This document shows, piece by piece, positions 1 through 64,000 of a stretch of 64,000 bases of DNA. The DNA is taken from assembly GCA_039588275.1 (NCBI GenBank), contig JBDHAC010000004.1:14447-78446 (forward strand), written 5' to 3'. The DNA comes from Gemmatimonadota bacterium. Lineage in GTDB: Bacteria > Gemmatimonadota > Gemmatimonadetes > Palauibacterales > Palauibacteraceae. A program made the translations under genes and the position numbers. The notes beneath the pieces are model-generated. The model saw only the letters and a program-made list of their open reading frames with translations. It was not told the origin of the DNA and searched no databases. Numbering within the stretch: the first letter of the stretch is position 1; each line of letters starts with the position of its first letter.

Positions 1-84
1 GGCAGGGAACAGCTTGCGGCGGGTGAGATCGCCCGTGCCCCCGAGGATCACGAACAGGTGGGGCTCGACGCGATACCCGCTCAT
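1..84 (-). CDS. zwf: Glucose-6-phosphate 1-dehydrogenase, N-terminal fragment (runs off window start)
   Basis: Manual translation from ATG at 84: MSGYRVEPHLFVILGGTGDLTRRKLFPA, the G6PD GxxGDLxxRKLxPA motif; lies directly downstream of gnd. Confidence 0.9.
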   Translation of the reverse strand, partial: MSGYRVEPHLFVILGGTGDLTRRKLFPA

Positions 85-111
85 GCCCGATCCCTCCGGG
101 GCATTGGCCCG

Positions 112-1020
112 TCAGTCATCGCGGCGCACGGCGTGTCCGCCGAACTGGTTGCGAAGCGCGGCCAACATGCGGTCCGCGTATGACTCTTCATCGCGAGAGC
201 GAAGGCGCGCGAGCAGGGCCAGCGTGATCACCGGTGCCGGCACATCCTGCTCGATGGCCTCGGCCACGGTCCAGCGACCCTCGCCCGAATCGGACACCCA
301 GGGTGCGATCTCGGCCAGCTCTTGGTCCCCCGCCAGCGCGCGCGCAGCGAGATCCAACAACCAGGAGCGCACCACGGACCCGTGCCGCCAGATCTCCGCG
401 ACCTGGTGCAGGTCGAGCTGGAACTCGGTCTTGTGCTTGAGGATCGAGAACCCCTCCGCGAACGCCTGCATCATCCCGTACTCGATTCCGTTGTGCACCA
501 TCTTCACGTAGTGGCCGGCGCCGCTCGGTCCCACGTAGCCCCACCCGCGGTCGGGTGCGGGGGCCAGGGTCTCGAAGATCGGCCGGAGGCGCTCGGCGGC
601 GTCCGGATCGCCTCCCACCATGAGCGAGTAGCCCTCGGCGAGGCCCCACACGCCGCCACTCGTCCCGACGTCGATCAGCTGCAGGCCGTGCTCGGCCAGC
701 GCCTGCGCGCGGCGCAGCGTGTCCTTGTAGTTGGAGTTTCCACCCTCGATGATCACATCCCCGGCGCTCAGGTGCGGAGCCAAGGCCTCGATCGTCGCGT
801 CGGTCGGCGGCCCCGACGGCACCATGATCCACATGACGCGTGGTGTCTCCAGCTGGCCGGCCACGTCCTCCGCCGAGCCGGCGCCGATGGCCCCGTTCTC
901 GACAGCTCGCGCCACTGCCTCCTCGCGGAGGTCGTAGGCGACGACCTCGTGACCGCCCTTCAGGAGCCGTTCGGTCATATTGGCCCCCATCTTCCCGAGG
1001 CCGACCATCGCGAGCTTCAT
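112..1020 (-). CDS. gnd: 6-phosphogluconate dehydrogenase (decarboxylating), short YqeC-type
   Basis: GLGKMG Rossmann motif; GTSGG, KMVHNGIEYG, DSGEGRW and LRNQFGGH motifs. Confidence 0.95.
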   Translation of the reverse strand: MKLAMVGLGKMGANMTERLLKGGHEVVAYDLREEAVARAVENGAIGAGSAEDVAGQLETPRVMWIMVPSGPPTDATIEALAPHLSAGDVIIEGGNSNYKDTLRRAQALAEHGLQLIDVGTSGGVWGLAEGYSLMVGGDPDAAERLRPIFETLAPAPDRGWGYVGPSGAGHYVKMVHNGIEYGMMQAFAEGFSILKHKTEFQLDLHQVAEIWRHGSVVRSWLLDLAARALAGDQELAEIAPWVSDSGEGRWTVAEAIEQDVPAPVITLALLARLRSRDEESYADRMLAALRNQFGGHAVRRDD

Positions 1021-2762
1021 GCAGTCTCTCCGTGCGTGTCCGCGTAGTTGTCGACGAGCTGAAGGAGTCGGTGCAGCCCGATCTCGGAGGGGCCGAGACG
1101 GATGCTCAGGACGCGTCGTCCGCGCTGGGACAGCGCGCCCAGGTCGCCATCCGCCTGGGCTCGGATCAGCTGCCCGAACGTGAAGTCCCGCTCGGGGACG
1201 GCGAGGTGGCTGGCGGCATCATCCACGAGTTGGAGGAAGACGCCGTTGTTCGCGCCGCCCTTGTGCAGCTGCCCTGTCGAGTGGAGGAAGCGAGGGCCGT
1301 ACCCCAGGGTTGTCGCCGCACCGGTCGCGCCCGTGAGTGCCTCCCTGAGGGTTTGGAGTGTCTCGAGCTCTTCCTCGCTCCCGCCCGCCGTGTAGACCTG
1401 GATCCCCACGTAATCACCGGGCCCCGACTGCTCCAGGAAGTGGTCGAGGCGCGCCTGCAGCTCCTCGACGTCGACGCTCGCGGGGAGCGCGGAGCCCGCG
1501 TGTCCCCAGGGCGGCGTGTCCCACGCGAGGTCCAGCTCGACCTCTTCTTCGTCAGCGCCCTCGTAGATGTCCTCGCCCGCCATGGCGCGTTGGGCGAGCT
1601 CCTTGGCCACCTGCACATCGGGCTGGTTGAAGGGGTGGATGCCGAGCGCCGAACCGGCCATTGCGACGGCGATCTCCCAGATGAGGAACAGGCCCCCGAT
1701 CTGTTCGGGCGCGTCCAACTCGACTCGGATTACGGCGTGACCGGCCGCCTCGAGCGCCTCCAGGCGCTCCGGCGCGTCGTCGTCCTCGCCCCATTCGCCG
1801 GCTGCCGCCACGGCCTCGGGGGAATCGAGCAACCCGACGAAGACGCGATCACTCCCGTAGTCGGCGGGATCGAACGCCGGCTCGTGCGTGATCGGCACGA
1901 TGCCCACCCCGTCCTTCCCGGTGCTCTCGGCGATGAGCTGCTCCGCCCAGTCCGGGAACGCGCTCCAGACGGGGCTCGTCACGAACGTCACCTTGTCACG
2001 CCCCGCGCGGGTCATCTCTGCCAGCGCCGCCCCGAGCTGAAAACCGGGGTTGTGCTCGATGCTCTCCACGCAAGCGTCGGCGGCCCGAGTCGCACGTTCG
2101 AGGAGCATGGCCGGGTCGATCCCCATCAGCGCGGCGGGCACGAGCCCGAACGCGCTCAGGGCCGAGAAGCGGCCACCCACATCCGGGGGTGCCTCGAAGA
2201 CGCGCCGGAAGCCCCGCTCGCGGGCCAGCTCGACCAGCGAGCTGCCAGGGTCCGTGATCGCGATGAAATGATCGCCTGGCGATTCCACGACCTCCTGCGT
2301 GCGGGACCAGAAGTGGTGGAAGAGTGACAGCGTCTCGAGCGTCGTCCCGGACTTGCTCGCCACGATGAAGATCGCGTTCGCCGGGTTGAGCCAGTCGAGC
2401 TGCCCGATCGCGGTCGGGTGGGTCGTATCCAACAGGGTGAGCGGCAGCCCCTCGGCTCCCAGCGTCCGGGCCAGCACCTCCGGCGCCAGGCTCGACCCTC
2501 CCATGCCGAGGAGCACCACGTCGGAAATCCAGAACGGGACTCCGCCACGCAGCTCGGCCAGTTCAGGTACAAGACCCTGCGAGGTCTCGTGCAGGTCCAA
2601 CCACCCCAGCCGGTCCGCCAGCTCGGGCGGCGGCGGGTCGGACGCCCACAGCGTCGTGTCCTTCGTCCATAGACGATCGACGGCGTCCGCCGATTCCCAC
2701 TCCCGGAGCCGATCCTGGACCGCGTCGCGGGCCTCGCCGAGTGAAAGCTCGATATGGATCAT
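1017..2762 (-). CDS. pgi: Glucose-6-phosphate isomerase resembling the Pgi half of Tal-Pgi fusions
   Basis: GMGGS, SKSGTTLET, GGRFSALS, EQLIAESTGK, FNQPDV and PRFLHSTGQLHKGG motifs; start placed at MIHIELS (2762); ATGA overlap with gnd. Confidence 0.88.
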   Translation of the reverse strand: MIHIELSLGEARDAVQDRLREWESADAVDRLWTKDTTLWASDPPPPELADRLGWLDLHETSQGLVPELAELRGGVPFWISDVVLLGMGGSSLAPEVLARTLGAEGLPLTLLDTTHPTAIGQLDWLNPANAIFIVASKSGTTLETLSLFHHFWSRTQEVVESPGDHFIAITDPGSSLVELARERGFRRVFEAPPDVGGRFSALSAFGLVPAALMGIDPAMLLERATRAADACVESIEHNPGFQLGAALAEMTRAGRDKVTFVTSPVWSAFPDWAEQLIAESTGKDGVGIVPITHEPAFDPADYGSDRVFVGLLDSPEAVAAAGEWGEDDDAPERLEALEAAGHAVIRVELDAPEQIGGLFLIWEIAVAMAGSALGIHPFNQPDVQVAKELAQRAMAGEDIYEGADEEEVELDLAWDTPPWGHAGSALPASVDVEELQARLDHFLEQSGPGDYVGIQVYTAGGSEEELETLQTLREALTGATGAATTLGYGPRFLHSTGQLHKGGANNGVFLQLVDDAASHLAVPERDFTFGQLIRAQADGDLGALSQRGRRVLSIRLGPSEIGLHRLLQLVDNYADTHGETA

Positions 2763-2867
2763 CGCGTGATTGCGTTCAGTCGCGTGTCGGGCAGCATGGT
2801 TGATTCTCCGGATTCCGATGTCGGGGCACGGTCGAGCACCCGTCAGGTTCACGATCGGGCGATCGAA

Positions 2868-4184
2868 TCAGGACTCCGATAGAACTCGCTCGCTCGTCTC
2901 GAAGAATGCCGCCAGCTCCTCGTCCGAGGTCATCAGGTTGGGCGAGATGCGGACCGAGTTGAGGCCCTGCGTACGGAAAGGCCTGAACACGAACCCGTGT
3001 TCCAGCATGCGCGTCGAGAACTCGGTGCTCGACAGCCCCTCGAGCGAGATGGCGACCAGGCAGGCGCCCATCTCCCAGCGCTCGGGCGAGCTCCAGCCGA
3101 GACCGGGCGCGGTCTTCACGCGCTCGCGCAACTGCTCGAAGAAGTGGCGATAGCGGGCCACCTTGGCCTGGAGACCGATCGCGTCCTGAAAATCGAGCGC
3201 ATCCCCGAGCGCCAACAGCGCCGGGAGATTGCGCGTCCCGTAGTCCTCGTACACGCGGGCGCTCCCCGCCCACCGCGTTTGCCCCCAGGTCACCCACATC
3301 GCGCGCAGCTCGGCGCGCTTCTCGGGCCGCGCGTACAGGAGTCCGAGGCCCTTTGGGCACTGCACCCACTTGTGCGGACTCGCGGCGTAGAAGTCGACGC
3401 CCGCCACCTCGGCCTCGATCGGAAGCATGCCCACGGTCTGGGCCCCGTCGACGGCCACGAACTCGACGCCGCGTTCGTGCGCCGCGCTCGCCAGCTCGGC
3501 CATCGGGTGCCTCAGACCGACGATGTTGTCGACGTGCGGGAAGGCGAGAACGCGGGTCTCGGGGCGAATCTGCTCGGCGTGGAGCTGGACGACGTCCTCA
3601 GCTGTCAGACCGGGGACGCTCTCGATCGGGATGTCGAACTGCCGGACGGTATAACCGCGGGCTTCCGCGTGGTGACGGAAGCACACGCTGGCCCCGTCGT
3701 GGTTGAGCGAGCTGAACAGCACCTCGTCCCCGGGACCGAGCGGGAGCCCCTGCGCGAGCAGGTTGAACCCCTCCGTCGTGTTGTGCGTGATCGCCACGTC
3801 CGCGGCCGGGACCCCGAGCGCCGCGGCACCCTTCGCGCGCACGGCCTCGCGCGGCTCCTCCCACGCACCGCCCCACATGTACAGCCACGGGTTCGTCTCG
3901 CACACGCCCAGGTAGGCCTTGTGGGCCTCGTGCACGACGCGAGGGATGGTCCCGATCGAAGCGTGATTCAGATAGGCGACGTCGGGGGCGAGGAGGTACT
4001 CCTCCCGCATACGGGCCGCGAATCGGCCGAGCTCGCCGTCCGCGTCCAACCGGTGGGCGCCGACCGCTCCCGAGACGTCCTCGGCCGAGCTTGCCAGCGC
4101 GCGATGCGCGTCTACCAAGGGCGCGACGGCAGCCGCGCCCAACGCCCCCGAGGCCCGCTTCAGGAACTCGCGGCGGTGTGTCAT
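2868..4184 (-). CDS. Tat-exported class V PLP-dependent aminotransferase (isopenicillin N epimerase/cysteine desulfurase-like fold)
   Basis: HRREFLK twin-arginine signal; YLNHAS, NTTEG, DGAQ and SPHKW (PLP lysine) motifs. Confidence 0.85.
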   Translation of the reverse strand: MTHRREFLKRASGALGAAAVAPLVDAHRALASSAEDVSGAVGAHRLDADGELGRFAARMREEYLLAPDVAYLNHASIGTIPRVVHEAHKAYLGVCETNPWLYMWGGAWEEPREAVRAKGAAALGVPAADVAITHNTTEGFNLLAQGLPLGPGDEVLFSSLNHDGASVCFRHHAEARGYTVRQFDIPIESVPGLTAEDVVQLHAEQIRPETRVLAFPHVDNIVGLRHPMAELASAAHERGVEFVAVDGAQTVGMLPIEAEVAGVDFYAASPHKWVQCPKGLGLLYARPEKRAELRAMWVTWGQTRWAGSARVYEDYGTRNLPALLALGDALDFQDAIGLQAKVARYRHFFEQLRERVKTAPGLGWSSPERWEMGACLVAISLEGLSSTEFSTRMLEHGFVFRPFRTQGLNSVRISPNLMTSDEELAAFFETSERVLSES

Positions 4185-4744
4185 CAACCTGTCCCGGGGC
4201 CCGTCCCGCGCGCGGCCCTGTCGTCACGGTACCGTTCGATCGATGCGTTGATGAGACCGGCCGCGGCGTAGCGATCTCGCCACCCGCTGATCTTCGTCTG
4301 GATGCCCTCGAGGTCTTTGTAGATCGTGAAGAAGTGTTCCACCTCGCGGAGGAAGTGGGGCGGGACATCCTCCAGCGCTTTCGAGTGGTCGTGCAGGGGA
4401 TCGCGGAGCGGCACGGCGAGGATCTTCTCGTCCACACCCGCCTGGTCTTCCATCTCGAACACGCCCAGTGGGCGCACCTCGATCAGACAGCCGGGGAACG
4501 TAGGCTCGCTGACCATCACGAGCACATCCATCGGGTCGCCGTCGTCCGCCAACGTCTGCGGGATGAACCCGTAGTCCGCCGGATAGAAAACGGCGCTGTA
4601 CAGGAGCCGGTCGAAGCGGATCAGGCCGGTCTCCTTGTCCAGCTCGTACTTGTTCCGCGAGCCGCGCGGGATCTCGACGAAGACGTTGAGCTCGTCGGGG
4701 GGGTTCGGGCCCGTGGGCAAGTCGTGCAGCGGGTTCAGCGCCAT
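4184..4744 (-). CDS. ppa: Family I inorganic pyrophosphatase
   Basis: EIPRGSRNKYE, YPADYGFIPQT, DGDPMD and HFFTIYKDLE motifs. Confidence 0.95.
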   Translation of the reverse strand: MALNPLHDLPTGPNPPDELNVFVEIPRGSRNKYELDKETGLIRFDRLLYSAVFYPADYGFIPQTLADDGDPMDVLVMVSEPTFPGCLIEVRPLGVFEMEDQAGVDEKILAVPLRDPLHDHSKALEDVPPHFLREVEHFFTIYKDLEGIQTKISGWRDRYAAAGLINASIERYRDDRAARGTGPGTG

Positions 4745-4785
4745 ATCGGCCCTCCGGGGCTCACGTCGAGGATTCCGTTCGCCGG

Positions 4786-6453
4786 TCAGAAGAGGCCGAC
4801 GACCTTCCCGTCTTCGAGGATCTGCATCCCCTCGGCCGCCGGTACCCTGGGCAGCCCGGGCATGATCATGACCGTACCAGTCCGCGCCACCACGAACCCC
4901 GCGCCGGAGGAGGGCCGCAGCTCCTGCACGGTGATCCGGAATCCCTCGGGGCGGCCGAGAACGGCCGGGTCGTCGGTCAGGCTGTTCGGCGTCTTGGCGA
5001 TGCAGACCGGTAATCCACCGAGCCCGATCGACTCGAGCTGCTTGAGGTCCTTCTGCGCGGGCTTCGTGTAGTCCACGCCGTCGGCCCCGTAGACCTGTGT
5101 CGCTATCGTCTCGATCTTCTCCGAGAGCGAGGCCTCCAGGGAGTAGAGCGGCGCGTAGTCGCTCTCGCGGGCCTCGAGGGCGTCGAGGACGGCGCGCGCG
5201 AGATCCTCGCTGCCTTCACCGCCGCGGGCATGCCCTTCCCAGCGGGCGGAGCGCACCCCGAGCGCCTCGCACGCTTCCGCCATCACGGTCAGCTCCTCCT
5301 CCGAGTCCGTGGCGAACACGTTCAGCGCCACCACCGGTGTCACACCGAATCTCCGCAGGTTCTCGACGTGCTTCTCGAGGTTGGGGGTGCCTCTGCGTAC
5401 CGCCTCCGGATCCGGCTCGGTCAACGCGTCCCTGGAACCACCGCCGTGCAGCTTCAGCGCCCGTGTCGTGGCGATCAGCACGACCGCCTCCGGGCGCAGG
5501 CCACCGACGCGGCACTTGATGTCGAAGAACTTCTCGGCGCCGAGATCCGATCCGAACCCGGCCTCGGTCACGACCACATCGCCGAACGCGATCCCGGCCC
5601 GTGTCGCCATCAACGAGTTGCACCCGTGCGCGATGTTGGCGAACGGACCGCCGTGCACGAACGCGGGCGTCCCCTCGAGCGTCTGCACCAGGTTCGGGGA
5701 CAGGGCCTCGCGCAGGAGGAGCGTCATCGCGCCGCTCACGTTGAGCGATTCCGCGTACACCGGCTCACCCGACGACGTGTAGCCGAGGAGGATGTTGCCG
5801 AGCCGATTCTGCAGGTCCTCGAGGCTCGAGGCCAGGCAGAAGATCGCCATCACCTCCGATGCGGCGGTGATCATGAAGCCGTCCTCGCGCGGGACGCCGT
5901 TGATGCGCCCGCCGAGCCCGAGCACGATGAAGCGCAACGCCCGGTCGTTCATGTCCACGGCTCGCCTCCAGCTGATCTGCCGGGGGTCGAGGCGGAGCGT
6001 GTTCCCCTGGTGCAGGTGATTGTCGAGGGCCGCCGAGAGGAGCGCGTGGGCCGATGTGATGGCGTGCAGATCGCCGGTGAAGTGCAGGTTGATGTCGGCC
6101 ATCGGGATGACCTGCGAGTACCCGCCCCCGGCCGCGCCGCCCTTGATCCCGAACACCGGGCCGAGGCTCGGCTCGCGAAGGGCCAGGACGCTCTTCGTCC
6201 CGATGCGGCGTAGCCCATCGGCCAGTCCCACCGCGACCGTGGTCTTTCCTTCGCCCGCAGCCGTCGGGGTGATCCCCGTCACCAACACGAGTCGCCCGGA
6301 GCCCGGCTCGCTCTCGATGATGGTCTCGGGACGGATCTTTGCCTTGAAGTGACCGTAGGGCTCCAGGTCCTCCGGCGAGAGGCCCAGCGAGGCGGCGATT
6401 TCCGTGATCGGGCGCGGGGTCGCGGCCTGCGCGATCTCGACGTCCGTTAACAT
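4786..6453 (-). CDS. fhs: Formate--tetrahydrofolate ligase
   Basis: TPTAAGEGKTT, GIKGGAAGGGYSQV, HGGPFANIAHG and TEAGFG motifs; ATG at 6453 with GGAGGGG SD. Confidence 0.97.
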   Translation of the reverse strand: MLTDVEIAQAATPRPITEIAASLGLSPEDLEPYGHFKAKIRPETIIESEPGSGRLVLVTGITPTAAGEGKTTVAVGLADGLRRIGTKSVLALREPSLGPVFGIKGGAAGGGYSQVIPMADINLHFTGDLHAITSAHALLSAALDNHLHQGNTLRLDPRQISWRRAVDMNDRALRFIVLGLGGRINGVPREDGFMITAASEVMAIFCLASSLEDLQNRLGNILLGYTSSGEPVYAESLNVSGAMTLLLREALSPNLVQTLEGTPAFVHGGPFANIAHGCNSLMATRAGIAFGDVVVTEAGFGSDLGAEKFFDIKCRVGGLRPEAVVLIATTRALKLHGGGSRDALTEPDPEAVRRGTPNLEKHVENLRRFGVTPVVALNVFATDSEEELTVMAEACEALGVRSARWEGHARGGEGSEDLARAVLDALEARESDYAPLYSLEASLSEKIETIATQVYGADGVDYTKPAQKDLKQLESIGLGGLPVCIAKTPNSLTDDPAVLGRPEGFRITVQELRPSSGAGFVVARTGTVMIMPGLPRVPAAEGMQILEDGKVVGLF

Positions 6454-6641
6454 ATCTATACCCCTCCGTTCTGAGGGTCTTCGACCTGTTCTGGCCACGA
6501 TGACCCGCGGGCGGATCGGCGCGGGTGACCGGGGTTTTCAGGCTATCGACGGTGCACGCGACAGCCTGGTCCGTGAAGGACTCTACGACTCTTTGCGCCG
6601 CTGCAAAACCCGGCGCGAGACATCGTGACGAAACGGTGATG

Positions 6642-8336
6642 CTACGTCGAGGGCGCGGCCTCACCGGGCGGGCCGAGCCGGCTCAGGATGGCACCGATCA
6701 GGACCACCGAAACGGCCCCGACCACGTTGTACCACAGCCACGAGACATCAGTCAGCCCCCAGACGAGGAAGACCGAAGCCAGTCCGGAGAGGAGCCCGAC
6801 GAAAGCGGCGGTGGCGGTAGCCCCCGGCACCAGAAACGCCAGCAGGAAGACGCCGAGCATGGAGCCGTAGAACAGCGAGCCCACCTCGTTGACCGCCTCG
6901 ATCAGCGAACCCAGCTGGCCCGCGTACAGCGCGAAGGCCATCGCGAACAGTCCCCAGGCCAGGGTCACGAGACGCGATACCCACAGATAGTGGGCGTCCG
7001 CGGCGTCGGGCTTGAAGTACCGCCTGTAGAAATCGATCACCGTCGCGCTCGAAAGGGCGGTGAGCTCCGAATCGAGCGAGGACATCGCGGCCGCGAAGAT
7101 GACCGCGATCAAGAGCCCCAGAATGCCCGCCGGCACGTACGTGATCAGATAGGAGGGGAAGACGTAGTTCACGTCGTTGGAAGAGGCTCCGCGCACGTCC
7201 GAGATGAGCTCCTTCGATTCGTCCCTCAGCCGCCCGAGCTCCTCGTCGTACGCGGCGATCTGCCCTCGCAGAGCGGTCAGATCGCCCCCGGACTCCCGGG
7301 CATCGAGCAGCTCGAGCGTGGCCTGCCGCCGCAGATCGTGGGTTGTCGCGTGCGCTGCCTCGAGCTGCTGGAACTCCCCCGCGCGCGGGCTCTCCTGCAC
7401 GACCGCGACCTCGGCCGCGTTGAACACCAGCGGCGGACGCTCGAAGTGGTAGAACACGTACAAGAGGACCCCGATCGACAGGATGAAGACCTGCATCGGG
7501 ACCTTCACGAACGCGTTGAAGATGAGCGACAGACGCGACTGCTTGAGAGAGCTGGCCGTCAGGTAGCGCTGCACCTGGCTCTGGTCGGTTCCGAAGTACG
7601 CCAGCGCGAGGAACAGTCCGCCGATCAGCCCCGACCAGACCGTGTAGGTGTTCGTCGGGTCCCACGACAGGTCGATGCTCGTCCACATCTGCCGGATGCC
7701 GCCGATATAGGCGACGTCGGTGACACCGACGCTCGCGGGCAGGGTCGTGAACAGCACCACCAGCGCGATCCCGATCCCCGCGAACATCATCAGCATCTGG
7801 ATCACGTCGGTCCAGATCACCGCGGTGATCCCGCCCATGATCGTGTACGCGATCGTGACCGCGGCCATGATGAGGATGGTGATCGTCTCGTCCCAACCCA
7901 TGATGACCGACAGCACGATGGCGGGCGCGTACAGCACGATCCCCGCGGCCAGCCCCCTCGAAAGCAGGAACAGGAAGCTGGTGAGCGAGCGTGTCTTGGC
8001 GTCGAAGCGCCGCTCCAGGTACTCGTACGCCGTGAACACCCGCGCGCGGTAGAAAAACGGCACGAAGATCACGCACAGGAGCACCATCGCGATGGGCTGA
8101 GCCAGGTAGACCTGGACGAACTCCATGCCGTCATCGAATGCCTGCCCGGTGGTGCCGATGTAGGTGATCGCGCTCGCCTGCGTCGCCATCACCGACAGAC
8201 CGATGGCTCCCCAGTGCAAACGCCGGTTTGCGAGGAAAAAGCCCTCGACTCCCACGTTCTTGCGGCTCTGGTAGTACGCGAACACCAGCACGCCCCCGAA
8301 GTAGAGCGCGAAGACGAGCCAGTCGGAAACCGTCAT
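6642..8336 (-). CDS. Sodium:solute symporter (SSS family)
   Basis: Many TM helices; TAYEYLERRF, GGITAVIWTD, GTDQSQVQRYL and AAAMSS motifs. Confidence 0.93.
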   Translation of the reverse strand: MTVSDWLVFALYFGGVLVFAYYQSRKNVGVEGFFLANRRLHWGAIGLSVMATQASAITYIGTTGQAFDDGMEFVQVYLAQPIAMVLLCVIFVPFFYRARVFTAYEYLERRFDAKTRSLTSFLFLLSRGLAAGIVLYAPAIVLSVIMGWDETITILIMAAVTIAYTIMGGITAVIWTDVIQMLMMFAGIGIALVVLFTTLPASVGVTDVAYIGGIRQMWTSIDLSWDPTNTYTVWSGLIGGLFLALAYFGTDQSQVQRYLTASSLKQSRLSLIFNAFVKVPMQVFILSIGVLLYVFYHFERPPLVFNAAEVAVVQESPRAGEFQQLEAAHATTHDLRRQATLELLDARESGGDLTALRGQIAAYDEELGRLRDESKELISDVRGASSNDVNYVFPSYLITYVPAGILGLLIAVIFAAAMSSLDSELTALSSATVIDFYRRYFKPDAADAHYLWVSRLVTLAWGLFAMAFALYAGQLGSLIEAVNEVGSLFYGSMLGVFLLAFLVPGATATAAFVGLLSGLASVFLVWGLTDVSWLWYNVVGAVSVVLIGAILSRLGPPGEAAPST

Positions 8337-8367
8337 CCGGCCAGTCGTGCCAAGGGAGCCGGTCGCA

Positions 8368-8604
8368 TCAGGAGCTGAAGTCGAGGAGACGCGTGAAGAC
8401 GTAAAGGAGGACGGTGAGCGCCGCCGTATACAGGACCACGGTCACGTACAGGGCTCGCCAGCTTCCGAAAATCCCGATCTGCCCATCCTCCTCGCCCGGG
8501 TGCTCGCCCTCGATGTGAGGCGCGGACTGCCCGGGCGAGGGTCGTGCCGGCTCTGGCATCTCCCCCGGCGTGGGCCGGCGGGGTGGGCCTTCGGCCGGCG
8601 TCAT
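8368..8604 (-). CDS. Small single-TM membrane protein (78 aa), probable SSS partner
   Basis: ATG at 8604 overlaps the PIG-L stop (ATGA); C-terminal TM WRALYVTVVLYTAALTVLLYVFT. Confidence 0.65.
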   Translation of the reverse strand: MTPAEGPPRRPTPGEMPEPARPSPGQSAPHIEGEHPGEEDGQIGIFGSWRALYVTVVLYTAALTVLLYVFTRLLDFSS

Positions 8605-11327
8605 GGGTACCTGGGGTCGTCCCAGTCGGTGGGGTCGAGCGAGATGAGGTTGGCGAACAGCCGGTACGCCCCCGGCACGCCTGCCGGTAGCTGGCGGAAG
8701 AACGAGAGCGACGTGTGGGCGTATAACCCATCCCCGTAGCGTGCCACCAGCAGACCGCCTCTCAAGGCGTCCTCTCCCTCGTCGGACATCTCGAGAGGGG
8801 CCAGGTATCGATCGTCCCATTCGGTCGGGAAGTAGAGCCCCCGTTCCTGCACCCATCCCTCGAAGTCGGCTTCCTGCAACCGATTAGGTGTCTCGAACAA
8901 CTGGAGGTCCGGAACGAGGACGCGAACTTCGGCAGTCTCGTCCGTCACCCGTGGCGCCGGCCGTCCGATTCGAATCGGGTAGGGGGCGTACTGGCCATCC
9001 ATGAACTCGTACTTGTTGTACTGCACGATCAAGGTGCCGCCGGCATGGACCCACTCGAGGAGAGTCGGGGTCGCGGCGGCGAGATCCGGGCGTACCTCGT
9101 ACGTGCGCACGCCGAGGACGATGGTCTCGAAGCGAGCGAGCCGCTCAGCGGTCCAATCCGCCGGCTCGATCATCTCGACCCCCAGCCCCAGCTGCCGGAT
9201 CGCCGCGGGGCCCTCGTCCCCCGAGCCCATCACGTATCCGATCTTGCGATCCGCGACCCGAACGGGGATCCGCAGCACGCGGATGGTGGCATCGGTCGCG
9301 AACAAACGCCGCTCGATGTGCGGGTAGTCGATGATCTCGATCGCCTGAGAGAACGAGTCGCCGTCGCCGGTACGGGCGACCGGTCTCAGCGTGTACGTCC
9401 CCTGGCTCGCTCCGCTCGGCTGCAGGCGAAACTCGAACCGCGCCTCCGCGCCCTCACCCTCCAAGGAAAACGGCGCGGCGGCGGGCTCCGAGAGCCAGCC
9501 GTCGGGCGTCTCGAGGGTCAGCGTGCCACTCACCGGGCCCGGGTCCTCGCTGCGGATCGTGACCGTGAGGTCACGCGGCGACTCGTCGGCGCCCGCCCAA
9601 ACGAGCGTCGTGGCAGAAGGGCGAACGGAAAGACGGGGCGCGATGTGAACGGGTCGCCAGAACTCGCCGCTCGCCTTGTCGACGCCGCGGTACCGGATCG
9701 CATCGGAGATCTGGAGACGCACGGGCTCGAGCCCTGGCCCCGACAACGTCAGCTCCTGCCTCATCCCGAATGGGGGCGGGTCGAACGGCTCGTTCCAGAG
9801 CGCGTCATCTTCCGGCCACGCGTATACGTCGCCGCGCCGTGGCTCGGCCAGGTAATAGGGGAGGCTCGGTCTCGCGGATCGTGGCAGCCGCAGTCGGTAT
9901 CGCCACACGGCCAGATCGTCGGGCCCGACCGTCGTGAGCGAGCCGGGGTTCGTGTCGGCCATCCGCTCGCGGGAACGGAAGAACCTCCCGAACAGGCTGC
10001 CATCGGGCGGTGGCTCCTCATCCGGTGCGGGCTCGAGTTCGTACTCCCCGTTCGACGGCGTGGTCAACGACGGCGGACTCGCTTCGACGCGATACGACCC
10101 GCCGCTCCAAACGCGAGTGTCCACGAGGGCGCCCTGACCCGGGACGAGCACATCGTCGTGGACGCGGCCATCGACGAGCACGCCGGCAGCCGCGAGGATG
10201 GCGCGCACGAGCAGATCGCCCCGCCGTCCCAGCTCGCGCTCTAGCTCCACGCCCTCGTCCCCCGCGAAGGCGAGTGTGGAGATCGCTTCCTGGAGCCGGC
10301 TGCGCGCGCGAGCCAGCGGAAGCACCGCGTCCGCGGGGCTAGTGGCGCTCAGTGACCGACCCGCCGTCTGGACCTCGTCCCGATACGCATCGATCGCCCG
10401 AGCGGCGGCCTCGCGAGAATCGCCGACGAGCTGACGCGTGAGCCCCGTGAGCGTCGTATCGATGCCCGCGAACAGAGGATCTTTCGGACCCGCGTCTACG
10501 CGACTCTCCAGAAGGAGCAGCCCGGTCGTCCTCGGTCCGGGAGTCTGAGCGGTCCCGAAGTCTTGCGAGCGATGCTGGCTCCGGCTGTCCATCGCCAGCT
10601 GATGGTGAGACCGTCCGAGGAGCGGGTCCAGCCTCCCCGTGGGGAGCTGAAGCGAAGCCGTCTGCGGGTCGAAGAACGTGCGGCGGTACAGCTTGAGCGG
10701 CTTCCACGGCTCGAGGCCCGCGTCCCGGTGTTCCGGGAACCGATCGGGGTCGCCCGCCGCATCGTAGGCCTCACGCGCGAGGATCCCGGCCGCCTGGTGC
10801 TGCCCGTGCCCGTCGCTCGGCGTGCCGCTGAATATGGAGACGATGACCTGCGGGCGGAGTCGCCGCACGGCGCGGACCAGGTCCGACAGGAGCGCTTCAC
10901 GGGGCCAATGCCGAAAGGTCTCATCCGCGCTCTTGGAATACCCGAAATCGTACGCTCGGCTGAAGAACTGACTGGCCCCATCCAGGGAACGGGCGGCGAG
11001 GAGCTCGCCCGTGCGCACGACCCCTAGGCCTTCTCCCAACTCGGGACCGATGAGGTTCTGACCTCCCTCGCCGCGCGTGAACGCGAAGTAGCCCACCTCG
11101 ACGCCCAGGCCGCGCGCGAGAGTTGCCAGGAGAGCGGTGTCCTCGTCGTCCGGGTGTGCCGCAACGAGCAGGACGCGCTTCACCCCGTCTAGCTGACGCA
11201 GCAGGAGCCCGACCTGGTTGGCCGGGGGAGCGGGCGGAGACTGCGCCCGGCCGTCGGACGGGAGCGCGACGAGCATCCCGATGAGCGCGACCGTGGCCGG
11301 CCTGCAAATAACCCTACAAGAACCCAT
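8601..11327 (-). CDS. Exported PIG-L/LmbE-family deacetylase with NEW3/Ig-like and C-terminal GATase-like domains
   Basis: AHPDDED and HGQH metal motifs, TRGEGGQN; signal-peptide-like ATVALIGMLVALPSDGRAQ; start uncertain (the 12050 start overlaps another gene). Confidence 0.85.
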   Translation of the reverse strand: MGSCRVICRPATVALIGMLVALPSDGRAQSPPAPPANQVGLLLRQLDGVKRVLLVAAHPDDEDTALLATLARGLGVEVGYFAFTRGEGGQNLIGPELGEGLGVVRTGELLAARSLDGASQFFSRAYDFGYSKSADETFRHWPREALLSDLVRAVRRLRPQVIVSIFSGTPSDGHGQHQAAGILAREAYDAAGDPDRFPEHRDAGLEPWKPLKLYRRTFFDPQTASLQLPTGRLDPLLGRSHHQLAMDSRSQHRSQDFGTAQTPGPRTTGLLLLESRVDAGPKDPLFAGIDTTLTGLTRQLVGDSREAAARAIDAYRDEVQTAGRSLSATSPADAVLPLARARSRLQEAISTLAFAGDEGVELERELGRRGDLLVRAILAAAGVLVDGRVHDDVLVPGQGALVDTRVWSGGSYRVEASPPSLTTPSNGEYELEPAPDEEPPPDGSLFGRFFRSRERMADTNPGSLTTVGPDDLAVWRYRLRLPRSARPSLPYYLAEPRRGDVYAWPEDDALWNEPFDPPPFGMRQELTLSGPGLEPVRLQISDAIRYRGVDKASGEFWRPVHIAPRLSVRPSATTLVWAGADESPRDLTVTIRSEDPGPVSGTLTLETPDGWLSEPAAAPFSLEGEGAEARFEFRLQPSGASQGTYTLRPVARTGDGDSFSQAIEIIDYPHIERRLFATDATIRVLRIPVRVADRKIGYVMGSGDEGPAAIRQLGLGVEMIEPADWTAERLARFETIVLGVRTYEVRPDLAAATPTLLEWVHAGGTLIVQYNKYEFMDGQYAPYPIRIGRPAPRVTDETAEVRVLVPDLQLFETPNRLQEADFEGWVQERGLYFPTEWDDRYLAPLEMSDEGEDALRGGLLVARYGDGLYAHTSLSFFRQLPAGVPGAYRLFANLISLDPTDWDDPRYP

Positions 11328-11392
11328 GGCGCACGAAACTAGGGCCCCTGGCCCTGTCGCGCTCGTGATTGTCCCGCTCGACGCCACTCGTC

Positions 11393-11980
11393 TCAGGTCT
11401 CGAGATTCGCGACGTGCTCTACCGCTTCGGCGCGACGCCGGGTGCGCCAGACGATCCATACGAGCAGCAAGACCGCCACGCCGAGCGCGACCCAGGGAAG
11501 GCGCTCGAGAAGCGCGGTGAGTCCCCAGCCCGATGCCGTGAACACGATCGCCCCCGGGACGATCCCGACCGCTGTGGTCCAGAAGAAGCGCCAGCGGGGG
11601 ATCGGGGTGAGGCCGGCTCCCCAGTTGAGGGCGGTGAAGGCGATCAGGGGCATGAAGCGGGCTAGCAGGAGTCCGCCCCAGCCGGCTCGCATCACGACGC
11701 GATCGGCTCGTTCGAGGGCCGTGGGGCGAAGGACGCGCTCGGCGGCCGGGCGGCCCAGGGCGCGCGCGATCTCGAAGCTGGCCGTGGCCCCCGCCATGGC
11801 GCCCACCCACGTGATGACCGTCCCTGCGATAGGACCGAACAGGGCTCCGTTGATCATGGCCGGAGCCTCGGCGGGGATGGGGAGGATGGCTACGCCGGCC
11901 ATGACGAGCGGGGCGATCAGGTACGCCCACCCGCCGATCGCCTCCATCCACGCACCGATATCGTAGAAGAACTGCTCCAA
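11393..11980 (-). CDS. TVP38/TMEM64 (DedA/VTT superfamily) membrane protein
   Basis: ILPIPAE..GALFG, LARFMPLI..NWGAG and TAVGIVPG motifs; TTG start inferred. Confidence 0.85.
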   Translation of the reverse strand: MEQFFYDIGAWMEAIGGWAYLIAPLVMAGVAILPIPAEAPAMINGALFGPIAGTVITWVGAMAGATASFEIARALGRPAAERVLRPTALERADRVVMRAGWGGLLLARFMPLIAFTALNWGAGLTPIPRWRFFWTTAVGIVPGAIVFTASGWGLTALLERLPWVALGVAVLLLVWIVWRTRRRAEAVEHVANLET

Positions 11981-12149
11981 CGAGTGCTCCTGCTCCGGGT
12001 TCAGCGTCCGGCCAATCTCGGATACGCTCGTGCGGCGGGAAAGGTTGCACACAGCCTGATCTCGTTCTCCGGCGTTATCTTGTGGGCGGGACCCGGTCCT
12101 CACAGGGTAGAGATGCCGGTTCGATCCGAACCGATCGCGGAAGGGCAGA

Positions 12150-13838
12150 ATGACCGACGAGAGCAGACAGACGGAGGGCGTCCCCGGGGCATCGGAGCCG
12201 CCCATCATCGCATCGCTCGTCCACCTGTCGGGTCCGCTGCGGGGCACGACCCAGCGCCTCACGGATCTGGTCATTCGCATCGGGACGGCGGCAGATGCCG
12301 AGGTCCATTTCCCGACCGATCGAGCGCCGAACGTGGGAGAGCACCACGCAACGCTCACCCGGCAGGAGCGGACCTACGTGATCAGGTCGCTGGACGATCA
12401 CGAAGTGCGCGTCAACGGCGGGCCGGTGGAGCGCCGCGTCCTCGAGTGCGAGGACGTGATCGAGCTCGGCGCGCGGGGTCCCATCCTCCGCTTCCGCTGT
12501 GGGGCTCGTTCCCAGGCGCGGCACAAGAGCATGCGCGAAGCGCTCGCCGATTGCGTCGACTGCGCGCGGGCCACGGGTGACAGCCGAGTGGGCGCCATCT
12601 GGGCCTTTCTCCGTACCTTCCCGCATGAGCTGATGACGCAGACGACGCCTCGCACACGTGGCGTCGTGGTGGCGATGCTGTTCGTGATGGCGGTGGGCTT
12701 CGGGGCCATCTTCCTGTACGGCCTCGGTCTCGAGCGGCGCCTCGCGCGTGAGTCGGCGCGCGTTTACGACATCGCCGCGCTGCTCGAGGGCGGGGAAGAG
12801 GCACTGCCGACCCGACAGGAGCTCGGTCGCATCCGGGCCGATCTCGAGGGGCAGGTGTCGAGTGCCGTCGAGCGGGTCGAAGCGCTCGAGGCCAGGAGCT
12901 CCGCGGCGGAGCGCGTGATCGAGACGGCGGCGCGATCCGTCGTGTTCCTGCAGGGATCGTACGGCTTCCTACAGCCACCGGATCAGCGTCCGCTCCGCGT
13001 GATGCTCGGTCCGGGTGGCCAACCGCTGACCGATGCGCGAGGCAACCCGCTCGCCAGCCCGGACGCGGACGGACCGCGGTTGGAGCGTCAGTTCACGGGC
13101 ACCGGCTTCGTGATCACGGAGGGCGGTTTCCTCCTCACGAACCGTCACATCGTCGTGCCCTGGGATTTCGACCCCACCGCGCGGCGTCTCGTCGAGGCGG
13201 GGCTCACGCCGGTCATGTACCGTCTGATCGGATACGTGCCCGATACCGAAGAGCCGTTCGAGCTCGAGACCGTCGGCGCCAGTGAAAGCGCGGACGTGGC
13301 CGTGCTCCGGGCGGATGGCCTCCCGGCCCAGGTCATCCCGCTCGTACTCTCCGAGGCTCCTCCGCAGCCGGGCGCCGAGGTGCTGGTGCTGGGCTACCCG
13401 ACGGGGATACGGGCGTTGCTGGCGCGGACCGACCCCGCCTTCGTCGACGAGCTGATGCAAACGCCCGGCATCGACTTCTGGGAGGTCGCGCGGCGACTCT
13501 CGCAGGCCGGGCACATCGCGCCGCTGGCGACACGCGGGATCGTCGGACAGGTGACTTCGACGCACGTCGTGTACGACGCGGAAACGACGCGCGGGGGCAG
13601 CGGCGGGCCCGTGCTGGGTCTCGACGATCGAGTGATCGCGGTCAACGCGGCCGTCCTGAACGAGTTCGGGGGATCGAATCTCGGCGTGCCTGCGGCCGAG
13701 GCCTTCGCACTGCTCGAAGCCCTGTCGACTCGGGGTGAGGCGGCGGAGGGTTCCGAGGACCCTCAAAGGCTTGAGGACCCACAGAGGCCGGGTGCGCACG
13801 GCCCGGGGACTCCGGACACCCTTCCAAGGCGCCATTGA
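12150..13838 (+). CDS. FHA-like domain + TM + coiled coil + trypsin-like serine protease
   Basis: N-terminal FHA-like fold (VNGGPV..L..EDVIELG); TM GVVVAMLFVMAVGFGAIFLY; protease TGTGF, TNRH, DVAVL and GGSGGP. Confidence 0.85.
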   Translation: MTDESRQTEGVPGASEPPIIASLVHLSGPLRGTTQRLTDLVIRIGTAADAEVHFPTDRAPNVGEHHATLTRQERTYVIRSLDDHEVRVNGGPVERRVLECEDVIELGARGPILRFRCGARSQARHKSMREALADCVDCARATGDSRVGAIWAFLRTFPHELMTQTTPRTRGVVVAMLFVMAVGFGAIFLYGLGLERRLARESARVYDIAALLEGGEEALPTRQELGRIRADLEGQVSSAVERVEALEARSSAAERVIETAARSVVFLQGSYGFLQPPDQRPLRVMLGPGGQPLTDARGNPLASPDADGPRLERQFTGTGFVITEGGFLLTNRHIVVPWDFDPTARRLVEAGLTPVMYRLIGYVPDTEEPFELETVGASESADVAVLRADGLPAQVIPLVLSEAPPQPGAEVLVLGYPTGIRALLARTDPAFVDELMQTPGIDFWEVARRLSQAGHIAPLATRGIVGQVTSTHVVYDAETTRGGSGGPVLGLDDRVIAVNAAVLNEFGGSNLGVPAAEAFALLEALSTRGEAAEGSEDPQRLEDPQRPGAHGPGTPDTLPRRH

Positions 13839-13996
13839 TGTGTTATATCTCTACCATTGTCCGTGACTGCCTTCGCACAGTTCGATAGACACAGACGCGC
13901 CGAAACGTCCACGGGCCGTGCTCCGCGGCGCTCGCACGTCGCAACTGACGATCCCGGGCGGAGTTGTACGCCCGTGATCCCCTGAAAGGAAGATCG

Positions 13997-14401
13997 ATGC
14001 CTTCGCCTGCCGACAAGGTAATGACTTTCGTCGAGCGACAGCTCAAGAAAGATCCAAAGACCCCGAGCCGGAAGCTGTTCGAGCGCGCGAAGAAGATGGA
14101 TCCCGCAGTCGCGCGGTTAAGCCTCCGACAGTTCCACGCTAAGTACCCGTTACAGGTGAAGCGGCGGCTCGCCCCGAAACGACGAACGAAGAAGAGAGCG
14201 CCAAAGTCTGCCGCCGCTCCCCGGGCCGGACAGGCGCCCGCCCGTCGAGCTGCGGGGGATGAGGCCGCGATTCGCGGTGTGCTGCTCCGGTTCGCCAAAG
14301 ATGTGTCGGCGGCGGAGGGCAAGACGGAGACGATCGAGATCCTCGCGAACGTCGATCGCTACGTCGCGGACATCATGAAAGCGGCCCGTAGGGTGGGTTG
14401 A
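13997..14401 (+). CDS. Small basic protein, candidate nucleoid-associated/DNA-binding protein
   Basis: AAGGA SD then ATG; very K/R-rich (KRRLAPKRRTKKRAPK) with helical N- and C-terminal parts. Confidence 0.6.
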   Translation: MPSPADKVMTFVERQLKKDPKTPSRKLFERAKKMDPAVARLSLRQFHAKYPLQVKRRLAPKRRTKKRAPKSAAAPRAGQAPARRAAGDEAAIRGVLLRFAKDVSAAEGKTETIEILANVDRYVADIMKAARRVG

Positions 14402-14414
14402 TACGCGGGGACTA

Positions 14415-14484
14415 GCAGGTCGCCCGACTCTTCAGCGACCTGCACGAGACGAGGCGCGAGCCCGGAGAGACGACCCGGGCTCGC
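14415..14484 (+). terminator. Two tandem GC hairpins after the basic protein gene (terminator or mRNA stabiliser)
   Basis: GCAGGTCGC/GCGACCTGC 9-bp stem (14415-14443) and GCGAGCCCGG/CCGGGCTCGC 10-bp stem (14456-14484); no immediate U-tract. Confidence 0.45.
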
Positions 14485-14542
14485 CGACCTCCACGTCACG
14501 TTTTCCTTCGCGTCAAACGAGTCCGCTCCATGGGAGGCCACG

Positions 14543-15781
14543 GTGCAGCAATCACTGACACTCGGCGGCCAGACGGGGCGCAGGGCGCTCAGCTTCTCGT
14601 TTGGCGTCGGCATGATCGTCTCGTCGATCATGACGGTACGGCACTACTTCGCCGCCAACTTTCCCGAATCCATCTTCGAAGGCTCCTTTTGCGACATCAA
14701 CGCGTTCTTCAACTGTGACGCTTCGGCATACGCGGTCATATCACAGATAGGCGGTGTGCCGCTCGGCTATTTCGGCATGTCCGTCGGGCTGCTGGTCGTT
14801 ATGGGAGCGGTGTTTCCGTCACTGGAGGTCGAGAGGACCAACAAGACGATCGCCCTGGTGAACGTGATCGGCGTCGTGGCGCTTCTTCTGTATTCCGTGT
14901 CTTACATGCGAAGCCTGTGCCTGCTGTGCGCCGGTTTCTACCTGTTCTCTATCGCCAACTTCGTCCTGTTCTGGCGGTACGGGATCGATCGGGACCAGCC
15001 GGGGCTTTTCGCCCGCTACTTTCAGCCTTCCGCGAGGCACGCCCTCGCGTTCGGAACGGTCATGCTGGGCGGAGCGTACGGCTTCGCCGAGTACCACGAG
15101 GCCAGGGAGGAAGCGCAATCAGGTAGCGTCGCCGCCCGCGTGGTGGAGGAGTTCTACAGCCTGCCGACGGTGGAGTGGCCCAGCTTCATCTCTCCGTATT
15201 GGACCATGAGGTCGACCGAGAACTTCGAGGACGCACCGATCCGGATCGTCGAGTACGTCGACCTCCTGTGCCCGGACTGCCTGTATCTCGCGGAGCAGAT
15301 GGAGCGAGCGGCGCAGGACTTTCACGGGAAGATCAACCTCGCGTATCAGCTCTTCCCGTTGGAGGCGGCGTGCAACGACGTGGTCGAAAAGGACCTGCAC
15401 CCGGGCGCCTGCGATGTCTCGTACATGGCCGCGTACGACCCCGACAAGTTCCATGACATTCAGGAGGACATCTGGGCCAACTTTCGAGCGGCCCGCACAC
15501 CCGAAGGGCGTGAGGAGCTTGCCCGGAAGTACCAGGTCGACGCTGCGCTGACCGACTCGGCCACGATCCACCTCGTGCGCCGGATGATCGAGACGGGCCG
15601 CGAGTACGAAAAGACGTCGGAGGAGTACTCGCACGGCATCCGGTCGACGCCGACGATGATCGTCAACAACCGCATGATCATCGGCACGTTCCCCTACGAG
15701 CAGCTCAAAGCCATCTTCCAGGCGCTCGTGGATGAGCACGAGGGCGGAGGCCGGTTCATGGAGAACTGGGTGGAGGAGTAG
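14543..15781 (+). CDS. VKOR (vitamin K epoxide reductase) - DsbA/thioredoxin fusion
   Basis: Loop Cys pair CDINAFFNC, TM CLLC, then thioredoxin CPDC and cis-Pro STPT. Confidence 0.88.
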   Translation: MQQSLTLGGQTGRRALSFSFGVGMIVSSIMTVRHYFAANFPESIFEGSFCDINAFFNCDASAYAVISQIGGVPLGYFGMSVGLLVVMGAVFPSLEVERTNKTIALVNVIGVVALLLYSVSYMRSLCLLCAGFYLFSIANFVLFWRYGIDRDQPGLFARYFQPSARHALAFGTVMLGGAYGFAEYHEAREEAQSGSVAARVVEEFYSLPTVEWPSFISPYWTMRSTENFEDAPIRIVEYVDLLCPDCLYLAEQMERAAQDFHGKINLAYQLFPLEAACNDVVEKDLHPGACDVSYMAAYDPDKFHDIQEDIWANFRAARTPEGREELARKYQVDAALTDSATIHLVRRMIETGREYEKTSEEYSHGIRSTPTMIVNNRMIIGTFPYEQLKAIFQALVDEHEGGGRFMENWVEE

Positions 15782-16667
15782 GAGGCTGCTGACGAACCCG
15801 AGTGGGCCGCGCGCCCATCGAAGGAGAGTCACGACGCGGCTGGCATGGGTCGGAGCCTTCGCGGCGCTGTTGTACGCCCCGCTCGACGGACACGGGCAAG
15901 CGCGGCGCGATCCGGTCCTGCAGCCGGTATCGGCGGTGAAGGCGCGGACCATCCTTCTCGGCGCGGGCCTGGCCTGGGGGTCGGACCGCTCGTTCCCTCT
16001 CTCCGGACTCGAAGGCAATCTTCTCTCGATAGGGCGTCTGAGTCTCGCCTACGCGCTCGCCGACCGGGTCCTCCTCGAAATCCGGGGCGACGTGTGGCAA
16101 ACGCTGTGGGTGGATGAGGCCGACCCTCCTCCAATCCCACTCGACTCCGATGCGCAGGACGGCCGCACAGGGGATGTCGGCGATTTTCGCATCGGCTTGC
16201 TCCTCGCGCCGATCGGGGGTGAGCGCGGCTTCTCGGCCGGGGCACACGTGGAGGTGAAGCTCCCAAACTCGAACGAGGCGAAAGGGATCGGATCCAACAC
16301 GACGGATGTGCGGCTCGCTCTACTCGGTTCGTACGGGGCTCCCCGTTGGCGCGCGACCGTCAGCCTCGGGGTCGGGATCCTCGAGGCCCCGGTGGAGAGC
16401 TTCGAGCAGAACGACGTCTTTCTGTATGCGGGCGAGCTGCTCTATCGGGTGGGGTCGGGCTTGCGGCTCGCCCTCGGTCTGGAAGGCCGTGCCAGCACCC
16501 GTGATCGGGTCCCTCTCGGGACCGAGGACCTCGGCGAGGTCGTCATCGGGGCGGACTATCGGCTCGGATCCTGGCTCCTGGATGTGGGCCTGACCCGGGG
16601 ACTCGTGGAGGACTCGTCGGAGTGGGGCGTGAGGGCGGGGTGGGCATACGCGGCCGGTGGGCCCTGA
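15732..16667 (+). CDS. Putative outer-membrane beta-barrel protein
   Basis: Signal-like hydrophobic stretch, alternating amphipathic strands, terminal WGVRAGWAY; start uncertain. Confidence 0.65.
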   Translation: MSTRAEAGSWRTGWRSRRLLTNPSGPRAHRRRVTTRLAWVGAFAALLYAPLDGHGQARRDPVLQPVSAVKARTILLGAGLAWGSDRSFPLSGLEGNLLSIGRLSLAYALADRVLLEIRGDVWQTLWVDEADPPPIPLDSDAQDGRTGDVGDFRIGLLLAPIGGERGFSAGAHVEVKLPNSNEAKGIGSNTTDVRLALLGSYGAPRWRATVSLGVGILEAPVESFEQNDVFLYAGELLYRVGSGLRLALGLEGRASTRDRVPLGTEDLGEVVIGADYRLGSWLLDVGLTRGLVEDSSEWGVRAGWAYAAGGP

Positions 16668-16712
16668 GGCGCCGGTCATGCTCGAGGCTACCCGGGCCGG
16701 TCGTGAATCGCG

Positions 16713-18803
16713 TCAGGGCTGCCCCCCACCTCCGACCGACCGGTCGATCCCGAGCACGAGCCCGGCCGCCAGCGTCGTGAAGGACTCGCTCCCACCCGGA
16801 GGTCGTTGGTGCCTCACGAAGATTTGGAAGCGACTCGAAGCCCCGAGATCGGCCGATAGACGGAACTGGCCCTCGAGCAGGGACCCGCTCAGGTCGTCGG
16901 ACTGGCTCTCCACCGACCCGTATCCGAACACCGGCTCGATCTCGAGCGGACCGACGGGGCGGTACGCGAACCCGAGGTAGCCCCGCACTTCGCTCTCCGC
17001 GATCCGTCGGTCGTCGAGCACCGTGACCGTCTCACCGAAGTATACGGCTGGCCGTACCGCGAAACGATCGCTCGCCTGGATGTCGGCCCTCCCGTAGCCG
17101 ACCCAATCGTCCCGGTCGAACCACCGTCCCAGGTACCCGCCGAACGCGATTTCACCGCGACCCTGCGTGAGCTTGACCGCTTGCTCCCCGTGGTAGACGT
17201 ACTCGAACAGATCCCCCGCCTGGTTCCTCCGCCCGGCCTCGAACGAGGTGATCAGACGACGATCCTGGCCCCAGGCGAGCGCCAGCCCTCCGAAGTAGGA
17301 CTCCAGATCCTGAGTGCGGCGGACGAACAACGGGTTGTGGAGTCCGAGCGCGTTGTCGTATCGACCCCATATGCGCAGGAACGGGAACGGCCAGATGGAC
17401 GCCTCGACCATGATGGTCCCCGTCGTCTCGCCGGTCTCGATCGCCGTGCCGCCCCAGATGTCCAGCTGCAGCCATGGAGGCAGGCTCGGGAGGGACGCGA
17501 GCTGGGCGTCGACCTGCTCCGAGAGCTCGGGGTCAAGCTCGAGCGCGCGGCGGAAGGCGGCGCGAGCCTCGTCCATCTCACCGGCCGCTGCCCACGCGCG
17601 CCCCAGCTCGAACCAGGCCTCGGCGTCGTCGGGGTCGAGCGAGACGGCCCCCTGATACAGCCGTAGGGCTCCCTCGGCGTCTCCGCTCGCGAGCGCCTCG
17701 GCCGCCAGCTGCTTCCGCTGGAGGACGATCGCCGCTGTCTCACCCGCCTCCTCCACCGCCTGCTCGATCTGGGGTTGGCGCTCATCTGCGGGATCGGGCG
17801 CCGCCTCCTCCGGGTCGCCGGCGGTCGGTGGGCCCTGCTCTTCGGGTTCCGGTGCCTCGGCTATCGCCGTAACGGGGGACGGCATCACCGGCAACGAAGC
17901 CAGCGTGAGGCCATCGCTCTGCACTTCCAGGACGTAGCGTGCCAGCTCCGCGGTCGCCGGGACCGTGAACAGCACGGTTCCGCTCGCGTCAGCCGTGCGC
18001 GTCGACTCCTGCACGGGTGGCGGAGTGCCCACGAGCCCGCGGGAAGTCGCCCGAGCACGAAGCGTCAGAACGGCGTTGGGAACGCGGTTCCCGTACCTGT
18101 CGAACGCGACCGCCGACACCTCGAGGGTCCCGGTGGGCTCGTCCGGGAGGACGAGCCGATCCGGCTCGACTTCGACCCGCGCGGGTGAGCCCGCTGCGAC
18201 ATCCAGCACTACCCCTACCGGGCCGGTCAACGATTCGCCCACCGCGGTGACCACGAGCGAATGGCTTGCCGCCCCGGTCCCGGCCGGAACTCGAAATCGG
18301 GCCTGGCCCTGAGCGTCGGTGGTCGCGCGCATGGTGCTGGCCAGGCCGCCGGGGATGTTCTCGGTGCCTCTCAGGACCAGTTGTACCCCTGCTCGCGGAC
18401 CCTCAGGGCCGCGCAGCTGCACCGTCAGCGTCGCGGTGCCGCCAACGCGGGCAGCCAACCTCGGCGTGGAGAGGCTGATGAGAAGCGGCGTGGGCTCAGC
18501 GGGAGTGGGTGGAGGTGACGCGCACGCGTCGATCGCGGCCAGGATCGTCGCATCAGCACCGAGCTGCCGCAGATCGGCAAGGTCACGAGCGCTGGGCTCG
18601 AAGCTCAGGCAACTGCGCTGGACTATGGCCACCACTTCGGGACGGGTATACGTCCCGCCGCTCAGGAGGCGGGTCAGATCGCTCTTCGAGAGCGGTGCCG
18701 GACGCCGGGCGCCGGGGTCCTGGCCCTGGGCGAGCCCCGGACACGCCGCCAGTACGGCGAAGAGAATCGCGGCGCCGCGCAGCATACCGACCGATCGGGT
18801 CAC
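16713..18803 (-). CDS. Secreted protein: helical N-domain + two Ig-like (Big_1-like) domains + TPR + C-terminal beta-barrel
   Basis: Signal peptide; TTDAQGQARF and TADASGTVLF Ig motifs; TPR DPDDAEAWFELGRAW..A..AFRRALELDP; strand-rich C-terminus; GTGA overlap with upstream gene. Confidence 0.75.
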   Translation of the reverse strand: MTRSVGMLRGAAILFAVLAACPGLAQGQDPGARRPAPLSKSDLTRLLSGGTYTRPEVVAIVQRSCLSFEPSARDLADLRQLGADATILAAIDACASPPPTPAEPTPLLISLSTPRLAARVGGTATLTVQLRGPEGPRAGVQLVLRGTENIPGGLASTMRATTDAQGQARFRVPAGTGAASHSLVVTAVGESLTGPVGVVLDVAAGSPARVEVEPDRLVLPDEPTGTLEVSAVAFDRYGNRVPNAVLTLRARATSRGLVGTPPPVQESTRTADASGTVLFTVPATAELARYVLEVQSDGLTLASLPVMPSPVTAIAEAPEPEEQGPPTAGDPEEAAPDPADERQPQIEQAVEEAGETAAIVLQRKQLAAEALASGDAEGALRLYQGAVSLDPDDAEAWFELGRAWAAAGEMDEARAAFRRALELDPELSEQVDAQLASLPSLPPWLQLDIWGGTAIETGETTGTIMVEASIWPFPFLRIWGRYDNALGLHNPLFVRRTQDLESYFGGLALAWGQDRRLITSFEAGRRNQAGDLFEYVYHGEQAVKLTQGRGEIAFGGYLGRWFDRDDWVGYGRADIQASDRFAVRPAVYFGETVTVLDDRRIAESEVRGYLGFAYRPVGPLEIEPVFGYGSVESQSDDLSGSLLEGQFRLSADLGASSRFQIFVRHQRPPGGSESFTTLAAGLVLGIDRSVGGGGQP

Positions 18804-20926
18804 GGCACGATCCGTAGCCGCGTGGGTGGCGCGGGTGGAGTCGTGTCGGCCACCCGCGGCGTCGTGACGTTTACCGCGGCGCTTCGTGCGCTCTCGAGGC
18901 CCGCGCCGTTGACGGCCGAGACCTGGTAGCTGTACTGCGTGTTCGCGACCACCGTCGTGTCCGCGAACGTCGTCGTAGTGCTCGTGGCCCTGACTGCTCC
19001 GTTTCGGTAGATGCGATAGCTAGCGACGCCCGACTCGGGGTCCGTCGCGGCGCTCCACGTCAAAGTAACGCGTGTGGGCCCCTCAGGCGTGACAACGAGT
19101 CCGGCCGGCACCGTCGGCGGCGAAGTATCCGCCGAGGCGGGCGTCGTGATGCTCAGCGGGGCGCTGCGCGCGCTCTCGATTCCCTCGCCGTTGATGGCGG
19201 AGATCTGGTAGCTGTAGGTCGTGCTCGCCTGTAGGCCGGCATCCATGAAACTCGTGCTTGTGCTCGACCCGACGCGCGCGCCGTCGCGATAGATGTTGTA
19301 GCTGTCCACGCCGGACTCGGGGTCGCTTGAAGCGCTCCAGGTGAGGGTGACGCTCGTCGGAGACGTCGCGCTCGCCGCCAGGTCGGCAGGTACCGTAGGC
19401 GGCGTCGTGTCGGCCGGAGCCGGTGTGGTCACGCTTACCGCGGTGCTCAGACCACTCTCCAGGCCCTCTCCGTTCACCGCGGAAACCTGATAACGGTACG
19501 TGTTTCCACCCCGCACGCCGCCGTCCGTGAAGGTCGTGTTCGTGCTCGACCCGACGCGCGCGCCGTCGCGGTAGATGTTGTAGCTGTCCACGCCGGACTC
19601 GGGGTCGCTTGAAGCGCTCCAGGTGAGGGTGACGCTCGTCGGAGACGTCGCGCTCGCCGCCAGTCCCGTGGGCACCGTAGGTGGCGTGGTGTCGGGCGGG
19701 GGGAGCGTGGTGACCACGACGGTCGCCGTAGGCGGACCCTCCAGTCCGTCCCCGTTTACGGCTGTCACCTGATAGCTGTATTGCGTGGAGCCGGTAAGCC
19801 CCGTGTCGCTGAACGAAGTGGTCGTGCTGGAGCCGACGATGCTGCCATCGCGGTAGATGTTGTAGCTGGCCACGCCGGACTCCGGATCGCTGGCGGCCGT
19901 CCACGTGAGAGCGACCCGATCGTGAGCAACGGCCTGCGCCGCGAGTCCGGAGGGCGCGGTTGGCGGGGTATCGTCGGCCGTCTGAACCGTCACGGAGGCG
20001 CTCAGGGCACCTTCGGTGCCGGCCCCGTTCACGGCGGAGACCTCGTAGGTGTACGTCGTGTTCCCGCTCAACCCCGTGTCCGAGAAGGTCGTGGTCGTGT
20101 TGGAGCCCACGATGGCGCCATCGCGGTAGATGTTGTAGCTGTCCACGCCGGATTCGGGGTCCGAGGCCGCCGTCCACGAGAGATCCACCTGTGTCGCCCC
20201 GGCGGCAATGGCGGCCAGCGCGGTCGGGGCCGTCGGCGGCGTGTTGTCGAACGTGGTCGCCAGGATCCGGACGCTCAGCGCTCCCTCGAGACCCTCTCCG
20301 TTCACCGCGCTGACCTGGTACGAATAGGTCTGGTTCACCTGCAGCCCCGTGTCGGAAAAGGTCGTGGTGGAGCTCGACCCGACCTGTGCTCCGTCGCGGT
20401 AGATGTTGTAGCTGGCGATGCCCGTCTCTGGGTCCGAGGCCGGCGCCCACCGGAGGTCCACGCTCGTGGCCCCGATCGAAGTGGCCGTCAGGCCAGTCGG
20501 TTGCGTGGGAGGCGTAATGTCGGGGAGTGGCGTGGTGACGGTGGTGGGCGGGGTGCTGCGCGGTCCTTCCTGATCCAGCGAATCCACCGCCGAAACGCGG
20601 TACGAGTAGGTCGTGACCGGCTGAACCGTCGTATCGATGAAGCTGGTCGTCGTGGACGTGAAGACCGGACCGTCCCCCCGGTAGATGACATAGTGCTTCA
20701 CGGGTGGCTGGCTGACCACCGCATCCCACGTGATCCGGACGCGACGGCTGCTGAGCGCCGTGGCTGCCACGTTGCGCGGTTTGCTGGGCGCAACGGTGGT
20801 GCGGTCCGCGTCGGGAGAGGCCCCGGAGCGCGGTGCCGGCGCCGCCCCTGCAAGCACAACGGTCAGGAGCACGAGCCCGAGCGCCATCCGGGATTCCGGT
20901 CTCCACGCCCCGCCGAGCCCGCTCAT
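18800..20926 (-). CDS. Secreted protein with 7 tandem fibronectin type III domains and a C-terminal orphan strand
   Basis: Seven PxxPxxL..V.L.W..YNIYRDG..Y.Y.VSAVN units of about 92-94 aa; signal MALGLVLLTVVLAGA; ATG at 20926 overlaps the upstream stop. Confidence 0.9.
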   Translation of the reverse strand: MSGLGGAWRPESRMALGLVLLTVVLAGAAPAPRSGASPDADRTTVAPSKPRNVAATALSSRRVRITWDAVVSQPPVKHYVIYRGDGPVFTSTTTSFIDTTVQPVTTYSYRVSAVDSLDQEGPRSTPPTTVTTPLPDITPPTQPTGLTATSIGATSVDLRWAPASDPETGIASYNIYRDGAQVGSSSTTTFSDTGLQVNQTYSYQVSAVNGEGLEGALSVRILATTFDNTPPTAPTALAAIAAGATQVDLSWTAASDPESGVDSYNIYRDGAIVGSNTTTTFSDTGLSGNTTYTYEVSAVNGAGTEGALSASVTVQTADDTPPTAPSGLAAQAVAHDRVALTWTAASDPESGVASYNIYRDGSIVGSSTTTSFSDTGLTGSTQYSYQVTAVNGDGLEGPPTATVVVTTLPPPDTTPPTVPTGLAASATSPTSVTLTWSASSDPESGVDSYNIYRDGARVGSSTNTTFTDGGVRGGNTYRYQVSAVNGEGLESGLSTAVSVTTPAPADTTPPTVPADLAASATSPTSVTLTWSASSDPESGVDSYNIYRDGARVGSSTSTSFMDAGLQASTTYSYQISAINGEGIESARSAPLSITTPASADTSPPTVPAGLVVTPEGPTRVTLTWSAATDPESGVASYRIYRNGAVRATSTTTTFADTTVVANTQYSYQVSAVNGAGLESARSAAVNVTTPRVADTTPPAPPTRLRIVP
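19260..19663. repeat. Near-identical intragenic duplication between FN3 domains 5 and 6
   Basis: 19260-19381 matches 19542-19663 (122 bp, one mismatch seen, offset 282 bp). Confidence 0.85.
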
Positions 20927-21309
20927 TCTCCTCTGAGCTCCGCGCTGACCTCGCCGGACAGGGCGCTCTCGTTGCCGTCCAGGTCGAGCGCCGTCACCGC
21001 GAAGTAGTAAATGCCGCCGGACAGGTGGGTCAGCGTGTGGGTCGTCTCGGAGCCTACCTCCACCATGGTGCTGGCGTCTTTCGTGAGCGGCGTCGTTTGG
21101 CTGTAATAGAGCCTGTACGAGGCCAAGTCGGTGAGCGGCGCCCCGGTGGCATCCGTGGCAGGGGGATCCCAGGCAAGGGTGATCGAAAATGTCTGGATCT
21201 GGGAAGGTGGTCCGGTGAAATCCGCCGGTGCGCCGGGCTGGCAGGCCATCCCGAGTGAAACCAGGACTGCGAGGACCGACCTGCGTCCCCGGGAAGGGAA
21301 TCCGTCCAT
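20923..21309 (-). CDS. Lipoprotein with a single FN3-like domain
   Basis: RGRRSVLAVLVSLGMA-C lipobox; ITLAWD, YRLYY and YYFAVTALD..GNES motifs. Confidence 0.82.
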   Translation of the reverse strand: MDGFPSRGRRSVLAVLVSLGMACQPGAPADFTGPPSQIQTFSITLAWDPPATDATGAPLTDLASYRLYYSQTTPLTKDASTMVEVGSETTHTLTHLSGGIYYFAVTALDLDGNESALSGEVSAELRGE

Positions 21310-21694
21310 CTCGCTCTCGCTCCACCCTTTCGAGGAACTCGCCCGCGCGGGGCAATCGCGCCGCCGGAGCCCCTGCTCCGTGGCCCGCCGCGCCGGCATC
21401 TCCAGTCCCTGCGCCCGCGACAGGTGGGCGCAATCGTGAAGATGCCATGGCCGAGTCCGCCGCTCCGCACCGCGTTCGCCGACGCACGTTAGTGCGACAG
21501 GCTACTTCCCCCGGAGCAATCCGGACGTACCGAACGCATACGCGAATGACGCAGGAAATGCAAACCCGCTCGGGCTGTGGGGGCTTCCTTGCTCGCTGGA
21601 AGGAGGCCATCCAACTTCCGTCGACGGGAGGGCATGCGACCGGGGGCGCGGGGGCATGCGACCGGGTGATACGGCCGACACAGGAAGAGACGAC

Positions 21695-22093
21695 GTGAAC
21701 CAGGACTCCGACCCCACCGAGTCGATCCGCAGAATCTCGCGAGAACGTGCCGAACGAATCGGACGCAAGGCTTTCGACGAGATGGTGGATGCCTTCTACG
21801 CAGACGATGCGCAGTTGCTCCCATCGGGGGCTTCGGCCCTGCGTGGTCGAGAGAAGATTCGGCGGTTCTGGCACCTGACGCCTGACGAGGGACTCGTGTC
21901 TCTCACACTCGGGAGCCGGGAGATCGAGGCGTCCGGGGATCTGGCGTTCGAGATCGGTCGCTTCTCGAGGACCGTGCGCCCGCGTCACGGCGCGCCATTC
22001 CAGGAACATGGGAAGTACATCGTCGTCTATCGTCATGGTGCAGACGGCTATCGGGCCATTGCCGAGATGTACAACAGCGACGCGAGACGCTGA
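21695..22093 (+). CDS. DUF4440/SnoaL-like (NTF2 fold) protein
   Basis: FYADDA.LLP, LRGREKI, SGDLAFEIG and GKYIVVY patterns; GTG start after AGGAAGAG. Confidence 0.8.
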   Translation: MNQDSDPTESIRRISRERAERIGRKAFDEMVDAFYADDAQLLPSGASALRGREKIRRFWHLTPDEGLVSLTLGSREIEASGDLAFEIGRFSRTVRPRHGAPFQEHGKYIVVYRHGADGYRAIAEMYNSDARR

Positions 22094-22132
22094 TCGGCCG
22101 AAACAGTTGGAGAGCGGAGAACTGGAGACGGC

Positions 22133-22513
22133 ATGAGCACTGACGCGACTCTGTACAGCCTGGCGGAGGTCCCCGTGGAGCCGGTGACGGACACGATTCG
22201 TCGCCAGTTGATCACGGGGGAGCGTGCGATGTTGGCGTACGTGCGCCTGGATCGGGGGTGCATCGTCCCACGGCACTCGCACGAGAACGAGCAGTTCACC
22301 TGCATCCTCGATGGCGCGCTTCGCTTCTGGCTCGGGGACGACGGAGAAGACGAGCGCGTGGTCCGGGCGGGAGAGATTCTCCACATCCCGTCCAACGTGC
22401 CCCACAAGGCCGAGGCCCTCGAGGACACGTTGGACCTGGACGTGTTCTGTCCGCCCCGCCAGGACTGGCTGGATGGAACGGACACCTACTTTCACGACGA
22501 CCCCGAAGCGTGA
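22133..22513 (+). CDS. Cupin domain protein
   Basis: HSHENEQ, IPSNVPH and DVFCPPR motifs. Confidence 0.9.
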   Translation: MSTDATLYSLAEVPVEPVTDTIRRQLITGERAMLAYVRLDRGCIVPRHSHENEQFTCILDGALRFWLGDDGEDERVVRAGEILHIPSNVPHKAEALEDTLDLDVFCPPRQDWLDGTDTYFHDDPEA

Positions 22514-22520
22514 GGTCGAC

Positions 22521-23312
22521 ATGGACCTAGGTCTGCGAGGGAAGGTGGCCTTGGTAGCGGCCTCGAGTCGCGGATTGGGGCGAGCCGTGGCCGAAGAGCT
22601 GGGGGCGGAGGGAGCCCATCTGGTGCTTTGCGCTCGGGGAGAACGAGAGCTCGAGGACGCCGCTCGCGCCATCACGGAGCAGTGCGAGGTCCGCGCTCAT
22701 CCCGTGCCCACCGACCTGGCGGACCCCGAGGCGATCGAAGGCTTGGTGCGCGCGGCGCTGAGCGAGTTCGGCCGCGTGGACATCCTCGTGAACAACGCGG
22801 GCGGGCCGCCGGCGGGGCCGTTCGAGAGCCACACGCGCGAGGACTGGCGACAGGCCATCCGATTGAACCTGGAAAGCGCGCTCGAGCTCACTCGCCAGCT
22901 CCTTCCGGGGATGAAGGAACGCGGGTGGGGGCGCATCATCAACATCACGTCCCTGGCCGTAAAGGAGCCGGTCGACCAGCTCATCCTTTCCAATAGCGTG
23001 CGCGCCGCCGTAACGGGGTTCGCTCGGACGCTGGCGAACGAGGTCGCGGCACACGGGATCACCGTGAACAACGCCCTGCCGGGCTATACGCGAACGAAGC
23101 GATTGGAGCAGTTGGCGGAGACGGTCGCGCGGGACAGGAAAATCGACGTGCGGCACGTAGAGGCCGAGTGGGAGAGCACCATCCCCATGGCGCGCCTCGG
23201 CGAGCCCCGCGAGTTCGCGGCCTTGGTGGCGTTTCTCGCCTCCGAGCGCGCGAGCTACATCACGGGCACTTCGGTCACCGTCGACGGCGGGCGGGTACGC
23301 TCGCTCTTCTAG
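22521..23312 (+). CDS. SDR family oxidoreductase (FabG-like)
   Basis: ASSRGLG, NNAGGPP, SNSVR and ASYITG..VDGG motifs; GAGG SD. Confidence 0.9.
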   Translation: MDLGLRGKVALVAASSRGLGRAVAEELGAEGAHLVLCARGERELEDAARAITEQCEVRAHPVPTDLADPEAIEGLVRAALSEFGRVDILVNNAGGPPAGPFESHTREDWRQAIRLNLESALELTRQLLPGMKERGWGRIINITSLAVKEPVDQLILSNSVRAAVTGFARTLANEVAAHGITVNNALPGYTRTKRLEQLAETVARDRKIDVRHVEAEWESTIPMARLGEPREFAALVAFLASERASYITGTSVTVDGGRVRSLF

Positions 23313-23429
23313 CGGGTAGCCGGGGGCGTCCGATCTCCCCGCCACCCGCCATTTCGACCTGCTCGTCCGCTCGGGTGTCGCGTCGTCGGTTGGAGAGTCG
23401 GCGTCGTCAGTTCAGGCGTCTCCGGACCG

Positions 23430-23861
23430 TCAACGCAGCGTGAAAGTGAAATCCGCCGCGAAGGGTGCTCCCGCGCACTCGTCGTCGATCTCGACGCTTC
23501 CAGACACGGAGCTCCCGCCCTCGGCGACGACGCCGCCGCCGGAGGCCACGCCGCTGCACCCGTTCTCCACGATCGAATACGGGACGGTCAAGGTGAGCTC
23601 GGCGCCCACGATCAGGCCTTCCAGATCGCCGTCGATCGTGACCGGGTCGCGGATCGCCATGACGCCGGTGACCGCGCCGCCGACCGCGGTCTCGAGCTGC
23701 ATGGTCCCCGTGTACACTTGGCCATCGTCGGCCACGAACTCGATGGCGTACTCGCCGTTGACGTTGAAGGCGTAGCCGGGCTCGCCGGGCTCGGGGTTTC
23801 CGGCGCACGCGGCCAAACCGGCCGACAGCACCGCGGTGCCGAGTAGCGTTGTCATCCTCAT
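23430..23861 (-). CDS. Lipoprotein of unknown function (beta-rich, one Cys pair)
   Basis: LLGTAVLSAGLAA-C lipobox; AGGAG SD upstream. Confidence 0.7.
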   Translation of the reverse strand: MRMTTLLGTAVLSAGLAACAGNPEPGEPGYAFNVNGEYAIEFVADDGQVYTGTMQLETAVGGAVTGVMAIRDPVTIDGDLEGLIVGAELTLTVPYSIVENGCSGVASGGGVVAEGGSSVSGSVEIDDECAGAPFAADFTFTLR

Positions 23862-24096
23862 GCCAGGTCTCCTGTGGAAGGGAAGGGGCGTCGGCCTCCG
23901 ACGAGCGTGGGGGCGCGACGTACCGCTCTCGCGGCTCCGTACGGCTCGCGCGCGCGGCCGGTTTCGCACGCTCCGTCAGCGCTGCCGTCCCGCGCGCGAG
24001 CGTAGTAGATTCACGCGCGCCGCGCTACGGCCGCGGCGTAGCCAAGAGCATGTGAGGCGAGAAGGCACGTTCACGATATACCGGAGATCGAATCCC

Positions 24097-24612
24097 ATGG
24101 TCGACAAAGAGGTCCAGGACGCGATAAACGAGCAGATCAGACACGAGTTTTACGCTGCGTATCAATACCTCGCCATGATGACTTACTTCGAGGGCAAGAG
24201 TCTGGATGGCTTCGCGACCTGGATGCGACATCAGGCCGAGGAGGAGGTAGCACATGCCATGCGGCTGGTGGACTTCCTGCTGGACAGGGGCGGAGAGGTC
24301 GAGCTGCACGCGATCGAAAAGCCCCACTCGGGTTTCGCGTCGCCGCTCGAGGTGATGCGCGCGGCTCTCGCACACGAGCAGAAGGTCACGGCCATGATCA
24401 ACGACCTGTACGAGTTGGCGGTCGCACACAACGACTACCCGGCTCAGGTCCTCCTCCAGTGGTTCATCTCCGAGCAAGTAGAAGAGGAAAAGAGCGCCGG
24501 GGACATCGTGGACAAGCTCGAGTTCGCCGGTGACTCACCGAGCGCCATCCTCGTCCTGGACGAACGTCTTGGCCAGCGCACGGGCGACGAAGACGAAGAG
24601 GAAAAAGCGTAA
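24097..24612 (+). CDS. ftnA: Non-heme ferritin
   Basis: INEQI..E, QAEEEVAH, HEQKVT..IN.LY and WFISEQVEEE ferroxidase motifs. Confidence 0.93.
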   Translation: MVDKEVQDAINEQIRHEFYAAYQYLAMMTYFEGKSLDGFATWMRHQAEEEVAHAMRLVDFLLDRGGEVELHAIEKPHSGFASPLEVMRAALAHEQKVTAMINDLYELAVAHNDYPAQVLLQWFISEQVEEEKSAGDIVDKLEFAGDSPSAILVLDERLGQRTGDEDEEEKA

Positions 24613-24651
24613 CGGCGCGGACAGTATCCGGGAGGCTCGAAGGCGGGCGAC

Positions 24652-26103
24652 GTGGGTCAGGTACCGCTCCTCACGATCGGACACATCTCGCTCGCTTTCG
24701 TGCTTTCCGTGCACATCCTGCTTCACAAGCATCGCCCCGTCTCTGCAGTCCTGTGGCTCGCCGCGGTCTGGGCCGTACCCATCGCCGGCGCCCTCGGGTA
24801 TGGTGCCTTCGGAGTGGATCGTGTTCGCCGGCACGCTTCCGAGCGCGCGATCGTGCAGCGGGCCCTGTATCACGGACCTTCCAGTTTGCTGGCAGTCGAA
24901 TGGTCGGGCTCGACGGAGGAGGACCCGCTCAACGCGCACCCGGCCGAGCACATTCTTCGCACCACGGACCCCGCCGTGCGCGCGCATCGCGTACTCCCCG
25001 GCAACCGCGCCGAATTGCTGGTGGATGGGGACGAGTTCTACCCGGTGCTGTTCGACGCGCTCGAAGGCGCCGAGTCCTCGATCAACCTGCAGACGTACAT
25101 CTTCGCCATCGATCGAACGGGCAAGCGCCTGCGCGATCTGCTGATGCGCAAAGCCGCCGAGGGTGTGCAGGTACGCGTGCTGTACGATCGGTTCGGGTCG
25201 ACGTTCGCACACGTGACGGGCTTCTTCAGATCGGCGAAGAAGAACGGGGTTCGGGTCGGCTCCATCAGCCAGGCCCACCCACTCAAGGGCCGGTTCCAGA
25301 TCAACCTGCGGAATCACCGGAAGGTGGTGGTGATCGACGGCCGGTCCGGCTTCCTGGGCGGTATGAACTTCGATGACCGCAATCTGAGCGTGCCCGGGCG
25401 CATCGGGCCCGACCGCGACTATCAGGTCCGTCTGGCCGGACCGGCGGTCATGGAACTGCAGGACGCATTCGTGGCCGATTGGTACTTCGCCACCCGGGAA
25501 GATCCCGAGACGTTTCGGTCCGAAGCGTTCTTTCCGACGCTCCTTCCCGTAGGTAACGGGCTCGTACAGATGGTGCCCGGAGCTCCCGAGCGGGGCGGAC
25601 GCGGACTGGCGCACGCGTACTTCGCGGCGCTGGTCTCGGCGCGTGAGTCGGTCGATATCGTGACCGCGTACTTCGTGCCGGACGAGACGATACTGGAGGC
25701 ACTCCGATACGCGGCGTTCCGCGGGGTGCGCGTCCGACTCGTGCTGCCCGCGAAGAGCAACCACTGGTACACGAGCTACGCCGCTCGCTCGCTGTACGGG
25801 CCTCTTCTGCAAGCAGGCGTGCGCATCTTCGAGCGCGAGCCGCCGTTCATGCATGCCAAGGCACTCGTGGTGGATGGCGTATACGCGATGATGGGCTCGG
25901 CGAATCTCGACTACCGGAGCCTGCAGCTGAACTACGAGCTGAACGTAGAGATCGCGGATCCACCCTTTCTGGAGAGGTTGACCGAGCAGGTGGAATCGGA
26001 GATCGCCGTCAGCTGCGAGATCACGCTCGCGCACCACGCCGCGCGGCCGGTCGTCCGGCGGCTGACCGAGAACCTCTGTTTCCTCTTCCAGCCCATGCTG
26101 TGA
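24652..26103 (+). CDS. cls: Cardiolipin synthase (PLD family)
   Basis: Two HKD motifs (NHRKVVVIDG, MHAKALVVDG), GSANLDYRS, N-terminal TM pair. Confidence 0.9.
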   Translation: MGQVPLLTIGHISLAFVLSVHILLHKHRPVSAVLWLAAVWAVPIAGALGYGAFGVDRVRRHASERAIVQRALYHGPSSLLAVEWSGSTEEDPLNAHPAEHILRTTDPAVRAHRVLPGNRAELLVDGDEFYPVLFDALEGAESSINLQTYIFAIDRTGKRLRDLLMRKAAEGVQVRVLYDRFGSTFAHVTGFFRSAKKNGVRVGSISQAHPLKGRFQINLRNHRKVVVIDGRSGFLGGMNFDDRNLSVPGRIGPDRDYQVRLAGPAVMELQDAFVADWYFATREDPETFRSEAFFPTLLPVGNGLVQMVPGAPERGGRGLAHAYFAALVSARESVDIVTAYFVPDETILEALRYAAFRGVRVRLVLPAKSNHWYTSYAARSLYGPLLQAGVRIFEREPPFMHAKALVVDGVYAMMGSANLDYRSLQLNYELNVEIADPPFLERLTEQVESEIAVSCEITLAHHAARPVVRRLTENLCFLFQPML

Positions 26104-26957
26104 TGGCAACCGCCGAGGAATGGCTCCGAGCGGAGGACGAAACCCGGCTCTTTCACCGCTGGTGGGTACCGTCCGGCGAGCCGCGAGCGGCCCTCGCCGT
26201 CATCCACGGCGTCGGCGAGCACGGCGATCGTTACGCGCCGTTCGCCGAGCTGCTGACGGCTCGACGAGCAGCCGTCCACGTCATGGATCTCCGCGGTCAC
26301 GGCCGCTCGGACGGGGTGCGGGTCCACGTGGATCGGTGGGGTTCGTACCTGACGGATCTGGCCGCATTCCTTGGCGCGGTCGGGAGGGTGCGAGGCGCGT
26401 GCCCCGTCTTCCTGTTCGGTCATAGCCTCGGAGCGCTGATCGCGCTCGACTACGCGCTCGGCCCCGGATCGGGCTCGACCGACGGATCAAGGCCGGTCGG
26501 ACTGATCTCGAGCTCGACGGCGATCGATCCGAAAGGCGTTGCGACCCCACTCCTGGTGACGATCGCCAGGCTGCTCTCTCGAGTGGCGCCGCGGGTTTCG
26601 CTCGACCTTGGGATCGACCCCGCGGCCCTGTCTCGCGACCCGGCGGTGGCGCATGCCTACGAGGAGGATCCCCTGGTGCACCGGAGGGCCACCGTACGGT
26701 GGGGTACCGAGGTCCTCGCGGCGACGGCGTCGATTCGGCGCAGGGCAGCCCGGCTGCGGATGCCGCTTCTCGCGTGCCACGGTACGGCCGATCGCCTCAC
26801 ATCGCCGGACGGCAGCCGCTGGCTCGCGGAGACCGTGTCCAGCGCCGACGTGGAGCTGAAGCTGTTCCCGGGTGCGTACCATGAGCCGCACAACGACCTG
26901 TGCGCCGGAGAGGTCGCGGCGCACTTCGTCGCGTGGATGGAGACGCGGGTCGCATGA
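26103..26957 (+). CDS. Alpha/beta hydrolase, lysophospholipase/monoacylglycerol lipase-like
   Basis: HGVGEH, DLRGHGRS, GHSLG, HGTAD and YHEPHN motifs; TGATG overlap with cls. Confidence 0.9.
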   Translation: MATAEEWLRAEDETRLFHRWWVPSGEPRAALAVIHGVGEHGDRYAPFAELLTARRAAVHVMDLRGHGRSDGVRVHVDRWGSYLTDLAAFLGAVGRVRGACPVFLFGHSLGALIALDYALGPGSGSTDGSRPVGLISSSTAIDPKGVATPLLVTIARLLSRVAPRVSLDLGIDPAALSRDPAVAHAYEEDPLVHRRATVRWGTEVLAATASIRRRAARLRMPLLACHGTADRLTSPDGSRWLAETVSSADVELKLFPGAYHEPHNDLCAGEVAAHFVAWMETRVA

Positions 26958-27028
26958 GTCGAGGATCCCGCATGCCGTGGCGTGGCCGGAGTCGTAGCCA
27001 CACTCATTCAGAAGGAACTCGCTGAACG

Positions 27029-27703
27029 ATGACCACAGGACGGCTTCCCTTCATACCGCTCACCGGGTATCCGCCGATCCCGCCGGACGAGATGGTGACA
27101 CGGGCGCGCGCATTCCGAGATGAGATGCAGCGTCGGCGAACCGTGCGTCACTTTTCAGATCGGGAGGTGCCCCGCGACGTTATTGATGCGGCTCTCGAGG
27201 CCGCCGGGACAGCGCCCAACGGCGCCAACATGCAGCCGTGGCACTTCGTCGTGATCGGCGACCCGGCCGTGAAAGGCCGCATTCGCGTGGCGGCGGAGCA
27301 AGAAGAGCACGAGTTCTACACGCGCAGAGCCCCGAAGGAGTGGCTCGAGGCGCTGGCGCCGCTGGGTACGGATGAGCACAAGCCGTTTCTCGAAACGGCA
27401 CCCTACCTGATCGCGATCTTCGCCGAGAGCTATTCTCTGCGTCCGGATGGGGTGAGGGTGAAGAACTACTACGTGACCGAATCGGTCGGGATCGCGACCG
27501 GGATTCTGATCACCGCGTTGCACCGCGCCGGGCTCGCGACGCTCACCCACACACCGAGCCCGATGCGGTTCCTGAACGAGATCCTCGGGAGACCGGAGAA
27601 CGAGCGCCCGTTCCTGCTCCTGGTCGTCGGTCATCCCGCGGAGGATGCGACGGTACCCGACCTGCGCAAGAAGCCCCTGGAAGAGATCGCCAGCTTCGTG
27701 TAG
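27029..27703 (+). CDS. Nitroreductase superfamily, iodotyrosine deiodinase-like
   Basis: [27 protein letters not shown]...L..LGT..KPFLE and TLTHTP as in IYD. Confidence 0.82.
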
Positions 27704-27764
27704 GCCCGGTCGCGCGCGCACTCGGGCAGTGCGCCGCCGGTAGGAGTGCTCGGGTAGCGACCTG

Positions 27765-29255
27765 CTAGTTCGCCCGCACGGTGCGGCCTTCAGCCCACGC
27801 CCGCAGGCCCTGCACCTTTTCGGACATCGTCCTGGAGAGCGGACGGGTCGCGGCGACTTCGGCCAACAACGCGTCAGTAGAGAGCGTCGCCTTGTCCGAG
27901 AACGCGGTGTAAAGCCCCGCGACGACCACCTGCTCGATCTCGGAGCCGCTGAAGCCGTCAGTCGCACTCGCGAGGTTGGAGAGCCCGAAGCCCGAGCTCT
28001 TCTGGCCGCGCTTACGGAGGTGGATCTCGAAGATCTTCTCGCGAGTCTCTTCATCCGGCAGGTCGACGAAGAAGATCTCGTCGAAGCGGCCCTTGCGCAG
28101 GAATTCGGCAGGGAGCCGCTGGACGTCGTTGGCGGTCGCGACCACGAACACGTCGCCACGGCGGTCCTGCAGCCAGGAGAGGAAGGTTCCCAGGATGCGC
28201 ATGGTCACTCCGCCATCCTGATCGCCCGCACCCGCAAACGCCTTCTCCAACTCGTCGATCCACAGGATTACGGGAGCCATGCGCTCGGCGGCGGCTACCG
28301 CGCGCTTGAAGTTCCGCTCGCTCTCTCCGATGTACTTGTTGTACAGGTTCGATGGGTCGAGCTTGAGCAGCGGCAAGCCCCACTCCATGGCCACCGCCTT
28401 CGCGCACAGGCTCTTGCCGCAACCGGGTACGCCCAGCAGTAGGACGCCACGCGGGAACTCGAGCCCGAACTCGGAGGCACGCTCCGGGGTCTCGACAATC
28501 GCCTGACGCTTCCGGAGCCAGTCCTTGAGCGTGGCCAGGTCCGCCACCTCGGCCAGGCTCTCCTCTACCGGGTAATACTCCAGCAGCCCTTCTCGCTCGA
28601 TCAGTTGCTTCTTGGCCTCGACGACCTTGCGGATATCGTCCGGCGACAGTTGTCCGTCCTCGATGATCGCCTTGGTGAGTACCTTCTCGGCCTCCAGGAG
28701 GGTGAGGCCGCGGAGGTTCTGGAGCAGCCTCTGAGTCTCGTCCGGCGTCTGATCCACGGCGATGTGACCACGGCGATTCAGATCTCGCACGATGTGCTGC
28801 AACAGTGCCCTGTATTCCTCGATGTCCGGTGGCGGCAGTTGCAGGACGGTGGCGACCTGCTGCACGGACTCCGGCAGATCGAGCCCGGCTCCGGTCAGGA
28901 TGATTGCCCCGGCGACCTCGCGGTACGGTTCGGCCGCGTCGCGAAGCTTCCGCGCCAACACCGAGTCGGCCAGATACGGCTCGAAGCCCTTGAACAGATA
29001 GATGGCCGGGAAGCGCGCGCTCTCGACGTGATCCAGCGCCTGACTGGGATCGCCCGTACCGTAGATGCTTGACTCCTTGTCGGTCCGGCGCAGCCCCTTG
29101 CTGGGGGTCCACGCGAACAACGGCAGATCCAGTTGGTCGGCGAGATGCTTGAGAAGACTCTCGGCTCGGTCCTCCTCGGCGGTGTCGAGAACGACGATCG
29201 AGTGGCGAGAGCGGAGAAGGAGATCGAGGTCCTGGAGAGGGTCAGTTCGGCTCAT
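27765..29255 (-). CDS. AAA family ATPase (Ycf46-like)
   Basis: GVPGCGKS Walker A, LWIDELEK Walker B, LRKGRFDEIFFVDLP. Confidence 0.9.
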   Translation of the reverse strand: MSRTDPLQDLDLLLRSRHSIVVLDTAEEDRAESLLKHLADQLDLPLFAWTPSKGLRRTDKESSIYGTGDPSQALDHVESARFPAIYLFKGFEPYLADSVLARKLRDAAEPYREVAGAIILTGAGLDLPESVQQVATVLQLPPPDIEEYRALLQHIVRDLNRRGHIAVDQTPDETQRLLQNLRGLTLLEAEKVLTKAIIEDGQLSPDDIRKVVEAKKQLIEREGLLEYYPVEESLAEVADLATLKDWLRKRQAIVETPERASEFGLEFPRGVLLLGVPGCGKSLCAKAVAMEWGLPLLKLDPSNLYNKYIGESERNFKRAVAAAERMAPVILWIDELEKAFAGAGDQDGGVTMRILGTFLSWLQDRRGDVFVVATANDVQRLPAEFLRKGRFDEIFFVDLPDEETREKIFEIHLRKRGQKSSGFGLSNLASATDGFSGSEIEQVVVAGLYTAFSDKATLSTDALLAEVAATRPLSRTMSEKVQGLRAWAEGRTVRAN

Positions 29256-30319
29256 GCCGAGCCGGCCTCCGGGTTCGCCAGATAACGCTCGGCTCTCCGT
29301 CGAGCGGCATGCACGGGAGATTCGTCTCCCGCGGCCGCTTCCTCGAAGATCGCTGCGAGCGTGGCGCCGATACCTTCCACCTCGGAGCGGATCTGTTCCT
29401 CATCGGTCACCCCGAGCTGCATGCGACCGAACGCGATCGCACCACCCGCGTTGATGATGTAGTCGGGTGCGTACAGGATGTCGCGCTCGTGCAGACGTTC
29501 AGCATCCTCGGGCGCCTGAAGCTGGTTGTTCGCGGAGCCCGCCACGATGTGACAGCGCAGACGTGGAACCGTCTCCGCGTCGAGCGTGGCACCGACGGCG
29601 CATGGCGAGTAGATGTCGACCTCGGCGTCGGCCATATCGGCCGGCGCCACGACCGTACCGACCAGTCGTTCGGCGCTCGCTCGGGCCGTCTCCTCGTCGA
29701 TGTCACACATGACGAGCCGCGCCCCCGCGTCCGCCAGCATGTGGGCCAACGGCAGGCCGACATCCCCGACGCCCTGGATGAGAACCGAGCGTCCCTCGAG
29801 CGAGCTGTCTCCGAATCGGCTCTGGAGGGCGGCGCGCATGCCGGCGAGCACGCCGAGGGCGGTGTAGGGTCCGGGATCCGTGCTGTGCCCGTGGAGGATC
29901 CCCATGACATAGGGAGCGCCGCCGGAGACGACCTTCATGTCCTCCGGGGTGGTGCCCAGATCCACGCCGGTGCGGAACGCCCCCCGCAACGAGCTCAACA
30001 GCCGGCCGTACCGCTCCAGCAGGCGCTGCCTGCGGTCACCCGTGAGCGTCTCCCGTGTCGCGAGCACCGCCTTGCCGCCCCCAAACGGGATTCCGACACC
30101 CGCCCACTTGTACGTCATGCCTTCGGCCAGGCGCATGGCGTCGAGGAGGCCTTCACCCAGGGTCGGGTACGTCTTCATCCGGGTGCCACCGACGGCGGGA
30201 CCCATGCGGGTGTCGTGAAGAGCGATGAAGATCCACGTGTCGGTCGCGGGGTCGCGAGCCACGACCACGGACTCGCCCGGCCAGCCCTCGATTCGTGTCG
30301 TCAGATCATCCGGTGTCAA
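29252..30319 (-). CDS. Leu/Phe/Val dehydrogenase
   Basis: GPAVGGTR, GMTYK, GGGKAV, QGVGDVG, GSANNQL and PDYIINAGG motifs. Confidence 0.92.
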   Translation of the reverse strand: MTPDDLTTRIEGWPGESVVVARDPATDTWIFIALHDTRMGPAVGGTRMKTYPTLGEGLLDAMRLAEGMTYKWAGVGIPFGGGKAVLATRETLTGDRRQRLLERYGRLLSSLRGAFRTGVDLGTTPEDMKVVSGGAPYVMGILHGHSTDPGPYTALGVLAGMRAALQSRFGDSSLEGRSVLIQGVGDVGLPLAHMLADAGARLVMCDIDEETARASAERLVGTVVAPADMADAEVDIYSPCAVGATLDAETVPRLRCHIVAGSANNQLQAPEDAERLHERDILYAPDYIINAGGAIAFGRMQLGVTDEEQIRSEVEGIGATLAAIFEEAAAGDESPVHAARRRAERYLANPEAGSA

Positions 30320-30470
30320 GTTAGCCCCCCCGCGACGTCGCGCGGCGGATACGCACGGCGACGGGTCACGGACCGGACCGCACCCCGCGACCTGGAAGTG
30401 GTGGAACGAAGTGAATATGGGCGCCCGCTGGCCCGGGCGCCCGGTGCTATCTACGGATCGTAGGTGTCAC

Positions 30471-30542
30471 CTACAGATAGTAGATGAGCAGGTAAGCAGC
30501 CAGAACGACGATCAGGATCGTGTAGATTAGCTTCCGATTCAT
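30471..30542 (-). CDS. Unannotated 23-aa single-TM micropeptide MNRKLIYTILIVVLAAYLLIYYL
   Basis: Manual translation; GAGGGGG SD a few nt before the ATG; 43 nt after the VWA lipoprotein stop on the same strand. Confidence 0.6.
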   Translation of the reverse strand: MNRKLIYTILIVVLAAYLLIYYL

Positions 30543-30585
30543 CTGCCCCCCTCGGCTGAGAGTATCTCTCCCGGCCCCACCCGGG

Positions 30586-31365
30586 TCATGAACAGGGATT
30601 CGCGGGCAGACGCACCGGCCGCAAGGTGTAATTGCGATCCAGCAGCCTCGCCCCCGTCGTCTGGAAGTACTCGCTCCAGAAAGCCTTCACCCGCTGCGCG
30701 ATCTGGGTGTCCACTCGAGCCCCCACCACCATGACGCACAGGTCCGTCAAGTCCGGGAGCCTGCCCTGGGCATCGGCGTCCGCTACCCAGCCTGCGGGAG
30801 GCATCTGACGAAGCCCTTCCATGTCGATCGCACGGTTAGACTGGAGCATGTCCGAAAAAAGATACAAGATCGTCTCATGATCTCGATAGGCCCGCAACTC
30901 CTCGCCCACGTCGTGCAGGGTTGAGAGGATGTCGGTGCCATTGATGTTCTGCCGGCCCGTCGTATCGGAGAACTGCGACAAGAGGATCTTCGCATCTCTC
31001 AGGAAACGGGCGCGCGAGATGGAATCCTGCATGAGCTCTCGACCGGTGAACTCCACCTCCGGGACCTGTTGCGACCAGCGCCGGGGCGGCTCGGCGAGCG
31101 AGAGCTGCAAGAGCTGCATGGCCGCCACACGATCTCCGTAGTCCAGCTCGTCCAGCCTTTGGTTCGTGAGCTCCGCGGCCAGTGTGAGGGTATGGTCCGG
31201 GATGCTGGTCGAGCGATCGAAGACGAAAATCACCTGTAGCTGCGGCCGTACGCTCGCGGGGGGCTGCGAGTCTCCACCGGGCGCGGACCCGCCGGAGCAG
31301 GCCCACGTGCCGAGTATGAGAAGAAGCGCGGTATGTAGGGCTGAACGTTGTCCGTGCCTCACCAC
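30586..31365 (-). CDS. Lipoprotein with VWA-like MIDAS motif
   Basis: LLLILGTWA-C lipobox; VIFVFDRSTS (DxSxS), GTDI and LYLFSDM; start overlaps the upstream stop. Confidence 0.72.
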   Translation of the reverse strand: MVRHGQRSALHTALLLILGTWACSGGSAPGGDSQPPASVRPQLQVIFVFDRSTSIPDHTLTLAAELTNQRLDELDYGDRVAAMQLLQLSLAEPPRRWSQQVPEVEFTGRELMQDSISRARFLRDAKILLSQFSDTTGRQNINGTDILSTLHDVGEELRAYRDHETILYLFSDMLQSNRAIDMEGLRQMPPAGWVADADAQGRLPDLTDLCVMVVGARVDTQIAQRVKAFWSEYFQTTGARLLDRNYTLRPVRLPANPCS

Positions 31366-33047
31366 GCGATCGCTTCCTGGTTGAACCTCTGGCGCGCCTC
31401 CTCGAACCGCTGCGCCAGACCGTGTCGCTCGCCGTCGTATTGCTCGGGCGAGCGGAGCGGCTCGATCGCCCCCGCGTCCTCCACTTCGATCTCGATGCCG
31501 AGAGCGACGGGCTCCTGGAACGCCGCAATGGTGCGCGGGTCCAGGCCACGCGCACGTCCGTTCTCCGCGCGGTAGAGGGCGATCACGGATTCAAGCTCTC
31601 GAACCATCGCGCGCGGCTCCTCCAGAGCCGATGCGACGGCTACGGTCTTCAACGAGCGGATCCTCTTCGCCAGATCGGCGAGGAAGGTCGTGACGTCGCT
31701 GGCCGTCCCCTCCGCCGCTTCGATGAACTCCAGGCGTTCTCGCTCGAACGGACTTTCGTTGAAGTGCTCCCTGCGTCTGTCCCGCCGGTGGAAGTATGCC
31801 GCCGACAGCGCGCATATCACCAATGTCGTGTTGAGGAGCAGGATGGGGAAGCTCAGGCGGCTCATCGAGCCGGCATACTCCCGCAACAACACCGCAGCGC
31901 CCTGCATGTCGTCCGCCCGGTTCAACCGCGCGTTGGCTTCGAGCAAGTTCCCGTCGGCTCTGAGGAAGCCGGCTTGTCGGCGGAGCTCCTCGACGACGAT
32001 TGTGTCCTGCTGGTACTGCTCTTCGCCGACCTGACCGAGTCGGATGCGCGCCTCGTAAAGAACGCCGAGGACGAGAATCAGGCCCAGGGCCGTAAGGGCC
32101 ATGGGGATCACGTTCTCCATCTTGGACTTCACGGCGACCGTATGGTGGCGCTCCTCCTGGTCGTGTTGCATCACGAGGTCGCGCAAGGAATGCCCGAAGA
32201 AGTGGGCGAGCACGCACAGGAACGTCACGACCCCCGCCGCCAGGAGGGCGGCGTCGGGCCTCAGGAGGATCTGCGCGAAGACGCGCTCGGCCCCCGCGAA
32301 CCATCCCTCCGACGTCTCAGCCACCAGTCGGATCTGCCGCTCGGTGAGCACGTCTCGCGGGAGAAGCGCCTGGAACACAGGGGCGTTGGCGAAGAACTCC
32401 ACGAGCCCCAAGAAGGTGATCGCGAGGAGATAAATGCGAGTCTGGATCCCACGATCCTGTGCGTCCTTGCCGAGCTCGTCCGTGACTTCGCGGTGACGAA
32501 GAGCCCGCCGCGCCTTGAGCCGCAGCAGTTCGTTGGTGAGCCGCTCGAAGCGGTCGACGGCCAGCGAGGCTCGCCCGAGCTTGTCGGTGATCTGCTCTTC
32601 GTGCTCAGCGACCTCGTTGTGCAGCCATCTGCGGTATTGAAAGCTCCAGCGATCGAAGAACGCCCGGCACCGGTCTCGAAGGTCCTGCTCGGAGCCCGTG
32701 GGGCCAGGGCTCGACTCCTGCGGAACGCCGGCCGCCGCATCCTCTCGAGCGACCCGGATGGCCTCATCGCGGAGGCGACTGACGCCGACCTCCTGAAGAT
32801 CCGTCACCGGGCTTTGCAGCGCTCCCGGCGTGGTCACGTGCGAGGCTTCTGGCCCGACGACGGCGACCGGCCGCCGGTCGTCGGGCCGCACCGGCAGGCT
32901 ATCGCGCGCGACGTCCTGGGGAGCGGCGCGGCGTGCTTCCATGCGCTCGAGCCAACTCGGCGATCGGTTCTCGCCATCGCCGGCGGCAGGGGGAGTGGGA
33001 TCGTCGTTCAGCGTCGGGTCCGGTTGGGCGTTCGTGTCATCTGCCAA
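31359..33047 (-). CDS. Multi-pass membrane protein with coiled-coil segments, unknown function
   Basis: About four TM segments (IYLLAITFLGLVEFF, LLAAGVVTFLCVLAHFFG, MALTALGLILVLGVLY, FPILLLNTTLVICALSAAYF) flanked by charged helices. Confidence 0.8.
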   Translation of the reverse strand: MADDTNAQPDPTLNDDPTPPAAGDGENRSPSWLERMEARRAAPQDVARDSLPVRPDDRRPVAVVGPEASHVTTPGALQSPVTDLQEVGVSRLRDEAIRVAREDAAAGVPQESSPGPTGSEQDLRDRCRAFFDRWSFQYRRWLHNEVAEHEEQITDKLGRASLAVDRFERLTNELLRLKARRALRHREVTDELGKDAQDRGIQTRIYLLAITFLGLVEFFANAPVFQALLPRDVLTERQIRLVAETSEGWFAGAERVFAQILLRPDAALLAAGVVTFLCVLAHFFGHSLRDLVMQHDQEERHHTVAVKSKMENVIPMALTALGLILVLGVLYEARIRLGQVGEEQYQQDTIVVEELRRQAGFLRADGNLLEANARLNRADDMQGAAVLLREYAGSMSRLSFPILLLNTTLVICALSAAYFHRRDRRREHFNESPFERERLEFIEAAEGTASDVTTFLADLAKRIRSLKTVAVASALEEPRAMVRELESVIALYRAENGRARGLDPRTIAAFQEPVALGIEIEVEDAGAIEPLRSPEQYDGERHGLAQRFEEARQRFNQEAIAW

Positions 33048-33060
33048 TGGATCCTCTCCC

Positions 33061-34410
33061 TCAGATCATCCCTTCGCCGACCGGCATGTCGAGGAAGTAG
33101 GACCGACACGCGAGCCCCAGCATACGCCCGGACAGCGCCGGCTCCTCTCCCAGGTAGCGAGAGATATCCAGCAGGTGGTTGACGATGTCACGGGGGTGAC
33201 AGGCTCGCGCCGGCAGCCCACGCTTCTCGTAGAACTCCTTGTAGACGAGATCGACGCCTCTCTCGGAATATTCCAGTCCAGCGGTGTCGCAGCAGCGTTG
33301 GAAGATCTCCTCGTAATCCTCGCGCGAGGGATTCCCGACCAGGACTTTGTACTGAATCCTACGGAGGAATGCTTCCTCGACCAACTCGCTGGGGTTCAGG
33401 TTCGTCGCGAAGATCAGCAGGCACTCGAACGGCACCGGGAGCTTGTGCCCCATCGGGAGGCTCAGGAAATCCATATGCCGGTCGAGGGGGACCATCCAGC
33501 GGTTCAGCAGGTCGCGAGGCCGCACGCGCTGCCGACCGAAATCGTCGATGATGAAGACGCCGCAGTTGGCCTTGATCTGAGGGGGCGCGCGGTAGACGCC
33601 CGACTGAGGATCGAATTGGAGCTCCAGCTCATCCAGCGTGAGCTCACCACCCACCATGACGACTGGTCGTCGAACCAGCGCGTATCGCTGGTCGAAGTCG
33701 GGGGCCTCTCGCAGGAAGGTCGGACCCTCCTCCTGGAAATCGACCTCACCCTGACTGCGGTGAGCGACGGGATCGAAGACGCTGATGATCTGGCCGTCGA
33801 TCTCGATAGCGAACGGGATGAAGATCGTGGTGCCCAGCATCTCGGCGACGGCTTCCGCGATCGACGTCTTTCCGTTCCCGGCGTGTCCGTAGAGGAACAG
33901 CGACTTTCCCGAGTTGATCGCGGGACCGAGCGTCTCGATGAACTCCTCGTCGAACACGAGGTGGCTGAAGCCCTCGACGATCCTCTCGCGGCCGACCTGT
34001 AGGCCACGCGTGCTCTGTGAGCGGACCGATTCCCAGTACTCGGAAAGCGGGATCGGCGCCGGACCTACGTAGCGGCTCGTCTGCATGATCTCGCGGCAAC
34101 GCGCACGTCCTTCACCCGTGATGTCGAACGTGTACCCGACGCGTCCGTGGCCCTCGCTCCCGCGCACCTCTACGAGCCGTCGATGCTGGAGGTCGAGAAG
34201 CTCATCGTCGAGGATGGCGAACGGGAGTCGCAGGAACCCCTCGAGCTGTCTCCCGGTTCGCGCGCCCTGGAGATAGAGCGTCTTCAGGAGCAAGTCGGAT
34301 ACGAACGCGTCGGAGAGACCCGTGTCCTCGAGGGTCTCCGGCACCGGGGGCGCTTTTGATGCGGCCGCCTCGGGGGCGACCGCGGCTTCGGCGGCAACGT
34401 AGGGAGTCAT
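33061..34410 (-). CDS. AAA+ ATPase (MoxR/Mg-chelatase-like clade) co-oriented with the tad genes
   Basis: GHAGNGKT Walker A; IKANCGVFIIDDFGRQ, LLNRW and FATNLNP..EAFLRR motifs. Confidence 0.85.
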   Translation of the reverse strand: MTPYVAAEAAVAPEAAASKAPPVPETLEDTGLSDAFVSDLLLKTLYLQGARTGRQLEGFLRLPFAILDDELLDLQHRRLVEVRGSEGHGRVGYTFDITGEGRARCREIMQTSRYVGPAPIPLSEYWESVRSQSTRGLQVGRERIVEGFSHLVFDEEFIETLGPAINSGKSLFLYGHAGNGKTSIAEAVAEMLGTTIFIPFAIEIDGQIISVFDPVAHRSQGEVDFQEEGPTFLREAPDFDQRYALVRRPVVMVGGELTLDELELQFDPQSGVYRAPPQIKANCGVFIIDDFGRQRVRPRDLLNRWMVPLDRHMDFLSLPMGHKLPVPFECLLIFATNLNPSELVEEAFLRRIQYKVLVGNPSREDYEEIFQRCCDTAGLEYSERGVDLVYKEFYEKRGLPARACHPRDIVNHLLDISRYLGEEPALSGRMLGLACRSYFLDMPVGEGMI

Positions 34411-34432
34411 GGTATTCTTCGTCCTCCACCCA

Positions 34433-34804
34433 TCACGCGGCCGCGCGGCCGCTTTCAGTCCACTCGAGCTGGTCGCCGATCTCGGTTCCCGTCGACGCGA
34501 GCGTGCCCGTTGGCAACTCGAGCGCGTACTCGGCGCTCCAGTGCATCTTCGTGCGCTTCCTGGGCTGCAGGTCCGAATACACCGCCACGACCCGCTTCGC
34601 TTTGTCCACCAGCGCCACGTCGATGGCGAACTTCATCCAGTACATGTGCACGCCCTGGCTCGGCACGATGAGGAGCCCCTCCCCAAGCTGCGGCTCGGGC
34701 TGCCCGATCAGGCCCCTGAGACGAGGCCACCAGCGGTCGGCGACCTGTATCCGGTCGCCGAGTGCCACGCCACGGCTGACGTTGGCGATCCGGATCGTAC
34801 TCAA
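34433..34804 (-). CDS. DUF192 family protein
   Basis: VAD.W..RLRGL, GLLI.P..VHM..M.F.ID and ALELP.G motifs. Confidence 0.88.
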   Translation of the reverse strand: MSTIRIANVSRGVALGDRIQVADRWWPRLRGLIGQPEPQLGEGLLIVPSQGVHMYWMKFAIDVALVDKAKRVVAVYSDLQPRKRTKMHWSAEYALELPTGTLASTGTEIGDQLEWTESGRAAA

Positions 34805-34806
34805 CG

Positions 34807-35736
34807 CTAGAAGCCTCCGAAGAAGTCCCGGAAGATGAACACCGACGGCCCGACGAGGACGACGAAGATTGCCGGGAAGATGAAGAAGATGAGCGGGAAC
34901 AACATCTTCACGGTTGTCTTTGCCGCGGCCTCCTCGGCGCGCTGCATGCGCTTGGACCGCAGAGTCTCTGCATGAACGCGTAGGGCGTCGGCGATCGAAG
35001 TCCCGAATCGGTCCGTCTGCATGAGCATCGACGTCAGAGAACGGATGTCGTCGACGCCGGTACGTTCGCCGAGTCGCCGAAGGGCTTCGTCGCGAGGCGT
35101 CCCCGCCCGGATCTCCAGGTTCACCACGGTGAGCTCATCGCTCATCTCGGGGCTGAGACGGTCCACCTCCTCGGACACGCGAACGAGCGCCTGGTTGAGA
35201 CCCAAACCCGCCTCGACGCACACTACGAGCAGATCGAGCGTGTCCGGGAGGGCTCGGCGAAGCTCGAGCTGACGCTTCTTGACACGACCGTCCACGTACA
35301 GGTACGGGAACATCCACCCGAAGAGCCCCAGTAGAACGGCGATCAGGAAGAGAGCGGGTGGCCGCACGCCGAGGAACGCGAGCCCCAGGAAGCCTCCGAT
35401 GCCCAACCCCGCGCCCCCCAGGATGCGGGTGGCCAGATAGATGGCGACCGCGTTCGGGTGCCGAATGCCGGCGTGGACCATCCACAGTCGCGTGGCGGAA
35501 TCGCTGACCTGCCGAGCGCCGACCCGTTCTCCGAGCGCCTGGAGGATCCCGGAGAACCGCTCTCGCTTCGCTTGGCGGCGACGTCGCTCACGCAACTCGC
35601 GGTACGTCATCGCGCCCGTCTGGAGCGACGCCAGCCGTCGACGCACGAGCCGTGTCTCGGCCGGCGCGATGTTGGCGAGGCCGAGTACGAGCAGCCCCAC
35701 CGCGAGCGCTGTCAGGGCCACGACGAGAAAGATCAT
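34807..35736 (-). CDS. tadC: Tad pilus inner-membrane platform protein TadC (T2SSF)
   Basis: LPDTLDLLVVCVEAGLG, QTDRFGTS and AEEAAAKTTVKMLFPL motifs. Confidence 0.92.
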   Translation of the reverse strand: MIFLVVALTALAVGLLVLGLANIAPAETRLVRRRLASLQTGAMTYRELRERRRRQAKRERFSGILQALGERVGARQVSDSATRLWMVHAGIRHPNAVAIYLATRILGGAGLGIGGFLGLAFLGVRPPALFLIAVLLGLFGWMFPYLYVDGRVKKRQLELRRALPDTLDLLVVCVEAGLGLNQALVRVSEEVDRLSPEMSDELTVVNLEIRAGTPRDEALRRLGERTGVDDIRSLTSMLMQTDRFGTSIADALRVHAETLRSKRMQRAEEAAAKTTVKMLFPLIFFIFPAIFVVLVGPSVFIFRDFFGGF

Positions 35737-35760
35737 CTTCCTTCCCTCAGATCAGAGCGG

Positions 35761-36747
35761 TCAGAAGTCGATGTCCATGATCCGCCGAATGGCGACGAAC
35801 CCGATGAGCTGAAGGCCTGCAGCCATGGCTAGCATCAGCCGTCCGAGCGGCTCGGTAAACAGGACGCGCATGTACTCGGGATTCAGCATGAACATCCCAA
35901 CGCCCGCGACGATCGGGGCCAGTCCGAGCACGATTCCGGTCATGCGACCGTGAGCCGTGTGCGTTCGCAGCTGTCGTCGGAAGCGGAATCGGTCACGGAT
36001 GATCTTCGACAGGTTGTCGAGGATCTCCGCGAGGTTACCCCCGGATTCCAGCTGGATCAGTACGGCGGTCACGAAGATCCGGACATCGAGCAGGGTCAAG
36101 CGATCCGCGAGCGCGAGTAGGGACTCCGAAAGGGGCAACCCGAACTTCTGCTCCTCGTATACCTGCCGGAACTCGCCCGAGATGGGCTCGGTCGCCTCCT
36201 CGGAGACCACACGAAGCCCGGTGGAGAAGGCGTGCCCGGCCCGGATGGCCCGACCCAAGAGGTCGATGGCCTCGGGGAAATTCTCCTCGAAGCGGAGGAA
36301 CCGCTTCTTCCGTTTACGCGACACGCTCAGGTAGGGAAACAACGCACCGACCGTCGCGCCGGCGACCGGCACGATCCAACCACCCACCGAAACGAGCATC
36401 GCGATCCCGACCGCGGCCGCGAAGCCCACCGTGAGGAGAACGAACGTGCCGACGCTCCACCCCACGTCGGCCTGCGCGAGGAAGTGCCGCATGTCCTGAC
36501 GGCGCGGGAACTTGAGTAACACAGGCTCGAGCCAGTGAGGGTCGTCGGGCGATCGCTGCCGCAGGAGACTGTCGAGGCCCTCCTCATGGTCGGGGTCCGA
36601 GAGCTTCCGAAGCTCGCGGCTGATCGATCGTTGACGCCCGACCTGTCTAAGCCCCTCCCATAGCAGCGCGAGCGACGCGATGGCGAGCGCCACGATGCCG
36701 AAGGCAACCAGGGCCGCCAGAACCGGAGAGCCGCGTAACGCTTCCAC
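35761..36747 (-). CDS. tadB: Tad pilus inner-membrane platform protein TadB (T2SSF)
   Basis: FPEAIDLL.RAIRAGH, SGGNLAEILD and TAHGR motifs; GTG start inferred. Confidence 0.92.
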   Translation of the reverse strand: MEALRGSPVLAALVAFGIVALAIASLALLWEGLRQVGRQRSISRELRKLSDPDHEEGLDSLLRQRSPDDPHWLEPVLLKFPRRQDMRHFLAQADVGWSVGTFVLLTVGFAAAVGIAMLVSVGGWIVPVAGATVGALFPYLSVSRKRKKRFLRFEENFPEAIDLLGRAIRAGHAFSTGLRVVSEEATEPISGEFRQVYEEQKFGLPLSESLLALADRLTLLDVRIFVTAVLIQLESGGNLAEILDNLSKIIRDRFRFRRQLRTHTAHGRMTGIVLGLAPIVAGVGMFMLNPEYMRVLFTEPLGRLMLAMAAGLQLIGFVAIRRIMDIDF

Positions 36748-36749
36748 CG

Positions 36750-38153
36750 TCAGATCCCGCTGGCGAGGTCGAGGTTCGCGAACAGCGTCTCGGACAGGTC
36801 GATACCGTGCTCCTGCAGACGCTCGGCGCACTTCGGACGGATCCCCGTCGCGCGGAAGTCTCCCGCGACCTGACCTTCGGGCGTCACGCCTTCGCGCTCG
36901 AAGGTGAACAGATCCTGCATGGTGATCACATCGCCCTCCATCCCGACGATCTCCGCGATCGAGACGATCTTTCGGTTCCCGTCCGAAAGCCGGGACACGT
37001 GGATGACGACGTCGATCGCGCTCGCGATCTGTTGACGGACGCCCTTCTCCGGGAGATTGAGGTTGGCCATCGAGACCATGGTCTCCAGACGGTGAAGCGC
37101 GTCCCTGGGAGTGTTCGCGTGCAGGGTCGTGAGCGACCCGTCGTGGCCGGTGTTCATGGCCTGGAGCATGTCGATCGCCTCGGAACCGCGGACCTCTCCG
37201 ACGATGATTCGGTCGGGCCGCATGCGCAGCGAGTTGATTACGAGCTGCCGCTGAGTGACCTGGCCCGCTCCCTCGATGTTCGGTGGACGGGTCTCCAGCC
37301 GAACCACGTGCGGCTGACGGAGCTGCAGCTCCGCCGAGTCCTCGATCGTCACAATTCGCTCAGTGTGCGGGATCGATTCCGACAGCACGTTCAGAAGCGT
37401 GGTCTTTCCGGACCCGGTACCCCCCGTGATAAGCACATTGAGCTGCGCCTTCACGCACCCCTGAAGAAGCGTGAGCATCTCGCCGGTCAGCGATTGGTTG
37501 CGCCGAAGGTCATCTGAGGACAGGACATCCCGTCGGAACTTACGGATCGACAGATGAGGACCGTCGATCGCCAATGGCGGGATGATCGCGTTCACGCGCG
37601 AGCCATCCGCCAGACGGGCGTCGACCATCGGGGACGAATCGTCTATCCGCCGCCCCACCGCCGATACGATCCGGTCGATGACCTGAAGGAGGTGACGGTC
37701 GTCCCGGAACCGCACGTCGGTCTTGTGCAGCCTACCGTCGATCTCGATGAACACCTGGTCGTATCCGTTGACCAGGATATCGGAGATGCTCATGTCGTTG
37801 ACGAGCGGCTCCAGCGGTCCGAGGCCGAAGACCTCGTTGATGACCTGCTCGACCAGCATCTCCCGCTCTTCGAGGTTGAGCGGAGTCTCTTCGCTCGCGA
37901 GCAAATCGCGCACGATCTTGCGGACTTCGTCCGCCGCCTCCTCCTGATCTCGCTCGCTCAGATTTGCGAGATTGAGGCGCTCCAGGAGACGCCGGTGGAC
38001 GCGGGTGCGGATCTCCTGCAGCTCGGTCGGATAGTCTCCCGAGCTCACCCAACCACTGTCCAGGTCCGGCTCGCTCCCGCGCTCCCAGGCGGCCTGTCCT
38101 CCACCCGTCGAGGCCATTGCCTCCTGCTCGGGAAGATCGGCTGCACTACTCAT
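36750..38153 (-). CDS. cpaF: Tad pilus assembly ATPase CpaF/TadA
   Basis: [38 protein letters not shown] and AMNTGHDGS motifs. Confidence 0.96.
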
Positions 38154-39429
38154 GGCTCTTCACCTCATCCTTCGCGACCGCCCCTTGGCGCCCGTTTCGT
38201 CCGAACAAACCCGAGAGCCAGCCACCCGACCCCTCGGCTACGCGTGTCCCGGTCACCCTCGAGGCCAGCGACCGTATGTCCCTCGCGAACGTCGATTTCT
38301 GGTCCGCCACCGCCGGTCGCCCGGCGTTGATCGAGTTCATCACCGCCCGATAGTCGTTCCGAAGCGTCCAGAAGACGTCCATCTCCAAGGTCTTCTCGAT
38401 CTCGGGGACCGTGATGGCCTGGTGAGGATCGAATCGGTTCACCAAGAGACGAATCCACTCGTCCGGCTTATGTCGACCGAAGCTCCGGACGAGCTGGAGG
38501 CACCGGGTCAGATTGCGAAGCGACGGGATGTCGGCGGTGGTGACCAGGTAGACTTCGTCCGAATCCTCGAGGGCGCCGAGCGTGGCCGGCGTAAACGTCT
38601 TCGGGGAGTCCACGATGATGTAGTCGTAATGCTGCTTCAGGAAGCTCAGGACCTGACGGACCCTCTCGCTGCTGACGGCCTCGTAGTCGGCGGGCTGGTA
38701 GGGTGCCGACAGGATCTCGACGCCCGTGTCGTGGCGCTCGATGTACGAGGCGAGCAACCCGGAATCGACGCGGTGGAAGTTCTTCATCAGGTCGACGACG
38801 CTGAATCGGGGCTCGACGCCCAGGACGAGGGCCGATTCACCCAACTCGAGATCGAGATCGACCAGGAGTGTCTTCCTGCGCGTAAGCCGGTGCATCTCGA
38901 TCGCGAGGTTCGCCGCCACGGTGGTCGAGCCCGTACCGCCCTTCGCGCTGAAGACCATGATCACCCGGCCCGGCTCAGCCGAAAGCCGCTCGACGTGACG
39001 CCCGGACTTTCGCAGCACGCGCTCGATGGCGCTCTCCAGCTTTGCCGACTCCACCGGCTTGCCCACGAACTCGGTCACCCCGGCCTGCATGGCCGCGAGG
39101 ATGATCTCGGGGGCATCGGTGCTTCCGAAGGCGATCGTCGCGGCCGCCAGGTCCGAGTCGATCACGAACTGCGCGAACTTGAGCCCGACGTGAGGGTCGC
39201 TCTCCAGATCGAGAAAGGCGATATCCGGCTTCAGGCCTCGCAACTGCTCGAGATGCGAGTCGTCGATCTCCGTGAACGGCGCGGTGATCGACTTCTCGAT
39301 TGCCACATGCGTGGGGCTTTCCTCCAACCGCGCACGCAACATCTCCGTGAAATCTCCGTCCGCGGAGATCGCGACCGCCGTCAGGGAGCCGCCAGGATCT
39401 GACCGTTTATCTACAGGCGCTGCGCTCAA
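38146..39429 (-). CDS. cpaE: CpaE/TadZ (receiver-like + MinD/ParA-like ATPase)
   Basis: Receiver-like N-domain, deviant Walker [14 protein letters not shown]; TTG start after GGAG. Confidence 0.88.
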
Positions 39430-39431
39430 GG

Positions 39432-40646
39432 TCACTCCACCAGTCTGAGTACTTTCACCACGGGACCGGCCCCCGGGTTGCTGCTCCCGAAGCCGATAGC
39501 CGGCATGATCCGGGCGTACACGTTCGCCTGACCGGGCGGCCCCGGATCGATGCTTTCGATGAACACGCCCATGAAATGGCTGATCAAGAAGTGCGGCCCG
39601 CTGCCCTGTTGCGTAAAGGTGTTCGGGTTGAATGCGGGGACCGCACGATACCGAAGCCCGCCGGTCACGATCGCGTTCCCGTTGTTGGCATCGCGCGCGC
39701 ACGTGCAGCTCGGGTCGTAGTATTGCCCCGAGTAGAGCGGGTCGTTGAGGATCTGCCGGAACGCATCCACGAGCGATTGCTTGTTCCCCGCCTCCCTCCA
39801 CATAGGATCTGTCGGGACGTACCCGTCGTCAGGTCCATCGGGGCACCCCAGGATCCTCTCGCGAATCTCGGAGGTCCCGCTGACGCCCTGTGGGAGCCAC
39901 AGGTCCCAGTAGCCCGGCTGCAAACGGCTGCTCGGCGGCGGACCCTTCCCCTTGCCGCCTTGCGACGGCAGGAGCGTGATCAGCTCGCCGATGATGTCGT
40001 ATCCGACGTAGGCCGGGTTCGGGTTGCCGAACTGGTCGTACGGCTCCGGATAGTAATCGCCCTCGCTCGGATCCCATTCGAGGCTACCGAAGTTGACCCA
40101 CCGATCCGGGAGGGCGACCGGAAGCAGGCAGCTCACGGACGCGGCATCGGGGGACCACTCGGCGGCCGCCACCGTCGCCACGTCCACGTTGGTCACGCCG
40201 AACATGCGTGCGAACAGGGTCGACACCGGGCTGCCATAGTTCTGAGTGCGCAGCACGCGGACCCGCACCTTGTCGGGGAGAAGCACGTCGATATCCTGAT
40301 CGCGCAGAGCGATCTGATCGCCCCGGACGTCGTTCTGGCTCGCGTACTGCTTCGCCCACTGCCGAGCCTGCGCCGGATCTCCCGGCTTGTAGATGAGCGA
40401 GCCGGCTCCGGCCAACGCCGCACCGTCGGCCGTGCGCTGGGCCTCGCTGCGGGCGGTCATCAGCATGCCCATGTCGACCGCCAGCGCCGCGATGCTGATG
40501 AACACCGCGATGCCCAGCGCCACGAAGGCCGCGACGGCACCACGTTGATCGGTCGCCCAGCGGGCTCGTACCCGGCCCCGGCCGCGCCGTCGCTGCGCCC
40601 CGATGGGTGCGGGCGAGAACCCCGTCGTCGAATTCAACCGTCTCAT
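39432..40646 (-). CDS. tadG: TadG-like pseudopilin/adhesin (Tad N-terminal domain, Cys-containing C-domain)
   Basis: DQRG-AVA prepilin site; LAVDMG...R.EAQ..ADGAALAGA; ends LRLVE. Confidence 0.82.
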   Translation of the reverse strand: MRRLNSTTGFSPAPIGAQRRRGRGRVRARWATDQRGAVAAFVALGIAVFISIAALAVDMGMLMTARSEAQRTADGAALAGAGSLIYKPGDPAQARQWAKQYASQNDVRGDQIALRDQDIDVLLPDKVRVRVLRTQNYGSPVSTLFARMFGVTNVDVATVAAAEWSPDAASVSCLLPVALPDRWVNFGSLEWDPSEGDYYPEPYDQFGNPNPAYVGYDIIGELITLLPSQGGKGKGPPPSSRLQPGYWDLWLPQGVSGTSEIRERILGCPDGPDDGYVPTDPMWREAGNKQSLVDAFRQILNDPLYSGQYYDPSCTCARDANNGNAIVTGGLRYRAVPAFNPNTFTQQGSGPHFLISHFMGVFIESIDPGPPGQANVYARIMPAIGFGSSNPGAGPVVKVLRLVE

Positions 40647-40711
40647 CTGTCCGCTAATCCGTCGTCTACGGTCTCGAGTTCCCGACCCTATCCCCGTCGA
40701 TCCGGATACCG

Positions 40712-42046
40712 CTACGGGTTATCCGAGCCATCCGCCGAACGATCGTCCGGGTTCCGGATCGACTTGTCCCACTTCCATGTCTCCGGCTCGTCGGTCGGAA
40801 TCGGCGGCGCGTCATCGAGCGGCTGCACGATCCTCGGCGTCACCAGCACGAGTAGCTCCGACCGATTCTGGCGCATGTTCTTCGACTTGAACAGCTCACC
40901 GAGGATCGGGATGTCACCCAGGATCGGTATTTGGGCCACGTCTTCGATCAGCGTGTTGTCGACCAGACCGGCGATCGCGAACGTCTGCCCATCCTCGAGC
41001 TCGATGGTGGTCTCCGCCTTCCTCGAGAGGAGAGAGGGGATCCGGAAACCCTGGATGGTCAGGCCGTTGGCGAAGTCCAGCGAGGAGACTTCGGGTGCGA
41101 CCCACAGCCGGATCGCGCCGGAATTCGTGATGTCCGGAACGAAGCTGAGCCGGATCCCGAACTCCTTGAACTGGATCGTGACCGCGTTGCTCGCCGCGCC
41201 ACCTTGCAGGGTGGGGAAGGGGAACTCTCCCCCAGCCAGGAAGGACGCCGACTCGGCTGGCATCGCGAGCAGGTTGGGCTCGGCGAGGCTCTTGAACAAC
41301 CCCCTGTTCTCGAGCGCCTGTACGAACGCCGCGACGCGCGAAGGGTCGTGGAAGATGAAGAAGTTCACCGCGTCAGAGAACGCCTCGGCGATCGGTGCGC
41401 CAGGCTGATCCTGATCGGCCGACCGGACGTTGTCGACGGGCCCGATGACGACGTCGACATTGCTACCGTCCCGCGTCAACAGGGTTGGTCCGAGCTCCTC
41501 CAGCCAGCTCCGGCTCACCTCGGCAAATCGCACTTGGAGGAGGATCTGTCCGAGATCCGGTACCGCCATGTTGTCGATGATCTGGACATCGCCCAGGCTA
41601 CGGGCCAGCTGCAGCGCTCGGCGCGCCACCTGTCGATCCTGCACCTGACCGGAGAGGATCACGGTGTTCACGATCGCGGACGCCTGGATCGTCTCGTCAG
41701 GGAATAGGCGCTCGAACTCTCGCTGCAGCGAGGCCGCGTCCGCAGTCACTCGGACCGTGTAGCTCGCTCGCGAGCCCGCCCGGTCCCAGATGAACAAGGT
41801 AGTCGAGCCCGGCGACTTCGCGGTCACGACGATCTCCGTGCCGGAGACGGGCACCACGTCCGCCACGTCCGGATTCCCGATCGAGACGCGGGCCATCGTC
41901 GCGCCGACCGTGACGACCGTAGAGTTGCCCGTCGGGAGCACGATCTCCTGGCTCACCTGAGCCTCGAGCGCTCCTCCGCTCAGGGCCACCCAGGTCGCGA
42001 CCAGGGCGATCCCCACCACACGCCGTATCTTCATCCCGTTCACCAT
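40712..42046 (-). CDS. cpaC: Tad secretin CpaC/RcpA
   Basis: RVSIGNPDVAD, QILLQVRFAEV, LAEPNL, FLAGGEFP, IPILGDIPILG and ELLVLVTP motifs. Confidence 0.93.
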   Translation of the reverse strand: MVNGMKIRRVVGIALVATWVALSGGALEAQVSQEIVLPTGNSTVVTVGATMARVSIGNPDVADVVPVSGTEIVVTAKSPGSTTLFIWDRAGSRASYTVRVTADAASLQREFERLFPDETIQASAIVNTVILSGQVQDRQVARRALQLARSLGDVQIIDNMAVPDLGQILLQVRFAEVSRSWLEELGPTLLTRDGSNVDVVIGPVDNVRSADQDQPGAPIAEAFSDAVNFFIFHDPSRVAAFVQALENRGLFKSLAEPNLLAMPAESASFLAGGEFPFPTLQGGAASNAVTIQFKEFGIRLSFVPDITNSGAIRLWVAPEVSSLDFANGLTIQGFRIPSLLSRKAETTIELEDGQTFAIAGLVDNTLIEDVAQIPILGDIPILGELFKSKNMRQNRSELLVLVTPRIVQPLDDAPPIPTDEPETWKWDKSIRNPDDRSADGSDNP

Positions 42047-42090
42047 CAGTCGAACCCTCTCTCGCTCACACCCAACGCCGCTTCCGTAGA

Positions 42091-42942
42091 TCACGACCCA
42101 CCTCCGCCGCCGCCTTCGACGGGTTCGACCGATTTCGCGGGACCTCTGTAGACTTCGACCGACACGCCGGTTGGCTCTCGCGGCACCACCCGCCGCGCGC
42201 CTGCAGGTGTGGTCACGCGCCGCGTCGTGATCAGCTCGCGCGTCCGGACGCCCTGAGTCTCCACCGTGTCCCGATCCAGCGTGTTTCGAAGTGCCAGACG
42301 GATCTTGCCGCGGTCCTCCGCGTGTGTGAGCCGCTCCGCATCGTCCGGATCCACCAGCAGCGTCACGACGGGGACCAGGACGGCCTGGTTCTCATCGTTG
42401 GTCGTTGTCATCTGGCCGATCCCCAGGACCTGGATGTCCTGAAGAACCACCTGCGTGATCGGCTCCCCGACCTGCGCGCCCTCCCCCAGAGTCACGAGAA
42501 CATCGACGCGCTGGTGCGGCTGGACGAAGCCGGCCACCCCGATCACGTCGTTCACTCGCACGGCCATCGCCCGCATGCCCTCGTCGATTCCCAGCGGCAC
42601 GCCGGCCCCCGCCTCGGGGCTGGCCACCTTGCTGGACAGGAAAGGCTCGTTCAGGCGAAGCGGCATCAGGAGCCCGCGCCCGACGACCTCCTCGGGGGTA
42701 CTGGCAAACCCCTCGGGCACGACGGAGGCGGGCCAGTCGATCATCCGAATGTCTTGCTGCGTGATGAGCTCCCCGAAGTTCATGTCGCGGTTCGCGACCA
42801 CGACCTGGACGGTCGGAGCTTCAGAGGCCTGAATCACGCCCGGCACCGCGGGCTGTCGAAGGAAGCGGAACGCCAGATACGCCGCCAACAGGCCCGACAC
42901 CAGCGCCAGTACCAGAATCACTCCCACACGATTTCGCATCAT
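42091..42942 (-). CDS. cpaB: Flp pilus assembly protein CpaB/RcpC
   Basis: SAF-like VVVANRDM..G, GMRAMAVRV..GVAGFV.P..RVDV and LALRN motifs. Confidence 0.93.
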   Translation of the reverse strand: MMRNRVGVILVLALVSGLLAAYLAFRFLRQPAVPGVIQASEAPTVQVVVANRDMNFGELITQQDIRMIDWPASVVPEGFASTPEEVVGRGLLMPLRLNEPFLSSKVASPEAGAGVPLGIDEGMRAMAVRVNDVIGVAGFVQPHQRVDVLVTLGEGAQVGEPITQVVLQDIQVLGIGQMTTTNDENQAVLVPVVTLLVDPDDAERLTHAEDRGKIRLALRNTLDRDTVETQGVRTRELITTRRVTTPAGARRVVPREPTGVSVEVYRGPAKSVEPVEGGGGGGS

Positions 42943-43126
42943 CCGCCTCTCGATTCCTCTTGGATCGCCGCTGCCTTTGCCCGTCAGCGATATGTCTTGG
43001 ATCGTTCTTTAGATTATGTACTCACGCGGTACACGACTCGGACTTCGATCCGCATCGCTCGCGAGCGAGGGGATCGGCATCGCAACTGTCCTTCTCTCTA
43101 CTCGGTCCTCATCGGCGACCGAATCG

Positions 43127-43627
43127 TCAGGGTTCGTTCCTCATCGTCGAACGAGCGGTCAGGGTGATCGTCGTGTAATTGGTGCCGCACCCCACACACA
43201 TCAGATCAAGAACCGGACCGAGGACCACGAACTGGTGCACGTAATCGATTTCCACCGTTTCAGATGGGTTGTTCGGCGTCCCGAAAGCGCACAGACTGCC
43301 AGGCACCCCCTGGCAGTAGTACGTGATAGTCGCGGTCGGGGGGCCGGAGGCCAGCCCGCTCTGCGTGAGCAGGGTCGTGACATGATTGTCCACGCCAGCC
43401 TGATTCTGGTTGGGCATGACGCCCATCCTCACCCCCTCGCGGGCGACGTTCGTGATGACCTGGTACGTGCGCCATGCAGCGGCGAACTCGATGATCCCGA
43501 ACACGATCACCAGCAGGATCGGTAAGGCGAGGACGAACTCCACGAGCGACTGCCCTCGCTCGAGCTTGCGCCCGCGGAGTTGAGCTGCCCGACGCCTGGT
43601 CGAGTGCCACGTTCTCCTGTTGGTCAT
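43127..43627 (-). CDS. tadE: TadE-like pseudopilin
   Basis: ERG-QSLVEFVLALP..FGIIEF and AREGVR motifs; ATGA overlap with cpaA. Confidence 0.9.
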   Translation of the reverse strand: MTNRRTWHSTRRRAAQLRGRKLERGQSLVEFVLALPILLVIVFGIIEFAAAWRTYQVITNVAREGVRMGVMPNQNQAGVDNHVTTLLTQSGLASGPPTATITYYCQGVPGSLCAFGTPNNPSETVEIDYVHQFVVLGPVLDLMCVGCGTNYTTITLTARSTMRNEP

Positions 43628-44208
43628 CCCAGCCAGCCTTGTAATGTCCCGATCAGGGACCACTCCGGACTTGTCCCGTACACGAACCACGAAGTCACCG
43701 CGCCGACGGCTATCGCGACGCCGTATGGCACGGTCAGCACGTCTGGCGTGTCGAGGGTGACCGCCGCCCCCGATTCCGCCCCTTTCCAGCCGCTGAACGT
43801 CCGCGCGCCGAACGTCACAATGATCGCGTGCAGATTGGACAGGGTTTGGCGAAACGCCCGATGCTTCATGATCATCAAGATCGCCATCACCCCACCGACC
43901 AGCGCCATCACGAGCAACGCGAACCAGATCCGCTGGGGGCCCAGGAAAGCGCCCACCGCGGTCAGTAGCTTCACGTCCCCACCACCCAGCCCCCCGGTCA
44001 GGAAGAACGGGAGGGCGAGGCCGAAACCGATCCCCGCCCCGGCCAGCCCACCACTCAACGAAGCGAGGCCATCCGGCACCCGCAGCAGGAGCGCGAGCAC
44101 CAGCGCACCGACGGTCAGCACGTTCGGGAGCCGTCGCTCGCGCAGGTCGAACCAGATTGCTGCAAGCGCCACGGCGCTCAGAGCGCCGCCCATCAGTGCC
44201 GTCAGCAC
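43624..44208 (-). CDS. cpaA: A24 prepilin peptidase CpaA/TadV
   Basis: DLRERRLPN, GGGDVKL and VPYGVAI motifs. Confidence 0.93.
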   Translation of the reverse strand: MLTALMGGALSAVALAAIWFDLRERRLPNVLTVGALVLALLLRVPDGLASLSGGLAGAGIGFGLALPFFLTGGLGGGDVKLLTAVGAFLGPQRIWFALLVMALVGGVMAILMIMKHRAFRQTLSNLHAIIVTFGARTFSGWKGAESGAAVTLDTPDVLTVPYGVAIAVGAVTSWFVYGTSPEWSLIGTLQGWLG

Positions 44209-44353
44209 CCTCTACCTTACAGCTCGAGCGCGCGCTTCATCGCGTAATCCTCACCGTCGGCCACAAACTACGTGGGCCAGCGCGTCGAGGCGAAACGAGC
44301 GCGGGTCAAAGGAGACATCGTCTTCGACCGGGCGCGTGTGTTCACGCAGATGC

Positions 44354-44536
44354 CTAGGAACCGCCCGACGTCGTGTTCAGAGTCGAGGCTGCGTTGCCGA
44401 ACGCACCGTTGATTCCGGACGCCAGCACGGTCATCCCCGCTGTGATGGCGAGGGCGATCAACACGACCAACAGAACGTACTCCGTAGCGTCCTGCCCGGA
44501 CTCATCCTTCCAGAGTCGAGTAAGAACCCGCGACAT
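44354..44536 (-). CDS. flp: Flp/Fap major pilin (60 aa)
   Basis: DESG-QDATEY Flp motif followed by a hydrophobic helix; AAGGAGGGG SD. Confidence 0.93.
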   Translation of the reverse strand: MSRVLTRLWKDESGQDATEYVLLVVLIALAITAGMTVLASGINGAFGNAASTLNTTSGGS

Positions 44537-44641
44537 AAAACCCCTCCTTGACCTCGTTGGCCTGTGGCTTGGCCTCGTTAGCCTTCCCTGCCGAAACGCG
44601 GCCAAGCCGGTTCCGGCGGCAATGTCGGACACCCACTCAAT

Positions 44642-44657
44642 TGCACGAGCCGTTCCT
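44642..44657 (-). promoter_or_regulatory. Candidate sigma54 (-24/-12) promoter of flp
   Basis: Minus strand AGGAACG-GCTC-GTGCA (GG-N10-GC) about 105 nt upstream of the flp ATG. Confidence 0.55.
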
Positions 44658-45186
44658 CTCTCTCGCTCGCGTGAGGCCTGCCGCCGCCGGTGGCCAGGTC
44701 ACTGACCTGCCGCGCCGGTTGAACTCACGCTCGCGGCGCTCCTGTGAAGGATGTGTGCCACGCGACCGAGGCGAACCGCTTCACGCCCGCCGAGCGTGCC
44801 GCGGATACCTGTAGTCGTTGTGCTGCTTGAACCTACCGAACACCGGCGCCCCCCCGGCCATGCCGCGGATTCCGCCGCCGGGTGCGCAGCGGGCCTGCCG
44901 CCTGCTGTCGGGCGAAGGCACCGGTGTTGGCAGGACTCGACACTCGGATACTAAGCGGTTCCGGATAGTCAAGATAGAAAGTGTCGGGAGAGCGGTCTTC
45001 CGCCCCCCATCGCGGGGTTCAGACCTACGGATGTGGCCCTACTCCGCCGGATGCCCGTCAACCCTCGGGATGGGGACCGCCGCTGCCGCCGCGTCGGTGC
45101 CACATTCTCGGGGCAGATCTCCGCGCAGCGACAGCCCCGGCATGGTGTTGCGTGCGTCCCTCACTCGTAGGAGCAGGCTGCGCCGC

Positions 45187-46731
45187 TCAAGGCACGCAGA
45201 GCCCGTTTCCGTCGTGCTGGACATCGGGGACGGGCGTCCCCTTGAGGACGGCGAGCTGAGGACCATCCAACCGAGCGAAGACCCCACCCAGGTCGTCCTC
45301 GTACACTTTCTCCCAGCCCGGTTGGAGCGACATCAGATTGAACGTCGGTCGAGCCTTCGGAAACAGAACGAGATCGGTCGGGCGCTTTTCCAGCACGTCT
45401 TGCCATTCTCCGATTCCGTTCTGGAATCGGAGATACTCCGTGTAGATGCTGTCCGGGTACACGGTTTCCCGCCTCCCGTCCATCGAGATGCGGATCTCGG
45501 GGGCCAGGTGCCAGAGTGCGTACTCCCCCCAGTCGAAATACACCGCGAGGTTACCCTCAACGCCGCTGCGGTCGAGCCATTCGACCGCGCGAGCCGGAAA
45601 CGAGATGGAGCGCTGCGTGTCGATTCGAATGCAGCGGAGGTGCGGCGCACCACGCGCCGTGAACATGAGCGCGACGGCCAGGGTGAAGACGATGAGTACC
45701 GGGCGAAGTCGCGTAGTCGCCTCGGAAACGGGCTCCGGATCACGCGCCCACGACGCAGCCATATGGTTAGCGAGGAGGACTCCGAAGCCGAGCGCGAAGA
45801 GCTGAAGGTGCCGCACCGCCGTGAGCGGTAGCACGGCCAGGACCGCGAAGAGCAGGAGCAGCGGCGGTCTGCGGGGCACGGTGCCGCGGAGCACGGCGAG
45901 ACCCGCGAATAGGAGCGAGGCGAGGTATACGACTCCGCGTGGCGTTGCGATTTGGAGCGTCCGCCACTCGACGATGTCTGGCCGCGGAACCGTGCCCGTG
46001 CGGATGAGGAAGGACGGGAGGCCCCATCCGTAGGGATTGAGGAGCAGCGCGACGCTGCAGCCGGCCACCACAACCGCCGGGAGCCACAGCTCCCGCAGCC
46101 CATGGAAGCCGTCCGCCCGGAATCGAGGCCACGCCACCAGCGCTCTGCCGACGGCCCAGATTCCCACTACGCCGAGGCCGGCGAGGACCCCACCGTGGAA
46201 GTTGATCCACACCGCGAACAGCGGCGGGAGGAACCACAACGCGCGCTCCCGCCCCGTCTCGGCCGCATACAGGATGCGCAGGGTGATCAGGAACCCCAGG
46301 TAGGTGAAAGCCTGAGGACGAATGGTCGTCAGACCCGGTATCAGGAGCACGACGACGGGAAGGAGGACCAGACCGGCGCGCAACCCGTCGAGTCCCGCCC
46401 GACACAGGTGCCGGTACACGAGTCCCGCGATGAGAAGCGCCAGCGCGAGCTTGAACAGCAGGAGCGCGCGTCCGCCGCCCAGCGCGTACAAGCCGGCGAA
46501 CACCACCTCCGACAGCAATTCGTGGTTCACCCACTCATGGCCCGCCGTCAGGTACGAGAACGGATCCTCGCGGATGACGGACCCGGCCGCCCATGTGAGC
46601 TGGCCGAACCGGATGTGACCCCAGAGGTCCGGATCCGCCACGGCAGGGACCAGGAGAAAGAAGGCGATCGCCAGCATGAGGAGCGTGATACTGCGCGACC
46701 ACCATCCCGAAGTGACTCCCTCACCCTGCAT
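45187..46731 (-). CDS. Polytopic membrane protein, GT-C-fold glycosyltransferase-like
   Basis: DPDLWGH after TM1, WVNHE, RPQ, WINFHGG, many TMs, periplasmic C-domain with WGEY and MDGR. Confidence 0.65.
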   Translation of the reverse strand: MQGEGVTSGWWSRSITLLMLAIAFFLLVPAVADPDLWGHIRFGQLTWAAGSVIREDPFSYLTAGHEWVNHELLSEVVFAGLYALGGGRALLLFKLALALLIAGLVYRHLCRAGLDGLRAGLVLLPVVVLLIPGLTTIRPQAFTYLGFLITLRILYAAETGRERALWFLPPLFAVWINFHGGVLAGLGVVGIWAVGRALVAWPRFRADGFHGLRELWLPAVVVAGCSVALLLNPYGWGLPSFLIRTGTVPRPDIVEWRTLQIATPRGVVYLASLLFAGLAVLRGTVPRRPPLLLLFAVLAVLPLTAVRHLQLFALGFGVLLANHMAASWARDPEPVSEATTRLRPVLIVFTLAVALMFTARGAPHLRCIRIDTQRSISFPARAVEWLDRSGVEGNLAVYFDWGEYALWHLAPEIRISMDGRRETVYPDSIYTEYLRFQNGIGEWQDVLEKRPTDLVLFPKARPTFNLMSLQPGWEKVYEDDLGGVFARLDGPQLAVLKGTPVPDVQHDGNGLCVP

Positions 46732-46978
46732 CGCACCACCGTGTCATGCTTGCCGCCCCCTTGTCGACTACCCGTCCATACTCACGGTTCACGCGTCGAT
46801 TCACCACATGGCTCGTTCGGGCCCGAATCGCCACAGCGAACAGCCGCTCCTTTCGGACCGCTCCCTCGCAAGAACCTTGCAGGCCCACGCGAGCGTGCTC
46901 CAGCGTACATTGGAGTGGCGCAGGGCGCGAGGACGCTCGGGCCTCTTTCTTCGTGGGAACTGGCAAGCAGGGGATGGC

Positions 46979-47890
46979 GTGGCGAACTGGGCGATCGAAC
47001 ATCTTCTGTCGACGCAGAATCCCGATGGGGGATGGGCAGCCTATGCCCGGGGTCCGAGCCGCACCGAACCGTCGGCGCTGGCCGCGATGGCGCTACGTCT
47101 CACCGAGGAGACGGCTCGGGGCACGAGCACCGAGGCCAGCCTCGCCTGGCTGAGGCGTCACCAGGACCCGTCCGGCGGCTGGCCCGCGATGGAGGGCCAG
47201 CGGGCCGATAGCTGGATGACAAGCCTCGCGACGCTCGCTGTGTCACACTTCGAGCCCGAAGGCGAACCCGCTCGACGCGGCGCGGACTGGCTACTGCGGC
47301 AGGAGGGCCAGACTGCCTCGTGGTGGGTGAGGCTGCTCGTTCGGTTGCGACCGCAGAGTCAGGCGGTCGAGCTCGATCCCGACCTCATCGGCTGGCCGTG
47401 GACGGAGGGGACGTTCAGCTGGATCGAGCCGACTGCGTACGCGCTCCTGGCACTGAAGCGGCTACGCCCCACCCTTCCCGCGAGATCCGCCGCCGGCCGG
47501 ATCGAGATGGGGGAACGGATGATCATCGATCGCACCTGTCGCGGGGGCGGGTGGAACTACGGGAACTCGGTCGTTCTCGGCGAGGAGCTGTGGCCTTACC
47601 CGGATACCACGGCCCTCGCGCTACTCGCGCTGCAGGGACGCGCGTCGCCGGAGATCGATTCGAGCCTGACGAGGCTGTCGCGAATGCTGGAGGAGAACCG
47701 CTCCCTGCTAGCCGTATCCCTCGCGACGCTCTGTCTTCGCGCGTACGACCGGGCCGTTGGGGCGCTGCAGTCCGAGCTGACCGCGCGCGCCGGGCCGGAG
47801 ACGGCGATGTTCGAGACCCGGCCGATCGCGCTGGCGGCCTTGGCGCTTGTCGAGAGTACGTCGCCCTGGAAGGTCGCGCGCGATGGTTGA
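46979..47890 (+). CDS. Prenyltransferase/squalene-oxidase repeat (alpha-alpha toroid) protein
   Basis: QW-type repeats QNPDGGW, QDPSGGW and GGGWNYG; start uncertain (GTG 46979 after AGGGGA, or ATG 46808). Confidence 0.78.
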   Translation: MANWAIEHLLSTQNPDGGWAAYARGPSRTEPSALAAMALRLTEETARGTSTEASLAWLRRHQDPSGGWPAMEGQRADSWMTSLATLAVSHFEPEGEPARRGADWLLRQEGQTASWWVRLLVRLRPQSQAVELDPDLIGWPWTEGTFSWIEPTAYALLALKRLRPTLPARSAAGRIEMGERMIIDRTCRGGGWNYGNSVVLGEELWPYPDTTALALLALQGRASPEIDSSLTRLSRMLEENRSLLAVSLATLCLRAYDRAVGALQSELTARAGPETAMFETRPIALAALALVESTSPWKVARDG

Positions 47891-48896
47891 CCGGCGTGAG
47901 TTCGTCAAAGCCTCCGTCGCGATCGCGGCGGTCGGTGGATTGAACGCGTGTCGGCGCGACCAGCCGGGCTGGAGTCCCGATGCCGTTCGCAAGCCCGAGG
48001 TGTCGCCTGTAGCCATCCTCCCGGCCGAGCGGTACGACGAGGCGGCCCTGAAGGACACGGTCACGCGCGGCGTGGAGATGTTCGGTCTGGACGTGCGGGA
48101 TCGCCGCGTCGTCTTGAAGCCGAACCTGGTCGAGTTCGATCCCGGTGGCGTGATCAACACGCATCCCACGCTGATCGCGGCGACGATCGAGGCATTTCGC
48201 AGCCTGGGAGCGCGCGAAGTGATCATGGCCGAAGGGCCCGGACACCGGCGCGACAACGAATACCTCCTCCGGGCTTCAGGGATTCACGAGCAGCTCGAAG
48301 ACATGGGAGCGCGCTTCGTGGATTTGAACCACGACGTCGTGCGTCGCGTCGCGCTGCGCTCGAGCTTCACCCGGCTCGGGGAGCTCTACCTTCCGGCCAC
48401 TGTTCTCGACGCGGACCTGTTCGTCTCGATGCCGAAGCTCAAGACGCACCACTGGGCAGCCGTCACGCTTTCCATGAAGAACATGTTCGGGGTCGTGCCG
48501 GGCTCGCTGTACGGGTGGCCGAAGAACATCCTGCACTGGGTCGGGCTGGAGGGGAGCATCGTGGACATCAACGCGGCGTTGGACGTGCCGCGATTCAACA
48601 TCGTGGATGGGATCGTGGGGATGGAGGGGAATGGGCCCATCCAGGGTGAAGCGAAACAGGTAGGGGTGGTCGTGTTCGGCGCCGATCCCGTGGCCGTAGA
48701 CGCGACCTGCACACGGCTCATGAGCATCGACCCTTGGAGGGTCGGCTACCTGGCGGCGGTCGAACCCTTCCTCGGCAACCTCGCGACCGAGCGGATCGAG
48801 CAGCGGGGCGAGGATCTGTCCCCGCACCAGGCGGATTTCCGAGTTCTGGAGGGGTTTTCGCACACCAAGACGACACCCCCGATGGCCGCCGGCTGA
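47883..48896 (+). CDS. DUF362 domain protein with Tat-lipoprotein signal
   Basis: DRREFVK..GGLNA-C; LKPNLV, NTHP, PKLKTHH, TLSMKNMFG, IVDGIVGMEGNGP and DPVAVD motifs; overlaps the upstream stop. Confidence 0.88.
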   Translation: MVDRREFVKASVAIAAVGGLNACRRDQPGWSPDAVRKPEVSPVAILPAERYDEAALKDTVTRGVEMFGLDVRDRRVVLKPNLVEFDPGGVINTHPTLIAATIEAFRSLGAREVIMAEGPGHRRDNEYLLRASGIHEQLEDMGARFVDLNHDVVRRVALRSSFTRLGELYLPATVLDADLFVSMPKLKTHHWAAVTLSMKNMFGVVPGSLYGWPKNILHWVGLEGSIVDINAALDVPRFNIVDGIVGMEGNGPIQGEAKQVGVVVFGADPVAVDATCTRLMSIDPWRVGYLAAVEPFLGNLATERIEQRGEDLSPHQADFRVLEGFSHTKTTPPMAAG

Positions 48897-48927
48897 GCGG
48901 CAGGGGGAAACCAGACGGACAGAACGC

Positions 48928-48943
48928 TGGCATACGGAATGCT
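48928..48943 (+). promoter_or_regulatory. Candidate sigma54 promoter
   Basis: TGGCATA-CGGA-ATGCT (GG-N10-GC) in the intergenic region ahead of the next ORF. Confidence 0.5.
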
Positions 48944-49047
48944 CGCATGCCACTCTCGAACATGTCGGGGGTATGGAGGGCACGGTCGTGCGCGGAAGTC
49001 ATCGAACGGACGCGCTCTCGATCGACGCTCGGATTCGGGATCGAGGG

Positions 49048-49635
49048 ATGATGAACCTGTACTTCGGGGACATGCTGCCTCCCACTCGGGAGCTGAGGGC
49101 GGAACGACAGGGCGAGCAAGTCCTCGTCGGAACCGCTTCTCCAGTGCAGCTCGAGGTACGGATGGTCGCCCACCACCTCACCCCCCCGGGCACTGCCTGC
49201 ATAGGCACGTTCCACGACGGGAGATCAATCGGGCGCTGTGCGATCCCGGAGGAGAGCGTCGAAGAGTTCCTCGGCATGGAGCTCTTCAAGCGGCCCGTAT
49301 CGCTGGCGCTGAACGTCCGGCGAGGGGGACCGGGTCTCGAAGGCAATCTGCTCGCGCTGGTTCCGATGGATGCTCAGCTCGAGGAGCCTGAGGATGAGGC
49401 CCCCTGGAAGGCGAGCGTTCCTGGCGCTGGGTACGAAGCGGCTGCAGGCCTCGCGCCCGAAGAGGGGCAGCTCGTGGGGATCTTCCTCGGACAGATCGTC
49501 CGATTCGACAAGGATCGGCGGAGCCCCGACAATCTCCTTCGCGAAGCGGCCGACATGCTGGCAGGGATCATCCGCGGCCAGGTCGGCAGCGTAGTAGACC
49601 GCGTGATCCAGGATCTCACCGATCCCTCCGTCTGA
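49048..49635 (+). CDS. Hypothetical protein
   Basis: Natural-looking composition; GAGGG SD before ATG 49048 (alternative ATG 48973). Confidence 0.7.
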   Translation: MMNLYFGDMLPPTRELRAERQGEQVLVGTASPVQLEVRMVAHHLTPPGTACIGTFHDGRSIGRCAIPEESVEEFLGMELFKRPVSLALNVRRGGPGLEGNLLALVPMDAQLEEPEDEAPWKASVPGAGYEAAAGLAPEEGQLVGIFLGQIVRFDKDRRSPDNLLREAADMLAGIIRGQVGSVVDRVIQDLTDPSV

Positions 49636-50236
49636 AGCTCCGAGCGGGGCGGGTCGATCCCGCCGGCGCTGCGAATGGCCCCTCGGAGACCCCGACATGG
49701 TCGCCTACCACGACGAGGAGTGGGGCGTGCCGGTGCACGACGACCGAACCCTGTTCGAGTTTCTGCTCCTCGACTCCTTCCAGGCGGGACTCAGCTGGGC
49801 CGTCATCCTGCGAAAGCGAGCGGCGTTCCGCGCTGCGTTCGCCGACTTCGACCCGACGCGCGTCGGGTCGTTCAGTGACGCCGACGTGGAACGACTGCTC
49901 GCCGATGCAGGCATCGTACGTAACCGGCAGAAAATCCTGGCCGCGATCTCCAACGCCGCCGCGTTCCTCGAGGTTCAGGAGGAGTTCGGCAGCTTCGACC
50001 GCTTCATCTGGCGATTCGTGGGGGGGAGACCCATCCAGAATCGATGGCGGGCCCTGAGGAACATCCCACCCGCCACCGCGGAGTCCGAAGAGATGAGCTG
50101 CGACCTCAAACGACGAGGTTTCAGGTTCGTGGGCCCCACCATCTGTTATGCATTCATGCAGGGGGCCGGGTTGGTGAACGACCACGTGGTGGACTGCTTC
50201 CGCCACTCCGAGATCGAATCGCTGTCGGTCCGTTGA
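49622..50236 (+). CDS. tag: DNA-3-methyladenine glycosylase I
   Basis: RCEW..YHDEEWG, FQAGLSW, IVRNRQKI and GLVNDHVVDC motifs; first ATG is 49697 but the conserved Cys lies upstream of it, so the start is uncertain. Confidence 0.9.
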   Translation: MPPSEAPSGAGRSRRRCEWPLGDPDMVAYHDEEWGVPVHDDRTLFEFLLLDSFQAGLSWAVILRKRAAFRAAFADFDPTRVGSFSDADVERLLADAGIVRNRQKILAAISNAAAFLEVQEEFGSFDRFIWRFVGGRPIQNRWRALRNIPPATAESEEMSCDLKRRGFRFVGPTICYAFMQGAGLVNDHVVDCFRHSEIESLSVR

Positions 50237-50277
50237 CGCACGCCGCGCCGCTTGGCGTGGCGCGTAAACGCGTCGTC

Positions 50278-50286
50278 TGGTATGAT
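50278..50286 (+). promoter_or_regulatory. Extended -10 promoter element
   Basis: TGgTATGAT about 42 nt upstream of the small lipoprotein start. Confidence 0.4.
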
Positions 50287-50328
50287 CCTCGATAGCCTGG
50301 AATCCAGCCCGGTATCGCGAGGGTCGAA

Positions 50329-50544
50329 TTGCGCCGTTTTCTACTGGCCGCCGGGCTCCTTCTTGGGGGGCACTTCATAGGAGCGGTGGGGTGTGGGGGT
50401 GAGGAGCCGACAGGGCCCGATACGCTTTCTCCAAACGAAGGACCCTGCGCTGGCGTCGCGGCGCAGTCCGGCACGGACATCGTGTGGTGTCCGTCGCTCG
50501 GGGGTGTGTGCGCCTCGGCGGCCGCCTGTAACTCCATCCGCTGA
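50329..50544 (+). CDS. Small Cys-rich lipoprotein (71 aa)
   Basis: MRRFLLAAGLLL..AVG-C lipobox-like site; four further Cys; GAGGG SD before TTG. Confidence 0.55.
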   Translation: MRRFLLAAGLLLGGHFIGAVGCGGEEPTGPDTLSPNEGPCAGVAAQSGTDIVWCPSLGGVCASAAACNSIR

Positions 50545-50770
50545 CTATCTGCTGCGATCAGATCTCAGACCTCGGCTCGAACGCCTGTTTCCGTCCCCTG
50601 ACGAATCGCCCACCGAGGTCGTTGGCTCACCCGAGTTCTCTTGCGCCCTCCTGAGTGCCCACCTCGATCCCTCGAGGTCGAGACTAATGCATTCGGATTG
50701 GCGCTTCGCAGGCGAGGTGCCTCAATGCTGTCGTTGAACAAAATGTGAGGTGTGCGTACATAACTAGCTG

Positions 50771-50788
50771 TCGTATAACGTTATACGA
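50771..50788. promoter_or_regulatory. Perfect 18-bp AT-rich palindrome, probable operator
   Basis: TCGTATAACGTTATACGA equals its own reverse complement; 65 nt upstream of the CAP gene. Confidence 0.6.
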
Positions 50789-50853
50789 TGATATCTATGG
50801 CGCCAACAAAATCCCGTCGAGCCTGGGCCCGGCCGTTGCACGAAAGGAGCGGC

Positions 50854-51330
50854 ATGCGTCGATCCCGTCGTAGTCTCGGGCTCCTTTGTGTCACGGTCCT
50901 CGTCGTGCAGCTCGGAGGGTGCGGCGACGTAGCGGCGCCAACCCAGCCCACGGATCCAATCGCGTCGCTCGTCGTGAGCGTGAACCTGCATCGCGGCTCG
51001 ATCGCGTGCCCGAGCCTCCAGTGGCACGATGGGTTGGCCGATGTCGCTCAATCGCACAGCGAGGACATGGCCCAGCGCTCGTTCTTCGGCCACGTCAACC
51101 CCGACGGTGAATCGCCCTTCGATCGAATGCGACGTGCCGGCATCCAGTGGGTCGGGCCCGCCGGCGAGAACCTGGCGCTCGCGCGCAATAGCGCGACCGA
51201 TGTGCTGCGCCTGTGGCTGGGGAGCGAGGGGCACCGCGCCAACCTGGAGGACTGCCGTTACGGGTTCCACGCCGTAGGCCTCAGCGATGGGTACTGGACG
51301 CACCTTTTCCTCGCCCGACCCACGGACTGA
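50854..51330 (+). CDS. CAP (SCP/PR-1) domain lipoprotein
   Basis: LGG-C lipobox; HSEDM..FFGH, GENLA and W..S.GHRANL motifs; AAGGAG SD. Confidence 0.9.
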   Translation: MRRSRRSLGLLCVTVLVVQLGGCGDVAAPTQPTDPIASLVVSVNLHRGSIACPSLQWHDGLADVAQSHSEDMAQRSFFGHVNPDGESPFDRMRRAGIQWVGPAGENLALARNSATDVLRLWLGSEGHRANLEDCRYGFHAVGLSDGYWTHLFLARPTD

Positions 51331-51473
51331 GCTTCTCCGCTACGCCACAGTCATCGTCACTACCGCATCGACATGCCGGTATGGCGCCGCACCGGCCGAC
51401 GGCTCGCAGCGATTTGCCCCCCCGAAGTGACCGTGTAGTATTCGCCGCTTCCTGACCAACGAAGGAGTCTGCT

Positions 51474-53246
51474 ATGCGGAGATGTGGGGTGCCCACCCGA
51501 ACCTCCTCGCGAGTCCGACGCGTTGGTCTCGCCGGACTCACGATCGTTCTGGTTGCCGGCACCGGCCTGGCGCAACAGCCGCCGGCGGAGGTCTTCGACG
51601 TCGTGCTCATCGGCGGCAGCGTAATCGATGGGACCGGCAACCCCTGGTTTCGTGCCGATGTAGGGATCCGCGACGGTCGAATCGTCGCGATAGGGGTGCT
51701 GCGCGACGCGGAAGCCGCACGCCGCATCGATGTTACGAACCGGTTCGTGGTCCCGGGGTTCATCGACATCCACTCGCACGCGGACGAAGGCCTCGACGCC
51801 GAAGGGGCTGCAGGAACCTCGGAGGCGCGCCGGCGCGCCGCCCCCAACCTCGTGAGCCAGGGGATCACGACCGTCGTCATCAACCAGGACGGGCGATCCG
51901 CCTGGCCGATCTCCGAACAGCGCGCGAAGCTCGAACGCCTGCGGATCGGTCCGAACGCCGCCCTCATGGTTGGGCACAACTCGATCCGCGCGATCGCTCT
52001 CGGAGACGACTTCCGCCGCCCGGCCACTCCAGCCGAGGTCGAGCGGATGCGTGATATGGTCCGGCAGGCCATGCAGGAAGGCGCATACGGACTCTCGGCT
52101 GGTCTGGAGTACGTACCGGGTCGCTGGAGCACGACGGAAGAGGTGCTGGCACTCGTCGATGAGGCGGGGAGAGGCGGGGGCGTCTACATCGTGCACGAGC
52201 GGAGCTCGGGCCTCGACCCTATGTGGTACTGGCCCAGTCATGATCCGCCCGGCCCCCCGACCATGATCCACACGATCATCGAAGATATCGAGATCGCTGA
52301 ACGCACCGGCGTGACCACAGTAGCCACGCACATAAAGGCTCGTGGGGCGAACTTCTGGGGGAGTGGCCGGACGTTGATTGACCTGATCGAGCGCGCTCGG
52401 GCGCGAGGCGTCTCGATCTGGGCCGACCACTACCCCTACAACACGACGGGGAGCGACGGAAGCACGGTCCTTATCCCTGACTGGTTCATCGGCGACGTGT
52501 CGGGGGAAGAGCGCCCGCCCCGGGCGGACTTCGCCTCGGCACTCGAGGAAGCACTGACCGACCCCAAGCTCACCCGGGACCTGCGGACGGACATCGCACA
52601 CGAGATTCGGAGACGTGGCGGCCCCGACAACCTGATCGTGTTCGAGTACCCGGATTCGAGCGCCATTGGCCGGAGCCTCGCGGCGCTCGCTTCGGCGTCC
52701 GGCGTCGATGCCGTCGAGATGGCGATTCGGCTCCAGCTCGAGGGGTTCGCCAACCGACCGGGTGGGGCGCGGATTCGCGGGTTCTCACTCTCGGAGATCG
52801 ACGTCGAGGCGTTCGCCGCGCAACCCTGGGTGGCGACCGCCTCCGACGCCGGAATCGCGCTCCCGGACGATGGGCCGGTCCACGCACGCTACTACGGGAC
52901 GTTCCCCCGGAAGATCTCCCGCTACGCGGTCGAGCGCGGCGTGGTGCGGATAGAGGACGCGATCCGCTCGGCCACCTCACTTCCCGCACAAATCCTAGCG
53001 ATGAAAGACCGAGGCCTGCTCAGGGAAGGGTACCGGGCCGATGTGGCCGTATTGGATCTGGACGCCCTTCGGGACCGAGCCACCTTCTTCGAGCCGCACC
53101 AGCACTCGGCGGGCGTGGACTACGTGATGGTGAACGGCGAGCTGGTCGTCGATCGGGGCGAGTTCACGTACGCTCTGCCCGGACGGATCCTGACTCCGTC
53201 CGGGAACGCGGGATCCACGACGGTGGAAGAAGGGGGAGGCTCTTGA
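51474..53246 (+). CDS. Exported N-acyl-D-amino-acid deacylase (amidohydrolase)
   Basis: Signal peptide; DGTGNP, PGFIDIHSH, QGITT, GLEYVPG, YGTFPR and RGLLREG..AD motifs. Confidence 0.9.
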   Translation: MRRCGVPTRTSSRVRRVGLAGLTIVLVAGTGLAQQPPAEVFDVVLIGGSVIDGTGNPWFRADVGIRDGRIVAIGVLRDAEAARRIDVTNRFVVPGFIDIHSHADEGLDAEGAAGTSEARRRAAPNLVSQGITTVVINQDGRSAWPISEQRAKLERLRIGPNAALMVGHNSIRAIALGDDFRRPATPAEVERMRDMVRQAMQEGAYGLSAGLEYVPGRWSTTEEVLALVDEAGRGGGVYIVHERSSGLDPMWYWPSHDPPGPPTMIHTIIEDIEIAERTGVTTVATHIKARGANFWGSGRTLIDLIERARARGVSIWADHYPYNTTGSDGSTVLIPDWFIGDVSGEERPPRADFASALEEALTDPKLTRDLRTDIAHEIRRRGGPDNLIVFEYPDSSAIGRSLAALASASGVDAVEMAIRLQLEGFANRPGGARIRGFSLSEIDVEAFAAQPWVATASDAGIALPDDGPVHARYYGTFPRKISRYAVERGVVRIEDAIRSATSLPAQILAMKDRGLLREGYRADVAVLDLDALRDRATFFEPHQHSAGVDYVMVNGELVVDRGEFTYALPGRILTPSGNAGSTTVEEGGGS

Positions 53247-53518
53247 GTCCGGGCGTGCCCGAGGCGGTGTACCCCGGACCAGAGGCAGGCTCCGGCCCTG
53301 CCGGTAGGTTGCGATCTGCAAGCGAGACGGCCCTATGCAAATGTTTTCACACTCCGGGTAGGTGCCGCGCCTCCTGGAGCACGCATAACCGCGTGTACTA
53401 AAAGGATGTTACGGAATGCCCGGTCAGCCGGGTCGAGTTGAACGGTTCTTGCACCTGCCGCGTGGAAAATCTTAGTCAACAATCGGCCAGCTCAACAATC
53501 AACTAGCCACGAGGTCCG

Positions 53519-54466
53519 ATGTTCAACGGGAAGAGAGACACGAGTGAGTCGCGCATCAAGGACCTGCTGAAAGAGCTTCGGAGCCTCGCTCTGCAGAACC
53601 CTGGAGATCCCGCGCTGCGAAGCCACCTGTCGCGTGGACTGTTCAGCGCCCTGACGTACGTGACCGAATCGGGCGACCGCGACGAGCGCGATCGGATCGT
53701 ACAGGAGCTTCGCGATCTCGCGGCCGAGCACCCCGAAGACGACGTGGTGCGAGGCAACCTGGCTCGCGCGCTCTTCAACGCCCTCAATTACGCGCATACC
53801 GAAGGGAACCCAAGCGAACGCGATCGCGCTCTCGAGGAGCTCCGTGCGCTGGGTGCCGAGCACCCGAGCGACGAAGCGGTGCAGGAGCACCTGGCGAAAT
53901 CTCTCTTCAACTCGCTGAACTACGCGAAAGAGGACGGAGACCTGGCGACGCGAGACACGCTCCTCGAAGAGTTGCGACGGATCCAGGAGCAGGCACCTGG
54001 TTCCGACGGGGCTCGCCTGCGATTCGCCAAGGGGCTGTTCAATGCGCTCAGTCACGCGGTCGAGGAAGACGATCCGGCGCGTGCTCGATCGTTGCTCTCC
54101 GAACTGCGTGGTCTGTCGGGGCAGCATCCCGAGGACTCCGAGATCCGAGCTCGGTTTTCGAAGGGGCTGGCCACAGTGCTCCATCAGACGTGTCAAACCC
54201 AGGACACAGCCGCCTGCACCGAGTTGTTGGATGAGCTACGGGAGATCGCGGGTGCGCACCCGGATCAACTCGTGCTACGAGAGAGCCTCGCGATGGGGCT
54301 CTCCGATACGCTCCAGGTCGTCGGTGAAGCGGGCGATCCCGGTCATCGGGCCGACCTCCTGGAGGAACTCCGCCTCCTTGCCTCCAATCACCCTGACGTG
54401 GAGAGCATTCAAGCGCGGCTCGCATCGGGCATCGTGAGTGAGCTGAGCTTGACCCGCGTGGACTGA
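53519..54466 (+). CDS. Alpha-solenoid protein made of seven 44-aa repeats
   Basis: Repeating R..LL.ELR.L...HP.D..V...LA..LFNAL unit; GAGG SD. Confidence 0.82.
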   Translation: MFNGKRDTSESRIKDLLKELRSLALQNPGDPALRSHLSRGLFSALTYVTESGDRDERDRIVQELRDLAAEHPEDDVVRGNLARALFNALNYAHTEGNPSERDRALEELRALGAEHPSDEAVQEHLAKSLFNSLNYAKEDGDLATRDTLLEELRRIQEQAPGSDGARLRFAKGLFNALSHAVEEDDPARARSLLSELRGLSGQHPEDSEIRARFSKGLATVLHQTCQTQDTAACTELLDELREIAGAHPDQLVLRESLAMGLSDTLQVVGEAGDPGHRADLLEELRLLASNHPDVESIQARLASGIVSELSLTRVD

Positions 54467-54778
54467 TTACTCGTGGTCTGATCTCTGGGTGTGGGCGGTG
54501 GCCATCGTGCCGCCGCCCGCTTTTCGCCTTTGCCCCGGTTCACCGGGTCAACCCCCCTCTCCATCCGCATCCGCGCGCTCGGCGCATGTCGCTCACCGCG
54601 CGTGGAATGTGAAGGCGTCGTCGATCGGCGGCCGGCCACCTGACGGGTGCAGGCTATCGCGAGTCTGCAACATCGTGTGCCGCGGGCGTCATGATGTGCC
54701 GGGAATCCTGGGATGAGAAACTCGGTATCCCGTTACGACCAAACACGTTTGCCGGGGTCGCACGGACCACTTGGCACC

Positions 54779-54794
54779 GGGTACGGCCCTTGCT
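54779..54794 (+). promoter_or_regulatory. Candidate sigma54 promoter
   Basis: GGGTACG-GCCC-TTGCT, close to the TGGCACG-N4-TTGCW consensus. Confidence 0.55.
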
Positions 54795-54804
54795 TCGCTC
54801 AACC

Positions 54805-54960
54805 TTCGCCCGGGAACGGGTGGAACCATGGTTCCGTTGTTCGTAAAGGTCCCATGCGTCCGTGCATGATGAAGTCCCAGGGTGGATCCCAACTGCCGTT
54901 ACCGGTCGAGGTGTGCAGGCGCCCTCGCCGGCTGGGGGCGCGGGCGCATGGGCCTTTTCT
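54805..54960 (+). ncRNA. Putative structured RNA (sRNA or leader of tlpA)
   Basis: Hairpin 54814-54842; long stem 54845-54861/54942-54957 enclosing further stems; G-U pairs favour the + strand; ends in CCTTTTCT. Confidence 0.4.
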
Positions 54961-55038
54961 CTCCTCCTGCCGCTGGTCCGGAACCTCGCACCCCGGCAGC
55001 CCCGTTGATAGCTTGGGCGCTCACCGGGGGAGAGCCAC

Positions 55039-55620
55039 ATGAATCGACAAGCTTTGATCGCCCTGGCGTTGGGCTCGCTACTTTTTGCAGGCGTGTTCGG
55101 CCCGAGGCTCCTCTCACGGGACGACCCGAGCGATGTGGGAACGATTGTCGTGGAAGCCGCCGACGCCGGGGATGCCCAGGGTGAGCCCGCGCCGACCATC
55201 TATTTCGAGACGCTGGACGGGTCCAGCGCATCGCTGCTGGACTACGCGGGACGCGTCGTGGTGCTCAACCTCTGGGGTACGTGGTGCGCCCCGTGCAGGT
55301 ACGAGATCCCGGAGTTGGCGGAACTACACGGTACGTACGAGGAGCGTGGCGCGATCGTAATCGGCCTCGCGATCGACTCGGGCGATCCCGCTCAGATTCG
55401 GGCATTCGCGGAGCGGTACGGGGTCAACTATCCGATCTGGACGTCAACGGGAACGATCGCCGTATCAGAGTTCGGCGCCGTGGGCTACCCGTTGACGCTG
55501 CTGGTCGACCAGCAGGGCCGCACCCGCAAGAAATTCCTCGGGCCGCAGACGTTCTCGACCCTCGCAGCGGAATTGGACGCGTTGTTGGCCGCCGCGGCCG
55601 AGACGCGCGGTACTCCCTGA
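55039..55620 (+). CDS. TlpA/ResA-family thiol-disulfide oxidoreductase
   Basis: N-terminal anchor; LNLWGTWCAPCRYEIP and GYPLTLLVD motifs. Confidence 0.92.
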   Translation: MNRQALIALALGSLLFAGVFGPRLLSRDDPSDVGTIVVEAADAGDAQGEPAPTIYFETLDGSSASLLDYAGRVVVLNLWGTWCAPCRYEIPELAELHGTYEERGAIVIGLAIDSGDPAQIRAFAERYGVNYPIWTSTGTIAVSEFGAVGYPLTLLVDQQGRTRKKFLGPQTFSTLAAELDALLAAAAETRGTP

Positions 55621-55688
55621 GACCTATCCCTCGCTGAGACCTATCCCTCGCTGAGACCGATTCCTCGCTGAGACCGATTCCTCGCTCA
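55621..55688. repeat. 17-bp tandem repeat x4 filling a convergent intergenic gap
   Basis: GACCTATCCCTCGCTGA x2, GACCGATTCCTCGCTGA, GACCGATTCCTCGCTCA. Confidence 0.92.
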
Positions 55689-57518
55689 GGCTCGCTCGAC
55701 GACACGCGCGTCCCGAATCACTCCTCCGTTCTCGAACCCCAGCTGCTGCCCCTGGAACAGTCGCGCGTACAGGCCATCCTGCTCCAGCAACTCCGCGTGC
55801 GGGCCTTGCTCCACGATCCGTCCGCGGTCCAGCACCAGCAGTCGATCCGCGCGCGCCGCGGTCCGGAGCCGGTGCGCGATGATGACCGTGGTCCGCCCTC
55901 GCATCGCCTGCTGCAGGGCCTCCTCGACGAATTGTTCGCTCTCGGCATCCAGGCTGCTGGTTGCCTCGTCGAGGATCAAGATCTCGGGCGACTTCAGCAA
56001 CACGCGAGCGATCGCGAGTCGCTGCCGCTGGCCACCCGATAAGCGCACGCCTCGCTGTCCGACACGGGTATCGTACCCATTGGGCAAACGTCGGATGAAC
56101 TCCTCCGCGTACGCGCCACGAGCCGCGGCCTCGGTCTCCTCGTCGCTGGCGTCCAGCATCCCGTAGGCGATGTTGGCACGCACGGTGCCCGCGAACAGCG
56201 GGTGCTCTTGCGGGACGATGCCAACGCTGTCGCGCAAATCGGCGAGGCGGAAGCGGCGGATGTCGATGCCGTGCACGCGGACCACCCCTCGCGTCGGGTC
56301 CCAGAAGCGAGGGATCAATGACGCGAAGGTCGTCTTGCCCGCTCCGCTCGGTCCGACGATCGCGACGACCTCGCCGGGCTCGATGCGAAGGTTCACGTCG
56401 GCCATGGCCCAGGGTTCCTCCGACCCGTACCGGAACCAGACGTCCTCGAATACGATCTCGCCGGGGGCTCCACGGGGCATCGGCTCGGGCCGCGCTGGAT
56501 CCCGGATGTCCGGTTCCCGGTCCAGGAGCTCGAAGATCCGCTTGGCCGCGCCTTGTGCCTCCTGATAGGCACTCCACAGCGTCGCCAGGGTCGAGATCGC
56601 AGCGGCCACCTGAAACGCGTACAGGAGGAACGAGACCAGCTGGCCCGCCGTGATCTGCGCCGTGATCACGAGCCGACCCCCCTGCCACAGCACCACGACG
56701 ATCCCGCCGAATGCGACGACGGTCAGCACGCCGATCAACAGAGCGCGCGCCAGGGCGCGGGACAGCGCCGCATCGAGCGCGTCCCCGATGCGGTCGCCGT
56801 ATCGGGTCCGCTCCACCTCTTCCCGCACGAAGCTCTGAACCACATCGACCTGCGCGAACGCCTCTTCGGCCGCGGCGTGCGCGTCGGCGAGGCGATCCTG
56901 GACGGTCGTGCTCCTCCGACGCAGAAAGCGGCCGAACGTGAAGCCCAGCAGCACGACCGCCGGCGCCACCGTCAGAGTGGTGAGCATCAGCTGCCAGTGC
57001 AGGAGCGACAGAAGCGTCAGTCCGCCGAACAGATACAGCGTCTGTCTGGCCAGCTCGGCGAGCTGGTGCCCGAGGACGCCCTGCAGCGTGGAGCAGTCCG
57101 AAGCGAGCCGGCTGGTCAGCTCGCCCGATGGAGATTCCGCGTGGAAGCCGGGCGACAATCTGATCAGATGGGCGAAGAGATCGGTGCGGAGCCGCGCCAC
57201 GATGCGCTCACCGGTGGCCCCGAGCAGGTAGGCCTCGCCGAAGTTGAGGACCCCCTGAACCGCGAACAGCGCCGCCAGCCCGAGCGCGATCTGACCGAGC
57301 AGCTCGAGATCGCGGTTCACGAACGCGGCGTCCATCAGGTAGCGGACGACGAGTGGGAAGGCGAGGCCGGTGGCCGTGCTGAGGACGAGGCAGATGGCGG
57401 CGCCCGCCAACGCACCGCGATGAGGTCGGAGTCGAGGCGCCAGCCTCCGGAGCGTGAACAGGTCGAACTTCGATCCGGCGTTCGGCATCTGGCTCCTTGG
57501 CTCCCCCCCTTCCGCCAC
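55686..57518 (-). CDS. ABC exporter, fused TMD-NBD (MsbA-like)
   Basis: Six-TM domain; GPSGAGKT, LSGGQRQR, ILDEATSSLD and IAHRL motifs. Confidence 0.95.
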   Translation of the reverse strand: MAEGGEPRSQMPNAGSKFDLFTLRRLAPRLRPHRGALAGAAICLVLSTATGLAFPLVVRYLMDAAFVNRDLELLGQIALGLAALFAVQGVLNFGEAYLLGATGERIVARLRTDLFAHLIRLSPGFHAESPSGELTSRLASDCSTLQGVLGHQLAELARQTLYLFGGLTLLSLLHWQLMLTTLTVAPAVVLLGFTFGRFLRRRSTTVQDRLADAHAAAEEAFAQVDVVQSFVREEVERTRYGDRIGDALDAALSRALARALLIGVLTVVAFGGIVVVLWQGGRLVITAQITAGQLVSFLLYAFQVAAAISTLATLWSAYQEAQGAAKRIFELLDREPDIRDPARPEPMPRGAPGEIVFEDVWFRYGSEEPWAMADVNLRIEPGEVVAIVGPSGAGKTTFASLIPRFWDPTRGVVRVHGIDIRRFRLADLRDSVGIVPQEHPLFAGTVRANIAYGMLDASDEETEAAARGAYAEEFIRRLPNGYDTRVGQRGVRLSGGQRQRLAIARVLLKSPEILILDEATSSLDAESEQFVEEALQQAMRGRTTVIIAHRLRTAARADRLLVLDRGRIVEQGPHAELLEQDGLYARLFQGQQLGFENGGVIRDARVVERA

Positions 57519-57625
57519 CTATCTTGCGCGCCCGCCTATCGCCTCAACGCGGCAACTTCGCACCGGCCGGGAGGCACGCGCAAACTGACCCGCCGGACTC
57601 CCGAGCGGGTCGGAGGTGGCAATCC

Positions 57626-58564
57626 ATGAATAGTGAGGAAGCGGGCGCCAGGGGTTGGCGGCGGCTCGCGGCGATCGCGACGATCGTCAGCTATCTGCTC
57701 ATAGTCCTCGGAGGAATCGTCCGGATCACCGGCTCAGGGATGGGCTGCGGCGATGACTGGCCGCTGTGCAACGGCAAGCTGATCCCCCCGATGGACCTCC
57801 CTACACTCATCGAATATGGGCACCGGCTCGTGGCGGCGGCCGTGTCGATCCTCATCGCCGGGCTCGCGGTCTGGGCATGGCGGCACCGCAGGGACGCCGG
57901 TTGGCGCGGGCGCACGCGTCTGGCCACGTGGGCCCTCGGCCTGCTCGTCGTGCAGGTGATGTTGGGAGCCGTGACAGTATGGCTCGAGCTGCCTCCGTGG
58001 TCCGTGATCTTGCACTTGGGGACGGCGATGTCGCTGCTCGCCGTGTTGTTGATCGCGGCCCTCGGGAGCCGGGGGGAGGTCGCCACGCCGGAGGCTGCGC
58101 CGGACAGCCGCGGAAGCCTGGCGTGGACACTGACCGGACTCGGTGCGGTAGCCGTGCTGCTGGGGGCCCTCGTCGCCAATCTCGACGCGGCCCCCGCGTG
58201 TCAGGGCTTTCCGCTCTGCAACGGTCGCTGGCTGCCTGGACCGAGCTGGCGCGTACAGCTGCACTGGTTGCACCGTTTCGCCGCCTACGTCCTGATCGCG
58301 GGGAGCCTTGCGCTCCCGTGGCTCGCGGCCCGCGTACGGTCGAATGGGGGACGGGCAAAGTGGGCGGCCTGGGCGAGCGCGGCGACGGCGCTGGGTCAGC
58401 TGGTCGTGGCCGCGGCCATGGTGATGGGTTACTTGCCGATCGGCTGGGCCGACCCCGGAGCGATACGGTTGCGCGCCCTTCACGTCGCGCTCGGCACCGC
58501 CGTCTTCGCGGCCCTCCTGGCGTACGCGTGGCTGCAGCGACAGGGGAGCCGAACGACCGGCTAG
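57626..58564 (+). CDS. ctaA: Heme A synthase (CtaA/COX15)
   Basis: GSGMGC.DWPLC, EYGHR, LHL, C.GFPLC, HWLHR and LHV motifs; GGAGG SD. Confidence 0.88.
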   Translation: MNSEEAGARGWRRLAAIATIVSYLLIVLGGIVRITGSGMGCGDDWPLCNGKLIPPMDLPTLIEYGHRLVAAAVSILIAGLAVWAWRHRRDAGWRGRTRLATWALGLLVVQVMLGAVTVWLELPPWSVILHLGTAMSLLAVLLIAALGSRGEVATPEAAPDSRGSLAWTLTGLGAVAVLLGALVANLDAAPACQGFPLCNGRWLPGPSWRVQLHWLHRFAAYVLIAGSLALPWLAARVRSNGGRAKWAAWASAATALGQLVVAAAMVMGYLPIGWADPGAIRLRALHVALGTAVFAALLAYAWLQRQGSRTTG

Positions 58565-58584
58565 AGCAGTTCTTCAGCCACCTG

Positions 58585-59877
58585 CTAAACGGCCTCGAGC
58601 AACGCGACGTGCCCCAGACCGCCGGCCGCGCACACGCTCACGACCGAGAGCGTGCCGGCCGGCCGGTCCGCAAGCTCGCGGACCGTTTGTGAGAGCATGC
58701 GGGCTCCCGTTGCGGCGAACGGGTGACCGAGCGCGACGCTGCCCCCGTTCGGGTTAACCCGGTCGCTCGGAAAGCTACCGAAATCGCGGTCCACGCCCGA
58801 CCGGTCGCTTAGCCATTCCCGTGTCTGAAGCGCCTCGATCGTGGACAGCACCTGGGCGGCGAACGCCTCGTGGAATTCCCACAGCTCGATGTCTTCGTAG
58901 CCCAGGTCGTGTCGTGCCAGGAGCCGGGCGATCGCGATCGCCGGGGCGATCAGGAGTCCGTCGCGGCGCAGGTCGATCGCCGCCTCCTCCCAATCCATCA
59001 GGCGCGCGCGGGGGAGGGTGGAAGGTAGGCGGCCGGCGCCCTCTGCTGATGCGATCCAGCACGCGGCTGCACCGTCCGTCAGCGGCGAGGAGTTCCCCGC
59101 CGTCAACGTGCCACGCGCCTTGTCGAACGCGGGGCGTAGCTGGGCAAGCTTCTCGAGGGTCGTATCCGGGCGCGGGATCGTGTCGCGGTCGGCGGGGAAC
59201 GTTCCGGGCGAGACGAGCAGCGGTCGGAAGAACGCGGCTCCGTCCGCCGAGGCCCGGAGATGGCTGGCGAGCGCGAGCTCATCCTGCGCCTCCCGCGAGA
59301 TACTCCACTCTTTGGCCATCTCCTCCGCGTGCCGGCCCATCGTCTTTCCGGTCTTTCGCTCCTTGACGGCCGGGACCGCGAGCTTGAGGTCCGAGAGCCG
59401 CACCTGTCCCAGGGTACGGGCCGCGCGCCCCGCGCCTCCCGCGGAGGCGACGCGTCGAATCGTCCGGCTCAGACCCTTCGAGAGACCTATCTGCGTGTGG
59501 GTCATGGATTCGACTCCGCCGCACAGCGCGAGCGCGATACCCCTCGCCCGCACCTGCCCCGCGGCGTGTGTAGCGGCGGCCAGGCTCGTGGCACATGCCT
59601 GTACGATGCCTTGGCCCGGCACGGTCGCGGCGAGGCCCGAATCGAACCATACCTCACGCGCCCAGTTGCTCACGGCGAGCGTGGGGATGACGGACCCCCA
59701 AATGACCAGATCGATCTCGCTCGCCCGATCGCGGCCAAGACCGGATTCACCGGCGACGGTCTGTTGAACGACGGGCGCGGACAGCTCGAGCGCGTCAAGC
59801 CTGCCCAACTCACGATCGATCTTGCAGAACGGGCTGCGGAGCCCGGGGAGGACGAACACTTCGGGTGACGTGTTCAT
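58585..59877 (-). CDS. Acetyl-CoA C-acyltransferase (thiolase, FadI-like)
   Basis: QACATS, GGVESM, TAGNSSPLTDGA, HEAFA, GHPFAATG and CAAGG motifs. Confidence 0.9.
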   Translation of the reverse strand: MNTSPEVFVLPGLRSPFCKIDRELGRLDALELSAPVVQQTVAGESGLGRDRASEIDLVIWGSVIPTLAVSNWAREVWFDSGLAATVPGQGIVQACATSLAAATHAAGQVRARGIALALCGGVESMTHTQIGLSKGLSRTIRRVASAGGAGRAARTLGQVRLSDLKLAVPAVKERKTGKTMGRHAEEMAKEWSISREAQDELALASHLRASADGAAFFRPLLVSPGTFPADRDTIPRPDTTLEKLAQLRPAFDKARGTLTAGNSSPLTDGAAACWIASAEGAGRLPSTLPRARLMDWEEAAIDLRRDGLLIAPAIAIARLLARHDLGYEDIELWEFHEAFAAQVLSTIEALQTREWLSDRSGVDRDFGSFPSDRVNPNGGSVALGHPFAATGARMLSQTVRELADRPAGTLSVVSVCAAGGLGHVALLEAV

Positions 59878-60073
59878 GAGGCGCTCCTTGCAGGCCGCCG
59901 GAGTTCTTCAGCGGCCCGCCTCAATTGAGGTCCGCGCACCGAAGCGAGGCGCGCGGTCCAGAACGATGCATGGCATCGCGAGCGCGCGATGCGCAAGATG
60001 GTGCGCGCATCGAATGCCGATGTCTTCTGGGAACGTGGACCCGGGGGAACGCTATACGAGCCGAGCGGTGACG

Positions 60074-61567
60074 ATGAGAGTGCGTTTCGCTCCCAGCCCC
60101 ACCGGGTACCTGCACGTGGGAGGTGCCCGTACGGCGCTGTTCAACTATCTCCTGGCGCGCCGGCAGGCGGGCGTCTTCCTCCTCCGGATCGAGGACACCG
60201 ACCGGGACCGGTCGAGCGATGAGATGACCCGGGCCATCCTGGACGGATTGAGCTGGTTGGGTCTCGAAGTCGACGAAGGACCGGTCCACCAGGCGGATGG
60301 CCTCGATCGGCACCGCCGGGACGCACTGGGGCTGCTCGACGCCGGGAAGGCGTACCGGTGCTTCTGCACGCCGGCGGATCTGGCGGCCCGCCGCGCAGAA
60401 GCGGAGCGACGAGGGGAGGGCTTCGGATACGACGGACGTTGCCGCCGGCTGGGCGCCGACGAATCCACGTCGCGGGCCGACGGGGGAGAGCCCTTCGCGA
60501 TCCGCTTCGCCGTCCCCGACGGGGCGACATCCTGGGGTGATCTCGTACACGGCGAGCTAGCGTTCGACAACTCGACCCTGGACGACTTCGTCATCCTGCG
60601 CTCCGACGAGACGCCCGTGTACAATCTCGCCGTAGTGTCCGACGATGCGGAGTCACGAATCACGCACGTGATCCGCGGCGACGACCACATCTCCAACACA
60701 CCCAAGCAGATCCTCATCTACCAGGCGCTCGGCCACGATCCGCCCGCGTTCGCCCACGTGCCCATGATTCTCGGACCGGACGGCAAGCGGCTCTCGAAGC
60801 GACATGGCGCCATGGCGATCGGGGCGTACCGGAAGATGGGCTTCTTACCCGAGGGCATGGTGAACTTCCTGGCCCTCCTGGGCTGGTCACCCGGGGATGA
60901 CAGAGAGGTCATGGGGCTCGAGGAGATCATCGAAGCCTTCGACCTGGCCCGCGTCCAAAAGAAGAGCGCGGTGTTCGACACCGAGAAGCTCGAATGGCTG
61001 AACGGCCAGCACATCGCCCGCACCCCCGGGGCGCAGCTGCTGCCGCTGGTCGTGGATGCGCTGCGACCCGGGGCGGACGCTGACGAGACACAAGCGGTGG
61101 CAGCGATAGTCGCGGAGCTGGACGCCGACACGGAGCGCGCCGTCCGGGTGATCGACTTCGTAAAGGAACGGCCGCGCACGATACCGTCCCTCGCGGCGCA
61201 AGTGAGCCCGTTCTTCGGAGAGACGGTCGCCTACGAGGAAGGCGCCGTGGCCCGATTCTGGAGACGCCCTGCGGAAGCGGCGCATCTGCTTCGCGCGTTT
61301 CAGGCTCGGGTGGCCTCGCTCGATACGTGGGCGGCCGAACCGCTCGAGAGCGCGCTCCGAGCGCTGGCGGACGAAATGGAGATCGGGGCTGGCAAGATGA
61401 TCCACCCCCTGCGGGTGGCGCTCATGGGTCAGGCGGTGAGCCCCGGCATCTTCGAGGTCCTCGTCGTGATGGGGCGCGAGCGAACCCAGGACAGGATCGA
61501 AGCGGCACTCGGCTACCTGGATGCCAAGGCTGCGGTCGAAGCCTTGGAGGAGAGACCTCGGACGTGA
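60074..61567 (+). CDS. gltX: Glutamate--tRNA ligase
   Basis: RFAPSPTGYLHVGG, LRIEDTD, CFC..Y..C zinc site, RLSKR, anticodon domain with LRVAL.G..SP. Confidence 0.95.
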   Translation: MRVRFAPSPTGYLHVGGARTALFNYLLARRQAGVFLLRIEDTDRDRSSDEMTRAILDGLSWLGLEVDEGPVHQADGLDRHRRDALGLLDAGKAYRCFCTPADLAARRAEAERRGEGFGYDGRCRRLGADESTSRADGGEPFAIRFAVPDGATSWGDLVHGELAFDNSTLDDFVILRSDETPVYNLAVVSDDAESRITHVIRGDDHISNTPKQILIYQALGHDPPAFAHVPMILGPDGKRLSKRHGAMAIGAYRKMGFLPEGMVNFLALLGWSPGDDREVMGLEEIIEAFDLARVQKKSAVFDTEKLEWLNGQHIARTPGAQLLPLVVDALRPGADADETQAVAAIVAELDADTERAVRVIDFVKERPRTIPSLAAQVSPFFGETVAYEEGAVARFWRRPAEAAHLLRAFQARVASLDTWAAEPLESALRALADEMEIGAGKMIHPLRVALMGQAVSPGIFEVLVVMGRERTQDRIEAALGYLDAKAAVEALEERPRT

Positions 61568-62046
61568 GCGGTCCGGCGCCGGAACCGTCTGATCCTCCGC
61601 CCGAGGACCTCCGCTGGATGCGCAGGGCTCTCGAGCTCGCAGCCCGCGCGGCCGATCACCATGAAGTGCCCGTCGGAGCCGTGTTGATCGGACCTGAGGG
61701 GCTCGCGGCCGAGGACCACAACCGAACCCGCGAGCTGGCCGATCCGACCGCGCACGCGGAGACGCTCGTGCTTCGAGCAGGAGGGCGGCAGCTGGGCGAC
61801 TGGCGCCTCCTCGATCACACGCTGTACGTGACGCTGGAGCCGTGCGCCATGTGCACGGGCGCCGCAGTGCTCGCTCGCATCCCACGCCTCGTGTTCGGCG
61901 CCCGGGATCCGAAGGCGGGAATGTGCGGCTCCCTCGAAGACCTCACCCGTGACCCCCGGCTCAACCATCGAATCGAGGTGACGAGCGGCGTGCTCGCCGA
62001 GGAGAGCTCCCGCTTACTCAGGGAGTTCTTCGGACAAAGGCGTTGA
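61564..62046 (+). CDS. tadA: tRNA adenosine(34) deaminase
   Basis: EVPVGAV, DPTAHAE, TLEPCAMC, DPKAG and LNH motifs; GTGA overlap with gltX. Confidence 0.95.
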   Translation: MSGPAPEPSDPPPEDLRWMRRALELAARAADHHEVPVGAVLIGPEGLAAEDHNRTRELADPTAHAETLVLRAGGRQLGDWRLLDHTLYVTLEPCAMCTGAAVLARIPRLVFGARDPKAGMCGSLEDLTRDPRLNHRIEVTSGVLAEESSRLLREFFGQRR

Positions 62047-64000
62047 GCGTTCCGAGGTGTTCAGGCGGCCGACGAAGCGGAGCGTGAGGTAAAGGCTGGC
62101 GATCCCCAGGCCGTACGAGACCGCCGGGTGGAGCCCGTAGGCGGTGGCCAGGTAACCGAACAGCACGGCGGTTACGGCCACGGTCAACGCGTACGGGAGC
62201 TGGGTGCGGACGTGATCCATGTGGTCGCACGCCGACGCCATCGAGCTCAACACGGTCGTGTCCGAGATCGGCGAGCAGTGGTCGCCGAAGATTGCCCCGG
62301 CGAGCACGGCGCTCACCGTGCCAAGCAGTAGCGTCGAGCTCAGGCCGCCCACGGCCGGCGAAGCCCCTCCCATCGCGACGATCAGCGGGACGACGAGCGG
62401 CAGCAGGATCGCCATCGTCGCCCACGAGGTACCCGTCGCGAACGAGATCGCCGCCGCCGTGATGAACACCAGCGCCGGCAGGAGACGCGGATCCAGGTTG
62501 TCGGAGAGGATCTGCGTCAGATAGCGGGCCGTCCCGACCTCCTCCGTCACGAGCCCCAGCGACCACGCCAGGATGAGGATCGCGAAGGCCACCATCATCG
62601 CCTTCACTCCGGCCAGCAGTGCCTCGATCGACTCCCTCAACGTGAGGATGCGCTGCGTGACGGCGAGCAGCATCGCCACCGTGGCGCCCGCGAGAGACCC
62701 CCACAGGAGTGTCTTGAACGGGTCGGCCGCGCCGAAGATGTCCCACAGCGACCCGTCGCCCGCGCCGGTCCGACCATCGAAGTAAAGGCCGAGCACCACG
62801 ACGATCACCACCGTGATGACCGGGATCGCCGCGTTCAGCCAGCGGTGCGGGGCGCCCTCCTTCGCGTCCAGCCCCCCGGCCTCCGTGTCCATCATGAGCT
62901 GGGCGCCTTCGCGATATACGCCGCCGCCGCCCCGGGCGCGGCTCTCCGCTCGGTGCATGGGTCCGAAGTCGCGCCGGGTGAAGACGATCAGCCCGACCAT
63001 CACCAGCGCGAGGATCGGGTAGAAGAGGTAGGGGATGGTCTCCAGGAACACCGTGAACGGACTCGCGCTCGCGAGGCTCGCCGCCAGCGCCGGATCGCTG
63101 GTCTGCTGCGACGCGATCCGCAGGCCATCCTGAATGCGCGAGATCTCGAACCCCACCCACGTGGAGACGAACACGATCGTCACGACCGGCGCGGCGGTCG
63201 AGTCGACGATGTAGGCGAGCTTCTCGCGCGACACCCGGAGCTTATCGGTGATGGGCCTGAACGTGTTTCCGACGATCAGCGTGTTCGCGTAGTCGTCGAA
63301 GAAGATCGCGAGCCCGGCCAGGAACGTCGCCAGCTGCGCCCGGCGGGGCGACGACGCCAACGGGCGGACGGCCGCCACGATCCCGCGGCTGCCGCCGCAG
63401 CGGCCGATCACTCCCACCATGCCGCCGAGGAGCGCCGTGAACATCAGGATCGAGGCGTTGCTGATATCCGCGACCGAAGGCGTGATGAAGGTGTCGATCG
63501 ATCTCCAGAGCGCGGACAGCGGGTTGAGGCCTGCTGCGAAGAACGCCCCGATCCACACGCCCAGGAATAGAGAGATCACGACCTCGCGAAAGATGAGCGC
63601 GAGCGCGATCGCCACCAGCGGCGGGAGGATGCTGATCCACCCCGGGAAGATCGGCCGGTCCAGCGACCCCTCACCGGTCTCGCCGGCCGCCCCCGCAACC
63701 TCGATGCGGAGCGGGAGCTGCGCTCCGCCGCTCACCTGTAGGTCGCGAACCAGAACATCCTCGCGGGGCGAAAGCGCGCCTGCGGCCAGCTCGCGCCCAT
63801 CGGCCGTCAGCACGCGGTACGACGCATCACCCAGGTCCTCGAGGCGCAGCGTGAGGTTGAAGGACACACCGCTCAACAGGACGGCAGGGGCGTCGACGCT
63901 GATGGACAGACCGTCCGCCGGCTCTTGGCCGGAGGTAGGGCTTGGCCCGCACGCGAGAGCGAGAAGCGCGGCAACGACTGCCGGTGAGCCCCGTGAGCGC
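62014..64000 (-). CDS. Na+/H+ antiporter NhaC-family protein with N-terminal extension (5' end outside window)
   Basis: FFDDYAN, EKLAYIVDSTAAP, FATGTSW, GDHCSPISDTT and HVRTQ motifs; frame stays open past 63876 to the window edge (..VVAALLALACGP..). Confidence 0.9.
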   Translation of the reverse strand, partial: RSRGSPAVVAALLALACGPSPTSGQEPADGLSISVDAPAVLLSGVSFNLTLRLEDLGDASYRVLTADGRELAAGALSPREDVLVRDLQVSGGAQLPLRIEVAGAAGETGEGSLDRPIFPGWISILPPLVAIALALIFREVVISLFLGVWIGAFFAAGLNPLSALWRSIDTFITPSVADISNASILMFTALLGGMVGVIGRCGGSRGIVAAVRPLASSPRRAQLATFLAGLAIFFDDYANTLIVGNTFRPITDKLRVSREKLAYIVDSTAAPVVTIVFVSTWVGFEISRIQDGLRIASQQTSDPALAASLASASPFTVFLETIPYLFYPILALVMVGLIVFTRRDFGPMHRAESRARGGGGVYREGAQLMMDTEAGGLDAKEGAPHRWLNAAIPVITVVIVVVLGLYFDGRTGAGDGSLWDIFGAADPFKTLLWGSLAGATVAMLLAVTQRILTLRESIEALLAGVKAMMVAFAILILAWSLGLVTEEVGTARYLTQILSDNLDPRLLPALVFITAAAISFATGTSWATMAILLPLVVPLIVAMGGASPAVGGLSSTLLLGTVSAVLAGAIFGDHCSPISDTTVLSSMASACDHMDHVRTQLPYALTVAVTAVLFGYLATAYGLHPAVSYGLGIASLYLTLRFVGRLNTSERSTPLSEELPE

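Follow-up and report, generated by a model that had tools for sequence, protein, structure and literature searches.

A secreted rod that ends in the opening strand of a further FN3 unit, encoded next to a lipoprotein whose own FN3 domain appears to lack that strand, raises the question of whether one protein completes the fold of the other. The locus lies in the window, the whole 64,000-nucleotide stretch of Gemmatimonadota DNA analyzed here. An earlier note on this DNA had described a three-gene FN3 system (lipoprotein, seven-unit FN3 rod, Ig/TPR/barrel protein, joined by ATGA and GTGA overlaps) in which the orphan A strand of the rod completes the lipoprotein. The translations confirmed the genes, their order and both overlaps on the minus strand (Table 1). 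They place the stop of P0001 at 20923-20925 and the ATG of P0002 at 20924-20926, and the GTGA overlap between P0002 and P0003 is seen directly in the DNA letters; an alternative start of P0003 at Met7 would replace this overlap with a 15-nt gap. The start of P0001 at 21309 is backed by 128-aa homologues opening with MDGF or MDGV. Promoter and terminator scans found none, and Pfam identified a VKOR-DsbA fusion, an FHA-protease and a SnoaL-like protein as neighbours in the window.

Table 1. Positions in the window of the three genes and of their predicted parts.
Feature	Positions	Strand	Length or residues	Basis or remark
Gene of the putative anchor lipoprotein, P0001	20923..21309	-	128 aa	Stop TGA shared with the next start (ATGA)
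P0001, signal peptide with lipobox LGMA-C	21241..21309	-		Sequence; Cys23 codon at 21241-21243
P0001, Pro/Gly-rich tether in the place of canonical FN3 strand A	21190..21240	-	Mature residues 2-18	Alignments, AF2
P0001, six-stranded FN3 core (B, C, C', E, F, G)	20935..21189	-		AF2, Pfam fn3, Foldseek
Gene of the 7xFN3 rod, P0002	18800..20926	-	708 aa	Sec-secreted; without lipobox
P0002, seven FN3 units, all complete with A strand	18848..20788	-		Sequence, Pfam; 7 internal A strands counted
P0002, C-terminal tag DTTPPAPPTRLRIVP, proposed donor A strand	18803..18847	-		Conservation, signature, complex model
Gene of the candidate accessory outer-membrane protein, P0003	16713..18803	-	696 aa	GTG start within the rod stop (GTGA)
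P0003, small four-helix domain with two nearly invariant Cys	18519..18686	-	Residues 40-95	AF2, family alignment
P0003, two Ig-like domains	17880..18485	-	Residues 107-308	AF2; Big_1 in 31/39 family members
P0003, TPR region	17493..17774	-	Residues 344-437	Pfam TPR_16, E 1.3e-11; AF2 helices
P0003, C-terminal 14-stranded beta-barrel	16746..17471	-	Residues 445-686	DSSP on AF2 model

The proposed acceptor, P0001, has 19 homologues of 108-159 aa, several of which are 128 aa long with the same start Met. The lipobox Cys is invariant in all 23 aligned homologues, and the segment that runs from it to strand B is Pro/Gly-rich and variable in length and composition, with 9 residues in one homologue. 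The AF2 model of mature P0001, built from a 23-row alignment (pLDDT 84.1), contains six strands, at residues 19-24, 40-48, 59-64, 68-74, 77-87 and 99-103, and no strand A; residues 1-18 are modelled as coil, with a pLDDT of 50-68 for the tether. Folded alone, the lipoprotein is thus not predicted to be a complete seven-stranded FN3 domain, and its missing edge strand is what donor-strand complementation calls for in an acceptor. The Pfam fn3 (PF00041) match spans only profile positions 9-76 of 84 and, at 23.6 bits, falls below the gathering cut-off of 25; despite this score, the Foldseek matches of the model are FN3 domains. Counting by eye on PPSQIQTFSITLAW placed the Trp at the 12th residue after the second Pro, the short spacing from which the absent strand had originally been suspected. 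FN3 domains of the same subtype from other phyla, found as terminal domains or right after a signal peptide, are likewise without an evident A strand, and none of their 41 loci carries a tail-bearing gene downstream, although one near-miss was noted. The missing strand A is therefore a subfamily feature, and such a domain may do without completion.

The proposed donor lies at the end of P0002, a protein that matches Pfam fn3 in seven stretches (PF00041, E 3.1e-66, 220 bits, above the gathering cut-off) and has a 282-bp tandem period in units 5-6. In units 1, 3, 4, 5 and 7 the Trp comes 17 residues behind the second Pro of PxxP, again counted by eye, and the spacing reported for the rod holds there; the DxTPP opening ascribed to every unit fails for unit 1, which begins SKPRNVAATAL. 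The protein closes with PRVADTTPPAPPTRLRIVP followed by the stop, so that an orphan A strand does stand after unit 7, in the register of the start of an FN3 unit. Alignment of 10 rod tails from 8 genera showed P104, P105, P108 and L111 to be invariant. The tail signature, L-R-[VIL]-[VI], differs from the L-x-A-[TS] of internal A strands: the 59 internal strands have mixed residues after the Leu, with Ala at +2 in 50 and mostly T, S or Q at +3, whereas the 14 tails compared have R (13) or H (1), then V, I or L (14), and then V, I, A or G. Of 21,593 six-frame ORFs (100 aa or longer) in the genome of the window, a single one, P0002, ends in the strict tail motif; the same genome encodes one such lipoprotein. 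The tail of P0002 is more than chance. A degenerate DNA pattern for the tail matched 5 sites in three genomes, four of them known tails and one a 17-codon frame, a count that is uninformative because the reversed control also gave 5. Homologues keep the tail across genera and across repeat numbers (about 2 to 10 FN3 units), which rules out the recent truncation of an eighth unit that the earlier note had considered.

Next to the lipoprotein, the tail recurs throughout the collected loci. The set comprised 57 lipoprotein ORFs from the window and 52 further loci, and PPxxPxxLR stood at or near the C-terminus in 45 of 45 readable downstream or fused frames, from 14 genera of one Gemmatimonadota order. 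The strict tail was C-terminal in 41 of these frames; two ended in the variants LRVT and LRSF, in one the rod was frameshifted, with the tail on its second piece, and in one the tail had 26 extra residues behind it. For the other 12 ORFs the contig ended or there was no sequence. The 45 pairs are not independent, since the genomes are related (14 genera, one order) and several modules in one genus are paralogous. In the loci added later, the cargo frame was taken as the longest frame after the lipoprotein and some tails were first found by the motif regular expression; tblastn had, however, placed the FN3 frames independently. Among 401 genomes sampled from the phylum, 5 gave strong matches to the lipoprotein profile (E below 1e-30), and within the order 42 of 145 genomes gave matches; elsewhere in the phylum, the tail motif was absent within 1.5 kb of all 23 loci with weak FN3 matches. 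Two genomes of one genus encode the lipoprotein and rod as an in-frame fusion, and at least four genomes have tandem modules (lipoprotein, rod, lipoprotein, rod, barrel). Among 41 distinct pairs, no clear covariation of tail and lipoprotein residues was seen by eye; one genus has three paralogous types of pair in which both partners vary, a difference confounded by descent.

The cargo need not be a rod. Five loci of a sister family, from three genomes, have a gene for a DUF4185-like protein behind the lipoprotein gene, and the tail closes this protein; the example from locus L109 has 380 aa and no FN3 domain. An adjacent tail-less paralogue of the DUF4185-like domain has a lipobox of its own in 3 of 3 loci (VAGC, GSGC and LAGC). 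The anchor and cargo genes are also found as a stand-alone two-gene unit. The layout of the three genes in the window stands, but as a unit the module is a two-gene set of anchor and tagged cargo, not a three-gene FN3 system, and the cargo can be non-FN3 and enzyme-like.

For P0003, Pfam (TPR, Big_1) and AF2 bore out the order of Ig-like domains, TPR and barrel. The barrel is modelled mostly with pLDDT above 90; its Foldseek matches are outer-membrane barrels of a generic kind only, and searched alone against Pfam at E<=10 it matched no family. Its gene follows 18 of 43 pairs and accompanies only the long-rod versions. No orthologue is present in G037 and G040, two genomes that do have the pair (best match E ~1e-6, in the TPR region only). 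These absences, together with the stand-alone two-gene unit, rule out an obligatory partnership. Twelve paralogues of P0003 lie in a different operon, in which the tail motif was not found. As its gene occurs at 18 of 43 pairs and is missing from some pair-bearing genomes, we infer that P0003 is an accessory protein that serves in export or assembly or as a partner in the outer membrane.

The geometry of the proposed contact was examined in a complex model of the lipoprotein and its proposed partner, which scored 0.70 against 0.02 for the best of three controls, a pass that may reflect memory of the FN3 fold, the intramolecular A-B pairing being abundant in solved structures, rather than binding. 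Of 80 solved complexes, 58 attained the mark for a pass, as did 2 of 110 mismatched pairs; these counts are only rough because the alignments were home-made (also unpaired). Between runs, at least 97% of contacts agree, with partner pLDDT of at least 84. On the partner side the modelled interface consists of residues 98 and 100-114 only, so that the tail provides 15 of its 16 residues and R98, just upstream, the other. The lowest-error pairs (W25-L111, A24-R112, L23-I113 and T22-I113) set the tail antiparallel to strand B in the model, and P107 and P108 contact lipoprotein residues 83-85, 93 and 96.

Taken together, conservation, AF2, the complex model with its controls, co-occurrence, the fusion and the lipobox-or-tail pattern favour the central proposal of the earlier note: every computational test that was run on the completion of the lipoprotein by the orphan strand came out in its favour, and what had to be given up is the third gene as part of the unit. 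Coupling of lipoprotein and cargo is further indicated by the ATGA overlap, the two-gene unit that stands alone and the fusion. We regard it as reasonably probable that the pair forms a two-part, non-covalent lipid anchor by strand complementation. The lipoprotein would natively present an FN3 domain without strand A, in which the lipidated Cys and the Pro/Gly-rich tether lead directly to strand B. The cargo, exported by Sec and carrying no lipid, would end in a tag of 12-15 residues, D-x-x-P-P-x-x-P-x-x-L-R-[VIL]-[VI]. Inserted as the missing A strand, the tag would run antiparallel to strand B through LR[VIL][VI], with PPxxP packed against the F/G side; it would thereby complete the FN3 fold and fasten the cargo to the lipid-anchored adaptor, on the periplasmic face or at the cell surface. 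FN3 domains are ~3.5 nm long, and the seven-unit rod of the window, ~25 nm if extended, would stand as a long stalk with a lipid foot. The outer-membrane protein of the third gene would join the long-rod versions as an accessory. A broader reading, which we put forward more tentatively, is that PPxxPxxLRVV is a natural split-FN3 tag whose catcher anchors diverse Sec-exported cargo, FN3 rods and enzyme-like domains alike, with a Slam-like barrel bringing the ~25 nm stalks to the outer membrane or holding them there.

The tail might instead be a sorting or export signal for other machinery, such as the TPR of P0003, with the lipoprotein a co-exported neighbour and not its receptor. TPRs often bind extended C-terminal peptides, and the TPR-barrel gene overlaps the rod stop in the window and comes after 18 of 43 pairs. 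A TPR with a 14-stranded barrel beside a lipoprotein and an unlipidated secreted protein also recalls type XI secretion, as outlined in PMC8406197. Yet the tail accompanies the lipoprotein in every readable case, often with no barrel gene, the two genomes lacking a P0003 orthologue keep the pair, no motif was found in the operon of P0003 paralogues, and the complex model puts the tail on the lipoprotein; we consider such a signal unlikely.

Contact between tail and lipoprotein could also give rise to a polymer, or to an assembly intermediate that is only transient (a chaperone-like hold, or head-to-tail chains if fused), and not to a stable 1:1 anchor. The genus with lipoprotein FN3 and tailed rod in one frame offers a form that could join head-to-tail, and the tandem modules fit as well. 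Against this, unfused chains cannot grow, because the unfused lipoprotein offers no strand to donate and each of the rod domains already contains an A strand; rod-to-rod polymerisation of the unfused form is ruled out on the latter ground. The lipobox-or-tail pattern, too, suits anchoring better, which leaves this explanation rather unlikely. Improbable as well, and the least credible of the three, is a tail that binds nothing and persists as a conserved remnant of a linker, with shared regulation alone accounting for its place beside the lipoprotein and the model pass a fold-memory artefact. The register of the tail, the A-strand-less FN3 domains that occur elsewhere with no tail partner, and the tendency of structure predictors to complete familiar folds all speak for such a remnant. 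It sits poorly, however, with a signature distinct from internal strands and kept across 14 genera, with tails behind non-FN3 domains, with the lipobox that replaces the tail in tail-less paralogues, and with control scores of at most 0.02.

If the strand-complementation anchor is correct, it would add one more general means of bacterial membrane attachment, non-covalent, modular and dependent on a short portable tag, by which a protein is lipid-anchored without its own lipobox and cargo can be swapped on one adaptor. Split-FN3 anchoring would then stand beside lipoboxes, sortase, exosortase and T9SS signals as an undescribed class. The reach of donor-strand complementation would widen from pilus polymerisation to heterodimer anchoring; a conserved operon of Gemmatimonadota, a phylum with few characterised envelope proteins, would gain a testable function, and protein engineering a natural pair of peptide and protein. 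The claim is directly testable with two recombinant proteins and one synthetic peptide.

The earlier note knew of no described system with this layout, and we found none in the literature searched. According to PMC13655056, type V pili, with their FimA/Mfa1 stalks and FimB/Mfa2 lipoprotein anchors, are built from subunits that lose an N-terminal strand and have the resulting groove occupied by the C-terminal strand of a donor; cleavage by the Rgp protease makes the groove, the subunits assemble into polymers, and the anchor pilin acts as a strand donor. On that account, the pair described here resembles these pili of Bacteroidia in being lipoprotein-based, with a lipidated anchor and a C-terminal strand standing in for the missing N-terminal strand of a beta-sandwich. 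It departs from them in that the anchor would accept the strand, which is natively missing: the gene already lacks it, and the scheme invokes no protease. FN3 folds take the place of transthyretin-like double sandwiches, and a heterodimer with varied cargo would result. Nor do we see subunits that are both donor and acceptor and so polymerise, as the lipoprotein is without a tail and none of the seven rod units is short of an A strand; in the fused lipoprotein-rod form of one genus, a subunit might be both.

With chaperone-usher pili the module shares an incomplete Ig-like fold completed in trans by the terminal extension of another protein. Chaperone-usher pilins, however, are missing strand G, at the C-terminus, and are supplied with an N-terminal extension. 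Those pili need a PapD-like chaperone and a PapC-like usher; none of the three proteins has a PapD- or PapC-type Pfam domain.

The third gene invites comparison with outer-membrane transporters. Type XI secretion (Slam) places a periplasmic TPR and a 14-stranded barrel beside a lipoprotein or unlipidated cargo, as described in PMC8406197, and P0003 is alike in architecture only, with its TPR, 14-stranded barrel and a lipoprotein and secreted protein directly upstream. P0003 differs in its extra helical and Ig-like domains, and the cargo has no TbpB-like barrel domain. PF04575 (DUF560) was absent among the 25 families listed, of 62, for the 39 P0003 family members at E<=1, and in the window's genome it matched at only 16.1 and 10.9 bits, on contig C12, outside the window. 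The likeness to PgaA, BcsC and YaiO exporters drawn in the earlier note stands for the order of TPR and outer-membrane barrel, which P0003 also shares with PelB, but not for the barrel itself, which has 14 strands in the model and 16 in PgaA (PMC8406197) and in BcsC. No synthase gene adjoins it in the window. Foldseek matches include PelBC (9h80_M), BcsC (9b8a) and PgaA (4y25), at a low TMq of 0.24-0.29, and profile searches give no support for membership of P0003 in the DUF560, YaiO or PgaA families by sequence.

The closest parallel to the proposed tag is an engineered one. In SpyTag/SpyCatcher, derived from CnaB2, a peptide tag supplies the missing strand of an Ig-like domain and is locked by an isopeptide bond; the pair described here would, unlike it, be natural, non-covalent and FN3-based.

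The three genes lie on the minus strand of the window, with opposite-strand genes on either side, and encode the lipoprotein P0001, the seven-unit FN3 rod P0002 and the Ig/TPR/beta-barrel protein P0003. Their overlapping order, reported in the earlier note, was borne out, with ATGA at the first junction and GTGA at the second, as was the spacing from the PxxP proline to the Trp, which is 17 residues in the rod units and 12 in the lipoprotein. The statement that every FN3 unit starts with DxTPP does not hold for unit 1, which has no such start. Units 5 and 6 are near copies in DNA (period 282, 2.3 copies, 81% matches). The core observation of a three-gene layout, an orphan-strand tail and a short lipoprotein FN3 was confirmed. 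The tail, a C-terminal tag of the form PPxxPxxLR-[VIL]-[VI], would provide the missing A strand of the lipoprotein FN3, and the protein bearing it (the cargo) would be fastened to a lipid-anchored adaptor. This strand-donation idea was consistent with all tests applied and gained strong comparative support; it also broadened into the idea of a portable tag-and-adaptor module.

Features of the locus, of the P0003 model and of other loci named in the text (window coordinates unless a locus, contig or residue range is given)
Feature	Position	Strand	Description
P0001 gene	20923-21309	minus	128 aa; signal peptide; lipobox LGMA-C
P0002 gene	18800-20926	minus	708 aa; Sec-type signal peptide; seven fn3 matches (E 3.1e-66); C-terminus ...PRVADTTPPAPPTRLRIVP, then stop
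P0003 gene	16713-18803	minus	696 aa; TPR matches
P0003 part 1			signal peptide (AF2)
P0003 part 2			four-helix domain, two nearly invariant cysteines (AF2)
P0003 part 3			two Ig-like domains (AF2)
P0003 part 4			disordered acidic linker (AF2)
P0003 part 5	residues 344-437		TPR helices (AF2)
P0003 part 6	residues 445-686		14-strand barrel (AF2)
Nearby gene	12150-13838	plus	562 aa; FHA/YscD-like N-terminal domain, membrane segment, trypsin-like protease domain
Nearby gene	14543-15781	plus	412-aa fusion of vitamin K epoxide reductase and DsbA-like thioredoxin domains
Nearby gene	15732-16667	plus	311 aa, convergent with the operon; no Pfam or NCBIfam match; by eye, C-terminal two thirds resemble alternating beta-strands of an outer-membrane protein
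Fused frames	L067:2731-5376; L115:150-1727		lipoprotein FN3 and tailed rod
Extended tail	L120:4830-5360	minus	rod in pieces
Tail-like ending	L187:3931-5925	plus	secreted protein after FN3 lipoprotein (match 4001-4276)
Paralogue operon, examples	L031:3188-5945; L024:1328-6374		P0003 paralogues
Barrel-less paralogue	G000 contig C19:79982-80872 (outside window)		about 368 aa; N-terminal helical domain and TPR

The proposal that the lipoprotein FN3 lacks strand A was upheld in prediction. The AF2 model (23-homologue alignment; pLDDT 84.1, pTM 0.72) has six strands, with residues 1-18 as low-confidence coil, and the Pfam fn3 match spans profile positions 9-76 of 84; Foldseek pairs the model with ordinary FN3 domains. 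In the aligned homologues the stretch from the Cys to strand B is Pro/Gly-rich and variable in length, down to 9 residues in one member from the sister family, another family of the same Gemmatimonadota order. As far as prediction tells, these features argue against a complete seven-strand fold of the lipoprotein alone. In other phyla the same FN3 subtype is usually a C-terminal domain or directly follows the signal peptide, without an evident A strand, and a tail-bearing gene was found downstream at none of 41 loci. The missing strand is a trait of the subfamily, one that these Gemmatimonadota have apparently exploited, rather than proof of a need. Outside Gemmatimonadota, locus L187 of an uncultured bacterium has a 141-aa stop-to-stop frame for an FN3 lipoprotein just upstream of a secreted protein that in sequence has the look of a right-handed beta-helix and ends ...SVKPKAPAGVKVR, then stop; this ending resembles the tail (PxAPxG-hydrophobic-K/R-V), yet fails the tail motif. 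Other phyla may have diverged forms of the pair.

A complex prediction of the kind called for in the earlier note paired the lipoprotein alignment with one covering the tail and the last FN3 unit, and it placed the tail in the A-strand position of the lipoprotein. The complex scored 0.70, the best of three controls 0.02; among solved complexes 58 of 80 reach the score mark and among mismatched pairs 2 of 110, counts that are only roughly valid because our own alignments were supplied. Three runs shared at least 97% of contacts, with a partner pLDDT of at least 84. All partner residues in contact with the lipoprotein in the model (98 and 100-114) belong to the tail; the lowest-error pairs (W25-L111, A24-R112, L23-I113 and T22-I113) run antiparallel along strand B, and the tail prolines contact lipoprotein residues 83-85, 93 and 96 (F/G side), where an FN3 A strand would lie. 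The predicted binding is supported by the model, but such a pass may reflect completion of a familiar fold, given the abundance of FN3 domains in solved structures. The tail keeps the A-strand register with different residues: after the conserved Leu, internal A strands (59 from 14 tailed proteins) have a mixed position, then Ala (50 of 59), then T, S or Q, and the 14 tails have Arg (13) or His (1), then V/I/L, then V/I/A/G. Binding of the tail to the lipoprotein through completion of its FN3 fold is the reading we favour, with moderate confidence.

A different account of the tail, that it is a truncated eighth domain, was checked across homologues, in which the tail proved conserved; recurrence in related genomes ruled out a recent accident or truncation. 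Full-length homologues in the same family turned up when 61 related genomes were searched with P0003. In eight fetched loci a lipoprotein, a multi-FN3 protein and a P0003 homologue again follow one another in this order; the FN3 proteins there have 5 to 8 units and all terminate D-x-[IVLT]-P-P-[AS]-[AP]-P-[TS]-x-L-[RH]-[VIL]-[VIA]. Within the order, the lipoprotein profile matched 42 of 145 genomes, representing 14 of 32 genera (besides the genome of the window, 38 among the 113 from its family and 3 among the 31 from the sister family); in a phylum-wide sample, strong matches (E below 1e-30) occurred in only 5 of 401 genomes. We inspected 57 lipoprotein ORFs, from the window and 52 loci (40 of the places fetched after the profile search); 12 reached a contig end or had no sequence left. 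The downstream or fused frame was readable to its end in the other 45, a count that indicates consistency and not 45 independent events, because the genomes are related and several modules are paralogues within one genus. The strict motif stands at the C-terminus in 41 of these frames; two carry the variants LRVT and LRSF, one is a frameshifted rod with the tail on its second piece, and one continues for 26 residues past the motif. This last copy (L120; motif DTTPPAPPNALRVVQ) has no stop before the added residues and reflects either a fault in the assembly or a copy in decay. The window's own genome, which has one lipoprotein by profile, contains 21,593 six-frame ORFs of 100 aa or more, and one of them ends in the strict motif.

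The lipoprotein and rod genes, coupled by the ATGA overlap, also occur as a two-gene unit on its own, bordered by a gene on the opposite strand, and as modules in tandem, in the order lipoprotein, rod, lipoprotein, rod, barrel. In two genomes of one genus a single frame spans both, joined by an Ala/Gly-rich stretch of weak hydrophobicity that resembles a former signal peptide of the rod. At five loci in three sister-family genomes, the protein encoded by the gene overlapping or following that of the lipoprotein has a DUF4185-like domain at its N-terminus (38.7 bits, narrowly missing the 39.5-bit cut-off); some of these proteins also have a further domain and one or two FN3 units. Every one of them ends in the same tail (as in ...DLIPPAPPRGLRVGN and ...DLLPPAPPAGLRVVGTP, each followed by a stop), and the L109 cargo has the tail and no FN3 whatever. 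A tail-less paralogue of the domain next door has its own lipobox in all three such loci, so that the same domain is either directly lipidated or tailed behind an FN3 lipoprotein. We regard this pattern as the strongest comparative argument for a putative anchoring role.

The earlier note cast P0003 as an export or assembly pore. In Foldseek, its AF2 model (39-row alignment, pLDDT 88.1) matched outer-membrane barrels of a generic kind and, with low TM-scores, the TPR-barrel exporters PelBC, BcsC and PgaA. No Pfam family matched the barrel, and PF04575 gave faint matches on another contig only, none in P0003. At E<=1e-30, a search of the whole library gave 139 representatives; among the 150 matches listed, about fifty appear by length and matched range to be full-length or TPR-barrel relatives, and the remainder are long multi-TPR proteins. 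A barrel gene follows 18 of 43 tailed-cargo genes, all encoding long rods (one barrel match, incomplete at a contig end, is counted). About five further pairs precede a second module, itself ending in a barrel gene, four had too little sequence to judge, and the remaining pairs have at least 1.8 kb downstream without one. Genomes G037 and G040 have the pair, with a best P0003 match of about 1e-6, to the TPR only. Twelve paralogues belong to another conserved operon (L023-L034) that encodes, in order, an SH3-domain protein (ending ...ARVRTGRSALMGAPILDLL..), a protein with a weak JAB/MPN match (ending ...NRHFDASGCPRPE) and the barrel protein, and in which no tail motif was found. This partial occurrence, the pairs in G037 and G040 and the separate paralogue operon indicate, on gene content, that the barrel protein is an accessory of the long-rod form. 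Short barrel-less forms like that in G000 occur in many related genomes.

Donor-strand complementation is established in chaperone-usher and type V pili. A full-text search of openly accessible papers returned none that appears to describe such a lipoprotein/tail pair. The modelled architecture of P0003 is nearest to type XI secretion, in which a TPR and 14-strand barrel protein serves an adjacent lipoprotein and unlipidated cargo (PMC8406197), but P0003 is not a member by sequence. Type V pilins are lipoproteins whose C-terminal donor strand fits a groove that Rgp cleavage opens, and the anchor pilin, Mfa2, has donor strands of its own (PMC13655056). Set against that account, the anchor here is the proposed strand acceptor, and its strand is absent from the gene itself. 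The FN3 fold, the predicted heterodimer product and the varying cargo further separate the pair from known donor-strand pili. Read in this way, donor-strand complementation would have been put to use as an anchoring device.
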